Origin: an uncultured Nitrososphaeraceae archaeon
Lineage (GTDB): Archaea; Thermoproteota; Nitrososphaeria; Nitrososphaerales; Nitrososphaeraceae
Reading direction: 5' to 3'
Assembly: GCA_963765895.1 (NCBI GenBank)
Contig: CAVXZB010000023.1
Span: 64,001-128,000, forward strand
Length of the DNA stretch: 64,000 nucleotides
This document shows positions 1-64,000 of this stretch, in pieces (position 1 is the first letter of the stretch; each line of letters starts with the position of its first letter). The notes beneath the pieces were generated by a model that was given only the letters and a program-made list of their open reading frames with translations, was not told the DNA's origin and ran no database searches. The position numbers and the translations under genes are program-made.

Positions 1-1148
1 CTCTCCAAGCTAATTCTATGTTTATTAACACCATTGCTGAGAAGCACAGGAATCATAGTGGCGAGACCTGGAAACCCAGCCAACGCAGACCAGATATCCC
101 CCTTTCCAACTTTCATTGATAGTCTGCTAGCAACATGGTCGGTACCAATAGTATCGATTTGGCCATGTCTTAACGCAGACCATAAATGGTAGAGATCGCT
201 TTTTGATCTGATGGGCGGGACAACCTTGCCAAGTATACTATCAAAGTCCGTGCTGTGAGTAAGATAATGTGGACACGTTTCAATGTATAAACTGTTCCTT
301 CCACCTCCCCTTTTTCGCTGTTGCAATATCGTTTCTAGAGCCCGTGCGGATCCAATATGTACAAAGTATAATTCTGAATTAAATTGTCGTGCAAATGAAG
401 CGGCTTTAGTTATGCTTCTTATTTCAGATAAAGCCGGTCTGCATCTAGACCATGTTTCCAAGATGGGCAGGTTCTCCTGTTTGTTTTTGATTGCCCTCAT
501 ATATTCAGCACACATCAACGGATCTTCTGCGTGAACCATTGTTAAAGAATTATTTATTTTTGCAGACATGATTATTGAAGAGAGCAATTCATCATTCACA
601 TTTACCTCAGAGTATAGCGGTTAATCTGATCCAGGTTCAAGATCCACATAAATATGGTTTAGCTCTCCACCCAGGTTCATGTATACCTTAAAGGAATTGA
701 TTCCAATTTTTTCTGCAAGGTATGGGATATCTTGGATCTGGGACCGATGTAGAATTGAAGCGTGAATAGAATAATCTACATAATGGTTACCCCTACTTGC
801 TGAGAGCTGTTTTTCGATATCTGTGTAACTCCCAGTCATCCTAAGTATTCGCATCATAGTCGTTACTCCTCCTATGCAGGCTGATGCTGACTCCGTCTGT
901 GCAGCCTCTTCTATCGGCCTATATACACCGTAGTGAACATGTGGATCTATCACACCCGGGAGCACGTATTTATCATTAGCGCTTATTATTTTAGAAGCCT
1001 GAATGTTATCAATTGACCGTTGAAGTGATTTGATTTTTCCATTCTCTATCAAGATATTCGTCTGAATGATCCCGATTTCTGGTATAACCACGCCCTTGGC
1101 GTTAGCAATTAGTGTGTCACAGACGTTTTTCATAGTACTAGTTGTCAT
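1..1148 (-). CDS. Cyclic amidohydrolase (dihydroorotase/dihydropyrimidinase/allantoinase family), runs off window start; internal in-frame TAA at 621-623
   Basis: PGVIDPHVH metal motif and GGVTT. The same frame continues past the TAA as PLYSEVNVNDELL...VHAEDP. Confidence 0.8.
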
Positions 1149-1406
1149 TCATTTGTTCTATTTTGGTATTTAACAACTAGCGTGGTCACAAATCTGCCAT
1201 AGGTATCAATATAAATTCTGGCCAATAGAAAATGTCTCGAAATTGGTTAGATATTGAAAACTGTGTTAACGCTTTATGTCAACTGAGGCAGCCTTAATCG
1301 TCCTGTTTCCACCTCCTTTTTCTGCTGTTGAAGACTATCGTTCAATTTTATTAGGGGGCTCTGAACACGAAATCCAGATATAAGTGAACATTAATAGCCA
1401 TACCTG

Positions 1407-1709
1407 ATGGCTAAAGATACATCTTCGGCAGCTTCAAACACGATCCCGTTTCCAACATTAACGATTCTATACATTCCAGACAAAGCCGAATCCTTGATCG
1501 GAGAAATAGGCGAAAAGTATTGTAATATGACGACTGAGGAGTGCAAGGGATTCTTTCATGGGGGAATTCAAAGAGAATATAAGAAAATAACAATATGGAG
1601 TCAGGGAATAGATAGCCTATGGTTTAACGCCATCATAGCCAAGATAAAAGAATTAGCCAATATAGAATATGTGCCTATCGTCTCTGGAGGCATAATGTAT
1701 TCCGTCTAG
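1407..1709 (+). CDS. Hypothetical protein
   Basis: 100-aa ATG ORF with normal composition; no motif recognised. Confidence 0.45.
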   Translation: MAKDTSSAASNTIPFPTLTILYIPDKAESLIGEIGEKYCNMTTEECKGFFHGGIQREYKKITIWSQGIDSLWFNAIIAKIKELANIEYVPIVSGGIMYSV

Positions 1710-1895
1710 CCGTTTATTCGGTCCAAAATATTATCATGATGATCGAAATTAAAGAGTAGTCGATCTCCCAGGTTAAGTAGTCCAATAACCCGAAATAGAT
1801 CTTAATATTCAATTCCGAGTCATCGATGTTAGCGACTAGGAAAAAACTAAGAAAAGAGGCAGGTCCGTGAACAGTCTAGGAAGCCATGTTAACAT

Positions 1896-1990
1896 TAGCC
1901 CGGCCCAGATTCGAACTGGGGTCAAAGGCTCCAAAGGCCTCTATGCTTGGCCACTACATTCAGCGGTCTCTAAAATACCACTACCGGGCT
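1896..1990 (-). tRNA. tRNA-Gln(TTG) with ~22-nt non-canonical intron in the D-arm (~1957-1978)
   Basis: Minus strand reads AGCCCGG TA GTG[GTATTTTAGAGACCGCTGAATG]TAGTGGCCAAGCAT A GAGGC CTTTGGA GCCTT TGAC CCCAG TTCGAAT CTGGG CCGGGCT A. Removing 22 nt gives a canonical 73-nt archaeal tRNA-Gln. Confidence 0.92.
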
Positions 1991-2020
1991 TCCGGGCGTA
2001 TCTTGTTATAATGCGCTAAC

Positions 2021-2027
2021 TTTATAA
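2021..2027 (-). promoter_or_regulatory. TATA box of tRNA-Gln
   Basis: TTATAAA ~30 nt upstream of the mature 5' end. Confidence 0.5.
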
Positions 2028-2029
2028 TG

Positions 2030-3094
2030 TTACGCACAATTCCTAATGAAGGACAACAATTCCAACATAGGATCCTCCATATTATCAAGGATATGCTTCG
2101 CAATTTTTTTCTGCCTAGTTGCATAGACTTCACTTTGGAGCATCGTTCTAACTAATAACAGTAGCTCGCGAGCATTTGAAGACCGTCTTGCTAACCCTGA
2201 ACGGACAAGATATTTCTCGACATAGAAACGAAATGGAGAAATAGAAATTGTAGGCTTTCCAAGAAGCGCAGCTTCCGTGGTCATTGTACCCCCTGCTCCT
2301 ATGAAAACATCAACCGAGGAAATCAACGAGACACCGTCTACAATATTTTTTAGTACTTTTGCTTTACCTCGATATCGCTTTTCAACTTGACGAAATTGAT
2401 CCTGATATCTACAGAGAATTATAATATTCGTCGTCTGAGATAGATCGCGTATAAGCTCATCTATCATCAAGAGGCTACTATTCAACTTTCTATCCGCTAT
2501 GTAAGATGCCTTTAATTCTTCTAACCTAATCAAGATATTTTTTCTACCCTTTTCCACAGCCGAATTAGCAATCAGTTTTGTAGGTCCAGTGTTCGAATCT
2601 CTTTTTAGCCATACTACAGGATCTAGGCCTTTATACATTGTTATTAGACTACTCGAAATCCCGGAATCTCGCCATGCCGAAATAGGTATAACCCAGGGAC
2701 AAAAGAGTCGAGTTAGCAGTGGGACTGTAAGCTTTGTCACGGCAGTTGCATGAGGCGAATCGTTAAAACCTAAATGCTTAATACCAAGGCCAAAGGCAAC
2801 TCTGCCGCATTCTGGAGATGAAAATGAAATAGCAATAGATGGTTCGAATTTTTTTACCTCGTAAGCCAGCTTAAATGTTCTACTAGTGCTTGCACGAAGT
2901 TTTTCATATCTTTCTGCTCCTCCATGTCTTCCTATTATCTTAAGTTGCAGATTCTTCATGCTGGCCAATTCGACTGCTTCTCTATATTGTCTTGAAGTAC
3001 ATAGGATATCGTGCCCCTGCTCCTTTAAGTAATCTACAGCTGGCTTAAAAAACATAACCTGCTTAGGTGTTAGAATATCAAACCAGATCCTCAA
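2030..3094 (-). CDS. DUF354 family GT-B-fold protein (UDP-GlcNAc 2-epimerase/glycosyltransferase-like)
   Basis: N-terminal RIWFDILTPKQVMFF and GAGGTMTTEAALLGKP motif. Confidence 0.85.
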   Translation of the reverse strand: MRIWFDILTPKQVMFFKPAVDYLKEQGHDILCTSRQYREAVELASMKNLQLKIIGRHGGAERYEKLRASTSRTFKLAYEVKKFEPSIAISFSSPECGRVAFGLGIKHLGFNDSPHATAVTKLTVPLLTRLFCPWVIPISAWRDSGISSSLITMYKGLDPVVWLKRDSNTGPTKLIANSAVEKGRKNILIRLEELKASYIADRKLNSSLLMIDELIRDLSQTTNIIILCRYQDQFRQVEKRYRGKAKVLKNIVDGVSLISSVDVFIGAGGTMTTEAALLGKPTISISPFRFYVEKYLVRSGLARRSSNARELLLLVRTMLQSEVYATRQKKIAKHILDNMEDPMLELLSFIRNCA

Positions 3095-3204
3095 TAGCAG
3101 GGTTAATACGATCTATAATGGAATAAAGTCTTTGCCTAATTTCTTTTATATATATAGTAATGCATCAATAGATAAATGCCTGCGGAAGAGGTGAGAGTAA
3201 TCAA

Positions 3205-4380
3205 TTGAGCTTTCGACAGTCATCATCATCATCGTTATCTGTCACCGTATATGGTCTCAGCACAGAAGGGTATAGAATCGCATCCTCTATTGCACTTAAG
3301 GGTTTGAAAGTATCGTTGATTGATGAATCAGCCAGAGTAGCAATAGCACTTAAGCCAGATATTGCACGTAACTATCCGAATGTGAACTCTCTGATAGATG
3401 ATGAATCCTTATTGAATCTTGAGCCGGTGGATATTGCCATTAGTACTGCTTCGTATATTTTTTTTGCCCCTAAAATTCGAAAAATAGGCCAAGATGTGAA
3501 GAGTGATGTTATGTCTAAATTAAGAGATGCCATAAAGACGTTGAGGAAGGGATCATCGTTTGTCTACACGCTACCTACGGGGATTGGGGGAAACGATGAA
3601 AATATAGCTCTTATAGAACATTTAACTGGAATGAGAGTAGGAAGTGATATAAATTATTACTATATTCCAATCTTCAGTAGTGGTTCTTCCTCACGCGATC
3701 TATTAGTAGGTTCAATCCAATCAAAGCAAGATGCACAGATGGAGCGACTGCTCCTTGATCAAGATACAGACATGAAAGTAGATTTTGTGGACGTTCTTTC
3801 TGCTGAATTTGCACACTCAATTAGAATCCTTGGACATTACGCTGGACTAGCGAGTATTCTAGAAGTATGTAAACAGGTAAACGACGTGCGCATAAGTAAC
3901 GAGTTAATGTCCAATCCTCTTAGAAATATCTATCTTGATGAAGTAGCAGATGGCTTGTACGACCTCCGCGCAATAGCAGCTTCTTTAGGTGGTGCAGGTC
4001 CGTTAATGTACCTCGTTAACGGCACGATAAAAGGGACTGAAGGATATATAAAACATCTCATAGACGAAGTTAGGGATGTCCTCAAGAAACGCGATCTTAA
4101 AGCAAGCAGAACAAAAGTCGTGATAAAATGGGGATTGGATCTAAATGAAATGAGAGGAGATAAGTTAGACTTACTGTCGTCGCTAGAATCCAAGTTGAAG
4201 GATTACATAGGTGATGTAGAATTACATAATGGACCTTCGATAGATCTGTATCCCAATGACAAGACGATTATTATTATTACATGTTCAAAAGAAGATTATG
4301 CAAAATTGGAAGATGAAGGAATTGTTAACAGCGAATGCATAATAATGAAAGCAAATCCTGTCTGCGAGATAGTTGGTTAA
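3205..4380 (+). CDS. Divergent nucleotide-sugar (UDP-glucose/UDP-GlcNAc) dehydrogenase-like protein
   Basis: Rossmann-like N-terminus VTVYGLSTEGYRIA; length and domain layout of the UDP-sugar dehydrogenase family, but canonical motifs are degenerate. Confidence 0.6.
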   Translation: MSFRQSSSSSLSVTVYGLSTEGYRIASSIALKGLKVSLIDESARVAIALKPDIARNYPNVNSLIDDESLLNLEPVDIAISTASYIFFAPKIRKIGQDVKSDVMSKLRDAIKTLRKGSSFVYTLPTGIGGNDENIALIEHLTGMRVGSDINYYYIPIFSSGSSSRDLLVGSIQSKQDAQMERLLLDQDTDMKVDFVDVLSAEFAHSIRILGHYAGLASILEVCKQVNDVRISNELMSNPLRNIYLDEVADGLYDLRAIAASLGGAGPLMYLVNGTIKGTEGYIKHLIDEVRDVLKKRDLKASRTKVVIKWGLDLNEMRGDKLDLLSSLESKLKDYIGDVELHNGPSIDLYPNDKTIIIITCSKEDYAKLEDEGIVNSECIIMKANPVCEIVG

Positions 4381-4573
4381 TATTTTAAGAGTAAGCTGGG
4401 CTCAAGTCTATTGTATCAAAGGAAACGTAGCATCCGTAGCCAGAGTGGAAGCAGCAATTATACTATCATAATACCAATTATCATCACGAAGTTGTCTCGA
4501 CTGAGACAGACGCGAGAATACTTACCGCTATGGCCAGATACCGATTGATTTTTGAGCGATATAAAATTTGGAG

Positions 4574-5167
4574 TTAAGTTTGTAAACTCGCTCGTGACTT
4601 ATTCCACTTTTCTCTTTTAGAATTGTACTCTTCCCGAGAATAGGCGACTCTTGCAGGATGTCCTATAACAACCGTGTTAGCAGGAACATCCCTGGTCACG
4701 ACGGCGGCCATAGCAATTACACTGTTTTTGCCTATTCTGACTCCAGGCCTAATAACAGCTCTACTGCCTATTATTGCACCGTCTTCAACGATTACGCCTA
4801 TCATATGTGGACTCATCGGATAAGGGTCATTAGTGAAAGTAGCGCCTGGACCCACGAACACATTTTTGCCGATAGATGTTAGTGGTGGTATATATACTGA
4901 GCCTTCAATTCTAGTGTTTTCACCGATCTTAACTGAATAGTCTACATGAGTTAGAGAGCCTATCACTACGTTATCACTTATTTCGGTATCTCCACCGATA
5001 TATGCAAAATGCCAGATCTTAACATTTTTGCCAATCTTTGCATTCCTCGAAATGTAATTCGTTATCTTGTCATCATTTTTGTTATTTTTAATTGTCGAAA
5101 ATTTAGCATCGACGGAGTCATTATCTTTATCATCATTTCGATTTGCTGCATTCTGCTTCTCATTCAT
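4574..5167 (-). CDS. Hexapeptide-repeat N-acetyltransferase (WbpD-like)
   Basis: Left-handed beta-helix repeats (AKIGKNVKIWHFAYIG), FTNDPYP, VVTRDVP...GHPAR. Confidence 0.9.
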   Translation of the reverse strand: MNEKQNAANRNDDKDNDSVDAKFSTIKNNKNDDKITNYISRNAKIGKNVKIWHFAYIGGDTEISDNVVIGSLTHVDYSVKIGENTRIEGSVYIPPLTSIGKNVFVGPGATFTNDPYPMSPHMIGVIVEDGAIIGSRAVIRPGVRIGKNSVIAMAAVVTRDVPANTVVIGHPARVAYSREEYNSKREKWNKSRASLQT

Positions 5168-5246
5168 TTCCTAGCCATATCCTAATTGTACCATGTATTA
5201 TATCTTTGATCATTCACGTGTTTTCATTTAATACTTATCGCTGCTC

Positions 5247-5534
5247 TTAGAGATGCCACGGTCGTGCCTTATGCAGTATGTCAATAGGGATCACGTCCCG
5301 CCACTTTTGCAGAAATTCTATATCCTTTTGCTTGTCACGTAATTCATCAGGTAACATAATTGGGATCTGCTCAATAATTGGGTAAAACCGAGTACATTTG
5401 TCGCAGTATAATATTCCCATGTTAATGGTTTCATCGCTTGTACGTTCATCTTCACTTACGCTGATCTCAAATAAAACTAACGGATAATGTTTATCAATCG
5501 GACATGCTAGGATATTCAGCATTGATTTTTTCAA
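5247..5534 (-). CDS. trm112: Trm112 family methyltransferase activator
   Basis: LNILACPIDKHYPL...CDKCTRFYPIIEQIPIMLP. Confidence 0.9.
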   Translation of the reverse strand: MKKSMLNILACPIDKHYPLVLFEISVSEDERTSDETINMGILYCDKCTRFYPIIEQIPIMLPDELRDKQKDIEFLQKWRDVIPIDILHKARPWHL

Positions 5535-5539
5535 TTTGC

Positions 5540-6506
5540 CTATCTCAAATCCATGTAAATTGGGGAGCCAGTGTTGCTAGATAAAAGGGCTCGCCTCTGC
5601 CACGCGCGTAACATTAACTGCGTCTATAGCAGAAGCCAAAGGTGTGCTTTTTTCTCCACTAATAGCAGATAGGAAACTCCTCAATTCTAATGTAAGAGGT
5701 TCCTGAAAATGATGCCTTCTAGGTATCAGAGTAGCATCCCCGTGATCTATCTTGATCTCCTGTGTAATAAAATCGCCCGTAATTATACCTTCGGTACAAA
5801 CAGCGCTGAACATTCTTACCTTTTTTGGTGTAATCCAGTTAGAAGCTATAATCGCAACCTTCTGATTAGCGAATCCTAACATTATGGTAGCAAAGTCCTC
5901 ATAGGAATGGAATTTCTTTCCTGCTCTCGCAAAAACCATATCTGGAGTGCCGTTAAATAGAAACATCGCGGTGTCAATATCATGGACTGAGGTATCGTAG
6001 ATTATGCCAACGTCCCTTATATGCAGTGGCATCCTATTTTCTCGATGAAATTCCATCATTATAAGGTCACCGTATTGTTTTCTATCTATTATTTGCTTAA
6101 AATCCTGCACTGCTGGATTAAAACGCTCTATATAGCCTGATGTGAGAATAACACCCTTCTTACCTGCTGCGGATACCATCTCTTCACACTCCATAGTAGA
6201 AAAGGATAAGGGCTTCTCAACGAAAATGTTTATGCCACTTTCTATAACCTTTTTTGCTACTACAGAGTGAGTTTTAGTAGGTGTACATATAATACATGCA
6301 TCCAAAGAGCGTTCCTCTTGAAGTAACTCATCAACTGAGAGATACAGGTTGGTATTATAAAGATCTGCAATTTTTTTTGATCGACCTGCATCTGCGTCAC
6401 AAATGGCAGATAGTACTCCAATATCATGTAGAACCCGAGCATGATTTTTGCCCCAGCCTCCAACTCCTATTACAGCTACTTTAAGGTCCCTATTGCTCCC
6501 TACCAT
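5540..6506 (-). CDS. Gfo/Idh/MocA family oxidoreductase (WbpB-like); +1 frameshift at ~5592
   Basis: VIGVGGWGKNH, VEKP, GYIERFNP, D..VHDID. Removing one base restores the C-terminus ALLSSNTGSPIYMDLR*. Confidence 0.9.
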
Positions 6507-7426
6507 ACTGACGTTAGCCACTTTTCATACTGCCCAATCTGTCCTGTAACTACTTTCGAATAGGTTTCTCTAATTCTTCTCGTTACAGGTCCCTCCCTGC
6601 CGCTACTTATAACATGGCGATCGACGCTCACTATTGCCGTGATTTCAGCTGCAGTGCCAGTCAAAAAGAGTTCGTCTGCAAAATATAATTCTGTTCTTGG
6701 AATTGGTCGTTCAACTACTTCATAACCTAGGCCTTTTGCAATAGTGATCGTTGTATCGCGGGTAATGCCTTCTAAGGCAGAGCTCCCAATATGAGGCGTG
6801 TAAATAATATTATTTCGTATGACAAAAATATTTTCGCCAGCTGCTTCACTTACATTTCCTTCTCTATCGAGAAGTATTGATTCGTCATAACCATTATTTT
6901 TACTCTCTTGAGTCGCTAGGATCGAATTAAGGTAATTTCCTGCCGCCTTTGACATGGGAGGGGTAGAAGTATCATGGATCCTTCGCCAAGAAGAAATGCA
7001 TGTGTGAATGCCCTCAGAGTTAAAGTATTTGGCAAACGGAAATACGATTATTACTACGTGTGTCGGGGAAGAATTAGTAATATTAAGGTCGATTCCATGT
7101 AGGCCAACAAATGTCAATGGACGTATATAGCACGATTCTTTAATGTTACTCCTTCTCAGTAGATCTATAGTTGCATTACAAAGATCATCTGCGCTGTATT
7201 TCACCAAAAAGGAATAGACGTTCGCCGACCTGTGTAGTCGCTGCATATGCTCTCGGAGCCTAAATACAAAGAGATTTTTCTCAGTAGCATATCCTCGTAT
7301 TCCCTCGAATACCGCGGTGCCATAATGCAGGGCATGAGCTGTGACGGGGATTTTGGCTTCTTCCCATTTCAAAAAATTTCCGTCAAACCAGATAAGCTCC
7401 GCTCCTTTAGTTTTCATCCAGAGCAA
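6500..7426 (-). CDS. ilvE: Branched-chain amino acid aminotransferase
   Basis: HALHYGTAVFEGIR, KAAGNY (PLP lysine), EAAGENIF, LEGITR, GTAAEI. Confidence 0.95.
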   Translation of the reverse strand: MLWMKTKGAELIWFDGNFLKWEEAKIPVTAHALHYGTAVFEGIRGYATEKNLFVFRLREHMQRLHRSANVYSFLVKYSADDLCNATIDLLRRSNIKESCYIRPLTFVGLHGIDLNITNSSPTHVVIIVFPFAKYFNSEGIHTCISSWRRIHDTSTPPMSKAAGNYLNSILATQESKNNGYDESILLDREGNVSEAAGENIFVIRNNIIYTPHIGSSALEGITRDTTITIAKGLGYEVVERPIPRTELYFADELFLTGTAAEITAIVSVDRHVISSGREGPVTRRIRETYSKVVTGQIGQYEKWLTSVW

Positions 7427-7453
7427 ATTTCATTTGTGCACTATAAATATCTT

Positions 7454-8089
7454 CTAACTAAAGCACAACCCTTCTCTTGGGAATTTCATACCCATTATTT
7501 TGATTGTATGGTCAGGACAATTCGCAAAGCGCTCTACGATTATCCAGTTGTCCTTGATAATATTAGCCACCTTGAAGGGAACCATATCCTCCCAATTATG
7601 CCTCACTTTATAATTGCTTGAATTACCAGTTTTGGCTTGGCGGTAAAGCGATTCTTTCACATTTGAAGCTGAAATATCCAGTCGCTTGGTTTGGGTGGGA
7701 TGCATTAAATAAAACCTCAACATTAGCCGTTCAGCTGTATCGCCAGTATATGATATAAAACGATTTTCTTTAACATTTTCAAGTATCTTCTTCCTAAGTC
7801 TCCAAGAGAATGGCGAAATTAAAGGCGGAAAGTACTTTATGAAAGGGGATTCAAACGAATAACTGGGCAATACAACTATACCCATGTCATCGAAAATCGA
7901 TTCTATCATGGCTTTTCTAATGTGATAGGGAAATGGAAAGCTTCGTGTAGTGATTTCCCTCCCGTTCTTTAAGAATATTACTGGCAACACGTAAACATTG
8001 TAACCTTTGTTTAGTGATAGAATGATTTCCTCATGAGCATTTGTTAGTGGGTTTAAATGTGCAAGAAGAATAACTGCAGAGTTTTTCAT
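7454..8089 (-). CDS. Cytidylyltransferase/nucleotidyltransferase (HxGH-like) family protein
   Basis: HLNPLTNAH near the N-terminus and ISASNVK (ISSS-like) motif; resembles NMN adenylyltransferase. Confidence 0.65.
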   Translation of the reverse strand: MKNSAVILLAHLNPLTNAHEEIILSLNKGYNVYVLPVIFLKNGREITTRSFPFPYHIRKAMIESIFDDMGIVVLPSYSFESPFIKYFPPLISPFSWRLRKKILENVKENRFISYTGDTAERLMLRFYLMHPTQTKRLDISASNVKESLYRQAKTGNSSNYKVRHNWEDMVPFKVANIIKDNWIIVERFANCPDHTIKIMGMKFPREGLCFS

Positions 8090-8140
8090 CAGATATTACA
8101 AAAATTAAGGTTATAAAACAAAAAGTGCCGAAGTAAGCGA

Positions 8141-8560
8141 TTAAGAGCTTCTCTTTATTTCAATTTCTATGGTAGAGACGTTTCTAGTTCTGCCATCCTC
8201 TGACTGAACCGTCTCGGAGCCAATTCTTACTTCGCCTACCTTGTAACCGGCGTTTTCCATCCTCTTCAATATTATCTGAGAGACATCGACTGCTCGTCCT
8301 ATGCTTAGGCCTCGCGCTTTGATCGTTACATATGGTTGATTGGCCAATTGAATCAGAGTAGACGTAACATACGCCATCAATGGTTTTTTGCCAATATATA
8401 TCGCATCACGTGGTGCATCTCTAAAGAACTGTTGATTTTGTTGTGGTTGTTGTGATTGTGGTTGTTGTGATTGTGGTTGTTGTGATTGTGGTTGTTGTGA
8501 TTGTGGTTGTTGTGATTGTGGTTGTTGTGATTGTGGTTGTTGTGATTGTGGTTCCGACAT
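8141..8560 (-). CDS. albA: DNA/RNA-binding protein Alba with N-terminal (PQSQQ)7 extension
   Basis: IYIGKKPLMAYV, IKARGLSIGRAVDV, NVSTIEIEI. Confidence 0.95.
   Translation of the reverse strand: MSEPQSQQPQSQQPQSQQPQSQQPQSQQPQSQQPQSQQPQQNQQFFRDAPRDAIYIGKKPLMAYVTSTLIQLANQPYVTIKARGLSIGRAVDVSQIILKRMENAGYKVGEVRIGSETVQSEDGRTRNVSTIEIEIKRSS
8447..8551. repeat. Perfect 15-bp tandem repeat x7 (TTGTTGTGATTGTGG), coding PQSQQ in Alba
   Basis: Counted directly in the sequence. Confidence 0.95.
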
Positions 8561-8766
8561 AAGGATGGTAAACACCTCAGGATATTTAAATCTAGAAGAT
8601 CTGACGAATTAGCATACCTGTGATCTGTAGACAAGTCTGATTGTCTCGACTCTCTGTGGTAAAAAGTTGCATTTATAGATATTGCAATAGTCACTAATCA
8701 CAGTTTCAAAGGTTGAAAAATAGATGAATATTTTCTAATGCATATGGAATCTATTGAAAATTGCAA

Positions 8767-8840
8767 TGGGACCGGCCGGATTCGAACCAGCGATCTCCAG
8801 CGCCCGAGGCTGGCATCATACCAAGCTAGACAACGGCCCC
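8767..8840 (-). tRNA. tRNA-Pro(CGG)
   Basis: GGGGCCG...CCAGC CT CGG GC GCTGG...GGTTCGAATCC...CGGTCCC A; intronless, with TTTATAA ~26-32 nt upstream. Confidence 0.95.
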
Positions 8841-9178
8841 CTTTAGAAAAATATTCAAGCCTCTATTATAAACTAAAAACTCATTGACAGAAATTAGAGA
8901 CCTGATCCTTTTCTGGTGGAAGGAGTGATGCAGGTGTAATAGGTGCAGGATTGAATATTGATACAAGTCAGGGAATTTCTAATAGCCTACCGTTACTTCG
9001 CTTTGAGGACTAATCGATAAAAACAACCAAATATTGATGTCAATATGACTTTTGGTACCAGTATTAAATTATTCTGATTTCAGATACCAGAACAAACTGC
9101 GCTACGCTTGACGCTCGGATTGAAATAATACAATAGTACATCTCAGGACTATGCTATATGCTCTAGTCTGTTTAGTAA

Positions 9179-9652
9179 TTAGACGCCTGCTAACTTTATG
9201 CTACCGTAAATACATGCATGACGAAGAGATCCTATTTCTTCCGATCTATGCTCTCGAAGTTCTATGACGTATCCGCTTTGTGAATGATAGTAAATTACCA
9301 TATTTTTGGGGTAAAAAGACAGCATATTGTGATTAGCATAATCCGAAGCCATATGGGGCAGATGGACTGTTTCCCAAGAAAACAGTTTATCGATGTCCCC
9401 ATCAAAATGGTATACGCTTCCACACGGACATTCAGCATCTCTCCAATCAGACCTAACATTCTGCAGCCAGTGACAGTTATTAGGCGAATGACTTGGTACT
9501 TCCTGCCTGGCGGACAACATTTCTAAGGGGAATTTTATTATATTTATTATTGTTGGCTCATGCTTAGAAGATATAATTTGAATATTCTCATAGGCATTAG
9601 AATTATTCAGTTTTAGATCACAGACTAACATCTTGTCCTGCTTCTTAATCAA
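9179..9652 (-). CDS. Hypothetical protein (Cys/His-containing, CPCG)
   Basis: 157-aa ORF directly downstream of DUF790 on the same strand; no family recognised. Confidence 0.4.
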   Translation of the reverse strand: MIKKQDKMLVCDLKLNNSNAYENIQIISSKHEPTIINIIKFPLEMLSARQEVPSHSPNNCHWLQNVRSDWRDAECPCGSVYHFDGDIDKLFSWETVHLPHMASDYANHNMLSFYPKNMVIYYHSQSGYVIELREHRSEEIGSLRHACIYGSIKLAGV

Positions 9653-9699
9653 GCCCCTGGTTTTACACGAATCCTTATTTGAAAAAGAATAGATCGAAT

Positions 9700-11589
9700 T
9701 TACAAGCTCAATTTCTTTCTGAGAGACGCGCGGTTGCTATCCATACCGTGCCAAATTATATCAAATCCAAATTTTGAGATAATGTCCAAGAGACAGGATT
9801 CAGGTATATCATTTTTACCCAATATGCCATTTACCTCGCTTAAACTATCAGTATTATCAATTAAATCCTTCAGCTTTTTCAGCTTCCTATCTGAAATCAA
9901 ATATTTATCGACTATAATGTAATTACCTAAACGATCTTTAATTTGAGCTTGTGACTGAATTATTTCCAATAGAGTGTCCGACTCGATATTCCATGCCTTT
10001 GCTAACGCAGTGATTGAAATTACTTCACTATGATTACTCATAACCTGAAAAAGTTCGTCTACAATATGGGTGCACTCGTTCGCTTTCAAATTTTTAGCAT
10101 GTTCCTGATCTATACTTCTAAGATAGTCCAGGATGGGCTTCAGTGGTATATTTTGATTGTTATAGAATATCAATCTTTTGTCAGTTATCGAAGATACCAA
10201 AGAATTCCATGCGCGAGTTTCAGCCAAATTTGATGAACTCGATGCATAGACATCATGATTTATCGCAATCAAGAGATCAATCTTATTTCTCCGGCTAGAG
10301 TTTGCTATACCTGTAATGGCCTTCAGTTTTTGGACCTTTCTCAACAGGTATTCTTTGGTCCAAAATCCTATTATTTCCAAGTATATTTTTTGGTCATATT
10401 TTTCAAATACAAAGTCAGGAATCATGGCTTTACCATTTTGAAGTATCAGTGGGTCAGGCTCCCTAATCAGCTTCCAATCACTAACAGATTGAAGGAATCT
10501 AGTAGCAAATTTTTTCTCTACGTTACTATCGAAATAATCACTGCCTGACGTATATTCACTTCTAGATTCCGTATTTTTCAATTTTGGTTCTGTTAACAGG
10601 TAAGAAGAAGTATCTGCCATTTCGAATTCATAGATCTTCTTGCCTAATGACAAAGTTTTTCTTACAATCCATGCTTTTAATGACCAGCTGGTCAAAGAGG
10701 TTATCAACGGAATCAGTCTTGCTATAGATGTTCCATATCTATCAGTGAGTTTGAAAATACTAAGCGGACCATCGATGGAACAAATTATTGAGTCCTCACT
10801 ATCCGACTCTGCATGATCATTATTCTGAATAGCCCGAGAGATGTCCTCAGAGGCTGATTTTTCGTCAGTATAAGCACGGGACTCTAGATTATACATCAGT
10901 CCAAGCCTTTTTACAGCTCTAAGAGCATACTTCCAATTCGTACCACCATTCAATGAAAACTCGAGTTTTATACAATTAAACAGAAGGGTTTGAACAAGTG
11001 ACAAATTATACCACGCAATCAATCCCTCTGGAGTAATCGGCTCGAATTTTTCTAATAATAAGTTTTCTTCCTGATCGCTCCACATAAGATTCGAAACTAC
11101 CCCGGCAGACGTGCCCATCTTGGCTGCAACCGTATTGACGATTTCATTCCTGTCGATATCTGTGAGTGGAAATCCTCTCTCTGAACCTAGCTCGAATAAC
11201 ATCTTCCGAATGTAGGATGGGACATTCTTATTTTCGAATGCAGAATTATAACTGGCCGCGAAATTATTCATGTTGCCTGATTTATTGTTTGGAATATAGT
11301 CCATGTCACTCAGAATATAGCTGTAGCCATAAGTACATCTTCGCTCTAACAAAGCATAAAAACCTCTTACCAGTTTGTAGTCATCATAGATTGATTCAAG
11401 AGACGCTATTTTTTTCATAAGAGCCCCTTTCGCTTCTCTCATTGATGAAGATTTCTTAAGTTCATCTATCATTTTTTTAGCTAGTTGGATATAGATATCG
11501 AATTTAGGATCGGACCGTTCGCAAAGTAAAGGAGTAATGCTCTTACCTTTATTGGTAATCTTAAATCGCAATAGTTGAAGTTGTAACAA
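9700..11589 (-). CDS. DUF790 family / Bax1-like nuclease
   Basis: DDYKLVRG, WYNLSLVQTLLF, KRLGLMY, IDGPLSIFKLTDRYG, FDSNVE..F, REP..L, MIPDF, YLEIIGFWT.EYL..K. Confidence 0.9.
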   Translation of the reverse strand: MLQLQLLRFKITNKGKSITPLLCERSDPKFDIYIQLAKKMIDELKKSSSMREAKGALMKKIASLESIYDDYKLVRGFYALLERRCTYGYSYILSDMDYIPNNKSGNMNNFAASYNSAFENKNVPSYIRKMLFELGSERGFPLTDIDRNEIVNTVAAKMGTSAGVVSNLMWSDQEENLLLEKFEPITPEGLIAWYNLSLVQTLLFNCIKLEFSLNGGTNWKYALRAVKRLGLMYNLESRAYTDEKSASEDISRAIQNNDHAESDSEDSIICSIDGPLSIFKLTDRYGTSIARLIPLITSLTSWSLKAWIVRKTLSLGKKIYEFEMADTSSYLLTEPKLKNTESRSEYTSGSDYFDSNVEKKFATRFLQSVSDWKLIREPDPLILQNGKAMIPDFVFEKYDQKIYLEIIGFWTKEYLLRKVQKLKAITGIANSSRRNKIDLLIAINHDVYASSSSNLAETRAWNSLVSSITDKRLIFYNNQNIPLKPILDYLRSIDQEHAKNLKANECTHIVDELFQVMSNHSEVISITALAKAWNIESDTLLEIIQSQAQIKDRLGNYIIVDKYLISDRKLKKLKDLIDNTDSLSEVNGILGKNDIPESCLLDIISKFGFDIIWHGMDSNRASLRKKLSL

Positions 11590-12689
11590 CTAGCAATAAT
11601 CGAGTCTCCTAGGCTCTCCGTAGTGTAATTCAGGCTGTTTTTTAGTAAGCATGACGTCTTGAAAAAGATATTTTGTTTCAGTCAATCTAACACAAATACC
11701 ATTATGCACACGACCAATATATTTGTGAATTATCGGTATTATAATCATATTCATTCCATCAGGTTGATTATTTTCAGCTGAAATTGATCCTGTAAAATGC
11801 AAGCCAAAAGGCCAAGTTCTGAAAATAACATCTTGGGTTGTGAGATAAAAAGGTAACCACAGGTTCAGGCCTACCAAAAAACAATATGATTAAAGATGTA
11901 TTTGTTACAATTGCTAGTCTAGTCGCACTGTAGGAATACTTTTGACTCGGATAACTTCAATAATAAGCCGTCTGATTTGTAATATAATTATTGACTGCTC
12001 TTACTAGTTCAGCCAACGATTGAATAACCGATCATATTTCTTAGTCTGTCCTTTCAACTGACCAGCAATACTGACAGAATTATTATAGCCTGGAGTATTC
12101 TTATCTATTGATTTATAGTATTTGTCATGAGAATCTATCTCTTCTGCAGTGTTCAGAATTTTACATATCGATCTAGACTGGATCAGAGATTCTAGTATCC
12201 TTATCATAATGGATTCCTCTTGCAATTATATTAATATCGCTAAGCAAATTTATTTATTGGTTATGCTATTTGTTATATTAAGTAAATACTTTATACTTTA
12301 TGCAGAGCGATTTTAGTATAAAATCATATTGAAATGTCTACGCGTTGCATGGTCAACCAATCTAAATGTGGTTACGAGCATAATGAAGTATTTTTACATT
12401 AGCATCTAAAATTTTGTTCAATTTAAATCTAAATCGAATTTGAATATTGAATAAGAATAGATTGTCTGTATTTGTAGTCATCTTTGGAGGCATGAAAATC
12501 TAAAATAGTCCTCTGAGATCCAACCTATCGGGCTCGATAAAAATATGCTTTGCATTAATTATTTCAGTATGAGCGTAGAATCTCTCATGCGCCCGTTTGT
12601 ACGATGTCAAAATATAACATGAAATACCACTAGTCACTGTACTTATACAATTGTTACGGCATCAGAAACAGTACTAAAGTTAGGTTGGA

Positions 12690-12710
12690 AAAATTAAAGA
12701 AAAAAAATTA
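12690..12710 (-). terminator. Oligo-T terminator downstream of the poly-His gene
   Basis: Minus-strand T-tract ~40 nt after the stop codon. Confidence 0.5.
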
Positions 12711-12746
12711 GGCTATTATGCCTTGTTTGTTATCGAGTTTTTACCT

Positions 12747-12980
12747 CTAGTGGCGATGGTGGTGGTGGTAATGATGGTGGTGGTGATGATGATGGTGGTG
12801 GTGATGATGATGGTGGTGGTGGTGATGATGATGGTGGTGGTGGTGGTGGTGATGATGATGGTCGTGATGACCCCCAGCAAATGCCTCATTGCTTACAATA
12901 GGTGCTATCGCAAGCAAAGATAGCGCAATCGCTAGTACGCCTACCCCAATGATTAATGACGTCTGTTTTGTAAACATCAT
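12747..12980 (-). CDS. Secreted poly-histidine peptide: signal peptide + GGHHD-H30-YHHHHRH
   Basis: Basic N-region, hydrophobic core, A-F-A cleavage motif; has its own TATA box and T-tract; both CAT and CAC codons used. Confidence 0.8.
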   Translation of the reverse strand: MMFTKQTSLIIGVGVLAIALSLLAIAPIVSNEAFAGGHHDHHHHHHHHHHHHHHHHHHHHHHHHHHHHHHYHHHHRH

Positions 12981-13000
12981 TATACTAGAACATTCTCACG

Positions 13001-13028
13001 TATATAAAAGGACTGATAGAAATTTCTA
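13001..13028 (-). promoter_or_regulatory. TATA box (TTTTATATA, 13001-13009) plus perfect 12-bp palindrome TAGAAATTTCTA (13017-13028) upstream of the poly-His gene
   Basis: TATA ends ~20 nt upstream of the ATG (leaderless geometry); palindrome read directly. Confidence 0.6.
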
Positions 13029-13218
13029 AAGATTATACGTGTAATATATTCAGGTATATTATTATTTAGCGGTAATCTGGTAGAATTTTTATATTGTTAT
13101 TTAATACTGCATAACTATTCTTATAAGCTACATTCGAGATTGAGGAATATATTCACTAGGACAGCTCTAATCCAAAGTCATATCTAACAAATTCGTAAGT
13201 TGGTAATGTAATCTGGTA

Positions 13219-14256
13219 TTATGTACCTACACATCTCAATTTGCTTAGGAGTAAGTGCCTGAACCTCGAGCCGTTGACATAAAATGCGATCAGTACCTGT
13301 CCTGCCGAGTCCTTTTTAAATATAGATAACCCACGTTCACTTCCTTCATCGGTCAAAATTTCCACTTCTCCTTTAACGAACCTAAAAAGTGAAGGCTCTT
13401 CTAGCATGAATACGGCTATTACATCGTGCAAATATAGAACGGTATTTCGTTCTAGTTTGTAATCAAGCAATGATGATAGGAATTTTGAAGCTTCAGAGGG
13501 GGATCTGCCATGGCCATTAGTATTACAAATTCTTTTCACTAAATCCTTATTTATTGAACACTTAGGATTCTGAGTGAGATTAAGTCCAACAATCCTTATC
13601 ATGAATCGATGTTTAGCATTTAGGACTATTTTAGCCGCCTCAGGGTCAGAATAAAAATTGAATTCTACAGATCTCTTTATATCTCCAGTTGATTTTCCAG
13701 TTTCACGATATGAACCTCCCATTATTGAGATTTCTTTGATCCTCTGCTGAGATTTACCTTCTTTCATTACCATCGTTGCAATGTTAGTTAGAGGGCCAGT
13801 AGCTATGATTGAAATATTCTCATCCGGATACTTTTGTAAAATAAATTCAATGAAGTCCGAATAATTGTGTGTTCCCTTTAGAGCATCAGGAGTGATTCTA
13901 TTCCAGAGTTCGTTCATCTTTTTATCGTCGAGAACCAGATTACCTAATCCTCGCCTTCCGTGGCTTACTTCTCTTCCTATTTTCATTTTAGAGGACTGTG
14001 AGCGGTTCCTTAAGGATCTTCTTGCACCTTGGAATACAGGAATATTCAGCCTATTCTCAATTTCAAGCGCCTTCAAAACATTCGACATGCCAATATTAGG
14101 ATTGACGTTGCCATTTACGGTACTAATGCCAACGACACAGATATTACTTGACCTCAAAGCCACTAAAATGGCAATGACGTCATCGATACCTGAATCTACA
14201 TCTAAAATGACTCTTCTAAGCAAATCCTCAATTCTATAAACACAGTGTAGTAGCAT
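13219..14256 (-). CDS. Inosine-uridine-preferring nucleoside hydrolase (start uncertain, 14223-14376)
   Basis: ILDVDSGIDD, ATGPLTNIA, IMGGS, EFNFYSDPEAA, LHDVIA. Confidence 0.92.
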   Translation of the reverse strand: MLLHCVYRIEDLLRRVILDVDSGIDDVIAILVALRSSNICVVGISTVNGNVNPNIGMSNVLKALEIENRLNIPVFQGARRSLRNRSQSSKMKIGREVSHGRRGLGNLVLDDKKMNELWNRITPDALKGTHNYSDFIEFILQKYPDENISIIATGPLTNIATMVMKEGKSQQRIKEISIMGGSYRETGKSTGDIKRSVEFNFYSDPEAAKIVLNAKHRFMIRIVGLNLTQNPKCSINKDLVKRICNTNGHGRSPSEASKFLSSLLDYKLERNTVLYLHDVIAVFMLEEPSLFRFVKGEVEILTDEGSERGLSIFKKDSAGQVLIAFYVNGSRFRHLLLSKLRCVGT

Positions 14257-15029
14257 AATATTTTTTGCATAATTTGCAACAAGGCAGTTCCAAGTATAAA
14301 TTGCAATAATATTGCAAACATGAAGATAATAGTAAATTATATTAAATATAATACTGGATTTTAGGAGCTGTACCAAATGGAATATGAATAATTGCTACCA
14401 GGCAGTACATTCGCGCTTTTGCCGAATAATGATCTAATGATTTCATAAACTCAAATAATTCCATTTCTTAATCTGGTACTCTAGCAATGCAGCTATACCG
14501 AATTAGTAACCTAAGATGTAGTGCTTATAACCCATCCTAGCAGAATCTGGTAATTTTCAGTTTAGTTCACTTCCCTTTCCAATTGTAAATATCCAATCAG
14601 AATATCTAAATGATATGACTTTAATTATACGTAGCACTTTATAGTGAGAATCTTGAGTTAGCGGCAAATTCGTTTAATTTATCTTTACCTCAATTGATAA
14701 CTAAATTAATCCATTAATGATAGCTAACCATTTTCCCTTGACTTCTTGCACTCCTTATGTCCTATGCTCATCCACTTATGGTAATGCTAGCTTTGTATTC
14801 TTTTACAGTAAATATTGTAAAATTACATTAGAAAGCTCAGCACTAATAAAAGGTTGATTATTTCGCTCGTCTGGCGTTTCAAGAGCCATTCCGAATTTAT
14901 AAAGCCAATTGTCTGCCTCTTCTATCTAATATGAATTTCAGAGATCTACAACCAAAGCATTCCTATAGCTATAACATCAGAAAAAAGAAATATTAACATA
15001 AAGTATCGCAATTCTTGCCTCCTTTACAA

Positions 15030-15662
15030 CTATTTTTTGTCTTTTGGATAAACATACCTTTCACTCGATGAAGAGGCTTTATCTGCTGGTCCATGGTAAT
15101 CATCTGGGTATGCTTCATGTATCAATTGGTTAACAGCCTCGCCCGTCGGCAAAGGAGCGTTTCTATCAACTTCATATTTGAAAATTTCTGGAAAATCTAA
15201 ATTTAATATTACGTTTCTGCCAACTGCAATTATGTGCGATTTAGGAATATCGTACCTATAACCTCGATCTCCAAAGACAATTATCTTATCAGAAGTTTCT
15301 TTCATAATATATCCAACATGGTCTTCATTATTCGCGCGGACTCCCTTGTTAAACAGAGATTTAGGGTATTCTTTTTCATAAGTTCCAAGATCAATTCTCC
15401 CAGATGGCGAAGCCCAGGGGTCTTCACGGCTAGATGGAAGTGGGCTTTCACGGTCTACTTTGTACTTATTTACAATATCCTTGAAACTAAGACCGACTAG
15501 GACATTAGCACCAATTTGTTGAATTTCAGAAATTGGTATATCGTACCTTTCATGCTTTCCTCCAAATACAATAATTTTATCTGGGGTCTCTCTTACAACG
15601 TGTCCGATATCAGGTGAATCCAGAGCTTTTACCCCTTTGTTGAAGTACTTTCCAGAAGTCAT
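15030..15662 (-). CDS. Hypothetical protein with two tandem PRC-barrel-like repeats
   Basis: FNKGV..D.GH/Y...ET.DKIIVFG...RYDIP.S.I...G.NV occurs twice. Confidence 0.75.
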   Translation of the reverse strand: MTSGKYFNKGVKALDSPDIGHVVRETPDKIIVFGGKHERYDIPISEIQQIGANVLVGLSFKDIVNKYKVDRESPLPSSREDPWASPSGRIDLGTYEKEYPKSLFNKGVRANNEDHVGYIMKETSDKIIVFGDRGYRYDIPKSHIIAVGRNVILNLDFPEIFKYEVDRNAPLPTGEAVNQLIHEAYPDDYHGPADKASSSSERYVYPKDKK

Positions 15663-15988
15663 ACTTTTCCATAAGAATCATATCGAATCAATTATTTAAT
15701 GATTTATTTAGATCGAGTTTTTGAGTTACTTGCACTATATTTAGTATTGAGAACTACTGAGTAGATCAAACAGGGAATCAAATAAGTTTAAAGTTTATGT
15801 TTCCTTGACACATGAAAATCGATCCTATGAAATGTGGTTACATCATTAAGCCAAAACTCATTCCGTAATACTGGGATCAATGTCTGGAATTCCTATTGTT
15901 TGATTAGTTACAGTGACTAGTTACTTAAATCAAGTCTAAACATATTCATATATATGATATACTCCACTATAAACTTGTAAAGGAGATA

Positions 15989-16327
15989 ATGAACCATACC
16001 CTTAAACCAGTTCTGAAAAGACAATTATTGTTTATTGGAGGTAGTTTAGCGGCTTGTTTTGTAATTGGTTACGTGTTTGGCTATTTCATAGGTATTATTC
16101 TAAATATGGCGATATTCGTAGGAATTTTATTCTACATTAGGAAAAAACAGACAGGAGCATTAAAATCTTTGGGTTTTGGTGATGAAAAAGCAGGAGGAGC
16201 AGGTTTCAGCTGGTTTAGTAACGTGTCGGTAAAAGTAAGGTATGTCTGCTTAGGATGCGGGGCTGAAATAGACGGTATTAATAGTTGTAGTAAATGTGGA
16301 TCGCGAATGAAAAAGCCTATATTTTGA
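15989..16327 (+). CDS. Small membrane protein with C-terminal zinc ribbon
   Basis: Two TM segments, then CLGC...CSKCGS. Confidence 0.75.
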   Translation: MNHTLKPVLKRQLLFIGGSLAACFVIGYVFGYFIGIILNMAIFVGILFYIRKKQTGALKSLGFGDEKAGGAGFSWFSNVSVKVRYVCLGCGAEIDGINSCSKCGSRMKKPIF

Positions 16328-16806
16328 AGTTAAGATGTGAGCTAAATGTTTGCTGAAAGTATTATTCATTGTGAAAGTACCATATCAATAAAGCTTCTAT
16401 AATGATTTTCTCGATAGCTATACCATTTACGTGCTAAACATTCTGGATATCGTTGACCTGAATTTCAACATTGGTATTTATTGTTTTAGCTTGAAAATAT
16501 TCTGTTAAAGTCCCTAATAGCGAATATAATTAGATCCATTACAATTTTCAAATGAAAAAAGAGACAAGCTATGTTAATAATACTGTCGATATCTAATGTG
16601 GAATCAGAGGAAAATTCAATCATCTCAATTACCTGTTCCTTAAATTTACTTTCCAATAAGATAGTTGCCGTGTTTGATATTGATCATTTATCCAAGGATC
16701 ATGCACTACGAGTATTGTTCTCTTTTTCTACTACTACCAATAAATTGTTTGAATATTCATATATAATTGTCTTTGCCAGAAAATCAACATATTGTCTGCT
16801 CAAGTC

Positions 16807-16852
16807 ATATTATATTATATTATATTATATTTTATTTTATTTTATTTTATAT
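16807..16852. repeat. AT-only pentamer repeat (TATAT/TTTAT)n
   Basis: Read directly; intergenic. Confidence 0.7.
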
Positions 16853-16928
16853 TACGTTGTACAGATGGTATTAGGGAATAAAAAACGTTACCCTTTTTCG
16901 TAAGGGTTGAAGAAATGTTCTCTTGTCT

Positions 16929-18424
16929 CTATATCCCAGGAACAAATGGTGGTCTATTGATATTAATCGGCGAATCCTGATGGTGGTGAAGTTTCAAAGT
17001 CTGATGTGATTTAACAGGTGTCGTGGAGATTATAGCTACGGATTGTGTCATTGCATCGTGATGGTTGACAACGTTGAACATGCCCATCCATCCTAGGTTG
17101 GTAAATTCAGTAGTATGGGCGTGAAACATATACATTCCAGGTTTAGTATAGTTAAATTCAACTATCCCCCTATCTCCCTGTGCTAGTTCAACGATATCGG
17201 TTCTATAAGTAGGATTTAGCCCGGTGCCGGCAGGATAATATTCGAACATATTTCCATGCAAGTGAAAATTATTCATGGGATCAAATTCAAGCATGTTGAC
17301 CAAGTAAATTCTATACTGCTGTCCTGTCGCCAGCTGTATTGGATAGTCATTATAGATAAATGCAGGACCGTTCACGCTGTATATCTGATTTCCTGGTCCT
17401 GAACCCTCATCTGATGCAGTTGCTTTCTCAAAATTTGTGCGCAAAGCAGAGGCCGTTGGAGGTTGTTGTTCTGTAGGCTGAAGCGTTAGGACTATAATCG
17501 TCTTTCAGGTTATAGCCATTCATTAGCATCACCATCTCTCTTGCTGGAGACCTAGGCACCTTTGGATCGATTATCATGGCACCATATAGTCCATGATTAA
17601 TATGCGATTGCACAGGCGCCACATGACAATGGTAAGGATATACACCATACGGGTCAGCTGTGAATGTATAAGTGTAGTGTCCTCCAGGTGGTATAGTGCC
17701 GGCCATACCGGTTACTCCATCCATCATCCCGGAATGAATCGAATGCATATGTAACGAGTGAGGATGAAGAGACGATTTCGAATTATAAACTGTGATCTTT
17801 ACTAGATCTCCTTGAGTCATTCTCATCGTTGGGCCCGGAATTGTATTGTTGAAAGTCCATGCATTATACAGTACCTGGGTCAGTTTTGTTATCAGTAATT
17901 GGAAGAACATTGTTCTCGCTAACTACCAGTGAGAACTCTCTTAATGTAGTACCGTTTTGTAACTTGGTAACGTGTCCACAATTAAAGTATGTCAAGTATT
18001 CAACAGGATTTGGTCTCTCACTAAGATTGGTGGCACAGTTTTTTCCAATTGGTACAGACATCATAGATGGGTTTGACGTAATCGGACTTGTCGCCACTAT
18101 TGGGTGTGTAGGGACTTGCGTTTCATCGTGCGGTGTGTCTGCATTGTCTTTCATTTGCAAATTTTCATTATTAGAATCAGCTGTATTGGATGCAACGGTC
18201 TTACCACTATCATTATTTTCTCCCTTATCGTGATGAGACTTTGCATACAGATTGATAGAATTTGGACTGCCATACGTTATTGTGGAAAGGACTAGGAGGC
18301 CTATAACGGCGATTAGAAAGTAGCTTTGAACAGTAAGTCTTCTGGTATTCAAAAAAAATGTACTACGAAAAAAAGTCATGTCCCTGCTCCGAATTATAGT
18401 TTCTAAATAATCTGAAATTGGCAT
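16929..18424 (-). CDS. Exported two-domain multicopper oxidase (type-1 Cu ligands in domain 1); split by two frameshifts (~17875, ~17480)
   Basis: N-terminal TM/signal, WTFNNTIPGPTMR, HSLHMH, YHCH...HINHGLYG, NFHLHG, MFHAH. Confidence 0.9.
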
Positions 18425-18884
18425 TCAAACATAGGTTTTTAAATTTATATCTCAATATAAAGTAAGCAGTGAGACATCGTAACACATCGTTAGACAATCT
18501 TAGCTGAAATAGTGGGATAGTTAATTATCTTACATATACTCAACATATCTTAGATATTCTTATGGTATTATCTCAGTGTATCGTATAGTATAGTTTTCTT
18601 CTCTTAAAAGAGTATATGATTTGCGGGGGGAGGATTGTTTGAGAGAAATAATTGATACTTTCTTATAGAGTACTATTACAGTTTTGAATTAAATTCAAAT
18701 TATCTGTAGGCCAGCTAAATCTATCTTTTGCCATACAACTATGTTCCGCAAGGGTTGGCGAATATTTTGGATAAATCAACAAACTCGCTCAAACTACCAG
18801 TGAAGATACCGATGTAATCTATTGCAGGCTATGTTTTAGAGAGGTTATCTGTGCATAACAGATGATATTGCTCGAAATGGCATT

Positions 18885-19265
18885 TCATCTGGAAAATGCA
18901 AAGGCTCCAGACGTTGCCCAGTCAGGCGCTAATCGTGATTCATCAACAGTTATGTTATATACTCCATGTCCGCTAGATGCAATGATAAGAGGTCTAGTGG
19001 TTGTCTCTATCATATTCGTGACTTTGCCATTGTTATTTTTCAGGTAAATTATTAGGTCGACAAGGTTAGTATTTGTAGAGCCTTCGTTATTTACTCTACC
19101 TGAACAATTCAAGATTTCCACCTCTTTGACACATTTATGACCTACAACTCTTAGTAAAGATTCGTTAGTAGCCATCGCAGGGCTAACGATATGTCCTTGC
19201 AATAAGGACTCAATCAAAAAGTTCACCTCAAGAACCAGCAAAAGGATTATCATGGCTTTCAGCAT
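18885..19265 (-). CDS. Small exported protein (FxLYD-like beta domain)
   Basis: Signal-like N-terminus; GRVNNEG...IYLKNNNGKV pattern. Confidence 0.45.
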   Translation of the reverse strand: MLKAMIILLLVLEVNFLIESLLQGHIVSPAMATNESLLRVVGHKCVKEVEILNCSGRVNNEGSTNTNLVDLIIYLKNNNGKVTNMIETTTRPLIIASSGHGVYNITVDESRLAPDWATSGAFAFSR

Positions 19266-19789
19266 AATTGAGCATCTATCACATCTAGATGAACTTTTGT
19301 GATCCTTAATAATCTAACGACACCATTGAGTTATCAGAAGATATCATTGGCTAGACTTACCGCTTGAACTTGCTTAATTTACACGCGAGCGGAGATATTT
19401 TGAATTCGTGTAAAGGTATTAACAGATTCACGTTGGTAGGGTGCTATACAAATGGGTTTTTGCCTGAATTCATAAAAACGTCCCGGCCATTAATCCAGAC
19501 ATTCTTGGTAGTACGATGTACAGGAAGCAACTGCCCTTTCTGCGTATCAATTCATAACTACGTTTCTGAGCAACATTAACCTGACTTACTTTAATGCGTG
19601 TTATCATATACTAAATAATGTATTAGATATATGGATGACTGATCTGATTTATCGTCCTATTAATCTGATCTTATTCAATTTTTCTCTATCGTATAGTCTG
19701 TTTTTGTTAACAAAATGCTGAAGGTCTATTTGTAATGAACTATAAATAGTCTTTGGAAAGTATTACTAGAAGTAGGATTACCTAGGTAT

Positions 19790-20188
19790 GTGGCATCGAA
19801 GACTCTTCTAAAAAAGAATAGAAAGGATGGCGCTATAATAGTATCAACATTTCCAGAGCCCCGCATATTTTCAGCTGTAGCCAGAAATTTGATTGTGGAT
19901 AAACACCTGTGTGCATGCATAAACGTGATTAAAATTGACTCGCTTTATCATTGGAAAGGCAAGCTGGAAATTCATGAAGAGTACCTGGCTCTATTCAAGT
20001 CAACACGCAAAAGAGTACCTGCTCTCATACATGAAATAGAAAAAATTCATCCATATGAGGTTCCTGAAATTATAGAGCTGAAAACTAACAGATTCTCTAA
20101 GGCGTACCTCTCTTGGTTAGATAGCGAAACGTCTGACTATCCCGACACACTCCAAGAAGATAATGAGAAAAAATCTGGCAAGAAATAA
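19790..20188 (+). CDS. cutA: Divalent-cation tolerance protein CutA
   Basis: LCACIN, SLYHWKG, HPYEVPEII, YLSWL. Confidence 0.93.
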   Translation: MASKTLLKKNRKDGAIIVSTFPEPRIFSAVARNLIVDKHLCACINVIKIDSLYHWKGKLEIHEEYLALFKSTRKRVPALIHEIEKIHPYEVPEIIELKTNRFSKAYLSWLDSETSDYPDTLQEDNEKKSGKK

Positions 20189-20244
20189 GAAATAAGAATA
20201 AAAATAAGAAATAAGAAATAAGAAATAAGAAATAAGAAATAAGA
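20180..20244. repeat. Heptamer tandem repeat (AAGAAAT)~9 between convergent cutA and pelota
   Basis: Read directly; two units are degenerate. Confidence 0.85.
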
Positions 20245-20336
20245 GTTAAAATTCATCTTCATCTTTAACCTCCTTCAATTCATCTTATAGTCAAAAGCCG
20301 TTACTTGTTCTATTTATACAAATACATTGAAAAAGG

Positions 20337-21443
20337 CTACGAAACATGGTATCTTAACAGAGCAACTATTCCACCTAGTGAAGTCACTCGGAGTCCCATG
20401 TCAGTTGATGAATCAACTGCATATGTATTTGCACCCTGTCGTTCAACCTTATTCAATAACTGTATTATCGTATCCTCTTCTGCATTTGAATATACAGAAT
20501 CAGAGAAGGCCAAACTCTCAATAGCTCCTACGAAAGCTGCTTTTGAAACTTCCTTCATACCCATAGCGTATTTTGGGATCCCCTTTTGTACTTGTCGCAT
20601 TATTTCATCTATGATTTTTGAGACAGCAACAATTTTACTTGTACTCATAACATCCTTGGCTGAATCTGAGCGAAGAAATACTAGGATTCCGTCTTCGCCA
20701 GCGACATCTACTCCATTAACTATCAATAGTCTTTCATTGCTGATGGACGGCTTGTCGGCCATTAGGAAATTATAGAGAGTACGTTTTGTTTCTCCCGGAC
20801 CAAATACAAGTATTCTTGTTTCAACATCGGTATCGACGGTATCACCAACTGTTCTATCTATGGATCTGATCATCCTGGCAATATCACCTAGAAAGGTGTC
20901 TAGGCTATTGTGCCTAGAATGTTGCGGATATCGCTTGCCACTATAACCAGAATATATGTTCTGAATAATATTGAGATGCGTTCCAGAGAGTTTGGCAACT
21001 GCTGCCTCGCGATTATCAATTGCTACAAGGATAAAATTCGAGCCCGCATTGCTTAGAGATCTCTTTAGGATGGCGATCTCTGAGGCTTGCCACTCCCTTC
21101 CCTTATCAATGGTTATCGAATCACCTATCTGAATAGTAAGTGAATGATGCGCACCTCTTGGGACTAGATCGTTATCTGTATTTGTGATGATGCCTGAAAT
21201 TCGTAATCGATCTACGAGACTATCCAGGCTAACCTTTTCGACATTAATGGCGACTCTAATTTTGACGCGATCTCCTTTGTCAGGTCTTGAATACTCCTTG
21301 ATTTGTTTTATTACTCTGCTTGTGACAGAAATAACCTGATCATCTTTCTCGATTATCCTTCTTACTGTGAACAGATCATCTGCATCTTCAGGAATAATGT
21401 AATAGGCCTTTTCGGAGGATCCTTTAACATCTTTAACGATCAT
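20337..21443 (-). CDS. pelA: mRNA surveillance protein Pelota/Dom34
   Basis: PEDADDLF, RLRISG, GAHHSL, GPGETK, LGGIVALLRY. Confidence 0.95.
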   Translation of the reverse strand: MIVKDVKGSSEKAYYIIPEDADDLFTVRRIIEKDDQVISVTSRVIKQIKEYSRPDKGDRVKIRVAINVEKVSLDSLVDRLRISGIITNTDNDLVPRGAHHSLTIQIGDSITIDKGREWQASEIAILKRSLSNAGSNFILVAIDNREAAVAKLSGTHLNIIQNIYSGYSGKRYPQHSRHNSLDTFLGDIARMIRSIDRTVGDTVDTDVETRILVFGPGETKRTLYNFLMADKPSISNERLLIVNGVDVAGEDGILVFLRSDSAKDVMSTSKIVAVSKIIDEIMRQVQKGIPKYAMGMKEVSKAAFVGAIESLAFSDSVYSNAEEDTIIQLLNKVERQGANTYAVDSSTDMGLRVTSLGGIVALLRYHVS

Positions 21444-21525
21444 AGAAAAAGACTAAAATTTATCTAGTGCTCCATTCATTCTGCTTCTTCTTCTTCTTCT
21501 TCTTTTCACTTAATTCTTAGCTCGC

Positions 21526-21960
21526 TTAAGGTATGGAGCCAGATGGAGACCCTTGTTCACTATTCTTGTATTTGATTTGAGGTGATTTCAAATAACCATC
21601 TACCCATTCTTGAGTAAGAACTCCGGATTGTACAAGATTAACAAGAGCATTAGCCGAGGCTTCTCCCTGCACTTTTCCAGATCTCTTCCTCGTCTGCCTC
21701 CACTTTAGTTGAGTATTACCACTCTTTGACGAATAGATAATCCCTAGGATTTCTTTGACGTTAACAAATGTCATTTCACGAATCCTTTTTAACGTAACTT
21801 TGTCAGCCGCCTCTATATATATAGCGCCTGGACCCTCTTCACGTTCTGGAAAAACCTCATAATCTCGAAGATATATTTCAGGAATGAAGGATCTGCATGT
21901 ACTAAAGATAATAAACTGTCGAAAATTCTCAAGTGACGCAGTTGTTTCGATATGCACCAA
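21526..21960 (-). CDS. Conserved hypothetical protein
   Basis: 144-aa clean ORF with TATA upstream; no function recognised. Confidence 0.7.
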   Translation of the reverse strand: MVHIETTASLENFRQFIIFSTCRSFIPEIYLRDYEVFPEREEGPGAIYIEAADKVTLKRIREMTFVNVKEILGIIYSSKSGNTQLKWRQTRKRSGKVQGEASANALVNLVQSGVLTQEWVDGYLKSPQIKYKNSEQGSPSGSIP

Positions 21961-22385
21961 TTTACGGTATATAAAAAGATTTAGCCACTTATCAAGTTTA
22001 TGAACTTACGTCTTAGAACAACAGAATTGTATTTATTATTCTAGACAGACTCCAAACTCAAGATCTACATCACTGGAAACTCAGTAGGGCTGGTTTCGTC
22101 ATCGTTTGTCTAATCTTATTTTCTCGCTAGTTATATAAAAGTGATTGTTTGCTGTGAGACTAAACAATGCATCTTTAAAAATTATCAGGAAGCATATCAC
22201 ATTTGAAGAAAACCGCTATAATTTTAACAATTGTACTTTAGTTAGATCAGTACAGCATTTCCTCATTCAGGAATGTGGAAGAATGCCGTCCACAACGCTG
22301 AACCTGTAACAAATGCAAAGTGGGCCGAGTCCCAATCTTACCATGATTGGTTTAGTCTCTGTACAGATACTTGTTCGAATGTTTC

Positions 22386-24110
22386 TTAAGCTCCAGCCAT
22401 ACCATTACGAAGCTCGACGCCTTTATGATCATCGCCGATCCCTGCAGACTCGGCAGTCTGCCTTGTGCATCTCAGACATGGCGCATCCCATTTCAGCTTC
22501 TGGTTTACCGCGTCGCATTAGTCCTCTATACAAACCTGCTTCAAGTGTGTGACCTTGGGTTCGCTCCCATTCCTCTACTGGAATGCTATACTTCTTCTGA
22601 ATTCTATCTCGGTACCATTCTGGAATGACATTAAAGGCACAGAATGGGATTATTCTAAGATCAGGAGTAACATAATGGATGTCGCATCTTTGTAATCTCT
22701 CCAGATCTTCATTATATTTATCTTGAAAGTGCATCATCCCCAAAAATAGTGATCTCCCGTGCCATGACCCGACTGAGTCAAAGTTCTGTTTCAAGAGAAT
22801 ACTTGAAAACATTTTTGCAAGATCCAAGCCGCGCGCGGCTGTTTGCTTTTGTCAACAAACTGATTAAGCTTGTGCATTACTTTTAATATTGCTAAATATC
22901 TGTTAGAACCTGATTTTATTTCATCACTTTTCTCTTCAAAGTATTCTAGCAATCCCCTAATATCGACAAAACTAGTGAGTGGGGTTAATTTCTTTGTCTC
23001 CGAGTCTTCAAATACATATGTACCCGCACCGCATGCGAAATGAATAGAAAGCTCATATTTCGGCTTCTTTGAAAAAGCTTCTATGATATCAGTCATTGGC
23101 ATGCATGACGGAACTGGAAACCATGCATCGGTAGTGATCTGACCATTTGTTTGCTCCTCAATTCTTTTGATACAATCAGGGATCGTGATTCTATACTTTT
23201 CCCGTTCCTTCTTTGACATTCTACCAGTTAATGAAACAGGCTGGAAATTCACTGCATGCACAACATCCATATTCTTTTGTGCATATCCAATTATTCCTCC
23301 CAATTCATGATCATTAATGGATTTAATCACAGTTGGTACAAATACAACCGTCATTCCACACTTTCTTGCAGATTCTAAGGTATACGGAACTTCCCAATAG
23401 TTCTTTGGATTAGTTCTAGGAGTAACTCCATCAAACGAAAGATAAAGATTGCTAACACCAGCTGTTCTTATTTGTCTCATGGTTTCGGGAGAAAGCGCCA
23501 ACTTTATGCCATTCGTATTCATCTGAATATGGTCAACACCTTCTTCTTTCATTATGCGAATCAGCTCAGTAATATCATCTCTTAGCATAGGTTCACCCCC
23601 GGTTATCTGAATTGAATTTCCTGCAATTGGTTTTTGAGCTTTCAACGTCTTCATCATTGCTCTTACTTGCTCATGATTTGGTTCATACAAGTACGCACCT
23701 TCAAGACCTTTCTTGACATAGAAAAAGCAATACCAACATGTCAAATCGCATCTATTGGTCACTATCATATTTGCCAAACCTGAATGCGACAAGTGATTTG
23801 TACAGAGCCCACAATTCGTTGGACATGCACATTTATCGATCATAACATTCGGGGCTTGGGCTCCCTTTCCATCCTTCCAATATGTACTGAATTTTTTATA
23901 CATGTCATAAGATCCGAAATACAATTCCTCACATTCACCGTGAGAGGGGCAATTCTTGGTCATGTAGACCTGACCTCCCCGTTCAAAAACTTCTGCGTCT
24001 AATATCATATTACAATCTGGACATATACTCTGGGTGAACCTTATGGAATGTTTAGATACATCATTTGTCCTTGTTGATAGATTCGAAATCTGAATTAAAT
24101 CCATAGTCAA
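22386..24110 (-). CDS. tes: Radical-SAM tetraether lipid synthase (Tes/GDGT-MAS, MJ0619 family); frameshifts at ~22835 and ~22457
   Basis: TQSICPDC...CPSHG, CPTNCGLC, CDLTCWYC (CxxxCxxC), NFQPVSLTGR, MMHFQD, RLQRCDIHY, IIPFCAFN. Confidence 0.9.
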
Positions 24111-24293
24111 TTATCTACAATACCTTTTACGACTAGCACATTTTATCTATATAAATATAACCTACCTACTCCTAAGGTGAATGGGTAGTTAGAGAAAATG
24201 TCTAAAAAGATAAATAAAAATATTCTAGAAGTGAGGTTTATCAGCCTTAAAGGTAAATATATTACAAACTTTAACTTGTTCTAACCCCTAGAC

Positions 24294-25121
24294 ATGAGTA
24301 TTAGCGACAAATCGAAGAAAGCTATGGAGAGCCTTGGTCTAACAGGCTATGAAATCCGAGTATATATGGCCCTATTGGAGTACGGTCAAATGACTGCAGC
24401 TGCTATTAGCAAGACGTCAAGCGTGCCATATTCTAAGATTTATGAAGTCTTAAATAGTTTAGAGGACAATGGCTGGCTCGAGTCAGATAGCTCTAGACCG
24501 CAGAAGTTCTTCCCAAAGTCTCCTTCAACAGCGCTTGATGCTATGAAGATGCGAATGGAAAATGTTATACGCGATAATCAAAACCTTATCCAAAGTGAGC
24601 TAATGCCGATTTACGAAAAGAGTGGCATGAAAGAGAAGCCAGAGATATGGGTGGTACGTGGCGTTTATAATATTGCTGCCAAAGTTAATGAAATCATTGA
24701 AACCTCTGAACAAGAGTTGCTTATAGCATTACCTCAGGCGGCAGAAGATATTGCAAAGCTTACTCAGCCTCTCCTAAGAATGTCTCACGAAAAAGGTGTA
24801 AGAATTACAGTACTTGTCTCTGAAGAAACAAGCCAAGAAACCGTGCGGATGATATCTAGAGTAGCCAGTGTAAGGCTCAAGAACAATATGTTTGGTGGCG
24901 GGGTCATAGGAGATAGTAGACAAGTTGTGATATTGTTGGCTGAGGGTAGAAGCGATAATGGGGCTGTTGAACCCATAGCTATTTGGGCCGATCATCCGGG
25001 TTTGGCTCGTTTTGCCAAGGATTATTTTCAATATCTTTGGACTGATGCAGGTGGAGAGGACAAGCAAAATGTCAATAATCTCACCAAGTCTAATCCTAGC
25101 GCAGTTGATAATCAGGCTTAG
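24294..25121 (+). CDS. TrmB family transcriptional regulator
   Basis: LGLTGYEIRVY.ALL, VPYSKIYEVLNSLE..GW wHTH plus effector domain. Confidence 0.92.
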   Translation: MSISDKSKKAMESLGLTGYEIRVYMALLEYGQMTAAAISKTSSVPYSKIYEVLNSLEDNGWLESDSSRPQKFFPKSPSTALDAMKMRMENVIRDNQNLIQSELMPIYEKSGMKEKPEIWVVRGVYNIAAKVNEIIETSEQELLIALPQAAEDIAKLTQPLLRMSHEKGVRITVLVSEETSQETVRMISRVASVRLKNNMFGGGVIGDSRQVVILLAEGRSDNGAVEPIAIWADHPGLARFAKDYFQYLWTDAGGEDKQNVNNLTKSNPSAVDNQA

Positions 25122-25332
25122 TGATTCGTAAAGTTATTACCGATACCTAATACTGATACTCTAAATAAATTGTAACATTAACAGATAGACTAAGAAACTT
25201 AGCCAAATTACTTACATTAATATAAATTTGAATTGCGTCTAATTGACATTTGCAAAATTACTTGTGGACGATCCTGAGACCAGGAACTACAGACGAGTCT
25301 ACATGACGATAGGGTTATATTTAAAGTAAGAG

Positions 25333-26257
25333 ATGTCGGTAACTATGTCCACTGGCATGAAATATGTACAAATCGAACCTTTAGGAGATATCGCAATCAT
25401 TAGGATCAACAGACCAGAAGCTCTAAACGCCATGAATACGGATGTTATCGCAGAGCTATCTAGGGCAATTGAAATAGTTGGTGTTGATGACGGCATAAAG
25501 GTTGTAATTATAACTGGCTCTGGTGAAAAAGCATTTTGCGCTGGTGCAGATATTGCATTCATGGTTAACATCGACCCCGTGCAAGCAGAAAAATATGCGA
25601 GTTCTGCACAAAGTGTTCTCAATAAAATAGAAAGGATGGGAAAACCAGTTATTGCAGCCATAAATGGGTATGCATTAGGCGGCGGCTGCGAGCTTGCATT
25701 GGTATGTGATATACGAATTGCCGCGAGGTACTGCCAGAATAGGGCAACCCGAAGTTACAATAGGAATTCCACCCGGATGGGGAGGAACTCAGAGGCTAGT
25801 CAGGATCGTCGGCCCCGCAAAGGCCAAGGAGTTGGTATTTACTGGCAAAATGATTACTGCAGAAGAGGCGTTCCAAATTGGTCTCGTAAACAAAGTAGTG
25901 AAATTAGATGAAACCCCTGTTGCGTCAGCCGCTCAAGTAGAATCCACTCAGGACCACGCAAAAACCTCAAGTGACAAGAGCGAGACTGAAAAGAAAGGAG
26001 CTTCAAATACTCAAGCTGGTTCTGATATTACCAAGACCCTTAATAAAAGGCTAATCGAAGATTGCATCCAATTTGCAAAAGAGATTACTAAAAATAGTAT
26101 CAATGCAGTTAAAACTAGTAAAATGTTGATTAATAAAGGTATGGATGTTGATATAGATGCAGGACTTCGGTTAGAGATTTATGGATGGGCTTTATGCTTT
26201 GCTCATGGTGACAGACAGAAAATGATGTCCGACTTCCTAAACAAAGGAAAGAAATAG
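25333..26257 (+). CDS. Enoyl-CoA hydratase (probable 3-hydroxypropionyl-CoA dehydratase/crotonyl-CoA hydratase of the 3HP/4HB cycle); frameshift at ~25727
   Basis: [47 protein letters not shown]. Confidence 0.88.
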
Positions 26258-26384
26258 GCTTCGAAATGATAACGCAGAAAGCTTGACATTTAGTGATGGT
26301 ATGCATCTGATGCCACGAGTCTAGATTGTTCTACAGCATTATGTGGGATGAATGCGAAATTTAAGTAGCATTATTTCCTAAATG

Positions 26385-27413
26385 CTATTTAGATACCTCA
26401 ACTATTTTCGCGCCTTGACTTGGGCGACATACGATTGCTTTGGTATTTTTTATACCAGCCTCGAGAAATCCCTCAGCCATAGAATTAGCTACACGACTTG
26501 CAGTCTTTTTATCATTAAGGATAGAGATCATGGAAGGACCTGCACCACTAATCGTAACGGCTAGGGCCCCTTCATTTAGTGCATTTCGCTTTACCAAATC
26601 GTATCCAGGAATTAAATGTCTTCTCGATGGTTCGACGATGAGGTCGTTTATGCCTTTTGCGATCATCGTAGTATCCTTCAGTGCAAACCCTGCTACTACT
26701 ATACTTGCATTAGATATGTTTTGTATTACATCGTCCAATGGAATTGTCTTGGGCAGGACGCTCCTGGCTACGGCAGTCTTTTTTAGAGGAACATTCATAA
26801 CTGGAACAGCTATAGCCAGAAATAGATCATTAGGAACATCAAGTCTTACGAAATCAATGTCTGGAGCAGAACGGACTATAACAAAACCTCCAAGCATAGA
26901 GCCAGAAACATTATCATAATGTATCGTACCGGCACTTGCTATCTCTCCTTCTGCTGCATACCTAATAAGCCTGTTCCGAGGGAGCCGTAAGTTGAATAAG
27001 CCGTCGAATGCAAGTGCAGCAGCGGCAGCAGAGGCAGCGCTACTACCCATTCCATAGCCTGTGGGTATTTTCTTTAAGATATGAAGATCTAGATCCCAAT
27101 TCGTCTTGCATTTCAGATTAAGGTCATACATCATCCTTCTAACCACTAACCCGGCAGTATTCTCGCTTGCGTTCGGAGAAATTGTCTCAGAGCCATCACC
27201 TGACAAGGCAAGCTTGACATGAGGCACAGGATCTTCTATCTTCTTTCCTCTTGTAATTGTGACAACGTCCTCGAACGCATCAAGGCCTAGTCCGAATACG
27301 TCGAAGCCAGGACCTAGATTAGCAGTTGATGAATGTGCAACTGCACTGCAAGTTATGAATTCAGTGCGCTCCTCATTGGAGGCATCTGAACTTCTGGTGG
27401 GCATCATGGCCAT
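26385..27413 (-). CDS. thrB: Homoserine kinase
   Basis: STANLGPGFDVFG, GYGMGSSAAS, HYDNV, ISGAGPS. Confidence 0.95.
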   Translation of the reverse strand: MAMMPTRSSDASNEERTEFITCSAVAHSSTANLGPGFDVFGLGLDAFEDVVTITRGKKIEDPVPHVKLALSGDGSETISPNASENTAGLVVRRMMYDLNLKCKTNWDLDLHILKKIPTGYGMGSSAASAAAAALAFDGLFNLRLPRNRLIRYAAEGEIASAGTIHYDNVSGSMLGGFVIVRSAPDIDFVRLDVPNDLFLAIAVPVMNVPLKKTAVARSVLPKTIPLDDVIQNISNASIVVAGFALKDTTMIAKGINDLIVEPSRRHLIPGYDLVKRNALNEGALAVTISGAGPSMISILNDKKTASRVANSMAEGFLEAGIKNTKAIVCRPSQGAKIVEVSK

Positions 27414-27423
27414 TCACTATATA

Positions 27424-28200
27424 TCAGTCTCTTACTTCCTCCCCTTGATTAAGTATTCTTGCAAGAGCTGCAACCAGATTTACCATTCCACTCATTGTGA
27501 GATTAGAAATTGCGAAAAGATCCTCTGCGAACCCTCCCAAGTTATAACTTCTTGCTATTTCTTTGCATAAAAGAGAATACTCACTGTCTTTCTCACTATC
27601 AAGACTCTTTTCTAAAGAAGTCATCGAAGTAGACCATTCGAGTATATCCTGCAATCTATCAAGTAATAGATCTCGTTTTGTCAAGGCATTTATTTGTGCC
27701 ATCTTCAATCGTAACTTTACAGCGGATGACAACAATGAGATGGAAATATAGTTAACAGGTGATGAAACTAGCATCCCGTCAAAAACAAAAAGCGATGCCT
27801 TATTATCCGCTTGAAAATTTGTCACAAAATATGGTCCACTAGCTCTAAATGCAAATAATTCAATTTGTCCTGGTGTGTCAATAATGACGTAATCTGGATT
27901 TAGCTCGTTTACCTCAGTCTGGATTTCATCCAGTCGAGTTGCTATCAGATCGCTTGCCATGACTAGGGAACCGTTGGGACCTAGATCATATTTTTCCATT
28001 AGAGTATTAACTTCAATATAGTCCCTTACATCTACATCTGGCTCGTATGGCAATTTGAAGGATCCTGGGTCTAAATTAAGACTCACCGGGTAGGCGCTAT
28101 TATCTTTATACCATTGAATTAATCTTGATGTTAAGGCAGATTTTCCCGACCCCGCTGTCCCAGTTATAAATATAGCATCCAAATGATTTCTTTCCAACAA
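27424..28200 (-). CDS. GPN-loop GTPase
   Basis: GTAGSGKS, NLDPG, LGPNG, DTPGQIELF. Confidence 0.93.
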   Translation of the reverse strand: MLERNHLDAIFITGTAGSGKSALTSRLIQWYKDNSAYPVSLNLDPGSFKLPYEPDVDVRDYIEVNTLMEKYDLGPNGSLVMASDLIATRLDEIQTEVNELNPDYVIIDTPGQIELFAFRASGPYFVTNFQADNKASLFVFDGMLVSSPVNYISISLLSSAVKLRLKMAQINALTKRDLLLDRLQDILEWSTSMTSLEKSLDSEKDSEYSLLCKEIARSYNLGGFAEDLFAISNLTMSGMVNLVAALARILNQGEEVRD

Positions 28201-28271
28201 TGAGGACGTTTTGTCTTATTAGTTTCTATTGATTATTATATGACTCTATTGTAGACCATGATTGAGCCTTA

Positions 28272-29474
28272 ATGAACTGGCGGCTGATAGCAATTCCGGC
28301 TAGTATAGTACCTTTCCTTATTATGATTTTTTTTATTCATATTTCTCCAGCGGATATCTTCAAGGTCGGCCTAGTTCCATTTATTTTTTCTTCTATGTCA
28401 ATCATGGGCAAATACCTACTGCAAGCCGTCAGGTTCAAATATTTCATTAAAAAATTCATAGGACATAATGTCGGTACTACAGGTGAAACAATTTGTGCGA
28501 GTTTAGGAGGCCAGTTTGTTACTCAAACCACACCATCTTACGTAGGAGGAGAACTAGTAAGGATTGCATGGTTGACCAAGAAGGGCGTATTGACTGGAAA
28601 AGCCGCTTGGATCACTACAATGGAGATCGTAGCTGATGTGTTCGTTGGTACTTTCCTTGCATTCATGGCAGGAGCAGTATCAATCTTGCACGGAGGTTAC
28701 TTCATTGGAATCATAGTCATATTGATTACGATCCCGACCTTTGCTTTCTGGTTTCTATTAATGTTCTTTTCTGCTCGACGTGTTTTGAGGCTACCTTCAT
28801 TCTCTTTGCTGGTAGTTCAAAGGTTTGTTCCAAGAGAAAGGGCGCAAAGATCTATCAACTCCATCAACACTGCTATTGCAGATCTATGTCAAATGAGTAG
28901 AGAAAACTTTAATTCAAAAACTGCCGGCAAGACCTTTGCAGTAGGGATTGCAATCACATTTTTGGCATTCATTCTACAGGGTGTGTCGTTTATGGTGCTA
29001 ATTGATACGGTCGGACCGTATCTTGGCATCTTTGATTCAGTTATGGCCACCTCGGCATCTACTGCGTTATCAAATTTACCCATCACGATAGGCGGATCCG
29101 GACTTGCAGAACTGGGAATGTGGGCATATATTTCGAATTTGAATAGCCTTCCTTCGCTTCACGATCTAACAATAAACTCACACTTGAGTGTAATAATCGC
29201 ATGGAGGATCGCATCTTATCATGTTCCATTAGTAATCACTTGGATTGCCCTTATGAGACTTGCATTAGGCAAAGTCACAGTTACGAAAGCGCAGCACTCT
29301 AAGTTTATAGATAAAGCGGAACTTCCTGATTCTCTAGATTCTCCAGACAAAGAGTCTAACTCATATAATGCGAGCGAGATCAAACATAGAAAGAATATTA
29401 ATTTGGACAAAACCTCCGCTGAATCAAAAGATTGGAAAGATAAGAAGGACGGAAATGACACCGTAAATATATAG
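28272..29474 (+). CDS. Lysylphosphatidylglycerol-synthase TM domain / UPF0104 flippase-like membrane protein
   Basis: Multiple TMs; TPSYVGGELVR, PITIGGSGLAE, WRIASY. Confidence 0.85.
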   Translation: MNWRLIAIPASIVPFLIMIFFIHISPADIFKVGLVPFIFSSMSIMGKYLLQAVRFKYFIKKFIGHNVGTTGETICASLGGQFVTQTTPSYVGGELVRIAWLTKKGVLTGKAAWITTMEIVADVFVGTFLAFMAGAVSILHGGYFIGIIVILITIPTFAFWFLLMFFSARRVLRLPSFSLLVVQRFVPRERAQRSINSINTAIADLCQMSRENFNSKTAGKTFAVGIAITFLAFILQGVSFMVLIDTVGPYLGIFDSVMATSASTALSNLPITIGGSGLAELGMWAYISNLNSLPSLHDLTINSHLSVIIAWRIASYHVPLVITWIALMRLALGKVTVTKAQHSKFIDKAELPDSLDSPDKESNSYNASEIKHRKNINLDKTSAESKDWKDKKDGNDTVNI

Positions 29475-29562
29475 GAATCCTGTTCCTTATATAGTGAACA
29501 GGCAACTGCGTCTACGCAACTATTCTATTCTGGATAATTTATTAGTCTAAAGTCAGGCAAGA

Positions 29563-29997
29563 TTAGTCTGTTTCGTTATCCAGACTCTCAGCAGTTTCAG
29601 ATTCTACATCCATGAGCTGTAATTCCTGCAGTTCGAATTTATAAATCATATTCATATCAAGATTAAACTTTGTCCCCAAAAATTCTGTGACCTTTTCACT
29701 AAGAGGTCCTTTGTACATCTTTATCCTAAATTCATACACATAACCTTTCATGAACTCTCCTATATTCATTGACCTAGGAACATCCAAACCCTCAATAATG
29801 TTTCTACCATCAGGAAGAGATTCGTAAAGCTGAATATCTATTTTATAGTCATTTCCATAAATATCGAGTATGTAGCCAGTTCTGGTCAAGTTCTCTGGCT
29901 GATCAAATTGAACAGATTTGATCTCATCCTCAGCCCATTTAGGGATAGATTCATCTTGATCTTTAGTTTTGTTAGACGCACTCTTAGTCTTTCCCAT
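29563..29997 (-). CDS. Conserved hypothetical protein
   Basis: Clean 144-aa ORF. Confidence 0.7.
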   Translation of the reverse strand: MGKTKSASNKTKDQDESIPKWAEDEIKSVQFDQPENLTRTGYILDIYGNDYKIDIQLYESLPDGRNIIEGLDVPRSMNIGEFMKGYVYEFRIKMYKGPLSEKVTEFLGTKFNLDMNMIYKFELQELQLMDVESETAESLDNETD

Positions 29998-30612
29998 CTT
30001 AACACATGTACCGATCCATACTAGGTAAAAAGTCTTCTATAGAAACAGATGAATCTTCCCTTCGGGATCTCATAGCAAAGCTTATCGTCAGATTGCCTTC
30101 GGAGAATATCTGCTATTTTGCGGTAGATCTTGTACCTGTAATGAGGAGGAGACTATGTCACGGAAGTCAGTACTTGTTATTCCCAAATGAGTTTGGTGCA
30201 TATTAATTGGTAAGCAAAAATATGAAACAATATTAACCAATAGCGTACAGAGAGTTTTATTATGGACTATGCATACAAGTGTGATAAGTGTAATAACCAA
30301 TTTCCGGACAAGGAAACCGCTACAGAACACAGAAATGCGACTGGACATCCGTTGAGCATGGTAACCTTGGAAGAGGGATAGCCAATGTATGGGTTGTTAG
30401 CGATGCTATTTATTTGATTTCTGAACATTGTAGAAAGGAAAAACAATTAACTGTGCTAAACTCAAGTATATTCTACGAATAGGTGTTTATTTGGCATTTC
30501 TAAATAATATTAAATAAATAATATTAATTCAGGTATTTTCTGAACCCAAGTTATTTGGTTGGATTTCCCAATAAACCAACGCTTTTATCCTCGGAATCAT
30601 AATTTGTTTTGA

Positions 30613-31074
30613 ATGTCTGATGCAAGTCAGCTACTAGTCCGAAGAATCAAGGACGGAACGGTAATCGATCATATCGAAGCCGGGAAAGCATTAGTAGTCT
30701 TGCGCGTCATCGACATAACTGGTAAAGATGGGAACGTCATCACAGTAGCACTGAACGTACCAAGCAACAAACACATAAAAAAAGATATTGTCAAAATCGA
30801 AAACAGATTCTTGATGAAATATGAGACAGATAAACTTGCATTAATTGCTCCCCGGGCCACAATCAATATAATAAAGGACTATAAACTAGTCGAAAAGCGC
30901 AAAATTCAGCTTCCAGATTCTATAGTAGGAATTTTTAGATGTCCCAATCTTAAATGTATCAGTAATAGCGAGGAGGACATTAGATCTACGTTAGACATTG
31001 TAGATAAGCAAAACATCATACTTGAATGTAGGTACTGTGCGCGTACCCTTACGATTAATGACCTAGTGTCTTAA
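30613..31074 (+). CDS. pyrI: Aspartate carbamoyltransferase regulatory subunit
   Basis: IKDGTVIDHI, KKDIVKIE, CPNLKCIS, CRYC. Confidence 0.96.
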   Translation: MSDASQLLVRRIKDGTVIDHIEAGKALVVLRVIDITGKDGNVITVALNVPSNKHIKKDIVKIENRFLMKYETDKLALIAPRATINIIKDYKLVEKRKIQLPDSIVGIFRCPNLKCISNSEEDIRSTLDIVDKQNIILECRYCARTLTINDLVS

Positions 31075-31142
31075 CCGATAGTGAATAATGGATTTATTAG
31101 AAATAGCCTATATGATCGGGCGATCATACTGCATAATATTTA

Positions 31143-31970
31143 ATGCCTGGACTGCGGTTTATAAAATTCATGAATACAGATGATGTTGCAAAAGTTCTAA
31201 CTTGTAATCTAATTTACAAAAGTATTCGCAATATCTTTCGAGGAGTATTCGCAAATAAAATTACACTTCTGGTCCCAGGATTGCTCAGTATAATACTTTT
31301 ATTTGTTCTTCATTCTGCTGCTGTCACAGTAATCTCCAGTGAATCTACAATGCAGAATTTCATCCTTACTGCAACTATTATTTTACTTTTCCTTGTCGAA
31401 GTATCTATTGTATGGGCTGGACTCCTACCTATAAGTATCTCCATACTAGGACTTGTTTTGGTTTTTACAGGTATTACTCTTCCGTTTTATGGTTTAAACA
31501 TACATCAAGAAGGCAATTTTAAGGGAATAAAGGTACTCATAACCCATGAATCGATCGTGCAGGCTGCTGACGCCTATTTTTTTCTGGGTATTTCTATGTT
31601 GTGTTTAAGCATGATAATAGTATTTAGGCCGCGCTTGCTTTATACAAGAAATAGGCCTGAATCTATTGATTCGATGTGGGATAGCTACCAATTATGGGAC
31701 TACAAACAGAAAAGTGGAAGTGAAAGTATCGATAGTTCTCTAAATAATGATTACGCTACTCAATTTGTTGAACCAGTAATACCAATAAAAGATCTGATGA
31801 ATGAAAAGGAAAAATATCTTCTCTGGAGATATGAATACGTACTTGCAGTGATTCATAATCGTCATTATCTTGCTGGAATACATAGTGTTGTTCCGGTAAG
31901 TTCAATCATTTTACGTGATAATACTGGACGCATGATGGGTAAATCAAAGTATACAGGGTTCTTTGTCTAA
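31143..31970 (+). CDS. Hypothetical membrane protein
   Basis: About four TM segments plus a soluble C-terminus; start uncertain. Confidence 0.6.
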   Translation: MPGLRFIKFMNTDDVAKVLTCNLIYKSIRNIFRGVFANKITLLVPGLLSIILLFVLHSAAVTVISSESTMQNFILTATIILLFLVEVSIVWAGLLPISISILGLVLVFTGITLPFYGLNIHQEGNFKGIKVLITHESIVQAADAYFFLGISMLCLSMIIVFRPRLLYTRNRPESIDSMWDSYQLWDYKQKSGSESIDSSLNNDYATQFVEPVIPIKDLMNEKEKYLLWRYEYVLAVIHNRHYLAGIHSVVPVSSIILRDNTGRMMGKSKYTGFFV

Positions 31971-32454
31971 CAGTTCAATCCATTTTAAATAGTCATCTTT
32001 CAATTATGTTGGATCCGACAAACTAGGTTGAGGACGCTTAAATACAATAGATTATGTCATTTTATGCCGATCATTATAGTCTGATAGTAGTTATAGATTA
32101 CACTAATTGATAATTTTTTGCCCACTTCCCAATTAGCGAGTTGATAAAATATCCGTCAATATAGTTCATTTTCTAGTGACATACCGCGGAACATCGCGGG
32201 GTATTAATCCAGTGCAAATGGATTCCATAGGAGTAGGAGCTATCTCAGACAATATTCTTATTCATAATCATAATGTCTTCCCCATCGGCATATATTACCT
32301 AACTCGCGGTTACTGTATTTAATTTTAGATCATTATCCAACGTTTGTTCTTGCAGAATTTGATATTTTCATCTAGCTACTCGAATTGTCTTAATTTGATA
32401 TTTTCCTTTCACCATTCATGAAAGGACGATATCTTTCGATTTAACGTATTTTTA

Positions 32455-34611
32455 TTAGACTCTTTGCTCTTGCACTATCTTGTCAGGCTTCTTATATCGT
32501 GGGCCGGCATCTTCTTTGCTACTTCTCCAAATCACATTCGAATATAGCATGCTAGGCACTAGTTTTTTGAACTCAACCCCTTCGCCAATATACCACTTGG
32601 GGAACCATTCATATAGATGTAATCTAATTGTCTGAATGTAAACAATCAATCCCTCAATTAACATAATTCCAATGTTCCCACCTATTAGTACTGCAAGCCC
32701 GCCTCCATGTAGATACGATTGGTTCACAGTCACTAAGAGGGCAGAATGTACTAGGAGCATTATCCCTAATCTGGTATAGCTGATTATATTTGATAGCATT
32801 TCAACTATCCTAACAAGTATCACTTCAATAACGATGCCCATAAACCCTCCACCCTCATCGTGACCATGTTTGGCTCGCCTCTTTCTGTTCTTTCCATCCA
32901 CCGTATATCATGATTCCAACAGTCGCAAAAATCACAGGAACTGCTGCCTTTGCTACAATATCCACCGTTACCCATCGGCCAAAAGTATATGACAACCACG
33001 GAACAGGTTCCGTATGAGTGTGGCCAGCAACTCCAAACATACCGATGATATCGTATCCAGAACCTATAGCTGCTAGGTACCGAGTGACACTATTGCGAGA
33101 AATTGAATAATGTTAGGAATATCATGAAACCACACAAAGAGCTTGTTACCGTCTTTAATATCCTTGTGAAGCCTAAGAAAGAATGCCAGGAGCAAATGCA
33201 CAATTCCTATAGCCACTGAGACTTTCAGAATCTTCACTACTTGTACAAATGTTAGCTCTGAAATATTTAAGACGCCAATGAATGGAATATGGGATGTTAT
33301 TGGTGCAAGTACGGCTATTCCGAGGATATGAAAGCCAAAAAATTCACCCGTACCCAAGCCAGCAATGGCAACAGCGGCTCCACTAGCAGCTATAAGAGTG
33401 CCCCATGTAGTAATGGATCCATTACCTCTCTGTTTCAGCAGCATACCCAGCCCGAAAAGCAGCAATCCATGACCTAAATCTGCGAACATTAATCCGAAGA
33501 AAAGAGGCCACACAAAAGCAATAATTGGCGTCGGATCTACCTCATCTGTTCTAGGAGTACCCTGAGTTTCTGTAATCACCTCAAATGTGCGTATATATTT
33601 TTTATTAGTCAGTAGTGTTGGTAACACTAGCTCCTGATTACCTTCATTCACAGTATGAACATGTGCATCCTCGACAACTGAAATGTAATTTTTCGTAAGA
33701 TTATTAAATTTACCCTTCATTTTATCGGGTATATATCCACTGTATAAAGCAAAATTTCTTGTGCCGCCTGGTTTTCTGGTTATTTCTAAGACGTCTTTTG
33801 CAATTTTTGCCGTCTCATGCAATGATAGTAGTTGACTTAAGTTAGATTTTCTTAACTTTTCAATCTTCTTCCCAATTTCAGTAGACTTGACCTCGAGTTC
33901 CTTTACTTTAGTATGAGCTTCTGAATAGGCGACTTTCGGATTTTGGGTGGCGCTGGCAGGTATTTGGACAGGGTGTATACCAAACCCTCTGAGCACCTTT
34001 ACGATTCTTTCTGAATCTTCGGATGTCCCTAGGACTACAATTGATGATTTATCATCAGACAATTTGCTAGTAAAGACTTGAAGATCACCCAAGCTCTTCT
34101 CGATTTCGACGAGGTCCTTAGAGTCTACGACGAATATCTCAGCATAAAAATATTTCAACTCTCTGAATAATGCCAAATTGAGATTCAAATTAGCTGCTAC
34201 TTTTAGGGCACTCTCGATGCTCTTGTGCTCCTCTAACTGCTTTGCTATTATGTTCCGTTCTGCCAAGATCTTTTTTGGCTCATCGAGTATCAATCTTCCT
34301 CTCTCTTCCAAATCTGCTACGACATTCTGAATATCCTTTATGACATACTCGGTTTTTCCCTTTGGCGCTCCCTTGAACATAGTGTCCATAACGCCAGTCT
34401 CTAATGGGATATTCAGTGCTCTTGTTACCTCGTCTATATCTTGAAATTCTTTTTGAGCCTTTAGTAACAAGTCATCTAAAAAAGGATTAGAATGTTCAGA
34501 GGTGTTTGGAAGGGAATGAAACCATTCTAATTCTGCTAACTTGCTCACTACCTCCTGCGTTTCCACTCTAGGCAAGATTACGGTGGCTTTCATCAGTTTG
34601 GCCAGGCCCAT
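32455..34611 (-). CDS. atpI: A-type ATP synthase subunit I (a); frameshifts at ~33078 and ~32876
   Basis: EVDPTP, FFGLMFADLGHG, LSNIISYTRL, IQTIRLHLYEWFPKWY.G.G. Confidence 0.95.
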
Positions 34612-34773
34612 TTTTACACTTGCTTGTAAACGTAGTCTCTTTAAATTCTTTGCTCTTTCATTTTGAATTTCGGGTGATAGTAATGGTTATCCCTACCAGC
34701 GATGATCGCCACGTGATGCATAACAAAAGCATTTGAATTATTATTTTTTGGCCAAAATTTCGAATCGTTTATT

Positions 34774-35139
34774 CTATTGACCTAGGATGATGAACATCAT
34801 TACAATGCCGTAAATTGCGATGGATTCCACCATACCTACGAAGATGAAAACTCTTGACTGCATTTTTGGATTATCGCTAATTGCCGCTAAACCAGCTGCA
34901 CCAACAAATCCCAAACCTATTCCAGCCCCAGCTCCTGCCAAACCGAAAGCCAGTCCCGCACCGATAAGTTTTGAAGATTGAGCTTGGGCGCCAGCTGCGC
35001 CACCAGCTACGGCTGCCTTTTGTGCGGCCGTTTGTGCGTGGGCCAGTGGAAATTCAGGTACTGCCAAAAACACAAGGGTAAGACTAATTGTAACCGCCAA
35101 AACAGGAACGAGTATACGCTCGCCCGTTTTAATATTCAT
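34774..35139 (-). CDS. atpK: A-type ATP synthase subunit K (c), single hairpin with N-terminal signal-like extension
   Basis: GAGLAFGLAGAGAGIG...GMVESIAIYG. Confidence 0.95.
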   Translation of the reverse strand: MNIKTGERILVPVLAVTISLTLVFLAVPEFPLAHAQTAAQKAAVAGGAAGAQAQSSKLIGAGLAFGLAGAGAGIGLGFVGAAGLAAISDNPKMQSRVFIFVGMVESIAIYGIVMMFIILGQ

Positions 35140-35260
35140 ACGGTTTCGAGATCAGATGCCCTATTTAATTATAACTAAATTGATCAAGAGTTTTTAAAAG
35201 GACATCGAATAGTAGTTAAAATAATCCCTAAAATTTTAGTATACTACTAACTCGTAACCT

Positions 35261-35914
35261 TTATTCGTGGTACGAACTTGATTTTTTTCTATCCAGGACG
35301 ACTTTTACCTTCTTTAGACGCACAAATTCTTCCCTTTCACGTTCTTCTAATGTGGACCGGATAAAGGAAATTGCGTGCTCGTATTGAGGGATAATTACGT
35401 ATTCCAGTGCATTGATAAGTTTCTGAGTCCGTTCTAACTCTTTAGCTAGGCTAAAGATCGCGTTCTCGTATTCGGCAGCTTTGCATATTTTCGGAAGGAT
35501 ATTTTTAATCAGCTTGGCCGCCTTGTCCACTGAAGAGTTCGTTTCAATGAACCCGTACGACAGCTCCTGACCACCTTCCCTGGTCTTTACCTGAAGAGTT
35601 GGTATTTTTACGTCAACAATCCTTCTCACGTTAACATCTACCTCCATCACGCTAGGCGTGGAATCAGCGATTGATTCCAGAGTAGTTGTGCCCAATGACA
35701 TGTACGAATCATAGACTGAAGTGTAAATTTGGCCAAGTGGTCTCCAAATATCGCTTCTCGCCTTGTTTGCTTCCTCGATCATTTCATCTATCTTTTTTAG
35801 AAGTACCTCTCGTTTATCATCCAATATTTTGTGAACCATTTTTCCTACATGCAGCGAACGTCTGATCTTTATCAGCTCGATCTTTGTGGCTATAACTCGG
35901 CCCCCGAAGGACAT
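35261..35914 (-). CDS. atpD: A-type ATP synthase subunit D
   Basis: ATKIEL, LDDKREVL, TQKLINALEYVIIP, LEEREREEFVRLK. Confidence 0.96.
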   Translation of the reverse strand: MSFGGRVIATKIELIKIRRSLHVGKMVHKILDDKREVLLKKIDEMIEEANKARSDIWRPLGQIYTSVYDSYMSLGTTTLESIADSTPSVMEVDVNVRRIVDVKIPTLQVKTREGGQELSYGFIETNSSVDKAAKLIKNILPKICKAAEYENAIFSLAKELERTQKLINALEYVIIPQYEHAISFIRSTLEEREREEFVRLKKVKVVLDRKKSSSYHE

Positions 35915-35920
35915 TGGATA

Positions 35921-37310
35921 TTATGACTTCCCCTTGTAGTATTGCCTGACATTCTTTTCTTTTATTTTGGTTAATTCACCTTCAGGCAGTGAGGAAAGGA
36001 CATCCCATGCCCTGCTCATAGTCTCTTCTAACGTCCTATTCTCATCATGATTTTGTTTTAAAAAGTGACTTTCAAATAAATCACCTGCCTCAAGATATTT
36101 GAGATCAACACCAGTCAAACCAGCTTTACCTACAATTTCTGCGAGGGCTCTTACTTCTTGTGCTCTCGAATAGGCATCGTACAACTGATTTCCAACTTCC
36201 ATATGATCCGCTCTAGTCTTACCTTCCCCTACACCATCCTTCATTAGTCTTGACAAGGACATGAGCACGTTTACTGATGGATAGATTCCTTTTCTAAATA
36301 AATCTCTACCAAGAACAATTTGTCCCTCTGTAATATAACCAGTTAAATCCGGTATCGGATGAGTAATGTCATCAGCTGGCATTGACAAGATAGGAACTTG
36401 AGTCACGCTGCCATCCTTTCCCTTTATTCTTCCTGCACGTTCGTAGTTATTAGCTAGATCTGTGTAGAGATATCCAGGATATCCCTTTCTGCCAGGTACT
36501 TCTTCCCTAGCAGCGCTAATCTCTCGTAAGGCTTCAGCATAGTTAGTCATGTCAGTCAAAATAGCTAGAACATGCATCCCCAAATCAAATGCAAGATATT
36601 CAGCCACAGTTAGGGCCACCCTAGGCGTGATGATTCTTTCGATCGCAGGATCATCCGCCAAGTTAAGAAATAGTACGCTACGACGCAAGGCCCCTGACTC
36701 TTCTAGACTCCGCTTGAAATACTGAGCCTCAGAGGTACTGCACTCCAATGGCCGCAAATACTACTGCAAAATCTTCCTTAGTTCCCACAACAGTGGCCTG
36801 GCGCGCAATCTGAGCAGCCAATATATTGTGCGGCATCCCGGAGCCAGAGAATATTGGCAGTTTTTGTCCTCTTACCAATGTGAGCATTCCATCGATTACC
36901 GACACACCGGTTTGAATGAATGACGTGGGATATTCTCTTCTTTCCGGATTCATAGGCTCCCCATTAACATCTATGAACCTATCTGCAACAGGTTCAGGCA
37001 ATGAATCATTTGGCCTACCTAGACCGTCAAAAACCCTTCCTAGCAACTCTTGGGAAACAGGCATGGTCATAGTCTTTCCGAGGAATTTTGCCTTCGTCCC
37101 CGAAATTGCAAGGCCTGTAGTACCTTCAAATACTTGAACAACGGCCTTGCCAAATCCAACTTCCAGGACTCTACCCAATCGTCGCTCTCCGTCGGCTGAT
37201 TCGATTTCGACAAGCTCATCAAATGAGGCTTTTGTAATGTCATCAATTACCATAAGTGGGCCTTTAATCTCTGCAACTTTGGTATACTCTATTCCTACAG
37301 TTTCAGACAA
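35921..37310 (-). CDS. atpB: A-type ATP synthase subunit B; frameshift at ~36734
   Basis: [61 protein letters not shown]. Confidence 0.97.
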
Positions 37311-39087
37311 CTACCTTCGCCTCCTCTCGTGAAATACCGTGAAACTCCTCAGACAGTCTATTATCCAGATTATCGAGCTTTGAGACCTGATCGTCAGGTA
37401 TTTCAAATTTAGCCTTTAAGAGAGTAGTGATGATTGGTAAAGCCCGTATATCAGTCAAAGGAATACCTTCTCTAAGAGCCTTTTGAGATTCCTTGTAGAA
37501 TTTAATCATTAATCTTACTAATTTCAATTGCTTTTCAGGGCTGCAATAGGTGTCAACATTATCAAAGGAGTTTTGTTGTAGTATTCCAATTTTGATCATC
37601 CTTGCGAGTTCCAGGATTAATTTTTCTTCGTCCGGAAGGGCTTCTGGTCCCAATAGTCGAACTATCTCTTTTAATGTGTCCTCCCTTTGCAAAATTTCAT
37701 AAGATTGGGCCCTAAGTTCATACCAGTCTGCGCTAACATTTTGCTTCCACCACTTCGATACATCTTCTAAATATCCCGAGTAGGACTGCATCCAATTGAT
37801 AGATGGATAGTGTCTAGAGTAAGCTAGCCTTGTGTCCAACGCCCAAAACGTCTTGATGAATCTAATGGTGTGGGTTGTTACCGGTTCAGTAAAATCTGCT
37901 CCAGAAGGTGACACTGCGCCTACTATCGTGACTGATCCTGCTCTCTCAGGAGAGCCTAAGGCCCTTACACGACCGGCTCTTTCATAGAACTCTGCAAGTC
38001 TTGAGGCCAGATATGATGGATATCCTTCTTCGGCTGGCATTTCCTCAAGTCGGCCGGACATCTCCCTTAATGCTTCTGCCCATCTACTTGTAGAGTCAGC
38101 AACAAGGACAACATCAAATCCCATATCACGATAGTACTCTGCAATAGTTACACCGGTATAGATAGATGCTTCCCTAGCGGCAACAGGCATGTTACTCGTA
38201 TTCGCAACAAGCACGGTTCTCTCCATTAGTGGTCTGCCTGACCGTGGATCAATTAAATGAGGAAATTCTACAAGTACTTCAGTCATCTCGTTACCTCTTT
38301 CTCCGCAGCCAATGTAAACTACAACTTTTGAATCGGCCCATTTGGCAATTTGATGTAATGTAACGGTCTTGCCTGTTCCAAATCCTCCTGGGATAGCTCC
38401 TGTCCCTCCCTTCGCAATGGGAAAGTAGGTATCAATTATACGTTGTCCGGTGATAAGTGGTACCGACGGGTCATATCTCTCAGCGTAAGGTCTGGGCTTT
38501 CTGACAGGCCATCTGTGGTACATGCTCAACTCTGTCTTGTACCCACTTCGTTCAGTATTCGCTATAACTTGATTTACATCATAGTCTCCCTCACTTGCCA
38601 TATCACGTATCGTTCCTCCACGATGGTTTGGAGGAACTAAGATACTATGAGTCAGTAACGGCGTTTCCTGCACGGTCCCGAGAATAGAACCTGGTTGTAC
38701 CGTCTCCCCTTTCTTTGCCTGCGGAACGAATTTGTATTTTTTCTTCATATCGACTGGGGTGGTCGCAATCCCTCTTCCGATAAAATCTCCCGTCTTTTGG
38801 GCCATTTCGACAAGTGGCCGTTGGATCCCGTCATAAATTCTACCAATAACTCCTGGTCCCAAAAGCACGGATAGCGGTTGACCAGTACCTACCACTGGTT
38901 CGCCAGGCTTTAATCCAGACGTAGATTCATAAACTTGCACAAATCCAACGTCTCCTGTTAATCTAATTACTTCCCCAATTAGTTTTGACTCTCCTACTTC
39001 GACGGTCTCATACATCTTAGTCGTAGACATACCATCTGCCTTAACGGCTGGACCACTGACCCAAACAATACTGCCTCTGGCAACCAT
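37303..39087 (-). CDS. atpA: A-type ATP synthase subunit A
   Basis: [40 protein letters not shown]. Confidence 0.98.
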
Positions 39088-39091
39088 AATC

Positions 39092-39706
39092 TTAACCCTC
39101 TCCTCTTAGCATCTGGACAATACTTTTCCTTATTAAAGGTTTGAGTCTTTCAATTCTAGAATCCAATGTTCCGTCGTAGGTCAGCGAAAGATCAGCTGAT
39201 CTGACACGTACCCCACCAATAACATCTACCGGTTTTTCACTTAATGTCAATTTGATTTTTTTCTGTCTATCGGAGAAGGCAGTCAATTTTTTGACCAATT
39301 CCATATCAGTCTTGCTGCATTCAACGATCATGTCATCTTTCCCTATAGCCGACAAACCTTCATCGAGTAGCCTATTCATTAATTGCTTGTAATTTTCATC
39401 TTTTCCTACAGAACGCAATGCTACTTTTGCCTTTTCGAACACTTCGTTAACCGCTGCCTCGACTAATAATAATTGCTTGTTTCTCGCATTCAATCTAGTC
39501 GAACCAATTATCTGTCTTTTCAAATTATCCGCTTGCTTCTTGGCTGCATCAATAATCCTCTCGTAATCGGATTCTATCGATGTCCTAGATGATTCTAGAT
39601 TATTCATTGATTCATGGTAAGCCGAGTCAATCTGTGTAATCAAATCTGACTCCTTCTGGGATAAAACCTTATTTACAGTCCGTTCAAGAGTTGAATTTGA
39701 ACTCAT
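39092..39706 (-). CDS. atpE: A-type ATP synthase subunit E
   Basis: Coiled-coil N-terminus, IGGVRV...YDGTLDSR; operon position. Confidence 0.92.
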
Positions 39707-39897
39707 ATTAACTGTTTTTCGCAAAAATACGTGATTTTAATCTTTTGATATGAATATCAGCTTAATAATTACTAAAAGCATCGCCTCGCTTTAGTATTTT
39801 AGATTACTAAAGATCATTAATTAATTATCTAATGTTATCAAAAATAGTAGATTTTGCCTTTTCGATTACCTTATGATAAACCACATTCGGTCTTGCG

Positions 39898-40423
39898 CTA
39901 CACTTCGCTATTTAGTCTTGCCCCAATCAGCTTTGCCATCTTTTTTAGATGCTGAAAATGACTACCTTTCCAAAAGCACTTATTACAACAGTGTGCATTG
40001 GAAAATCTCTTTGTATTGCCTTCTTATCCGAGGTGGTATTGAATTGCTTTCTATTTCTCTAGTCCTCTTGGGTTCCAAAAATCCATTGCATGAAACGCAA
40101 CGAGAGCAGTTAGTATCCAAATCTACTGCTTTAATACCGTATTTTACAAATATGTAGATGATGTTATCTAAATCAGTGCTCCCGTCTAGTAGGGCTCCGT
40201 ATCCTCCGACTTTAAGAATTCTTTTGAATAGTTCCTTATCACAAGTAAGTATGACTCTATCGTGTTTGGTGGCTATGTCCAAAATCTCATCATCACTAAT
40301 ATCGCGAATATACAATGTATCAAAGCCGAGTACACGCAATTTGCGGGCCATACTGCCGAGCATAGCATCGGCAAAAAAGGTTAGCTTAATTTTAGCTGGG
40401 TGTTTCAGCTCTACATTCTTCAC
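39898..40423 (-). CDS. Mut7-C RNase (PIN-like, DUF82) domain protein; frameshift at ~39990, start uncertain
   Basis: FFADAMLGSMARKLRVLGFDT, RVILTCDKEL, SRCVSCNG. The alternate frame supplies C..CNKCFWKGSH. Confidence 0.88.
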
Positions 40424-40979
40424 ATGTAAAAGTTCCTTCCTGATACTGTAATAGATCAGACCATTCACCGCATTCATCACAGTATCCTGATATATCATTT
40501 GCCGAACGACCAATTTCGCCTCTAATAATGGCGGCTTTCTCGGAAATTACGTCTACCAAATCTGGTGTAACAGCAATAACATCAGATGCGGAAATGATTC
40601 CAACTAATCTACCCTTGTAAACTACGCCCAATCTCTTAATTCTATTTTGACGAAGCACTCTAGCGGCCTCAGTAACTCCATCCTCTCCTTCAATAGTGTA
40701 CAATTTCTGCATCACATCTTTGGCTTTAATCGAACTTGGTCTCACGTCCTTAATCACTGCGTTTGAAACTATGTCCCAATCCGTGACAATGCCATCTGGA
40801 TCACCATTTCTATCAGTGACCACAATGCTACCAACCCGCTCATTTTTCATTTTTATGGCAAGATCATTAATTGTTGTCTCAGCAGAGGCTGAAACTACAG
40901 GACTATTCATAATATCTCGGACAAGCACACGCGTTATCATATTTGCATCTCTATGTCGCTCAGTGGGTTTCTTTACCAC
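40392..40979 (-). CDS. CBS-pair protein with C-terminal zinc ribbon
   Basis: VRDIMNSPV, GIVTDWDI, VGIISASD; CDEC...CEEC. Confidence 0.92.
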   Translation of the reverse strand: MVKKPTERHRDANMITRVLVRDIMNSPVVSASAETTINDLAIKMKNERVGSIVVTDRNGDPDGIVTDWDIVSNAVIKDVRPSSIKAKDVMQKLYTIEGEDGVTEAARVLRQNRIKRLGVVYKGRLVGIISASDVIAVTPDLVDVISEKAAIIRGEIGRSANDISGYCDECGEWSDLLQYQEGTFTCEECRAETPS

Positions 40980-41002
40980 GATAGTGAATTATGATTATCG
41001 CT

Positions 41003-43071
41003 TTAATTACTTTCCTGATCTAGTCCAATCTCTTGCTTAACAATTGATAAATCAGGCACAGCCCGTAGCTTAGCCTCTCCTTTAATTGTTTGAGAAATTT
41101 TCGACTTGCCAGCTGGGAGCATCGTGATTATCTCGTCATAAGAAATCGCCTTTACGTATGAGGAAAGCTCTTCTGCCTCGTTTTGATTAGTATATTTGGT
41201 CTCATTGCTGGCGCGGTAAAGCTCATTCTTTAGTTTCTTTGTAATCTCCATTGGGTCATATCCTCCGGGAAGCAGAATACAGTAGAGGACCGATTTTTCC
41301 CTTATGGCATTTACAGGTCCACATACAAATGAATATTGATTATTTACAACCATAACGCCGGCTGCAAGCCGGATTTCATTGCCTTTCATGTAATTCCTCT
41401 TTCCTTCAATTACAAATGAGCCTTTTGGTAGGTACTGCCCTGAAGGAGCTCCTTTTCTTATTTGCCCTGGCAGGACCCAATAGGAATCTGCAGTAGACAA
41501 TCCATCTTTCCATGCTCTGCTGTAAGAAACTGTGGCTTGAGCAACCTCTAGTAGACTAGTTTGCGAAACGGAAATCCTGCCATTCTTGATAATAAAAAAT
41601 GGTGAACCGTGAACTTCAGCGTGGAAAACAAGATCTTGTTCGGTAAGGTACTTGCGTATAATAGCGGAGTTGGAAGAGGCATCTCTACCACCTATAGCAA
41701 GGAACCCATCACTTGTAATGAACCAACGGTATCGCTCATACCATTCCTTTTCTCTCTGCTGTTTAACAAAAGTGTGCTTTTTGTGTATGGAATCAGCCTG
41801 ATTGCTCAATTTGTGAATGTTGAGCTGAAGTTTGTCCTTAGCCTCTTCTATCGAAGACCCTCCACGTTCCATTTCCTTTGCTCTAGCAAAAAGGGATGAA
41901 GCCGTTTTTGCTACGTTAGGCTCAAGTAGCACAAGTTCATCAGCCACTTTCACATACTTTTTTCCCTTTGAACTAACGATTGAAGCAGACATAGAAGCCA
42001 GCAATGTTCCTAGAGATTCTGAGTGGTTGGTCTCAATCGGCTGGTGGTACGAATAAGTCATCAATGCGAGCAGCCAATGTTCTAATTTCTGTAGCTTTCA
42101 AAATGACTAGGTCTTTGGCCTTCTCCTGTTCAGCTATGTCATGTTTTAAGGCGAGCAATCTGCTTATCAATATCGCCTGTTTGAGTATTTTTCCCTGTAC
42201 TGATAATGTTGTTACTAAGTACTATATCAAGTGCTTCCATGTACCAAGGAACCTTCTTTACAGATAGTCCTTCAGCACAGACACTGTCGATATCATTCGG
42301 GCATATGGGCAGAGCTTCCAAATATCTTCCCGCCTTATCTGAAATTATGACAGGCGTATGATTTGTACCCGTACTTACACTCATAACCAGCTCGTTCAAA
42401 CTTGTATATATATTCGACAAATCTGCGTCAGATATATCAGCTGAGCTTTTTCCCCTCCACATTGGCCGAATGAACGATTTCCTCCACAAATTTTTTGGGT
42501 AGAGACATAGTTCTTCCTATCCATCTCGATACTTCCAAGTCTTGGGCAGCCTCGTTTCTGAGAGATTTGAATAACTCTGGATTAATATTAAATACATCTG
42601 TCCCTCGCGATGGGGGGGAGAATACCGCAAACCAATCTTTAGTATCCTGTGTCGTACTTCTACACGATTCAAAATCGAGATTATTTGAAAGTCTTTATCG
42701 CAAAGAATTAAATTTCCATCCCTAAAAAATTCCAAGACTAGAATATCCTGTTTACCCTCTAAACTACTAAATTTGATAATAACAATTCGTTCATTATCAA
42801 TATGTTCGACTGACTCTACCTTGGATCTTTCAAGTTCTCTCCTAAATGTGTCTAGTAATGTACTTTCCTCTAGGGACTTGAATTTGAGCTTTGTAAGCCA
42901 TATTCCCTGTGTCGAAATCATTAGAATGATTTCTTTCTCTGTTGAATGGTGTAATCTAAAGAGAAATGAGTTTTTTGTAACTGTGTTGATAGAACTTACA
43001 TAATATCCGGATTTTAAAGTCATATTTATCTGGTTGACTATATATCGAAGCTCAAGTCCCGATAATTCCAT
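41003..43071 (-). CDS. rqc2: Ribosome quality-control protein Rqc2/NEMF (NFACT family); several frameshifts (~42615, ~42448, ~42153, ~42068)
   Basis: ERIVII, LEFFRDGNLIL, WYERYRWFITSDGFLAIGGRDASSN, FHAEVHGSP, PSGQYLPKGSFVIEGKRN. Confidence 0.92.
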
Positions 43072-43200
43072 CTTACATATATCACAAATCTATCACAAAT
43101 ATTAATTAAAATGACATATACACATAATGTCCTGTGCATTTAGTCATGATGGGACCGCAAGGAATTAAACCGAGTGAAATTAACCAGACATGTAATCTAA

Positions 43201-43497
43201 TTGGATCCGCTTGATCGAGTATTTTATATGAGGGCAATCGTGGGGTTAATAGCAGGCATAATCACCGGATTCATAATCGTTCCCGGCACAAGCCAGGGTA
43301 ATGCAATAGGAATAGCGGTTATGATAGCAATTTTTTTCTACATCATAACTTATATGATTAGTAAACGATTAGCAGTGGGTGTACCTAGAAGCGAAAGACG
43401 AAAGCTTGCTACAAACGGGATCTTTCCATTCATCTTTCTGTTACTAATGTTCATGATATTTGTATACACTGGACTTCATCAGGGGCTTGCACGTTAG
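43201..43497 (+). CDS. Small three-TM membrane protein (EMC6-like)
   Basis: Three hydrophobic helices and layout similar to archaeal EMC6/Rab5ip homologues; family call tentative. Confidence 0.55.
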   Translation: MDPLDRVFYMRAIVGLIAGIITGFIIVPGTSQGNAIGIAVMIAIFFYIITYMISKRLAVGVPRSERRKLATNGIFPFIFLLLMFMIFVYTGLHQGLAR

Positions 43498-43526
43498 AAT
43501 ATATGCATATGACATGAGAATATGCT

Positions 43527-44114
43527 ATGTCATGGGAATTCTCGACTCCAGGTATTCCTGATGAGCTATTTGAAAGGGATGAATTGGTCCCTATAACAAA
43601 AGAGGACATAAGATCACTTGTCATCAGCAAACTTCGTCTAAAACATGGATTTACTGCGATTGATATTGGCTGTGGTAGTGGAAGCATAACCGTCGAGCTC
43701 TGCATTCAGACAAAGGGGGATAATATATACAGTATCGATTTTGACCAAAGAGCCGTAGAATTGACCAAGAGAAATCTTGAGAAATTTGGGCTAAATTCTA
43801 ACGTGGTCCTGTCCAAGGCTGAAAGTATACTGCGTTCCCTCCCTAAAGTAGATGCGGTAGTTGTAGGTGGGACATGGGGGAACACCGAACAAATCATTGA
43901 AATGGCAATAGAAAGACTAAAAATCGGTGGAAGAATAGTTGTCGACACTATCTTACTTGAAACAATGTATAAAGCGTTAAATGCATTTGAGAGGTCAGAC
44001 TTACAGGAAGTTGATGTAACTCAAGTTATAATTGCCAAAGCAAAAAAGGTAAGTAAAGGGACAATGATGATTGCAAGAAATCCTGTTCTAATTCTTTCAG
44101 CTACTCGAAGCTGA
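43527..44114 (+). CDS. cbiT: Cobalt-precorrin-6B C15-methyltransferase (decarboxylating)
   Basis: PGIPDELF, PITKEDIR, DIGCGSGSI, MIARNPV. Confidence 0.95.
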   Translation: MSWEFSTPGIPDELFERDELVPITKEDIRSLVISKLRLKHGFTAIDIGCGSGSITVELCIQTKGDNIYSIDFDQRAVELTKRNLEKFGLNSNVVLSKAESILRSLPKVDAVVVGGTWGNTEQIIEMAIERLKIGGRIVVDTILLETMYKALNAFERSDLQEVDVTQVIIAKAKKVSKGTMMIARNPVLILSATRS

Positions 44115-44170
44115 CTAAGAAGCAAAAAATGTTTTTGGTTTAAATAACTCAGCTTTTAAAGTTCAATCAA

Positions 44171-44893
44171 ATGAAACTATTCTGCGTCGGATGTGGACCG
44201 GGTGATCCAGATTTGCTTACTCTTAGAGCTATTGAGTTAATAAAAAATGCAGATGTAATTTTTACACCCACAGCAAGGGAGGGAAAGCCCAGTATAGCGT
44301 TAAGTGTAGTAAAAAAATATATAATGAAATCTACTGAGATTGTTACTCTAACTTTCCCAATGCTAAAAGATTTTGGCTTGCTAAGGGATCATTGGAAGAA
44401 CAATACTGAAAAAATAGTAAATGCTGTTATATCCGGCAAAAGAGTGGCGTATTTGACAATTGGAGACCCTGCACTTTATAGCACGTGGATCTATATTCAA
44501 AGAGAATTAGAGAAAACGTATCCAGAAATAGAAATAAACATCGTCCCTGGTATCACTTCTTTTTTTGCTTTTGGAGCAAAGGCAAAGTTAAGCCTTGCTG
44601 AAGGAGATCAGACAGTTGGAATCATTCCGGCGTGCTATGATCTGAGTAAAGTCAAAAAAGCTGCTGAATCCTGTGATACTCTAATATTCCTTAAGGATGG
44701 TCGCTACTTCGATAGCGTGATTGAGATGTTATCTGATGCTGGTTTTAAAGAAGATTCCATTATTGCCATAGCACAGGATTTATCATCGGAAGGAGAAGTG
44801 ATGTTATTGAATAAGCTCGAAGACCTGCGAAAATCTAAAGGTACCACCCAGAAATATTTTTCGGTGATGGTGGCGAAGAAAAGAAATGATTGA
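44171..44893 (+). CDS. cbiL: Precorrin-2 C20-methyltransferase
   Basis: GCGPGDPDLLTLRA, LTFPM, TIGDPALYST, VPGITS. Confidence 0.93.
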   Translation: MKLFCVGCGPGDPDLLTLRAIELIKNADVIFTPTAREGKPSIALSVVKKYIMKSTEIVTLTFPMLKDFGLLRDHWKNNTEKIVNAVISGKRVAYLTIGDPALYSTWIYIQRELEKTYPEIEINIVPGITSFFAFGAKAKLSLAEGDQTVGIIPACYDLSKVKKAAESCDTLIFLKDGRYFDSVIEMLSDAGFKEDSIIAIAQDLSSEGEVMLLNKLEDLRKSKGTTQKYFSVMVAKKRND

Positions 44894-45662
44894 TCCTGGG
44901 ACAGTTTATTTTGTTGGATCAGGACCCGGTGATCCTGATCTTATTACATTGAGAGCCAAAGTGTTGGTAGAAACTGCAGATGTGATAGTCTATTCCGGTT
45001 CGCTTTTAAATCCTGAAGTTCTAAAATATGCAAAAAAGGACGCTGAACTCATTGACGCCGCTTTGATCGATAGAGAAAGAATTTACGAAATTCTTAGAGA
45101 TTCGACTAAAAAGGGCAAGCTATCTATACGATTCCATGATGGTGATCCAGCAATATTTAGCACCATAAGGGAACAGATCGATAAACTCGAGAGGGATCAT
45201 ATACAATGTAAAGTAGTTCCAGGGATTACTGCTCTCCTTGGAGCGGCCTCAGAATTGAACACCGAACTTACCGTTCCTGGAATTACACAAACAATCATAA
45301 TTACTAGGGCAGAGTTGAGAACTCCTGTGCCAGATCGCGAGAGTATTAGTGAACTTGGAAGACATGGAGCAACTATTGCTTTTTACCTGAGCATACATTT
45401 GATATCGGAGGTTGTAAATGAGCTACTAAAAGGAGGAACCTATAACTTAGAGACCCCTGCTGCAGTTGTATTCAGGGCTACTTGGAAAGATCAAAAAATA
45501 ATAAGAGGTGAATTGGGCAATATAGTATCAAAAACAAAGGAAGCTAAAATAACAAAAACTGCAGTCTTGATCGTTGGAGGAGCCCTTGCTCCTAGGACAT
45601 ATGAATTTTCAAAAGTTTATGATCCAGATTTCACGCATGGCTTTAGAAAAGCTGTGAATTAG
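44886..45662 (+). CDS. cbiF: Precorrin-4 C11-methyltransferase
   Basis: VYFVGSGPGDPDLIT, YSGSL, RFHDGDP, ELTVPGITQT, YDPDFTHGFR. Confidence 0.95.
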   Translation: MIDPGTVYFVGSGPGDPDLITLRAKVLVETADVIVYSGSLLNPEVLKYAKKDAELIDAALIDRERIYEILRDSTKKGKLSIRFHDGDPAIFSTIREQIDKLERDHIQCKVVPGITALLGAASELNTELTVPGITQTIIITRAELRTPVPDRESISELGRHGATIAFYLSIHLISEVVNELLKGGTYNLETPAAVVFRATWKDQKIIRGELGNIVSKTKEAKITKTAVLIVGGALAPRTYEFSKVYDPDFTHGFRKAVN

Positions 45663-45780
45663 TTTGGTTACCCGATTGGGTATATTTTCAAGTCCTTCTT
45701 GTTAGGTTAAGATTATTTCCTATCAAAGCCAACATAAATTGCGATATATGAGAAGTCTGTTATTATTATGCAGTATCCGT

Positions 45781-46000
45781 TTAGTCATTGATAAAGGATA
45801 TCAAGGACGCGGATATTCTATCGGAGATCGAGAATAAGAAAAAATGAAAACCAAATCCTATTGTCGAACTTATCAGTATATTAGATGTAAGTTGATAACA
45901 GACTATAAATAGTCCTAACGAAGGCAGCGTCAAAGTCAATGCCAGAGCGGTACTAACCCACACCGAGTCTGCTCAGTACTTCTGGAGTAATATTTTCATA
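45781..46000 (-). CDS. Small two-TM membrane protein (5' end probably frameshifted near 45965)
   Basis: Hydrophobic hairpin similar to ORF 46893-47147. Confidence 0.5.
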
Positions 46001-46325
46001 TTTATTAGAGAAAACAAGTCTAGATCTACCCAAATAGGTTTCAATAATATAAGGTTGCTTAGGACATAATAAGATTAACCTAATAATTCTTATTCTTTAT
46101 ATTTTCATAATTGAATAAAATTATGACATAAACAAGTTATATTGCTGATTCTAAATTCTGGGACAATTTCTGTAGAAATATTATATACTTTCAAAAGATA
46201 TTTGGATATTGTGAAAAAACTACCTAGATAAAATTGCCGGTGAAAAACACGAAAAATTGTATCTGGCTAATAAAATTCATTAAATTTTAGTTAATTTTAT
46301 TTAATAGTCATTAGTTATTAATATA

Positions 46326-46814
46326 ATGCTTCCTTCATTACAAGAGGAGATACTGAATGACAAAAATATCGATATGCTAAATAGGTTTGAAAGAGATGTA
46401 GCTGTTTATGATAAGCTATCTGAACTATCTGCGGCAATGAGTTCTATAAGTATATTGTGTTCTATCTTCATCCCGCTCTTATTATATAACCTTTTTGTTC
46501 GTGGTAATCCATTCAGTGGAATTACCGTTTTTCCCTATCTTTATTGCGTTATCGGAGGTATCTCAATGACCATGCTTATAACCAGATTGGCTATCGTTTA
46601 TGCTGATCGCAAGAAGCATCAAGTATCCAGAACCATATATCGGCCAATTACTGGCTTTTGTATGTGTGACCTGAGTATACTTCGTTCACACGCAAGAAAA
46701 TTGGAACGGGCTAAATCGATGGGGGACAGGTTGAGATACGTTAAACTAATGAATCACTATAGCGAAAATATCCTACGACAGCGGGACAGAATGGAAAAGT
46801 TAGGTATAACATAA
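46326..46814 (+). CDS. Hypothetical membrane protein
   Basis: Two TMs, TATA-like element upstream. Confidence 0.6.
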   Translation: MLPSLQEEILNDKNIDMLNRFERDVAVYDKLSELSAAMSSISILCSIFIPLLLYNLFVRGNPFSGITVFPYLYCVIGGISMTMLITRLAIVYADRKKHQVSRTIYRPITGFCMCDLSILRSHARKLERAKSMGDRLRYVKLMNHYSENILRQRDRMEKLGIT

Positions 46815-46892
46815 TAATAAGACCACTCCAGCGAACTTGATTCTTCAAAACTATAGAAAGCAATTGCACTTCATTTTCAGTATATAAAGTGG

Positions 46893-47147
46893 ATGCAATC
46901 AATCTTGAATGATGACTCCAGACCTGTAAAAATGAGTACAGCAAAACTATTTGCATTGTCTACGGTCCTGGCAATTATTATTACGGTTCCAACCATAGCT
47001 CTAACGCTGCTGCTTCATTACATAGTAAAGACAAATATTATAACGACTATGATAATAGGCGTTTTAGTCTTTCTTACTACTATGGGCTTCGGATTCAAAA
47101 TTTCTAAACGGCTAACATCTCACGATAATAATGCGATAGATATGTGA
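46893..47147 (+). CDS. Small two-TM membrane protein
   Basis: Hydrophobic hairpin with basic C-terminus. Confidence 0.6.
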   Translation: MQSILNDDSRPVKMSTAKLFALSTVLAIIITVPTIALTLLLHYIVKTNIITTMIIGVLVFLTTMGFGFKISKRLTSHDNNAIDM

Positions 47148-47550
47148 AATGCGTAGTAGCATATCGAAAATTAAAGCAGATCCAATATCCATCATTATCG
47201 ACATTCTTGCCGATAACTAATGTTTCGATTCCTAACACGTTAAGCAAATAAACGATACCACAGACTGTAGGAAAGCGATGTGAAAGAAGAATAGTCAATT
47301 ATCGCAATAGGTGTCGGATATGGGTTCAGTTATCCTAAAAAGTCACAAACTGTATGCGCTGTGAATTCGGAATAGGGTTGACAATCCCACTGCATTTCGT
47401 TTAAAGATTCTTGAAAAATTGTAACAGATACTAAAATTAAACTGTTAAATTTTCTTGAAACGACTTCACCAGGTTGTTCTTTTAATGAATGAATGGAACA
47501 TCAGATAACACAAACGCTTAAAAAGCATCGCATTTTAATATTGGTTTACT

Positions 47551-47814
47551 ATGACATTACCAAAAGGATTCGGTCAGCAACCAAAAAATGTTGGGAAAAG
47601 GAGTTTTAACGACTGGTGGGCCACGGTGCCAGACGATCTCAAGACCAAAAGCCGAAAAGGCGACGAACAGAACAAGCCGTTGCTAAATCAAGTTAACTAT
47701 GTTCTCCTACATCTCCATTTGGCTGGAAAACACGACGCGAAGCCCAGTCATGAAGAGTTGAAAGATTGGCTTCACAGTGGCCAAGTTGACGTGCTCCGAA
47801 TGACTAAAAAATAG
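47551..47814 (+). CDS. Conserved hypothetical small protein
   Basis: Clean 87-aa ORF (MTLPKGFG...), with a TTAAAAA TATA-like element upstream and a T-tract downstream. Confidence 0.7.
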   Translation: MTLPKGFGQQPKNVGKRSFNDWWATVPDDLKTKSRKGDEQNKPLLNQVNYVLLHLHLAGKHDAKPSHEELKDWLHSGQVDVLRMTKK

Positions 47815-48626
47815 GTAAAAACAGTTAGGTATCCTAAACATCATTTCACATTTTTTATATTACATGTAAATTAGATGCAAAGTATTTTTCTAATGGACGA
47901 GGCTTGAAAATAATGGTCTCGTAAAGGTAGATATCGTAAACATACACTCAGTACGGTTCATAAATATTGCTGAATTTTTCGTTAGTAAAAATTGGGTTGT
48001 AGTCGATGACTAACAGAATGACGTTTGTTGCTCAGCAATTCATGTTCTCCTATATTGTAACAGATTAATGATCGAGTATGGGATGAAAGTTTACGGCCGG
48101 GTGAGAACCAACCAACCGTAGCATGGCTGGAATTATTACATTTTCTGGCAGTAGGAAATTCATAAGCTGTTATAATATCTATCCGGAGAATCCTACAGGT
48201 TTATAATCTACGCTCAAGAAAATTGTAAGGAAAATGGTTAGTATTTTGACAATTACAAGCGTGCGAATAAATTCATAAGGCGAATGATCTCCAGTCCATT
48301 CTTGTTGCCTCTAGTATGCAAGTAGAGTGAATATTAATATATTGCAATGAGTTCCATTTAGAGAGGGATGTTAAGGCAGCCAACCCTCAGTAGCTTCCTG
48401 AAACAGTATGACCAGTATATATTATTTTATTGATTTTCGATAGAGTAAAATGGTGTATGAAACTAGAAACTAAACTCTCAAGTCATTTTAAGTAGGGCTA
48501 TATTTGTGACAAATTAATGTAATACTGTTACCCTATCTCTATTTGGACTGTATATTATTGTAAATAGAGTGGAGCAACCATACAAAAGACTTCCACAGTA
48601 AATAGCCCAAGATAATGCTAAGTCTG

Positions 48627-49680
48627 CTATTCAGGTTTGATTAGTCTAGTAAGAATTGTTTCAGGAGGTACCATCTGCTCAATCCCTGCTGCTATGGCAG
48701 ATAAATTTCTAACCTCTATTATCATTAGCTTTATAGCGAGCAACCATAATACCTACACTAAACATAGAGCGAAATGCTCCCAATACCCTACGAACGCTCA
48801 GTCCTTCGAAGTTTGTTTCAAGCTGCAAAATAAATTCGATATCATTTACAGCATTTTGCGGGATGATATCTTTATAAACGGTATTGGCAAGTTCTCCTGC
48901 TGCCTCGGTAATCTTTTCAATGTTTATCATCTTCTGAAGGAGATCATTTGGGACTTTCGGTGTTGTAGTCACTATTAGTTCGCTTATAGCTGTTGAACTC
49001 AGACCCCAAAATTTGCCTCGTAGGATTGCGAGTATATTATAAGAATCTATATCAACTGAGGCAATTTTTTTTGCATCTATAGATTGTGATTCTGCATTCA
49101 TTGCCCTGCCCAAGTCGTGGTAAAAGACGTGGTCCAAATAAATATCAAATAATCTCAAATCGCCTTTTTCTTTATACGCTACTGCAGCTTTAGATGCGTC
49201 TTCATGGAATTCGCTGCCTGCAGTAGCAGATATTGCCTCATCCAGACTCTTAGCAACCAAAGCCTTCACAATAATATCCCTTCTCCCAACGAGCTCTTCA
49301 GCGCGAAGGTTGACCTTAGGCAATAATTCCTCGTAAGACTTTCCCAGGGCCTTTCCTTTCAATACTATCTTTAAATTCCAAATAACATACTTGATAAAAT
49401 ATGCATTCAGAATTCCTGATCCGCCGGTAATATTAACCATTTTGGCATGGCTGTTTACTAAATACTCTCTGAGTGCTCCCTCGATTTTTTCTGCTGTATA
49501 TGGCTTGACCAATTTTGCAAATGCGTCCAAGTAAACAGTGTTCTTTATTCTGGTAACTAACTCGTCGATATCTCTGGATTCAGCAAGAGTTTGTAATTCG
49601 CCTTTCGAAAGCATCCTACCTCTTATACCGTGGGATAGTACTGTCCCGAAGATCTTGGCTGGCATACTAATCTTACTCAT
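48627..49680 (-). CDS. atpC: A-type ATP synthase subunit C (d); frameshift at ~48738
   Basis: WNLKIVLKGK, DIYLD, DIDSYNILAILRG. Corrected C-terminus AAIKLMIIEVRNLSAIAAGIEQ. Confidence 0.93.
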
Positions 49681-49814
49681 ATCAAGTTACTAACTAGAAT
49701 TTTGATATTTTAGCCTATATAAGAATCTTAATTCAATATATATGAATTTGAGAGTTATCGCCTCCCGCCCCCCCCCCCCGAGCCGAAACAAGAAGACGTC
49801 TGATTTGCAAATTT

Positions 49815-50110
49815 TTATAGTGCTATTCGTTGGATGTCTTTTCTTTCTATTGAGGCCCAAGCTCCCATTTCTGATTGATTTTTTCCATCGTGTTTACCCG
49901 TTATTTCGCTCACTACTATCTCACGCGGAGATACTGGGGCCAAACCATGGCTACATACTCTCCAGGTTCCCCAGCTTTGTCGAGACTAGCCAGTCGCATA
50001 CATTCAGATTTAAAACCGTTTGATACCAGTTTTTCTCTAACTTTATCTTCCAGTTGCTTCTGGCCGTGAACAATCAGATAGATAGTTCTAGCAGGATCTA
50101 AGATTACCAT
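49815..50110 (-). CDS. Conserved hypothetical protein; homopolymer frameshift at ~49938
   Basis: Adding one C gives a continuous ORF ...VWPPVSPREIVVSEI...MGAWASIEKKDIQRIAL*. Confidence 0.6.
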
Positions 50111-50177
50111 ATGTATTTTTCAGACTCAGGTGATACCCTCATAATCTATAAACGTGTTGGTAATGTGAATTGCATTA

Positions 50178-50768
50178 TTGCTCATGAGCATTATAAGCGA
50201 TTCCTACATGAATTTGATCCTTCCAGAAGACATTTCAACCCGAATTAGGGACTTTATAACTGGAGGCCGAGATTTTCCCTACATCGAAGAAAATGAATTA
50301 ATGTGTCTGCTGTTTGTCTATGGCAGAGATCACAGAGTTAAGACCGAGACTGAAGTGAATGAGGCACTCGATCTGGTTGAGCGTACCGTAGCAAATATTA
50401 CTAAAGAAATTGAATATTATAACAATTCAAAAGCAAGGTTCAATACAGAATTCATCAAGAGTAAATATATAAGAAGGGAACTACAGATAGTGCAAGAACA
50501 GCACACCTCCAAACCTCAAATCTGGAACGATCCGACTGTCTTAACTGATTCCTTTGCGCGGCATGTTTCATTCCATAGACAGGAATACTTTTTTCAGGTA
50601 TTTGGGCCATTAAAGGAATCGGAATTACTAACTGAGCTGAGGGCAGATCTTATGAACAGAATAGTGATGGTAGGTTTTAATAGGAGAGATCAGAGTTTTG
50701 TTCCGTTTAAGCATTCATTAGTTCCTGTGTATATTTGGTTCAGGGATAGGCTGAAGTTTAAAGTTTAA
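50178..50768 (+). CDS. Hypothetical protein
   Basis: Clean 196-aa ORF. Confidence 0.65.
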   Translation: MLMSIISDSYMNLILPEDISTRIRDFITGGRDFPYIEENELMCLLFVYGRDHRVKTETEVNEALDLVERTVANITKEIEYYNNSKARFNTEFIKSKYIRRELQIVQEQHTSKPQIWNDPTVLTDSFARHVSFHRQEYFFQVFGPLKESELLTELRADLMNRIVMVGFNRRDQSFVPFKHSLVPVYIWFRDRLKFKV

Positions 50769-50933
50769 GCATTGGCCAGTTTTAATTCGCTATCCTAACT
50801 TTTAATATCGACTTCTATAATCCGTGTAGTGCATACCCAGTACTATTTCTTGTGTGAAGCAGGGGTGAAAATCACAACAGTTGATTGAGGTCTGGCATAA
50901 CTATATGTACGCAAAAATCGTTCAACAGCAACG

Positions 50934-51731
50934 TTGCTAAATAATCCTATTGCTGTCTTTGATTCAGGTGTGGGCTCTCTCTCGATAATAAAGGAGCTGA
51001 GGAAGGTAATTCCTAGTGAGAATCTGCTTTATTTGGCAGACAAGTCTAACTTTCCGTATGGTGATAAATCACGTAATGATCTACTAGATATTGTACTTCG
51101 GACAATTGATTATCTTCGTCGATACAGACCCAAACTGGTTATTATAGCCTCAAATACGCCCTCGATTCAAATATTAGAAGAGGTTAGGAAAAAAACAGGT
51201 CTCTCAGTCATGGGCGTAAAACCTCCATTGAGACAAGCCTGTACGTTAACAAAGAAAAAGCATATCGGCATCATGACAACTGGAGGAGCTCTGCAAAGTA
51301 ACGAATTGGAATCCTTAATTCGTAAAGAAGTTCCCCAGAACATCTTTATTACTAGGATTAACGCTTCAGCAGCAGTTCAGTTAGTTGAAAATGGAACCTA
51401 CCTAACAAATGAGAAGATGACATTTAAGACGCTCTTGCAGATAGTGGGGGAACACCTTGACGAAAGACTCGACGTTATTACTTTATCCAGCACCCACCTT
51501 CCATTTGTAAAAAATTATCTCGTGGCTCTTTTGCCTACGGTGAAATTTCTCGATCCTGCGAAGATGATGGCCCAGGAGGTAAGGAAATTTCTAAAATTTA
51601 ATAGAATGCTAAGAAAAAGCGGCAATGGGCAATTAGAAATTCAAGTGTCAGATAAAAAAAATGAATTTGAGAGGATACTGCGAATCATGGGTGTACGAGA
51701 GTCAATAAAGGAAGTTTTTCTACCTATTTGA
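50934..51731 (+). CDS. Glutamate racemase (MurI)-like protein with both catalytic Cys replaced by Ser
   Basis: IAVFDSGVGSL, FPYGDKS; ASNT in place of ACNT; SSTHLP in place of GCTHYP. Confidence 0.85.
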   Translation: MLNNPIAVFDSGVGSLSIIKELRKVIPSENLLYLADKSNFPYGDKSRNDLLDIVLRTIDYLRRYRPKLVIIASNTPSIQILEEVRKKTGLSVMGVKPPLRQACTLTKKKHIGIMTTGGALQSNELESLIRKEVPQNIFITRINASAAVQLVENGTYLTNEKMTFKTLLQIVGEHLDERLDVITLSSTHLPFVKNYLVALLPTVKFLDPAKMMAQEVRKFLKFNRMLRKSGNGQLEIQVSDKKNEFERILRIMGVRESIKEVFLPI

Positions 51732-51812
51732 TATTGGGAGATAAAGACCAAGGTTTTGGATAGGCTTTAAATAATCGATTCTTGATTTTGAGTTAGGCAC
51801 ACCTAACGGTTT

Positions 51813-53948
51813 TTGGATATGACAAATAGAATAAGAATAGGAATTGATGTAGGAGGAACTTTTACAAAGGCCGTTGCGTTGGACATTTCCAATTGCAGCG
51901 TTGTTGGTAAAGTCACTGTACCTACCACACATGGTTCTAAAGAGGGAGTGTCAACTGGGATAATTAGAGCACTCACTAACCTTGTGAACCAATGTAACCT
52001 TCAACATTCTCAAATCGAACTGATTGCCCATAGTACAACCCAAGCAGTTAACGCGCTGCTGGAGGGTGACACAGCCAAAGTTGGTATTATTGGTATGGGG
52101 GTTGGTCTTGAAAAATCAAGTGTTATCAGACGTACAAATATTCATGATATAAAATTGGCATCCCATAAATACCTAAAGTCTTGTTATCGATTTTTAGATA
52201 CTTCGAAATATTTGGATGAAAAAGAGGTAACGTCGGCAATCTGTCAACTCAAGAAGGAAGGAGCAGAGGTGCTTGTAGTAAGCGAAGCCTACGGCGTGGA
52301 TGATCCCAGCAACGAAATATTCGTGATGAAAAAATCTGACATTCCATCGACTTCTGGCCATGAGTTAACTGGGATCTACGGCCTTGAAATTCGGACCTTG
52401 ACCGCCGCCATCAATGCTAGCATCTTACCCAAAGCCATGGCCACAGCTGGATTTGTTGAGTCAGCAGGTACGAAACGAGAATATCGTCACTCCTGTTATG
52501 CTGATGAAGGGCGACGGAGGAGTTACCGATATGCAGACATTTCGAAATAGGCCTATTCTTACGGTTTTGTCTGGACCTGCAGCAAGTGTAGCGGGCGCAT
52601 TGCTGCATCTGTCGGTGTTAGATGGTATCTTTATCGAAGTCGGCGGGACATCCACCAATGTCTGCGTTATAAAGGGCGGGAAACCAGAGGTTAACTACGT
52701 AACCATAATGGAACATCCCACTTGTATTCGCTCCCTAGACGTTCGGGTCGCCGGTATAGCAGGTGGTTCTCTAATACGATGGTCTGGAAGAAAAATAACC
52801 GACGTAGGTCCACGTTCAGCACATATAGCAAATCTCCCATATTCTTGTTTCGCAAATCCTGAAGACTTAGAGAACGGTCAAATAATTACCTTCAGACCCA
52901 AGGATGGTGATCCCATTGATTATATTGCTATAGAAACAGGTGGCGCAAATCGCTACGCTATTACGAATACCTGCGCGGCTAACGCGTTGGGACTAATCCC
53001 AAACGGGGATTATGCAATGGCGAATCATAAAGTCTGCTAGGGTTGCTTTGTCAATACTTGCTAACAGAATGGGAATGGAAATGATAGAAGTAGCACAATC
53101 AATTCTTGAGATTTCAGCAAAGAAAATTATCAAAATTATAGAAACTATGGCGAGAGAATACAAATTAAAGTTAGATAGTATTTCGTTGGTCGGCGGAGGA
53201 GGAGGCGCCTCAGTTTTAATACCATTCCTAGCTCGAAAAACTTCAGTTACCGTTTCACATTGCTGAAAATGCAGAGGTCATATCCTCTATAGGAGTAGCG
53301 GCAGCTATGATTAGGGAAGAACGTGAAAGAACAGTCAATAATCCCAATCCAAGCGATATTGCATCATTGGCAGATGAGGTAAAACAATCAGCACTGAATA
53401 GGGGGGTTTCCCCAGAATCGCTTGTTATAGAATCCCAATTTATTAGTGAAAGGTCAGTGTTGCGTGCCATCGCCACTGGTAATGTGAACCTGGATATTGG
53501 TTCATCAAACTCTGAAGTAATCGATGAAGAACAGGCCAGAATACTAGCATGTGAATTATTTGGAATTAATCAGGGCCTTCAGAAATTATACGACATGAAG
53601 AACTATCATGTTTTTGCATGCGAGATCAATAAGAAAAAGTTATTTCTAAAATCAAAGAGGAGGCCAGCTCTGGTACTTGATAACCATGGTCGAGTGAAAT
53701 TATCGATTGATAATGCCTCGATAATTAATGGGAGTCCAGGAGAAGTCGCTAATAAAATTGACACCATGCTTAATCAATCTGAAGAATCAAATAATAATAT
53801 GAATCTAGCCCCCCAGGTCCATTTATTGGACGGCACGAAAATTGTAGATTTCTCGAGCTTAACATCTCGAGATCATGTGTCAAAGGCTATCAGGGATGAA
53901 CTAGAAAAATCCACTAGTGCTCAGATTGTAGCCATTATTAAAATCTGA
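51813..53948 (+). CDS. Hydantoinase/oxoprolinase subunit-A (ASKHA) family protein; frameshifts at ~52467, ~53030, ~53238
   Basis: IGIDVGGTFTKAV, HSTTQAVNALLEG, RTLTAAINASILP, SGPAASVAG, EVGGTSTN, GGGGGA. Confidence 0.88.
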
Positions 53949-54250
53949 CTACATCTGAAATGCAAATTACTTGTCAAATGTTCTGTTTTGGAGTATCGAC
54001 TTATATTGTCAGTCTGGATAAAGTATTTATATAAAATATTCTAACCCTTTCATTTTATTGAGTTTGCAGTTGATCTCCATATTCACTAAATAAAATCACT
54101 AGCATGAAAACATTAATTGCCCCAGATATTCAACTGATTTCGGCCAAAAGTCCTAGAAGAAGTGCCTTCATATTTTTTATAGAGTATTCCCGAGACCGAT
54201 TTGGATATTTCGTAGTAACTTGGGATTCAGTCAGTATGCGAATAAATTAA

Positions 54251-55227
54251 GAGCCTATCCTAAAATTATCCTCCTATAGATAATAATACAAGAGCCTAAA
54301 CATACTACTGCTAAGGCAAAATAGCTTCCTAACTTCTTCTCATACCAACTAAAAGTTTTCTGAACCTGTTATGCCAAGAGTTGGTTCTTTCTACAACCCC
54401 ATCTTCTTTTAGCATGATGACGATGATTATTACCACATTTAATCTTTATAACTGATTGTTCTCCTCTATGTCAAATATGTGATAGATATCCTTTATTGAT
54501 TGATGGACCTCGATCGTTTGAAAGTCATATCCTTTATCAAGATAGATAAAGATTCTGTTTTTCTTTATATGTCCTAGTGATCTTTTAACTACGGTATTAT
54601 TATCCAGCGTGTTTATAGCGGCCTTTCATATCATCATGCGTATTAGCCGCAGTTATAACAACAACAACAATAGATAATGGAAATACCTTGTCCATCAGTT
54701 ATTAATACATGATGACGTTTTGTTCCTAACTATCTTACCTCTGTCTGTAGGATTAGGTCTAATCAGTCATTTCTGCCTGGAGATGCCTTTATCGATATAC
54801 TACTACTACTATCAAGTGATTGTCTCTCTATTGAATTTCTACCTTAGCATCATACACTTTTTTTTAGCAAGTCTAGTCCATAATCTCTCAAATATCTTAT
54901 ATTGACCATTGCTGAAATCGTCTATGATATGTCGAACCTGAACCATACTCCTTTGGCAACATCTATCTTCTATTGACATTGACATTCAATTCTTAAGACA
55001 TTCCAAAAACATATACAATGCAATCAAATACATTCCTAAATGAGACTGCTGCTGTAAGTGAGATGGTATTATTCGGTTTTTCTATTGGAAGATATCAACA
55101 ACCTGGCCTCATTCCATAACGCATCAGGGAATCTTTTGACAGTTAGAAGATACTTGACTTTATCATAAGCGTCACTTACGAACAAAACTCTCACAAGCTA
55201 TACTCTATCTATTTGTGGGATGGGTTC
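54251..55227 (-). mobile_element. Decayed IS5-family insertion sequence (~977 bp) with imperfect TIRs and TAA flanks
   Basis: Minus-strand fragments IPDALWNE, PKEYGSGST, RRFQQW, NPTDRGK, TAANTHD, DKGYD, VVERTNSWHNRFRKLL, IIIYRRIILG*. Ends are GAGCCTATCC (54251) and GGATGGGTTC (55218-55227), each flanked by TAA. Confidence 0.85.
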
Positions 55228-55292
55228 TAACCAACAAATCATCCCTATGAGTCATTAAATAAATATAATTGTCTATAGGTGCAATATAATCA

Positions 55293-56124
55293 ATGCCAAG
55301 ACTATTTGACCCACATATCCATATGTATTCTAGAACGACTAATGACTATGAAGCTATGTCAAAAGCCGGGATTGAAATAATAGTTCAGCCTTCATTTTGG
55401 CTAGGTAGCCCTCGGAGATTTGTCGGAACTTTTGAAGATTACTGGGAGAACATAATTTCTTTTGAACCCTGGCGGGCTAAGGAATTTGGAATTGAGCACT
55501 ACTCATGCATTTCTGTAAATCCAAAAGAAGCTGGCTGAACGGCCACTTGCTCTTGATGCCGTTGAAGCAATGGTAAAGAAAGGTTACTTAGAAAGAGAGG
55601 GAGTAGTAGCAGTAGGTGAGATCGGTTACGATCAAATAAATGAATTGGAAGAAGATATTTTTGTTAAGCAGATGGATATAGCATCTGAACGACATATGCT
55701 TATGACTATTCATCTTCCACATAAGAACAAGATAAAGGGAATCCAAAACATAGAGAGGATAATGAACGATAACTCTGATAGTAACAAAGTAAGATACAAC
55801 AGTAAAAAGATGCTTATTGATCACAATGTGGAGGAGACAATAGGAAAAACATTAGAAATGGGAATGTGGGCAGGATTGTCTGTATACCCTGTCACAAAAT
55901 TGTCTCCTGATCAGGCAATTAAAATTCTGAACAAATACGGCACAGAACATGTGATGATTCATAGCGCGGCTGATTGGGGTCGTTCCGATCCTCTTAGTGT
56001 TCCAAAAGTTGCCGAAAAAATGAAAGAATCTGGTGGATTTAGTGAGAACGAAATTGAAAAAGTTACTTTCTCAAATGCAGTCGAGTTCTTTAAGCAATCA
56101 CCAAAATTCACTTGGAGGCCGTGA
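55293..56124 (+). CDS. TatD-family metallohydrolase (EboB-like); frameshift at ~55533
   Basis: FDPHIHMYSRTTNDY, VNPKEA, AVGEIGYD, IHLPH, IDHN.E, SAADWG.SDPL.VPK. Confidence 0.85.
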
Positions 56125-56606
56125 ATTCATTTACAAATTGACTGAGAATGGTATAACCATAACATGACCTTAACGACAACAATTAATGCGATTTAAGTTC
56201 AAACCTTTTAGAAATCTACATAGTTGCGTGGTTATTATCTTAGATAATAAGATCATAAATCTCTTAGCTTTTTATATAATTACTAAAGACAGTGCGTCTA
56301 GGCTCATTTATCGATCACAACAAACAATCATTGTCTCATTGTAGCTAGTTCCCGAATGTTTCCAACCGTCATCTGACAGTTGAATCCGTTGACGAAACAT
56401 TAACTAAATTCTGACCCAGTAGCGGCAAATAACGTATAGGATATTTCGAGACAAATTTGAAGTCTTAATGATCGATGGGATAAGTGCTATTTGTGCATTA
56501 TTATAGCAGCAAGATATAATCTAGGTGATTTTATCATTGAACACTTGAATGAGTCATCGTATGAATGGTAAAGTATTAACATAACATATTGCAATTGAAT
56601 TGCTGG

Positions 56607-58938
56607 ATGTCATCTGATCTAAATGGAAATAGTAATGATAATGGTAAAGACGTTCAGCCTACCACTTCCAATGGCAAAAAAAATAAATTTATCACTCTAA
56701 AGGTTGCAGAGGCAGAGCAGAGAGATGTGGGAAGAAAGATCGCTCGAGTAGACCCAACTGTAGCCGAACGACTAAATATATCAACTGGTGATGCGCTTGA
56801 GATATCTTTACTTGGAAAAAAAACTACAGTTTTAAATTGGCCGGCAAGGGAAACTGACAAAGACAAGGGTCTAATTCGGATCGATGGCTATACCAGAAAT
56901 AAGCTAGACGTAGGTATTAATGATTCGGTGGAACTTAAAAAGGTTGAATCAAAGGATGCTAGAAGCATAACCCTAGCTCCTACGGAACCCCTTAGAATAG
57001 TCGGTGCTGAAGACTATCTTTCGGATTATCTAAATGGCCATTTGATGACCAAAGGTGACACAATACCCATAAGCGTAATGGGTCAAAGGATTGATTTGGT
57101 TGTAATATCCACCAATCCTTCCGGTCCAGTTATAATCACTGACTCTACAAAGATTACAGTTTCTGAAGAGAGTGCAAAGGCCGTACAGATCTCGAAAGAA
57201 GGCGGCGCTCCTTCTATCACCTACGAAGACATTGGCGGAATAAGAAACGAAGTTGAAAGAGTTCGAGAGATGATAGAACTTCCGCTAAGGCATCCTGAAT
57301 TGTTCAAAAGGCTTGGAGTCGAAGCTCCTAAAGGTGTCCTTTTGCATGGACCTCCCGGTACAGGAAAGACTCTATTGGCAAAGGCAGTTGCTAACGAAAC
57401 CAATGCAAGTTTTTATACGATTGGTGGGCCAGAGATAATGAGTAAATACTATGGAGAATCCGAGGAAAAACTTCGTAATATCTTTGAACAAGCAGAAAAA
57501 AATGCGCCGTCCATCATTTTTATTGATGAAATAGATTCTATTGCTCCTAAGAGAGAGGAAGTGTCAGGAGAAGTCGAAAGAAGAATAGTCGCACAATTAC
57601 TTTCGCTCATGGATGGAATGTCTTCAAGGGGTAAAGTAGTAGTTATCGGAGCAACAAACAGAGTGAATGCAGTCGATCCAGCCTTGCGACGACCTGGAAG
57701 ATTTGACAGAGAAATCGAAATAGGTGTACCTGATAGAGATGGCAGACTTGAAGTATTGCAGATTCATGCTAGAGGAATGCCACTTGCAAAAGATGTGGAT
57801 TTGGAAAAACTTGCTGACATATCTCACGGATTTGTTGGCGCAGATTTGCAGGCTTTATCTAAAGAAGCCGCAATGAGAGCGTTGCGGAGAGTGCTTCCGC
57901 AGATAGATCTGTCGTCTGAGAGTATACCCAGCGAGACTCTAAAGAAGATCATAGTCACCATGCAAGATTTTACAGGTGTGATAAAGGAAATGGAACCGTC
58001 AGCGATGAGAGAGGTCTTCGTAGAAGTACCTAATGTTAAATGGGATGACATTGGTGGGTTGCCTGATATAAAGGAGGAACTCCAAGAAGCTGTAGAATGG
58101 CCTTTGAAATACCAAGGACTGTTTACAGTTGTTGACGCCGCACCTCCAAAGGGTATCTTGCTTTATGGCCCTCCTGGAACAGGCAAGACTTTGATGGCTA
58201 AGGCTGCGGCAAATGAGAGCGAAGCCAATTTTATCAGCATAAAAGGGCCCGAGCTTCTTTCAAAATGGGTAGGAGAATCCGAAAAAGGCATCAGAGAGGT
58301 GTTTAGAAAGGCACGACAGGCAGACTCCTTGCCTAATCTTTTTTGACGAAATAGACGCAATAGCCCCTACGAGAGGGGGTGGCTTTGGAGACTCAAACGT
58401 AACAGAAAGAGTGATAAGCCAATTGTTGACAGAATTAGATGGTCTCGAAATATTGACTAACGTGGTTGTAATTGCGGCTACGAACAGACCAGACATTATA
58501 GATCCTGCTCTTTTGAGACCGGGCAGATTTGACAGACTGTTATATGTCTCGCCGCCGGATCGCGAATCTAGGCTTCAAATTTTGAAGATACATACAAAGA
58601 GTAAACCTCTTTCTGATGACGTAAATCTACAGCAATTAGCGGATTTGTCTGAAGGATATACGGGGGCCGACATTTCATCTATGAGTTCAGCAGCGGTTAT
58701 GCTCGCTTTGCGTAAACATATCCTCAAATATCCAGATCCAGACGAGGCTGAGAAGTATGCTAAAGAGCTAAAATTACATATGCAGGAATTCGAAGAAGCA
58801 ATGAAGAAGATAAGACCGCTCTCTAGTCAGGAGTTGACCATGTATAAGCGCATATCCGAAGAGTTTGGAAAACCAGAGATTGGAGCTAAAAGAAGGGGCT
58901 CTAAAGACGCTGATGTTACTGCAGGCGGCATCACTTAA
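56607..58938 (+). CDS. cdc48: CDC48/VCP family AAA+ ATPase; frameshift at ~58324
   Basis: N-domain plus two AAA modules (GPPGTGKT twice, [30 protein letters not shown]). Confidence 0.97.
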
Positions 58939-59148
58939 TTTATATATTCAATAATATCCTCGCTAAGACAATCACAAGAAAAAAATGTCTTGCATGAGGC
59001 CATCCAATAACAGTTAGGATCTAATAGTGCTAGTTTTGTTTGATTTTGCTTTATCAAGTTCTTAAAAAGAGTACTTATTTATTTGACTTATTTATTTGAT
59101 TTAGTAGCTAGTTATCTTTGAGGAGAAGATAATTCTATTAATATTCCT

Positions 59149-59694
59149 CTATCTCCACTCTTCAATCTCTGTTATTCGTTTGATTTTATCAAGCCAAGAA
59201 CCATTCAGTTCTTTTGCGACTAATGATTCTGTACGTCTTGAAACCAAGCCCCTTGGTTTATCGACTGGTATCCCGCTATCATCTGCCAATTGTCTAAAGT
59301 CACCAGATACCGATTCATCTTTACGAGATGCGACTAGTTGAACTTCACCTTTCAACCCCTCCGAAACTAAATTACTGACTTGCTTTAACAATCCCGATCC
59401 TCCTTCAGACGCTTCATTTTCTTTAAGACTTGAAGCCAGATCACTTTCGGCGCCATTTTCAGGTCTCCGTGTTACCTTCTTTGGCATAGATTCTTTTTCT
59501 CTAACATCAGTCGTATTTTCCTCATCAATTATGATGTTATCACCTAAGCATTCTCTGATCAGAGATACTCGTCCTAATATCTGACCCTTACCACAATCTG
59601 TGAAGCCATTTGCCTGCAGGAAATTCATATATTTTATTAACACGTTGCACTCCGAAAGTTTTATTTTCGCCTCTTCTGCTGAAATCATGCCCAT
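59149..59694 (-). CDS. Hypothetical protein
   Basis: 181-aa ORF with a charged low-complexity middle. Confidence 0.55.
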   Translation of the reverse strand: MGMISAEEAKIKLSECNVLIKYMNFLQANGFTDCGKGQILGRVSLIRECLGDNIIIDEENTTDVREKESMPKKVTRRPENGAESDLASSLKENEASEGGSGLLKQVSNLVSEGLKGEVQLVASRKDESVSGDFRQLADDSGIPVDKPRGLVSRRTESLVAKELNGSWLDKIKRITEIEEWR

Positions 59695-59953
59695 TGTCCC
59701 TCAACTAGCATACTAAATTTTTTTTAAATCTCTTATTGTATAATGATTTTGCTAATTTGTATCTAAAAAGCTGATGTATTGATCATGGAATACAAAATAC
59801 CTCTTTAAGGCAGACTATTAGGCCAGTGTAGCAATTAACAATACTTAATATCACTAGCACGATTGTTTAATCCGTGTAGGTCGTGAACCTGCGATATTTA
59901 GTTGTAGAAGCCGAATGGAAATTGATAATTTATGCCAAACAATTTGCGATGCG

Positions 59954-60017
59954 TTAGTAGTAGTATGTTTAGGCTCTTGTATTATTATCTATAGGAGGAT
60001 AATTTTAGGATAGGCTC
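59954..60017 (+). mobile_element. Solo 64-bp right end of the IS5 element (inverted copy of 54251-54314)
   Basis: 63/64 identity by manual alignment; ends GGATAGGCTC followed by TAA. Confidence 0.9.
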
Positions 60018-60104
60018 TAAGTTGAATATTATGTCAAATTTGAAACTATATGATGATGCTACAAATTTCTTTTATAGTATAAACTTCTACTCTTTATTCT
60101 AGTA

Positions 60105-60344
60105 ATGAGTTTACTGGAAATAGACGAAAGTATCAGTACTCACGATAGCAGAGAGAATTGTGATATAGATACTGGAAGTGGAATTTTCAGGAAAAGCCAA
60201 TTTGTAATTTGCAACTCGTGTTATTGGTGTGCTTCATTTACTGATTTAGAGACATATCATAGTATGACTTGCCCTTGTTGTGGTTGCGAGAGCTTGTTTA
60301 AATCGATGCTTATACCACAAGATGAAATATTGAAGATGAGATGA
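60105..60344 (+). CDS. Small Cys-rich zinc-finger protein
   Basis: ICNSCYWCAS...CPCCGC; TATA-like element upstream. Confidence 0.6.
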   Translation: MSLLEIDESISTHDSRENCDIDTGSGIFRKSQFVICNSCYWCASFTDLETYHSMTCPCCGCESLFKSMLIPQDEILKMR

Positions 60345-60416
60345 GTACATATTGTTAACCAATTTCCGACGTTGCCCTATATCACAAAATCTACTGCTGC
60401 AGTTCACAATTGGTAT

Positions 60417-61499
60417 TCAGATCCCATTAGTTAAAGATAAATCTGCCAACAATTCTTTTAATTTGAGGATATTAAATCCCGACTTGGCCGATACTGCCAT
60501 GATTGATTCCTTATCCATCATATCTAATTTATTGACTTTATCTGTCACGCTTTCGAATTCATTGACCAAATCCGCCTTATTTAAAATGTAAAATACCTTA
60601 CCAACCGGAACTCCCAACTCATTCAACACACGTATAGAGCTATCATATTTTCTTTTAACTTCAGGGATAGGATCACTGAAATCTAGAACGAGCAATATGA
60701 GTGTAGAATATGTGAGCTCATTAAGAGTAGATCTAAACGCGTCAATCATGTATGCAGGTAGTTTACTTATGAATCCTACTGTGTCAGACAACAGGAATTT
60801 GATATCTCGGATTGAGATGGCTCTAGTGTAGGTAGATAGCGTCGTAAACATCTCCCGTCCTACATCTTTAGACTCTCCTGTTAATGCGTTAAATAGTGTT
60901 GTTTTACCTGCAGATGTATATCCAGCAATTGAAATTGTTTGTAGGCCCAACTTTGACCGCTGGGTCCTGTATAACTTTCTCCTTCTTTCTTCCCTTTCCA
61001 GTTTCTTTTTCAATAGAGATACATGACGCTTAATATCCAAGAAAAGAACATCAGCATCATATTTACCCATACCGAAGAAACCGGGTTGTTCGCCCTTCTT
61101 GGCAAGTCTTACTTTGTCTCTAGCTCTAAACATATCATATCGCAATTGAGCAAGCCTTATCTGGATTCTTGATTCATTGCTACTTGCTCTTGATTCAAAG
61201 ATTTTTAGAATCAGACGTTCTCTATCTATCGTTTCTACTTTACAAAGCTTAGAGAGGTTATATTGTTGAGTTGGCCTTAGTACTTCATCGTATATTATCA
61301 CCTCAATCTTCATTTGATCTACAAGGTCTTTAATTTCCTGTGCCTTTCCAAGTCCAACTCCATATTTTGAACCGGTGATATTCTTCTGAGTCACTATCTT
61401 CTCAACCGAATATCCAGCAGTATCAGCCAAGGATTTTGCCTCTGAAATGGCATTGTGCTCAGGATAAGTAACCAGGATAGTTCTTATCAGACGTGGCAT
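60417..61499 (-). CDS. hflX: GTPase HflX
   Basis: DRERLILKIF..RA, AGYTSAGKTTLFN, FTTL, DTVGFI, AFRSTL, NKAD, VSAKSG. Confidence 0.96.
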   Translation of the reverse strand: MPRLIRTILVTYPEHNAISEAKSLADTAGYSVEKIVTQKNITGSKYGVGLGKAQEIKDLVDQMKIEVIIYDEVLRPTQQYNLSKLCKVETIDRERLILKIFESRASSNESRIQIRLAQLRYDMFRARDKVRLAKKGEQPGFFGMGKYDADVLFLDIKRHVSLLKKKLEREERRRKLYRTQRSKLGLQTISIAGYTSAGKTTLFNALTGESKDVGREMFTTLSTYTRAISIRDIKFLLSDTVGFISKLPAYMIDAFRSTLNELTYSTLILLVLDFSDPIPEVKRKYDSSIRVLNELGVPVGKVFYILNKADLVNEFESVTDKVNKLDMMDKESIMAVSAKSGFNILKLKELLADLSLTNGI

Positions 61500-61931
61500 T
61501 TATTGGAATATTCAAGATTAGTTATAACTATGTTTCTGGATTACCTCCGAATCTCGTCTTGTTAGGTGAATATAACCGGATAACTCGGCTTAGAATTATC
61601 GAATATACTTAAATATTTAACCAATACTAAGCTACACCTTTTGATATTATAGATTAGGAATAAAATCTACCATGAATAGTACTACAATCTAGAATGGTAA
61701 CAGCATAAGTGATCGCTTTGGAATCAAGGCCAATACTGATATATTTAGTGAGGAGTTGGGTCATCTATTATCGAATCAGGTGTGAATAATATCCAGAAAC
61801 AATAGCTTACTCGAAAGTCTACGCTGGAATTACGCTTGACCCAAAGAAGTTCAGTGACAATTTATCTGTTCATTTATATGAAGCGTGAGGCTTATTTTGT
61901 ACATAAAAGAAGGCTTTTCCGGAGAACAGCC

Positions 61932-62225
61932 TTATCGCGAAATTATACTATTTGTCATGGAAACAACCTCGTTTAATCCATAATAAATATTAAGAAATCG
62001 TTCTCCCTTTTCAGTAGTCTTATAAGTTCGTCGAAATTCATCATAGAACAGTAGCTCATTTTGCCGCAATAGTACCAAATAGCTTTTTAAATGATGATAT
62101 GATAAATATGCTTTATACATTATTCTTTTCTGAGTTGCGCCATTAGCTTCGACAGCGTTTTGTAAAATTAGCGCAATTATTTCTAATCTATTCCTATGTT
62201 TCATTATATTAACATGATTACTCAC
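61932..62225 (-). CDS. Winged-helix transcriptional regulator (HTH_45-like)
   Basis: RNRLEIIALIL, RIMYKAYLSY, YKTTEKGERFL. Confidence 0.88.
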   Translation of the reverse strand: MSNHVNIMKHRNRLEIIALILQNAVEANGATQKRIMYKAYLSYHHLKSYLVLLRQNELLFYDEFRRTYKTTEKGERFLNIYYGLNEVVSMTNSIISR

Positions 62226-62633
62226 TTAAAATAAAAACCCCGCTGTTGAGTATTATAGTAATATTTTTTTAATCATGTGCTGAAACTTTCATAATATTTT
62301 TTTCACACTATAACGTACAATGATATATTTCGGAACGTACGTAGCGTCAATTCCCCAGTAATACTTGGAATTGGTTATATTATCAATATACTTAGTCAAT
62401 TTGCTTGTTAACTTGGTTGGTGAATAAGCGAGTGTGATCTTCTGAACCACTCCGGCCTTGAATATTCCGATTATTTGAACTAGTCAAAAACATCCGAAAT
62501 AGCGTCAACAAATAGTGGCGGTGTTTCGACTTTTTGGGCTCCTTTGTCGTCGTTATCTTGTAAACAAACTACTTAATCATCTACTCAGTAGCTATAGAAG
62601 TTACTGCAGAATAAATCAGGATATTATTACAAC

Positions 62634-63473
62634 GTGCAAAATATGTATTATCAGTATATTTGGAATAGAGGGGAGATACATTCAATAATATATGGCAGTG
62701 TGATTTGCTTCATTACGTCTCCAAAGCTCAAAATATTATTAATTTTTGGAATTATGGCTGTATTTGGACTCGGTGTGAGCATCGCTATCATTGCTATTGG
62801 TGGCGGTTTTGCTAATCCAACCTCGATATTTAAGCCGCCAACTAGTACAAATTTATGGACGATTGGCCAGACAATTCATCCAGGAACCGCATTAAACTAT
62901 TCGGTAACAAAAATAGGAAACCATGCCTCTCCGTGGAGCAGTCTAGGGGAACATAGCTCTCTTGTAAATTCAACTGTAGCAATAAAATTTGTGCAGGATC
63001 GAGGGAACAGTAAGAACCAGAATCTTTGGAAGGTATTACTGCATATTATAAATGCCACAAATGCAAAAATAACAACACATCCAAATGTTAGCTCCGGGGT
63101 AGTCATGATGTCGAAGCAGCAACTAACTAATGCTGGACCAATAATTCGGAATTTTTTACCATATTATGAACCTATAGAATCATCTATTTTAGAAATTAGA
63201 GATATTGCGTTACAACCGCAATATTTAGTTGTAGGAGCTCAATGGAATTCGATTTCTACAGAGGTAAGTACAATTCCAGTAAAGGTCACCTCGCAGGAAA
63301 ATATAAATACAAAAGCAGGGAAATTTAACGCTTACGTCTTAAGCTATACCTTAGGCCCAAAAACCAGTCGCATTTGGATTACTCCCGATATTCCTCTGCC
63401 TGTTAGAGCAGAGGTATACAACAGCCAGGGCCAACTCCAATACAAATACGATCTGATATCATATACTAAATGA
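62634..63473 (+). CDS. Membrane-anchored exported protein (start uncertain)
   Basis: N-terminal TM; C-terminal INTKAGKFNAY...SRIWITPDIPLPVRAE beta-rich domain. Confidence 0.7.
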   Translation: MQNMYYQYIWNRGEIHSIIYGSVICFITSPKLKILLIFGIMAVFGLGVSIAIIAIGGGFANPTSIFKPPTSTNLWTIGQTIHPGTALNYSVTKIGNHASPWSSLGEHSSLVNSTVAIKFVQDRGNSKNQNLWKVLLHIINATNAKITTHPNVSSGVVMMSKQQLTNAGPIIRNFLPYYEPIESSILEIRDIALQPQYLVVGAQWNSISTEVSTIPVKVTSQENINTKAGKFNAYVLSYTLGPKTSRIWITPDIPLPVRAEVYNSQGQLQYKYDLISYTK

Positions 63474-63749
63474 TTGGATCTTGTTCATTTATTGAATGGG
63501 AGTATAAATACAAGCGATTTCGTGGGGTATTTCAAGGTTCAATACCATGTCAAATGAGGTGCCTATTCTGATCTCGAGAGAACTACATATCATTCAATCT
63601 ATACCGAGAATAATCCTATCATATTCTTGGACGCAGCATCCAAGGATCTGTTGGTAGATGACAATCATCAACTAACTCCTAACTAGATAATGGAGACCTT
63701 GCACGAATTCTAAAACAATCTCTTGAAGTCAAAGACTATAGGTCCAATT

Positions 63750-64000
63750 TTGCTAATTGTTATATATGAGTCTGACAAATTTCTGAATGAACTGCTAACG
63801 TTAGCCAATAATTCCATTCCACAAAAGAATGGCGATAACAAGCGTATATCTGGACTCACTGCAGCTGTTTACGTACTTGACTGCATATCCAAAGGCCATT
63901 CTGAAAGTCAAATTATGCATAGCATGGGTTGGGACGAGAAAGTAATTTCGTCTTGGATGAGATTCCTTACTCGAAATAAATTGGATCAAGAAAGAGAATT
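63750..64000 (+). CDS. Partial ORF running off window end, wHTH-like
   Basis: Open frame ...AVYVLDCISKGHSESQIMHSMGWDEKVISSWMRFL with no stop before the window end. Confidence 0.4.
   Translation, partial: MLIVIYESDKFLNELLTLANNSIPQKNGDNKRISGLTAAVYVLDCISKGHSESQIMHSMGWDEKVISSWMRFLTRNKLDQERE

Follow-up and report, generated by a model that had tools for sequence, protein, structure and literature searches.

A conserved family of predicted exported, histidine-rich micropeptides in Nitrososphaeraceae archaea, with a poly-histidine member as a candidate metal binder

Hpn and Hpn-like of Helicobacter pylori are small His-rich proteins that bind Ni, and Ni binding to fragments of Hpn-like is reportedly the subject of one paper. 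The histatins of human saliva are secreted His-rich peptides that carry an ATCUN N-terminus and have metal-dependent activity. Poly-His peptides, as well as peptides that join an ATCUN site to a His tag, are described in PMC9472272 as binding Cu(II) and Zn(II), and the same account presents the secreted pHpG peptides of snakes as probable metal chelators or buffers. SilE is portrayed in PMC5008109 as a disordered periplasmic sponge in which metals are bound via His and Met. In ammonia-oxidizing archaea (AOA), enzymes are heavily reliant on copper, as outlined in PMC7785015. The copper enzymes of AOA are loaded outside the cytoplasm, and how copper and other metals are captured, stored and buffered at the cell surface is largely unknown. 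The papers searched yielded nothing on exported poly-His peptides in ammonia-oxidizing or other archaea, with the proviso that the supplementary gene lists of PMC7785015 could still hold some. Here we describe a gene for a predicted peptide of this kind in a Nitrososphaeraceae archaeon, together with the family to which it belongs.

The window is a stretch of 64,000 nucleotides from an uncultured archaeon whose genome assembly (4.9 Mb, 88 contigs, 88% complete) carries archaeal amoA. On its minus strand, positions 12747..12980 hold an ORF of 77 codons plus a TAG stop, with an intact frame that starts at ATG, two ATGs standing in tandem. Its translation is MMFTKQTSLIIGVGVLAIALSLLAIAPIVSNEAFA, followed by GGHHD, 30 His and YHHHHRH. 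Residues 1 to 35 (12876..12980, minus strand) form the predicted Sec signal peptide, with K5 in the n-region, a hydrophobic core, P27 and A33-F-A35. Gly36-Gly37-His38 (12867..12875, minus strand) would provide an ATCUN-type N-terminus if the precursor is cut after A35, and the His tract with its tail (HD, 30 His, YHHHHRH) extends over 12750..12866 of the same strand. The predicted mature part has 42 residues and a mass of about 5.6 kDa; it contains no Met, and 37 of its residues are His, a count that holds for the tract as assembled. These His residues are encoded by 16 CAT and 21 CAC codons arranged in mixed blocks, and Tandem Repeats Finder reported period 3 and period 18 for the tract.

A TATA-like box, TTTATATA, is located at 13001..13008 (minus strand), 21 to 28 nt upstream of the ATG, a position that suggests a leaderless or near-leaderless mRNA, and a T8 run at 12700..12707 (minus strand), 39 nt past the stop, may serve as an archaeal termination signal. 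The three genome orthologues considered below have the same box, with the flank differing by 1 base in L010. Most paralogues have A-T-rich boxes at a comparable distance upstream, and most family members have T5 to T8 runs 35 to 70 nt past the stop. The upstream neighbor on the same strand, a nucleoside hydrolase gene (13219-14376), ends 239 nt from the ORF, and the downstream same-strand ORF starts about 870 nt off, with a DUF790 protein encoded far downstream; given these gaps, a monocistronic unit is plausible. The first-pass annotation had described a monocistronic ORF, 77 residues in length, with its own TATA box and T-tract, a mature peptide GGHHD-H30-YHHHHRH containing 37 His, and a tract that uses both CAT and CAC, and this description was found to be correct in every detail checked. 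An ORF of 66 residues on the plus strand (12723..12923), antisense to the His tract and composed of poly-Met/Val, was rejected as a gene because the substitution pattern fits the minus-strand frame; it is a mirror artifact of the CAT/CAC run. Elsewhere in the window, Rfam models identified two tRNA genes, at 8767-8840 and, as a partial match, at 1904-1960 (minus strand).

The same ORF was found in syntenic context in three congeneric genomes (G001, G002 and G004), and further orthologues were found on metagenome contigs. Compared with G002, the 5' part of the ORF and its promoter were 87% identical, and the flanking genes were 70 to 73% identical. A degenerate DNA pattern spanning the c-region and Gly-Gly retrieved 22 soil metagenome contigs, 10 of this type (AFA followed by GGH and poly-His) and 12 of a sister type (AFA followed by GGD and a His/Lys/Asp-rich tail), with the ORF intact in 22 of 22. 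A word-based protein search with residues 1 to 40 gave only 2 relatives, and a contig scan with a poly-His pattern led to at least one confirmed locus, in a soil Nitrososphaeraceae MAG. Among 14 orthologous alleles, 25 of the 36 codons through His38 varied, 16 of them synonymously only and 9 with conservative changes, and from codon 19 onward the sole amino acid change was E/D32. The tract after GGH behaved differently: it ranged from 10 to 40 codons, its length and CAT/CAC pattern differed in every one of the 14 alleles, and non-His codons occurred only in its first two and last few positions. These alleles show purifying selection on the predicted signal peptide and cleavage site. Judged by its sequence evolution, the ORF at 12747-12980 is a real conserved gene.

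That the tract might instead be a nonfunctional CAY microsatellite in a chance open frame is suggested by (CAY)12 tracts without a signal peptide elsewhere in the order and by the absence of the exact ORF among the 15 billion predicted proteins of one collection. A control search across the order found (CAY)12 tracts in 27 of 401 genomes, with 30 loci returned, three of them near-duplicates. Only in the C12 paralogue of the window's own genome, in L098 and in L101 was such a tract joined to a signal peptide; L093 consisted of the tract by itself at the end of a contig, and the other loci were plain repeats in short frames. The microsatellite reading is very improbable, however, in view of the synonymous-dominated conservation of the signal peptide, the synteny, the 22 intact metagenome frames, and the promoter and T-run elements that the gene has in common with its paralogues.

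Tract length itself is to be read with the quality of the assemblies in mind. Three family tracts in relatives lie at contig ends (L011 at the start of G001:C69, L043 at the start of G002:C131, and L093 at the start of G001:C35), which indicates that short-read assemblies break inside them and that tract lengths in MAGs are uncertain. The sole amoA match in the window's genome (G000:C24:168102-168652) spans three frames, that is, it has two frameshifts about 70 nt apart, which reflect either assembly indels or a broken gene. Moreover, a multicopper oxidase gene within the window (16929-18424, minus strand) is split by a frameshift over adjacent overlapping ORFs, which again points to indel errors or pseudogenes in the assembly.

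Export of the product through a Sec-type signal peptide is well supported at the level of prediction. The positively charged n-region is followed by hydrophobic residues 8 to 29, as in Sec signal peptides, and A33-F-A35 supplies the small residues at -3 and -1 that signal peptidase I recognizes. In an alignment of 32 family members, A35 was invariant, and A33, P27 (at -9 of the predicted cleavage site) and A24 were each present in at least 90%. In a wider set of 91 relatives, in which the cleavage column was set by profile alignment and two of the aligned proteins were rows of the profile's own alignment, Ala occupied -1 in 88 of 91, and -3 was Ala in 73 and Val in 10. The signal peptide ending in A-x-A that had been proposed at the outset is thus borne out across the family, and a cut after Ala35 is likely. 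AlphaFold predicted a single helix over residues 5 to 24 (pLDDT 87 in the block of residues 11 to 20) and modeled the remainder of the chain as coil without a fold (pLDDT 56 to 64). This helix, together with a hydrophobic stretch whose length of about 22 residues suffices to cross a membrane, would also suit an uncleaved N-terminal anchor that holds the His tail outward as a surface antenna for metals or protons, with no free GGH. Yet nothing would require an anchor to retain small residues at -1 and -3, and these stand at a fixed distance after the helix in the proportions given above as well as in all paralogues; we therefore regard an uncleaved anchor as improbable and take a cleaved, exported peptide as the working model.

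The gene at 12747-12980 is not alone in its genome, which holds at least 8 clear paralogues. A rule-based census of the same genome gave 13 matches, one of which resembled the tail of a membrane protein, leaving about a dozen exported (as predicted) His-rich small ORFs. The predicted mature starts differ among them: GGH in the gene at 12747-12980; GGD and SGD in paralogues rich in His, Lys and Asp; HSD in two paralogues; DGH and YKH in others; and, in one, GPG, after which come CPKC, 18 His and another pair of Cys. The closest paralogues of the GGH gene have GGD or GGK instead. When 1.84 billion proteins were searched with a profile built from the 32-member alignment, 90 cluster representatives matched at an E value of ≤0.001, and 9 of these also at ≤1e-10. 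The representatives are mostly small, with a median mature length of about 45 residues and with 60 residues or fewer in 63 of 88, and they share a similar signal peptide that is followed by His combined with Tyr, Ser, Lys, Asp, Trp, Phe or Cys. Ten representatives that were looked up were all unnamed or labeled "hypothetical protein," and one cluster member bore the label Nitrososphaeraceae archaeon. When 121 Nitrososphaeraceae genomes were searched with the profile at an E value of ≤1e-6, 30 were positive; the congeners all matched (6 of 6), as did 8 of 11 genomes in a second genus and 6 of 14 in a third. In some cases the match may be due mostly to the signal peptide. The number of matches per genome was 9 in the window's own genome, 1 to 16 in the congeners and 4 to 9 in the positive members of the genus with 8 of 11. 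The exact sequences of 8 of 9 other family ORFs were, like that of the poly-His ORF, absent from the 15-billion-protein collection; with 9 of 10 missing, most copies have seemingly never been called as genes.

The first-pass annotation recognized no described family for the peptide, and the family-level searches agree with it. Pfam gave no match at the gathering cutoff (DUF6095 reached 17.9 bits against 23.8, and DUF2946 reached 16.9 against 23.7), NCBIfam gave nothing near its cutoffs, and the ESM Atlas gave no usable match. One source attached the label RcnB to a member of the cluster that contains a His/Lys-rich paralogue; when that protein and its relatives were scanned against Pfam with E values of up to 1, no RcnB family was listed, and NCBIfam gave only matches far below the cutoff. 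Since there is neither a family model nor a predicted fold, function has to be read from composition and context.

Several relatives depart from the simple plan of signal peptide and short His-rich tail. A longer architecture opens with a signal peptide of this kind and a His-rich segment, which are followed by repeated Gln/Asn-rich modules with paired Cys; it was seen at G000:C78:5614-5898, at L017:1372-1644 and 1865-2320, and in the metagenome proteins P0001, P0036, P0073 and P0075, and the C78 copy from the window's own genome contains SQSLAQANSCGNGFGASHVNC. Another copy in that genome, G000:C64:62601-62750 (minus strand), is His-rich with a Cys pair and has an in-frame TGA within the signal peptide, so that it is either a pseudogene or the product of a sequencing error. 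The metagenome protein P0059 contains a cupredoxin of the plastocyanin/azurin type (PF00127, 33 bits against a cutoff of 21), and its predicted exported, His/Lys-rich N-terminal extension is a weak match to the family profile.

Composition points to a metal-ligand role. Histidine makes up 28.6% of mature residues across the 88 representatives, Asp and Tyr are frequent, and Cys is sometimes present; paralogues and relatives bear additional CxxC, Asp-rich or Cys-rich stretches. Net fixed charge, by comparison, runs from -22 to +15. With charge so variable and His constant, the shared feature would be residues that serve as metal ligands rather than charge. Indeed, a His/Asp/Tyr/Cys composition with a wide charge range fits a metal-ligand role better than a positive-charge role. 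We infer metal binding from this composition, and the explanation that we favor, to which we assign a probability of roughly 0.5, is that the peptide binds or buffers divalent metals (Cu, Ni, Zn) outside the cytoplasm by means of its His residues.

The same composition could serve other ends. The His side chain has a pKa near 6, and the computed charge of the peptide rises from +3 at pH 7 to +28 at pH 5.5; poly-His might therefore take up the protons that ammonia oxidation releases or that acid soil contains, as a proton buffer, or might protect the envelope under acid stress in the manner of Asr, which PMC10746267 describes as an exported, intrinsically disordered, acid-induced chaperone. The His/Lys-rich paralogues would accord with such a role, whereas a net charge of -3 or below in 13 of 88 representatives and two or more Cys in 17 of 88 are better explained by metal ligands than by a polycation, and no acid-response gene was adjacent at any of the nine loci inspected. 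On this evidence acid buffering is unlikely. The family also shows the pattern of secreted peptide arsenals, namely, a conserved signal peptide joined to a fast-diversifying mature part in many paralogues (the 9 and the 1 to 16 profile matches reported above), with mature parts in flavors of His plus Tyr, Lys, Ser, Trp or Phe. Antimicrobial peptides that combine an ATCUN site with a His-rich sequence are known from animals, and a secreted His-rich polycation, possibly potentiated by metal and directed against soil bacteria or fungi, is conceivable. Pure poly-His, however, lacks amphipathic character and has almost no charge at neutral pH, some family members are net negative, and the nine loci have no adjacent genes for immunity, export or processing. 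An antimicrobial function therefore seems improbable, and the metal binder or buffer is retained as the best explanation.

Whether the ATCUN motif is central to that function was addressed with a count of His at each mature position, taken over the 88 proteins that have Ala at -1 (3 of the 91 were dropped). The motif itself is present in the poly-His peptide, with His at position 3 and no Pro at position 2, assuming cleavage after A35, and GGH occurred in 14 of 14 orthologous alleles. Because the search pattern had fixed Gly-Gly, only residue 38 is a free observation in that count, and it was His in all 14. In the wider family, His was found at position 1 in 7%, at position 2 in 1%, at position 3 in 32%, at position 4 in 52% and at later positions in 40 to 53%, and the first His fell at position 3 in 27 representatives and at position 4 in 28. 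Position 3 is thus not enriched in His over later positions, and ATCUN as the core of the family was rejected. X-X-His occurs in only 28 of 88 representatives, so that the ATCUN site may be incidental. The first-pass proposal of an ATCUN cap accordingly stood for the orthologues and fell for the family, in which paralogues start with HSD, SGD, GGD or GPG. Its proposed check, on conservation of A-x-A followed by GGH and variation in His length, had a positive outcome among the orthologues, which keep AFA followed by GGH in 14 of 14 with tracts of 10 to 40 codons. Taken as sequence, the GGH cap is a stable trait of this orthologue group and not the family core. His was also nearly excluded from mature positions 1 (6 of 88) and 2 (1 of 88), where Gly, Tyr, Asp and Ser were found instead.

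Genomic context was uninformative for function. Among 103 ORFs around nine loci of the family, there was no shared neighbor, and no efflux or resistance operon was present around any of the nine. Genes related to metals were scattered near paralogues: one paralogue has a CDF gene at a distance of 4 kb, another a DtxR-type repressor gene at 2 kb, and two have ArsR genes at 5 to 6 kb. In the window, the multicopper oxidase gene (in pieces) and a CutA1 gene (19790-20188) lie 4 to 7 kb from the ORF; as clues to a metal role, these two and the cupredoxin match of P0059 are weak hints. The upstream regions of the family had no shared operator, having in common only the A-T-rich box about 30 nt before the start. 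A promoter motif associated with copper limitation in N. viennensis is described in PMC7785015; with up to 3 mismatches allowed, none of 14 His-peptide genes had it in the 250 nt upstream, a result to be read with the caveat that the motif may not hold in this genus. A few matches with 4 mismatches are about what chance would give, by rough extrapolation from the 266 genome-wide matches with ≤3 mismatches. HSD-type paralogues have an element of about 23 nt, resembling GCAGTACATTCGTCGAATATACT, about 95 nt upstream of the start at five loci in four genomes (L006, L013, L042, L046 and L057), and this element could be a regulator site.

These results bear on the first-pass proposal of a peptide metallophore, which they do not support: neither uptake genes nor metal genes recur consistently next to the family loci, and the copper-limitation motif is missing upstream. 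A recyclable metallophore is possible, with nothing specific in its favor. A more elaborate version, in which soil AOA would secrete the family as a repertoire of unmodified, ribosomally made poly-His peptides that serve as metallophore and shared extracellular copper store, with GGH capturing Cu(II), His pairs relaying it, the loaded peptide feeding the ammonia oxidation enzymes at the cell surface and slippage tuning the capacity of each strain, is quite unlikely.

In the favored explanation, that of a metal binder or buffer outside the cytoplasm, the precursor would be exported via its Sec-type signal peptide and cut after Ala35. The 42-residue product would then offer many imidazole sites, enough to hold about one metal ion per 3 to 4 His, and in this orthologue group the GGH tip would add a single ATCUN-type site with tight binding of Cu(II) or Ni(II). 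The peptide would be located between the membrane and the S-layer, or would escape into the biofilm or soil water. In either place it would take up metal in excess and serve as a local reserve in scarcity, like a periplasmic "metal sponge," and slippage in the tract would alter its capacity while keeping the frame. The family thereby offers a concrete and easily synthesized candidate for a metal role at the cell surface, since it is multicopy, conserved, predicted to be exported and nearly pure in His. It also suggests that long homo-His runs can be selected in a prokaryote as the product itself and not as a tag or linker. Whether the peptides are metal buffers, pH buffers or weapons, any one of these roles would make them a new player in the ecology of soil nitrifiers.

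With respect to the described systems, Hpn, SilE/PcoE, the pHpG peptides, Asr and the histatins are best viewed as analogues by composition and not as relatives. Hpn resembles the archaeal peptide in its small size, its very high His content with runs, and a His close to the N-terminus with which an ATCUN-type site can form; it differs in being bacterial, cytoplasmic and without a signal peptide, whereas the archaeal peptides are predicted to be exported and are multicopy, and family-model scans (Pfam and NCBIfam) revealed no sequence relationship to it. The histatins are likewise secreted and His-rich with an ATCUN N-terminus, but they are eukaryotic and antifungal, and their sequence is mixed and cationic rather than a homopolymer. 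The pHpG peptides, as presented in PMC9472272, come close in being secreted and short, with an X-X-His N-terminus that leads into a His run, one form having ATCUN plus His6; in that account, however, they are animal products released from a larger precursor, with 6 to 9 His before a poly-Gly tail, and no homology to the archaeal peptide is apparent. Asr, as characterized in PMC10746267, shares a signal peptide, small size, disorder and a His/Lys-rich composition like that of the His/Lys-rich paralogues, yet it is there an acid-induced chaperone or aggregase for the outer membrane. It has no long His run, and archaea are without an outer membrane.

A parallel in proposed role is that with SilE/PcoE, which, as depicted in PMC5008109, are exported, are disordered when free, bind several metal ions via His and have been proposed to be a first-line extracytoplasmic buffer. 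In the archaeal peptide a signal peptide is predicted, and the mature part is modeled as coil (pLDDT as given above). According to the same source, SilE/PcoE carry ten fixed His together with Met motifs, become folded once Ag or Cu is bound, and are encoded in sil/pco resistance operons, whereas the archaeal peptide has no mature Met, a near-pure His run and no conserved metal operon. Together, these comparisons suggest that what is new among His-rich metal-binding peptides is the combination found here, in which the putative binder is predicted to be exported, archaeal, multicopy and nearly homopolymeric.
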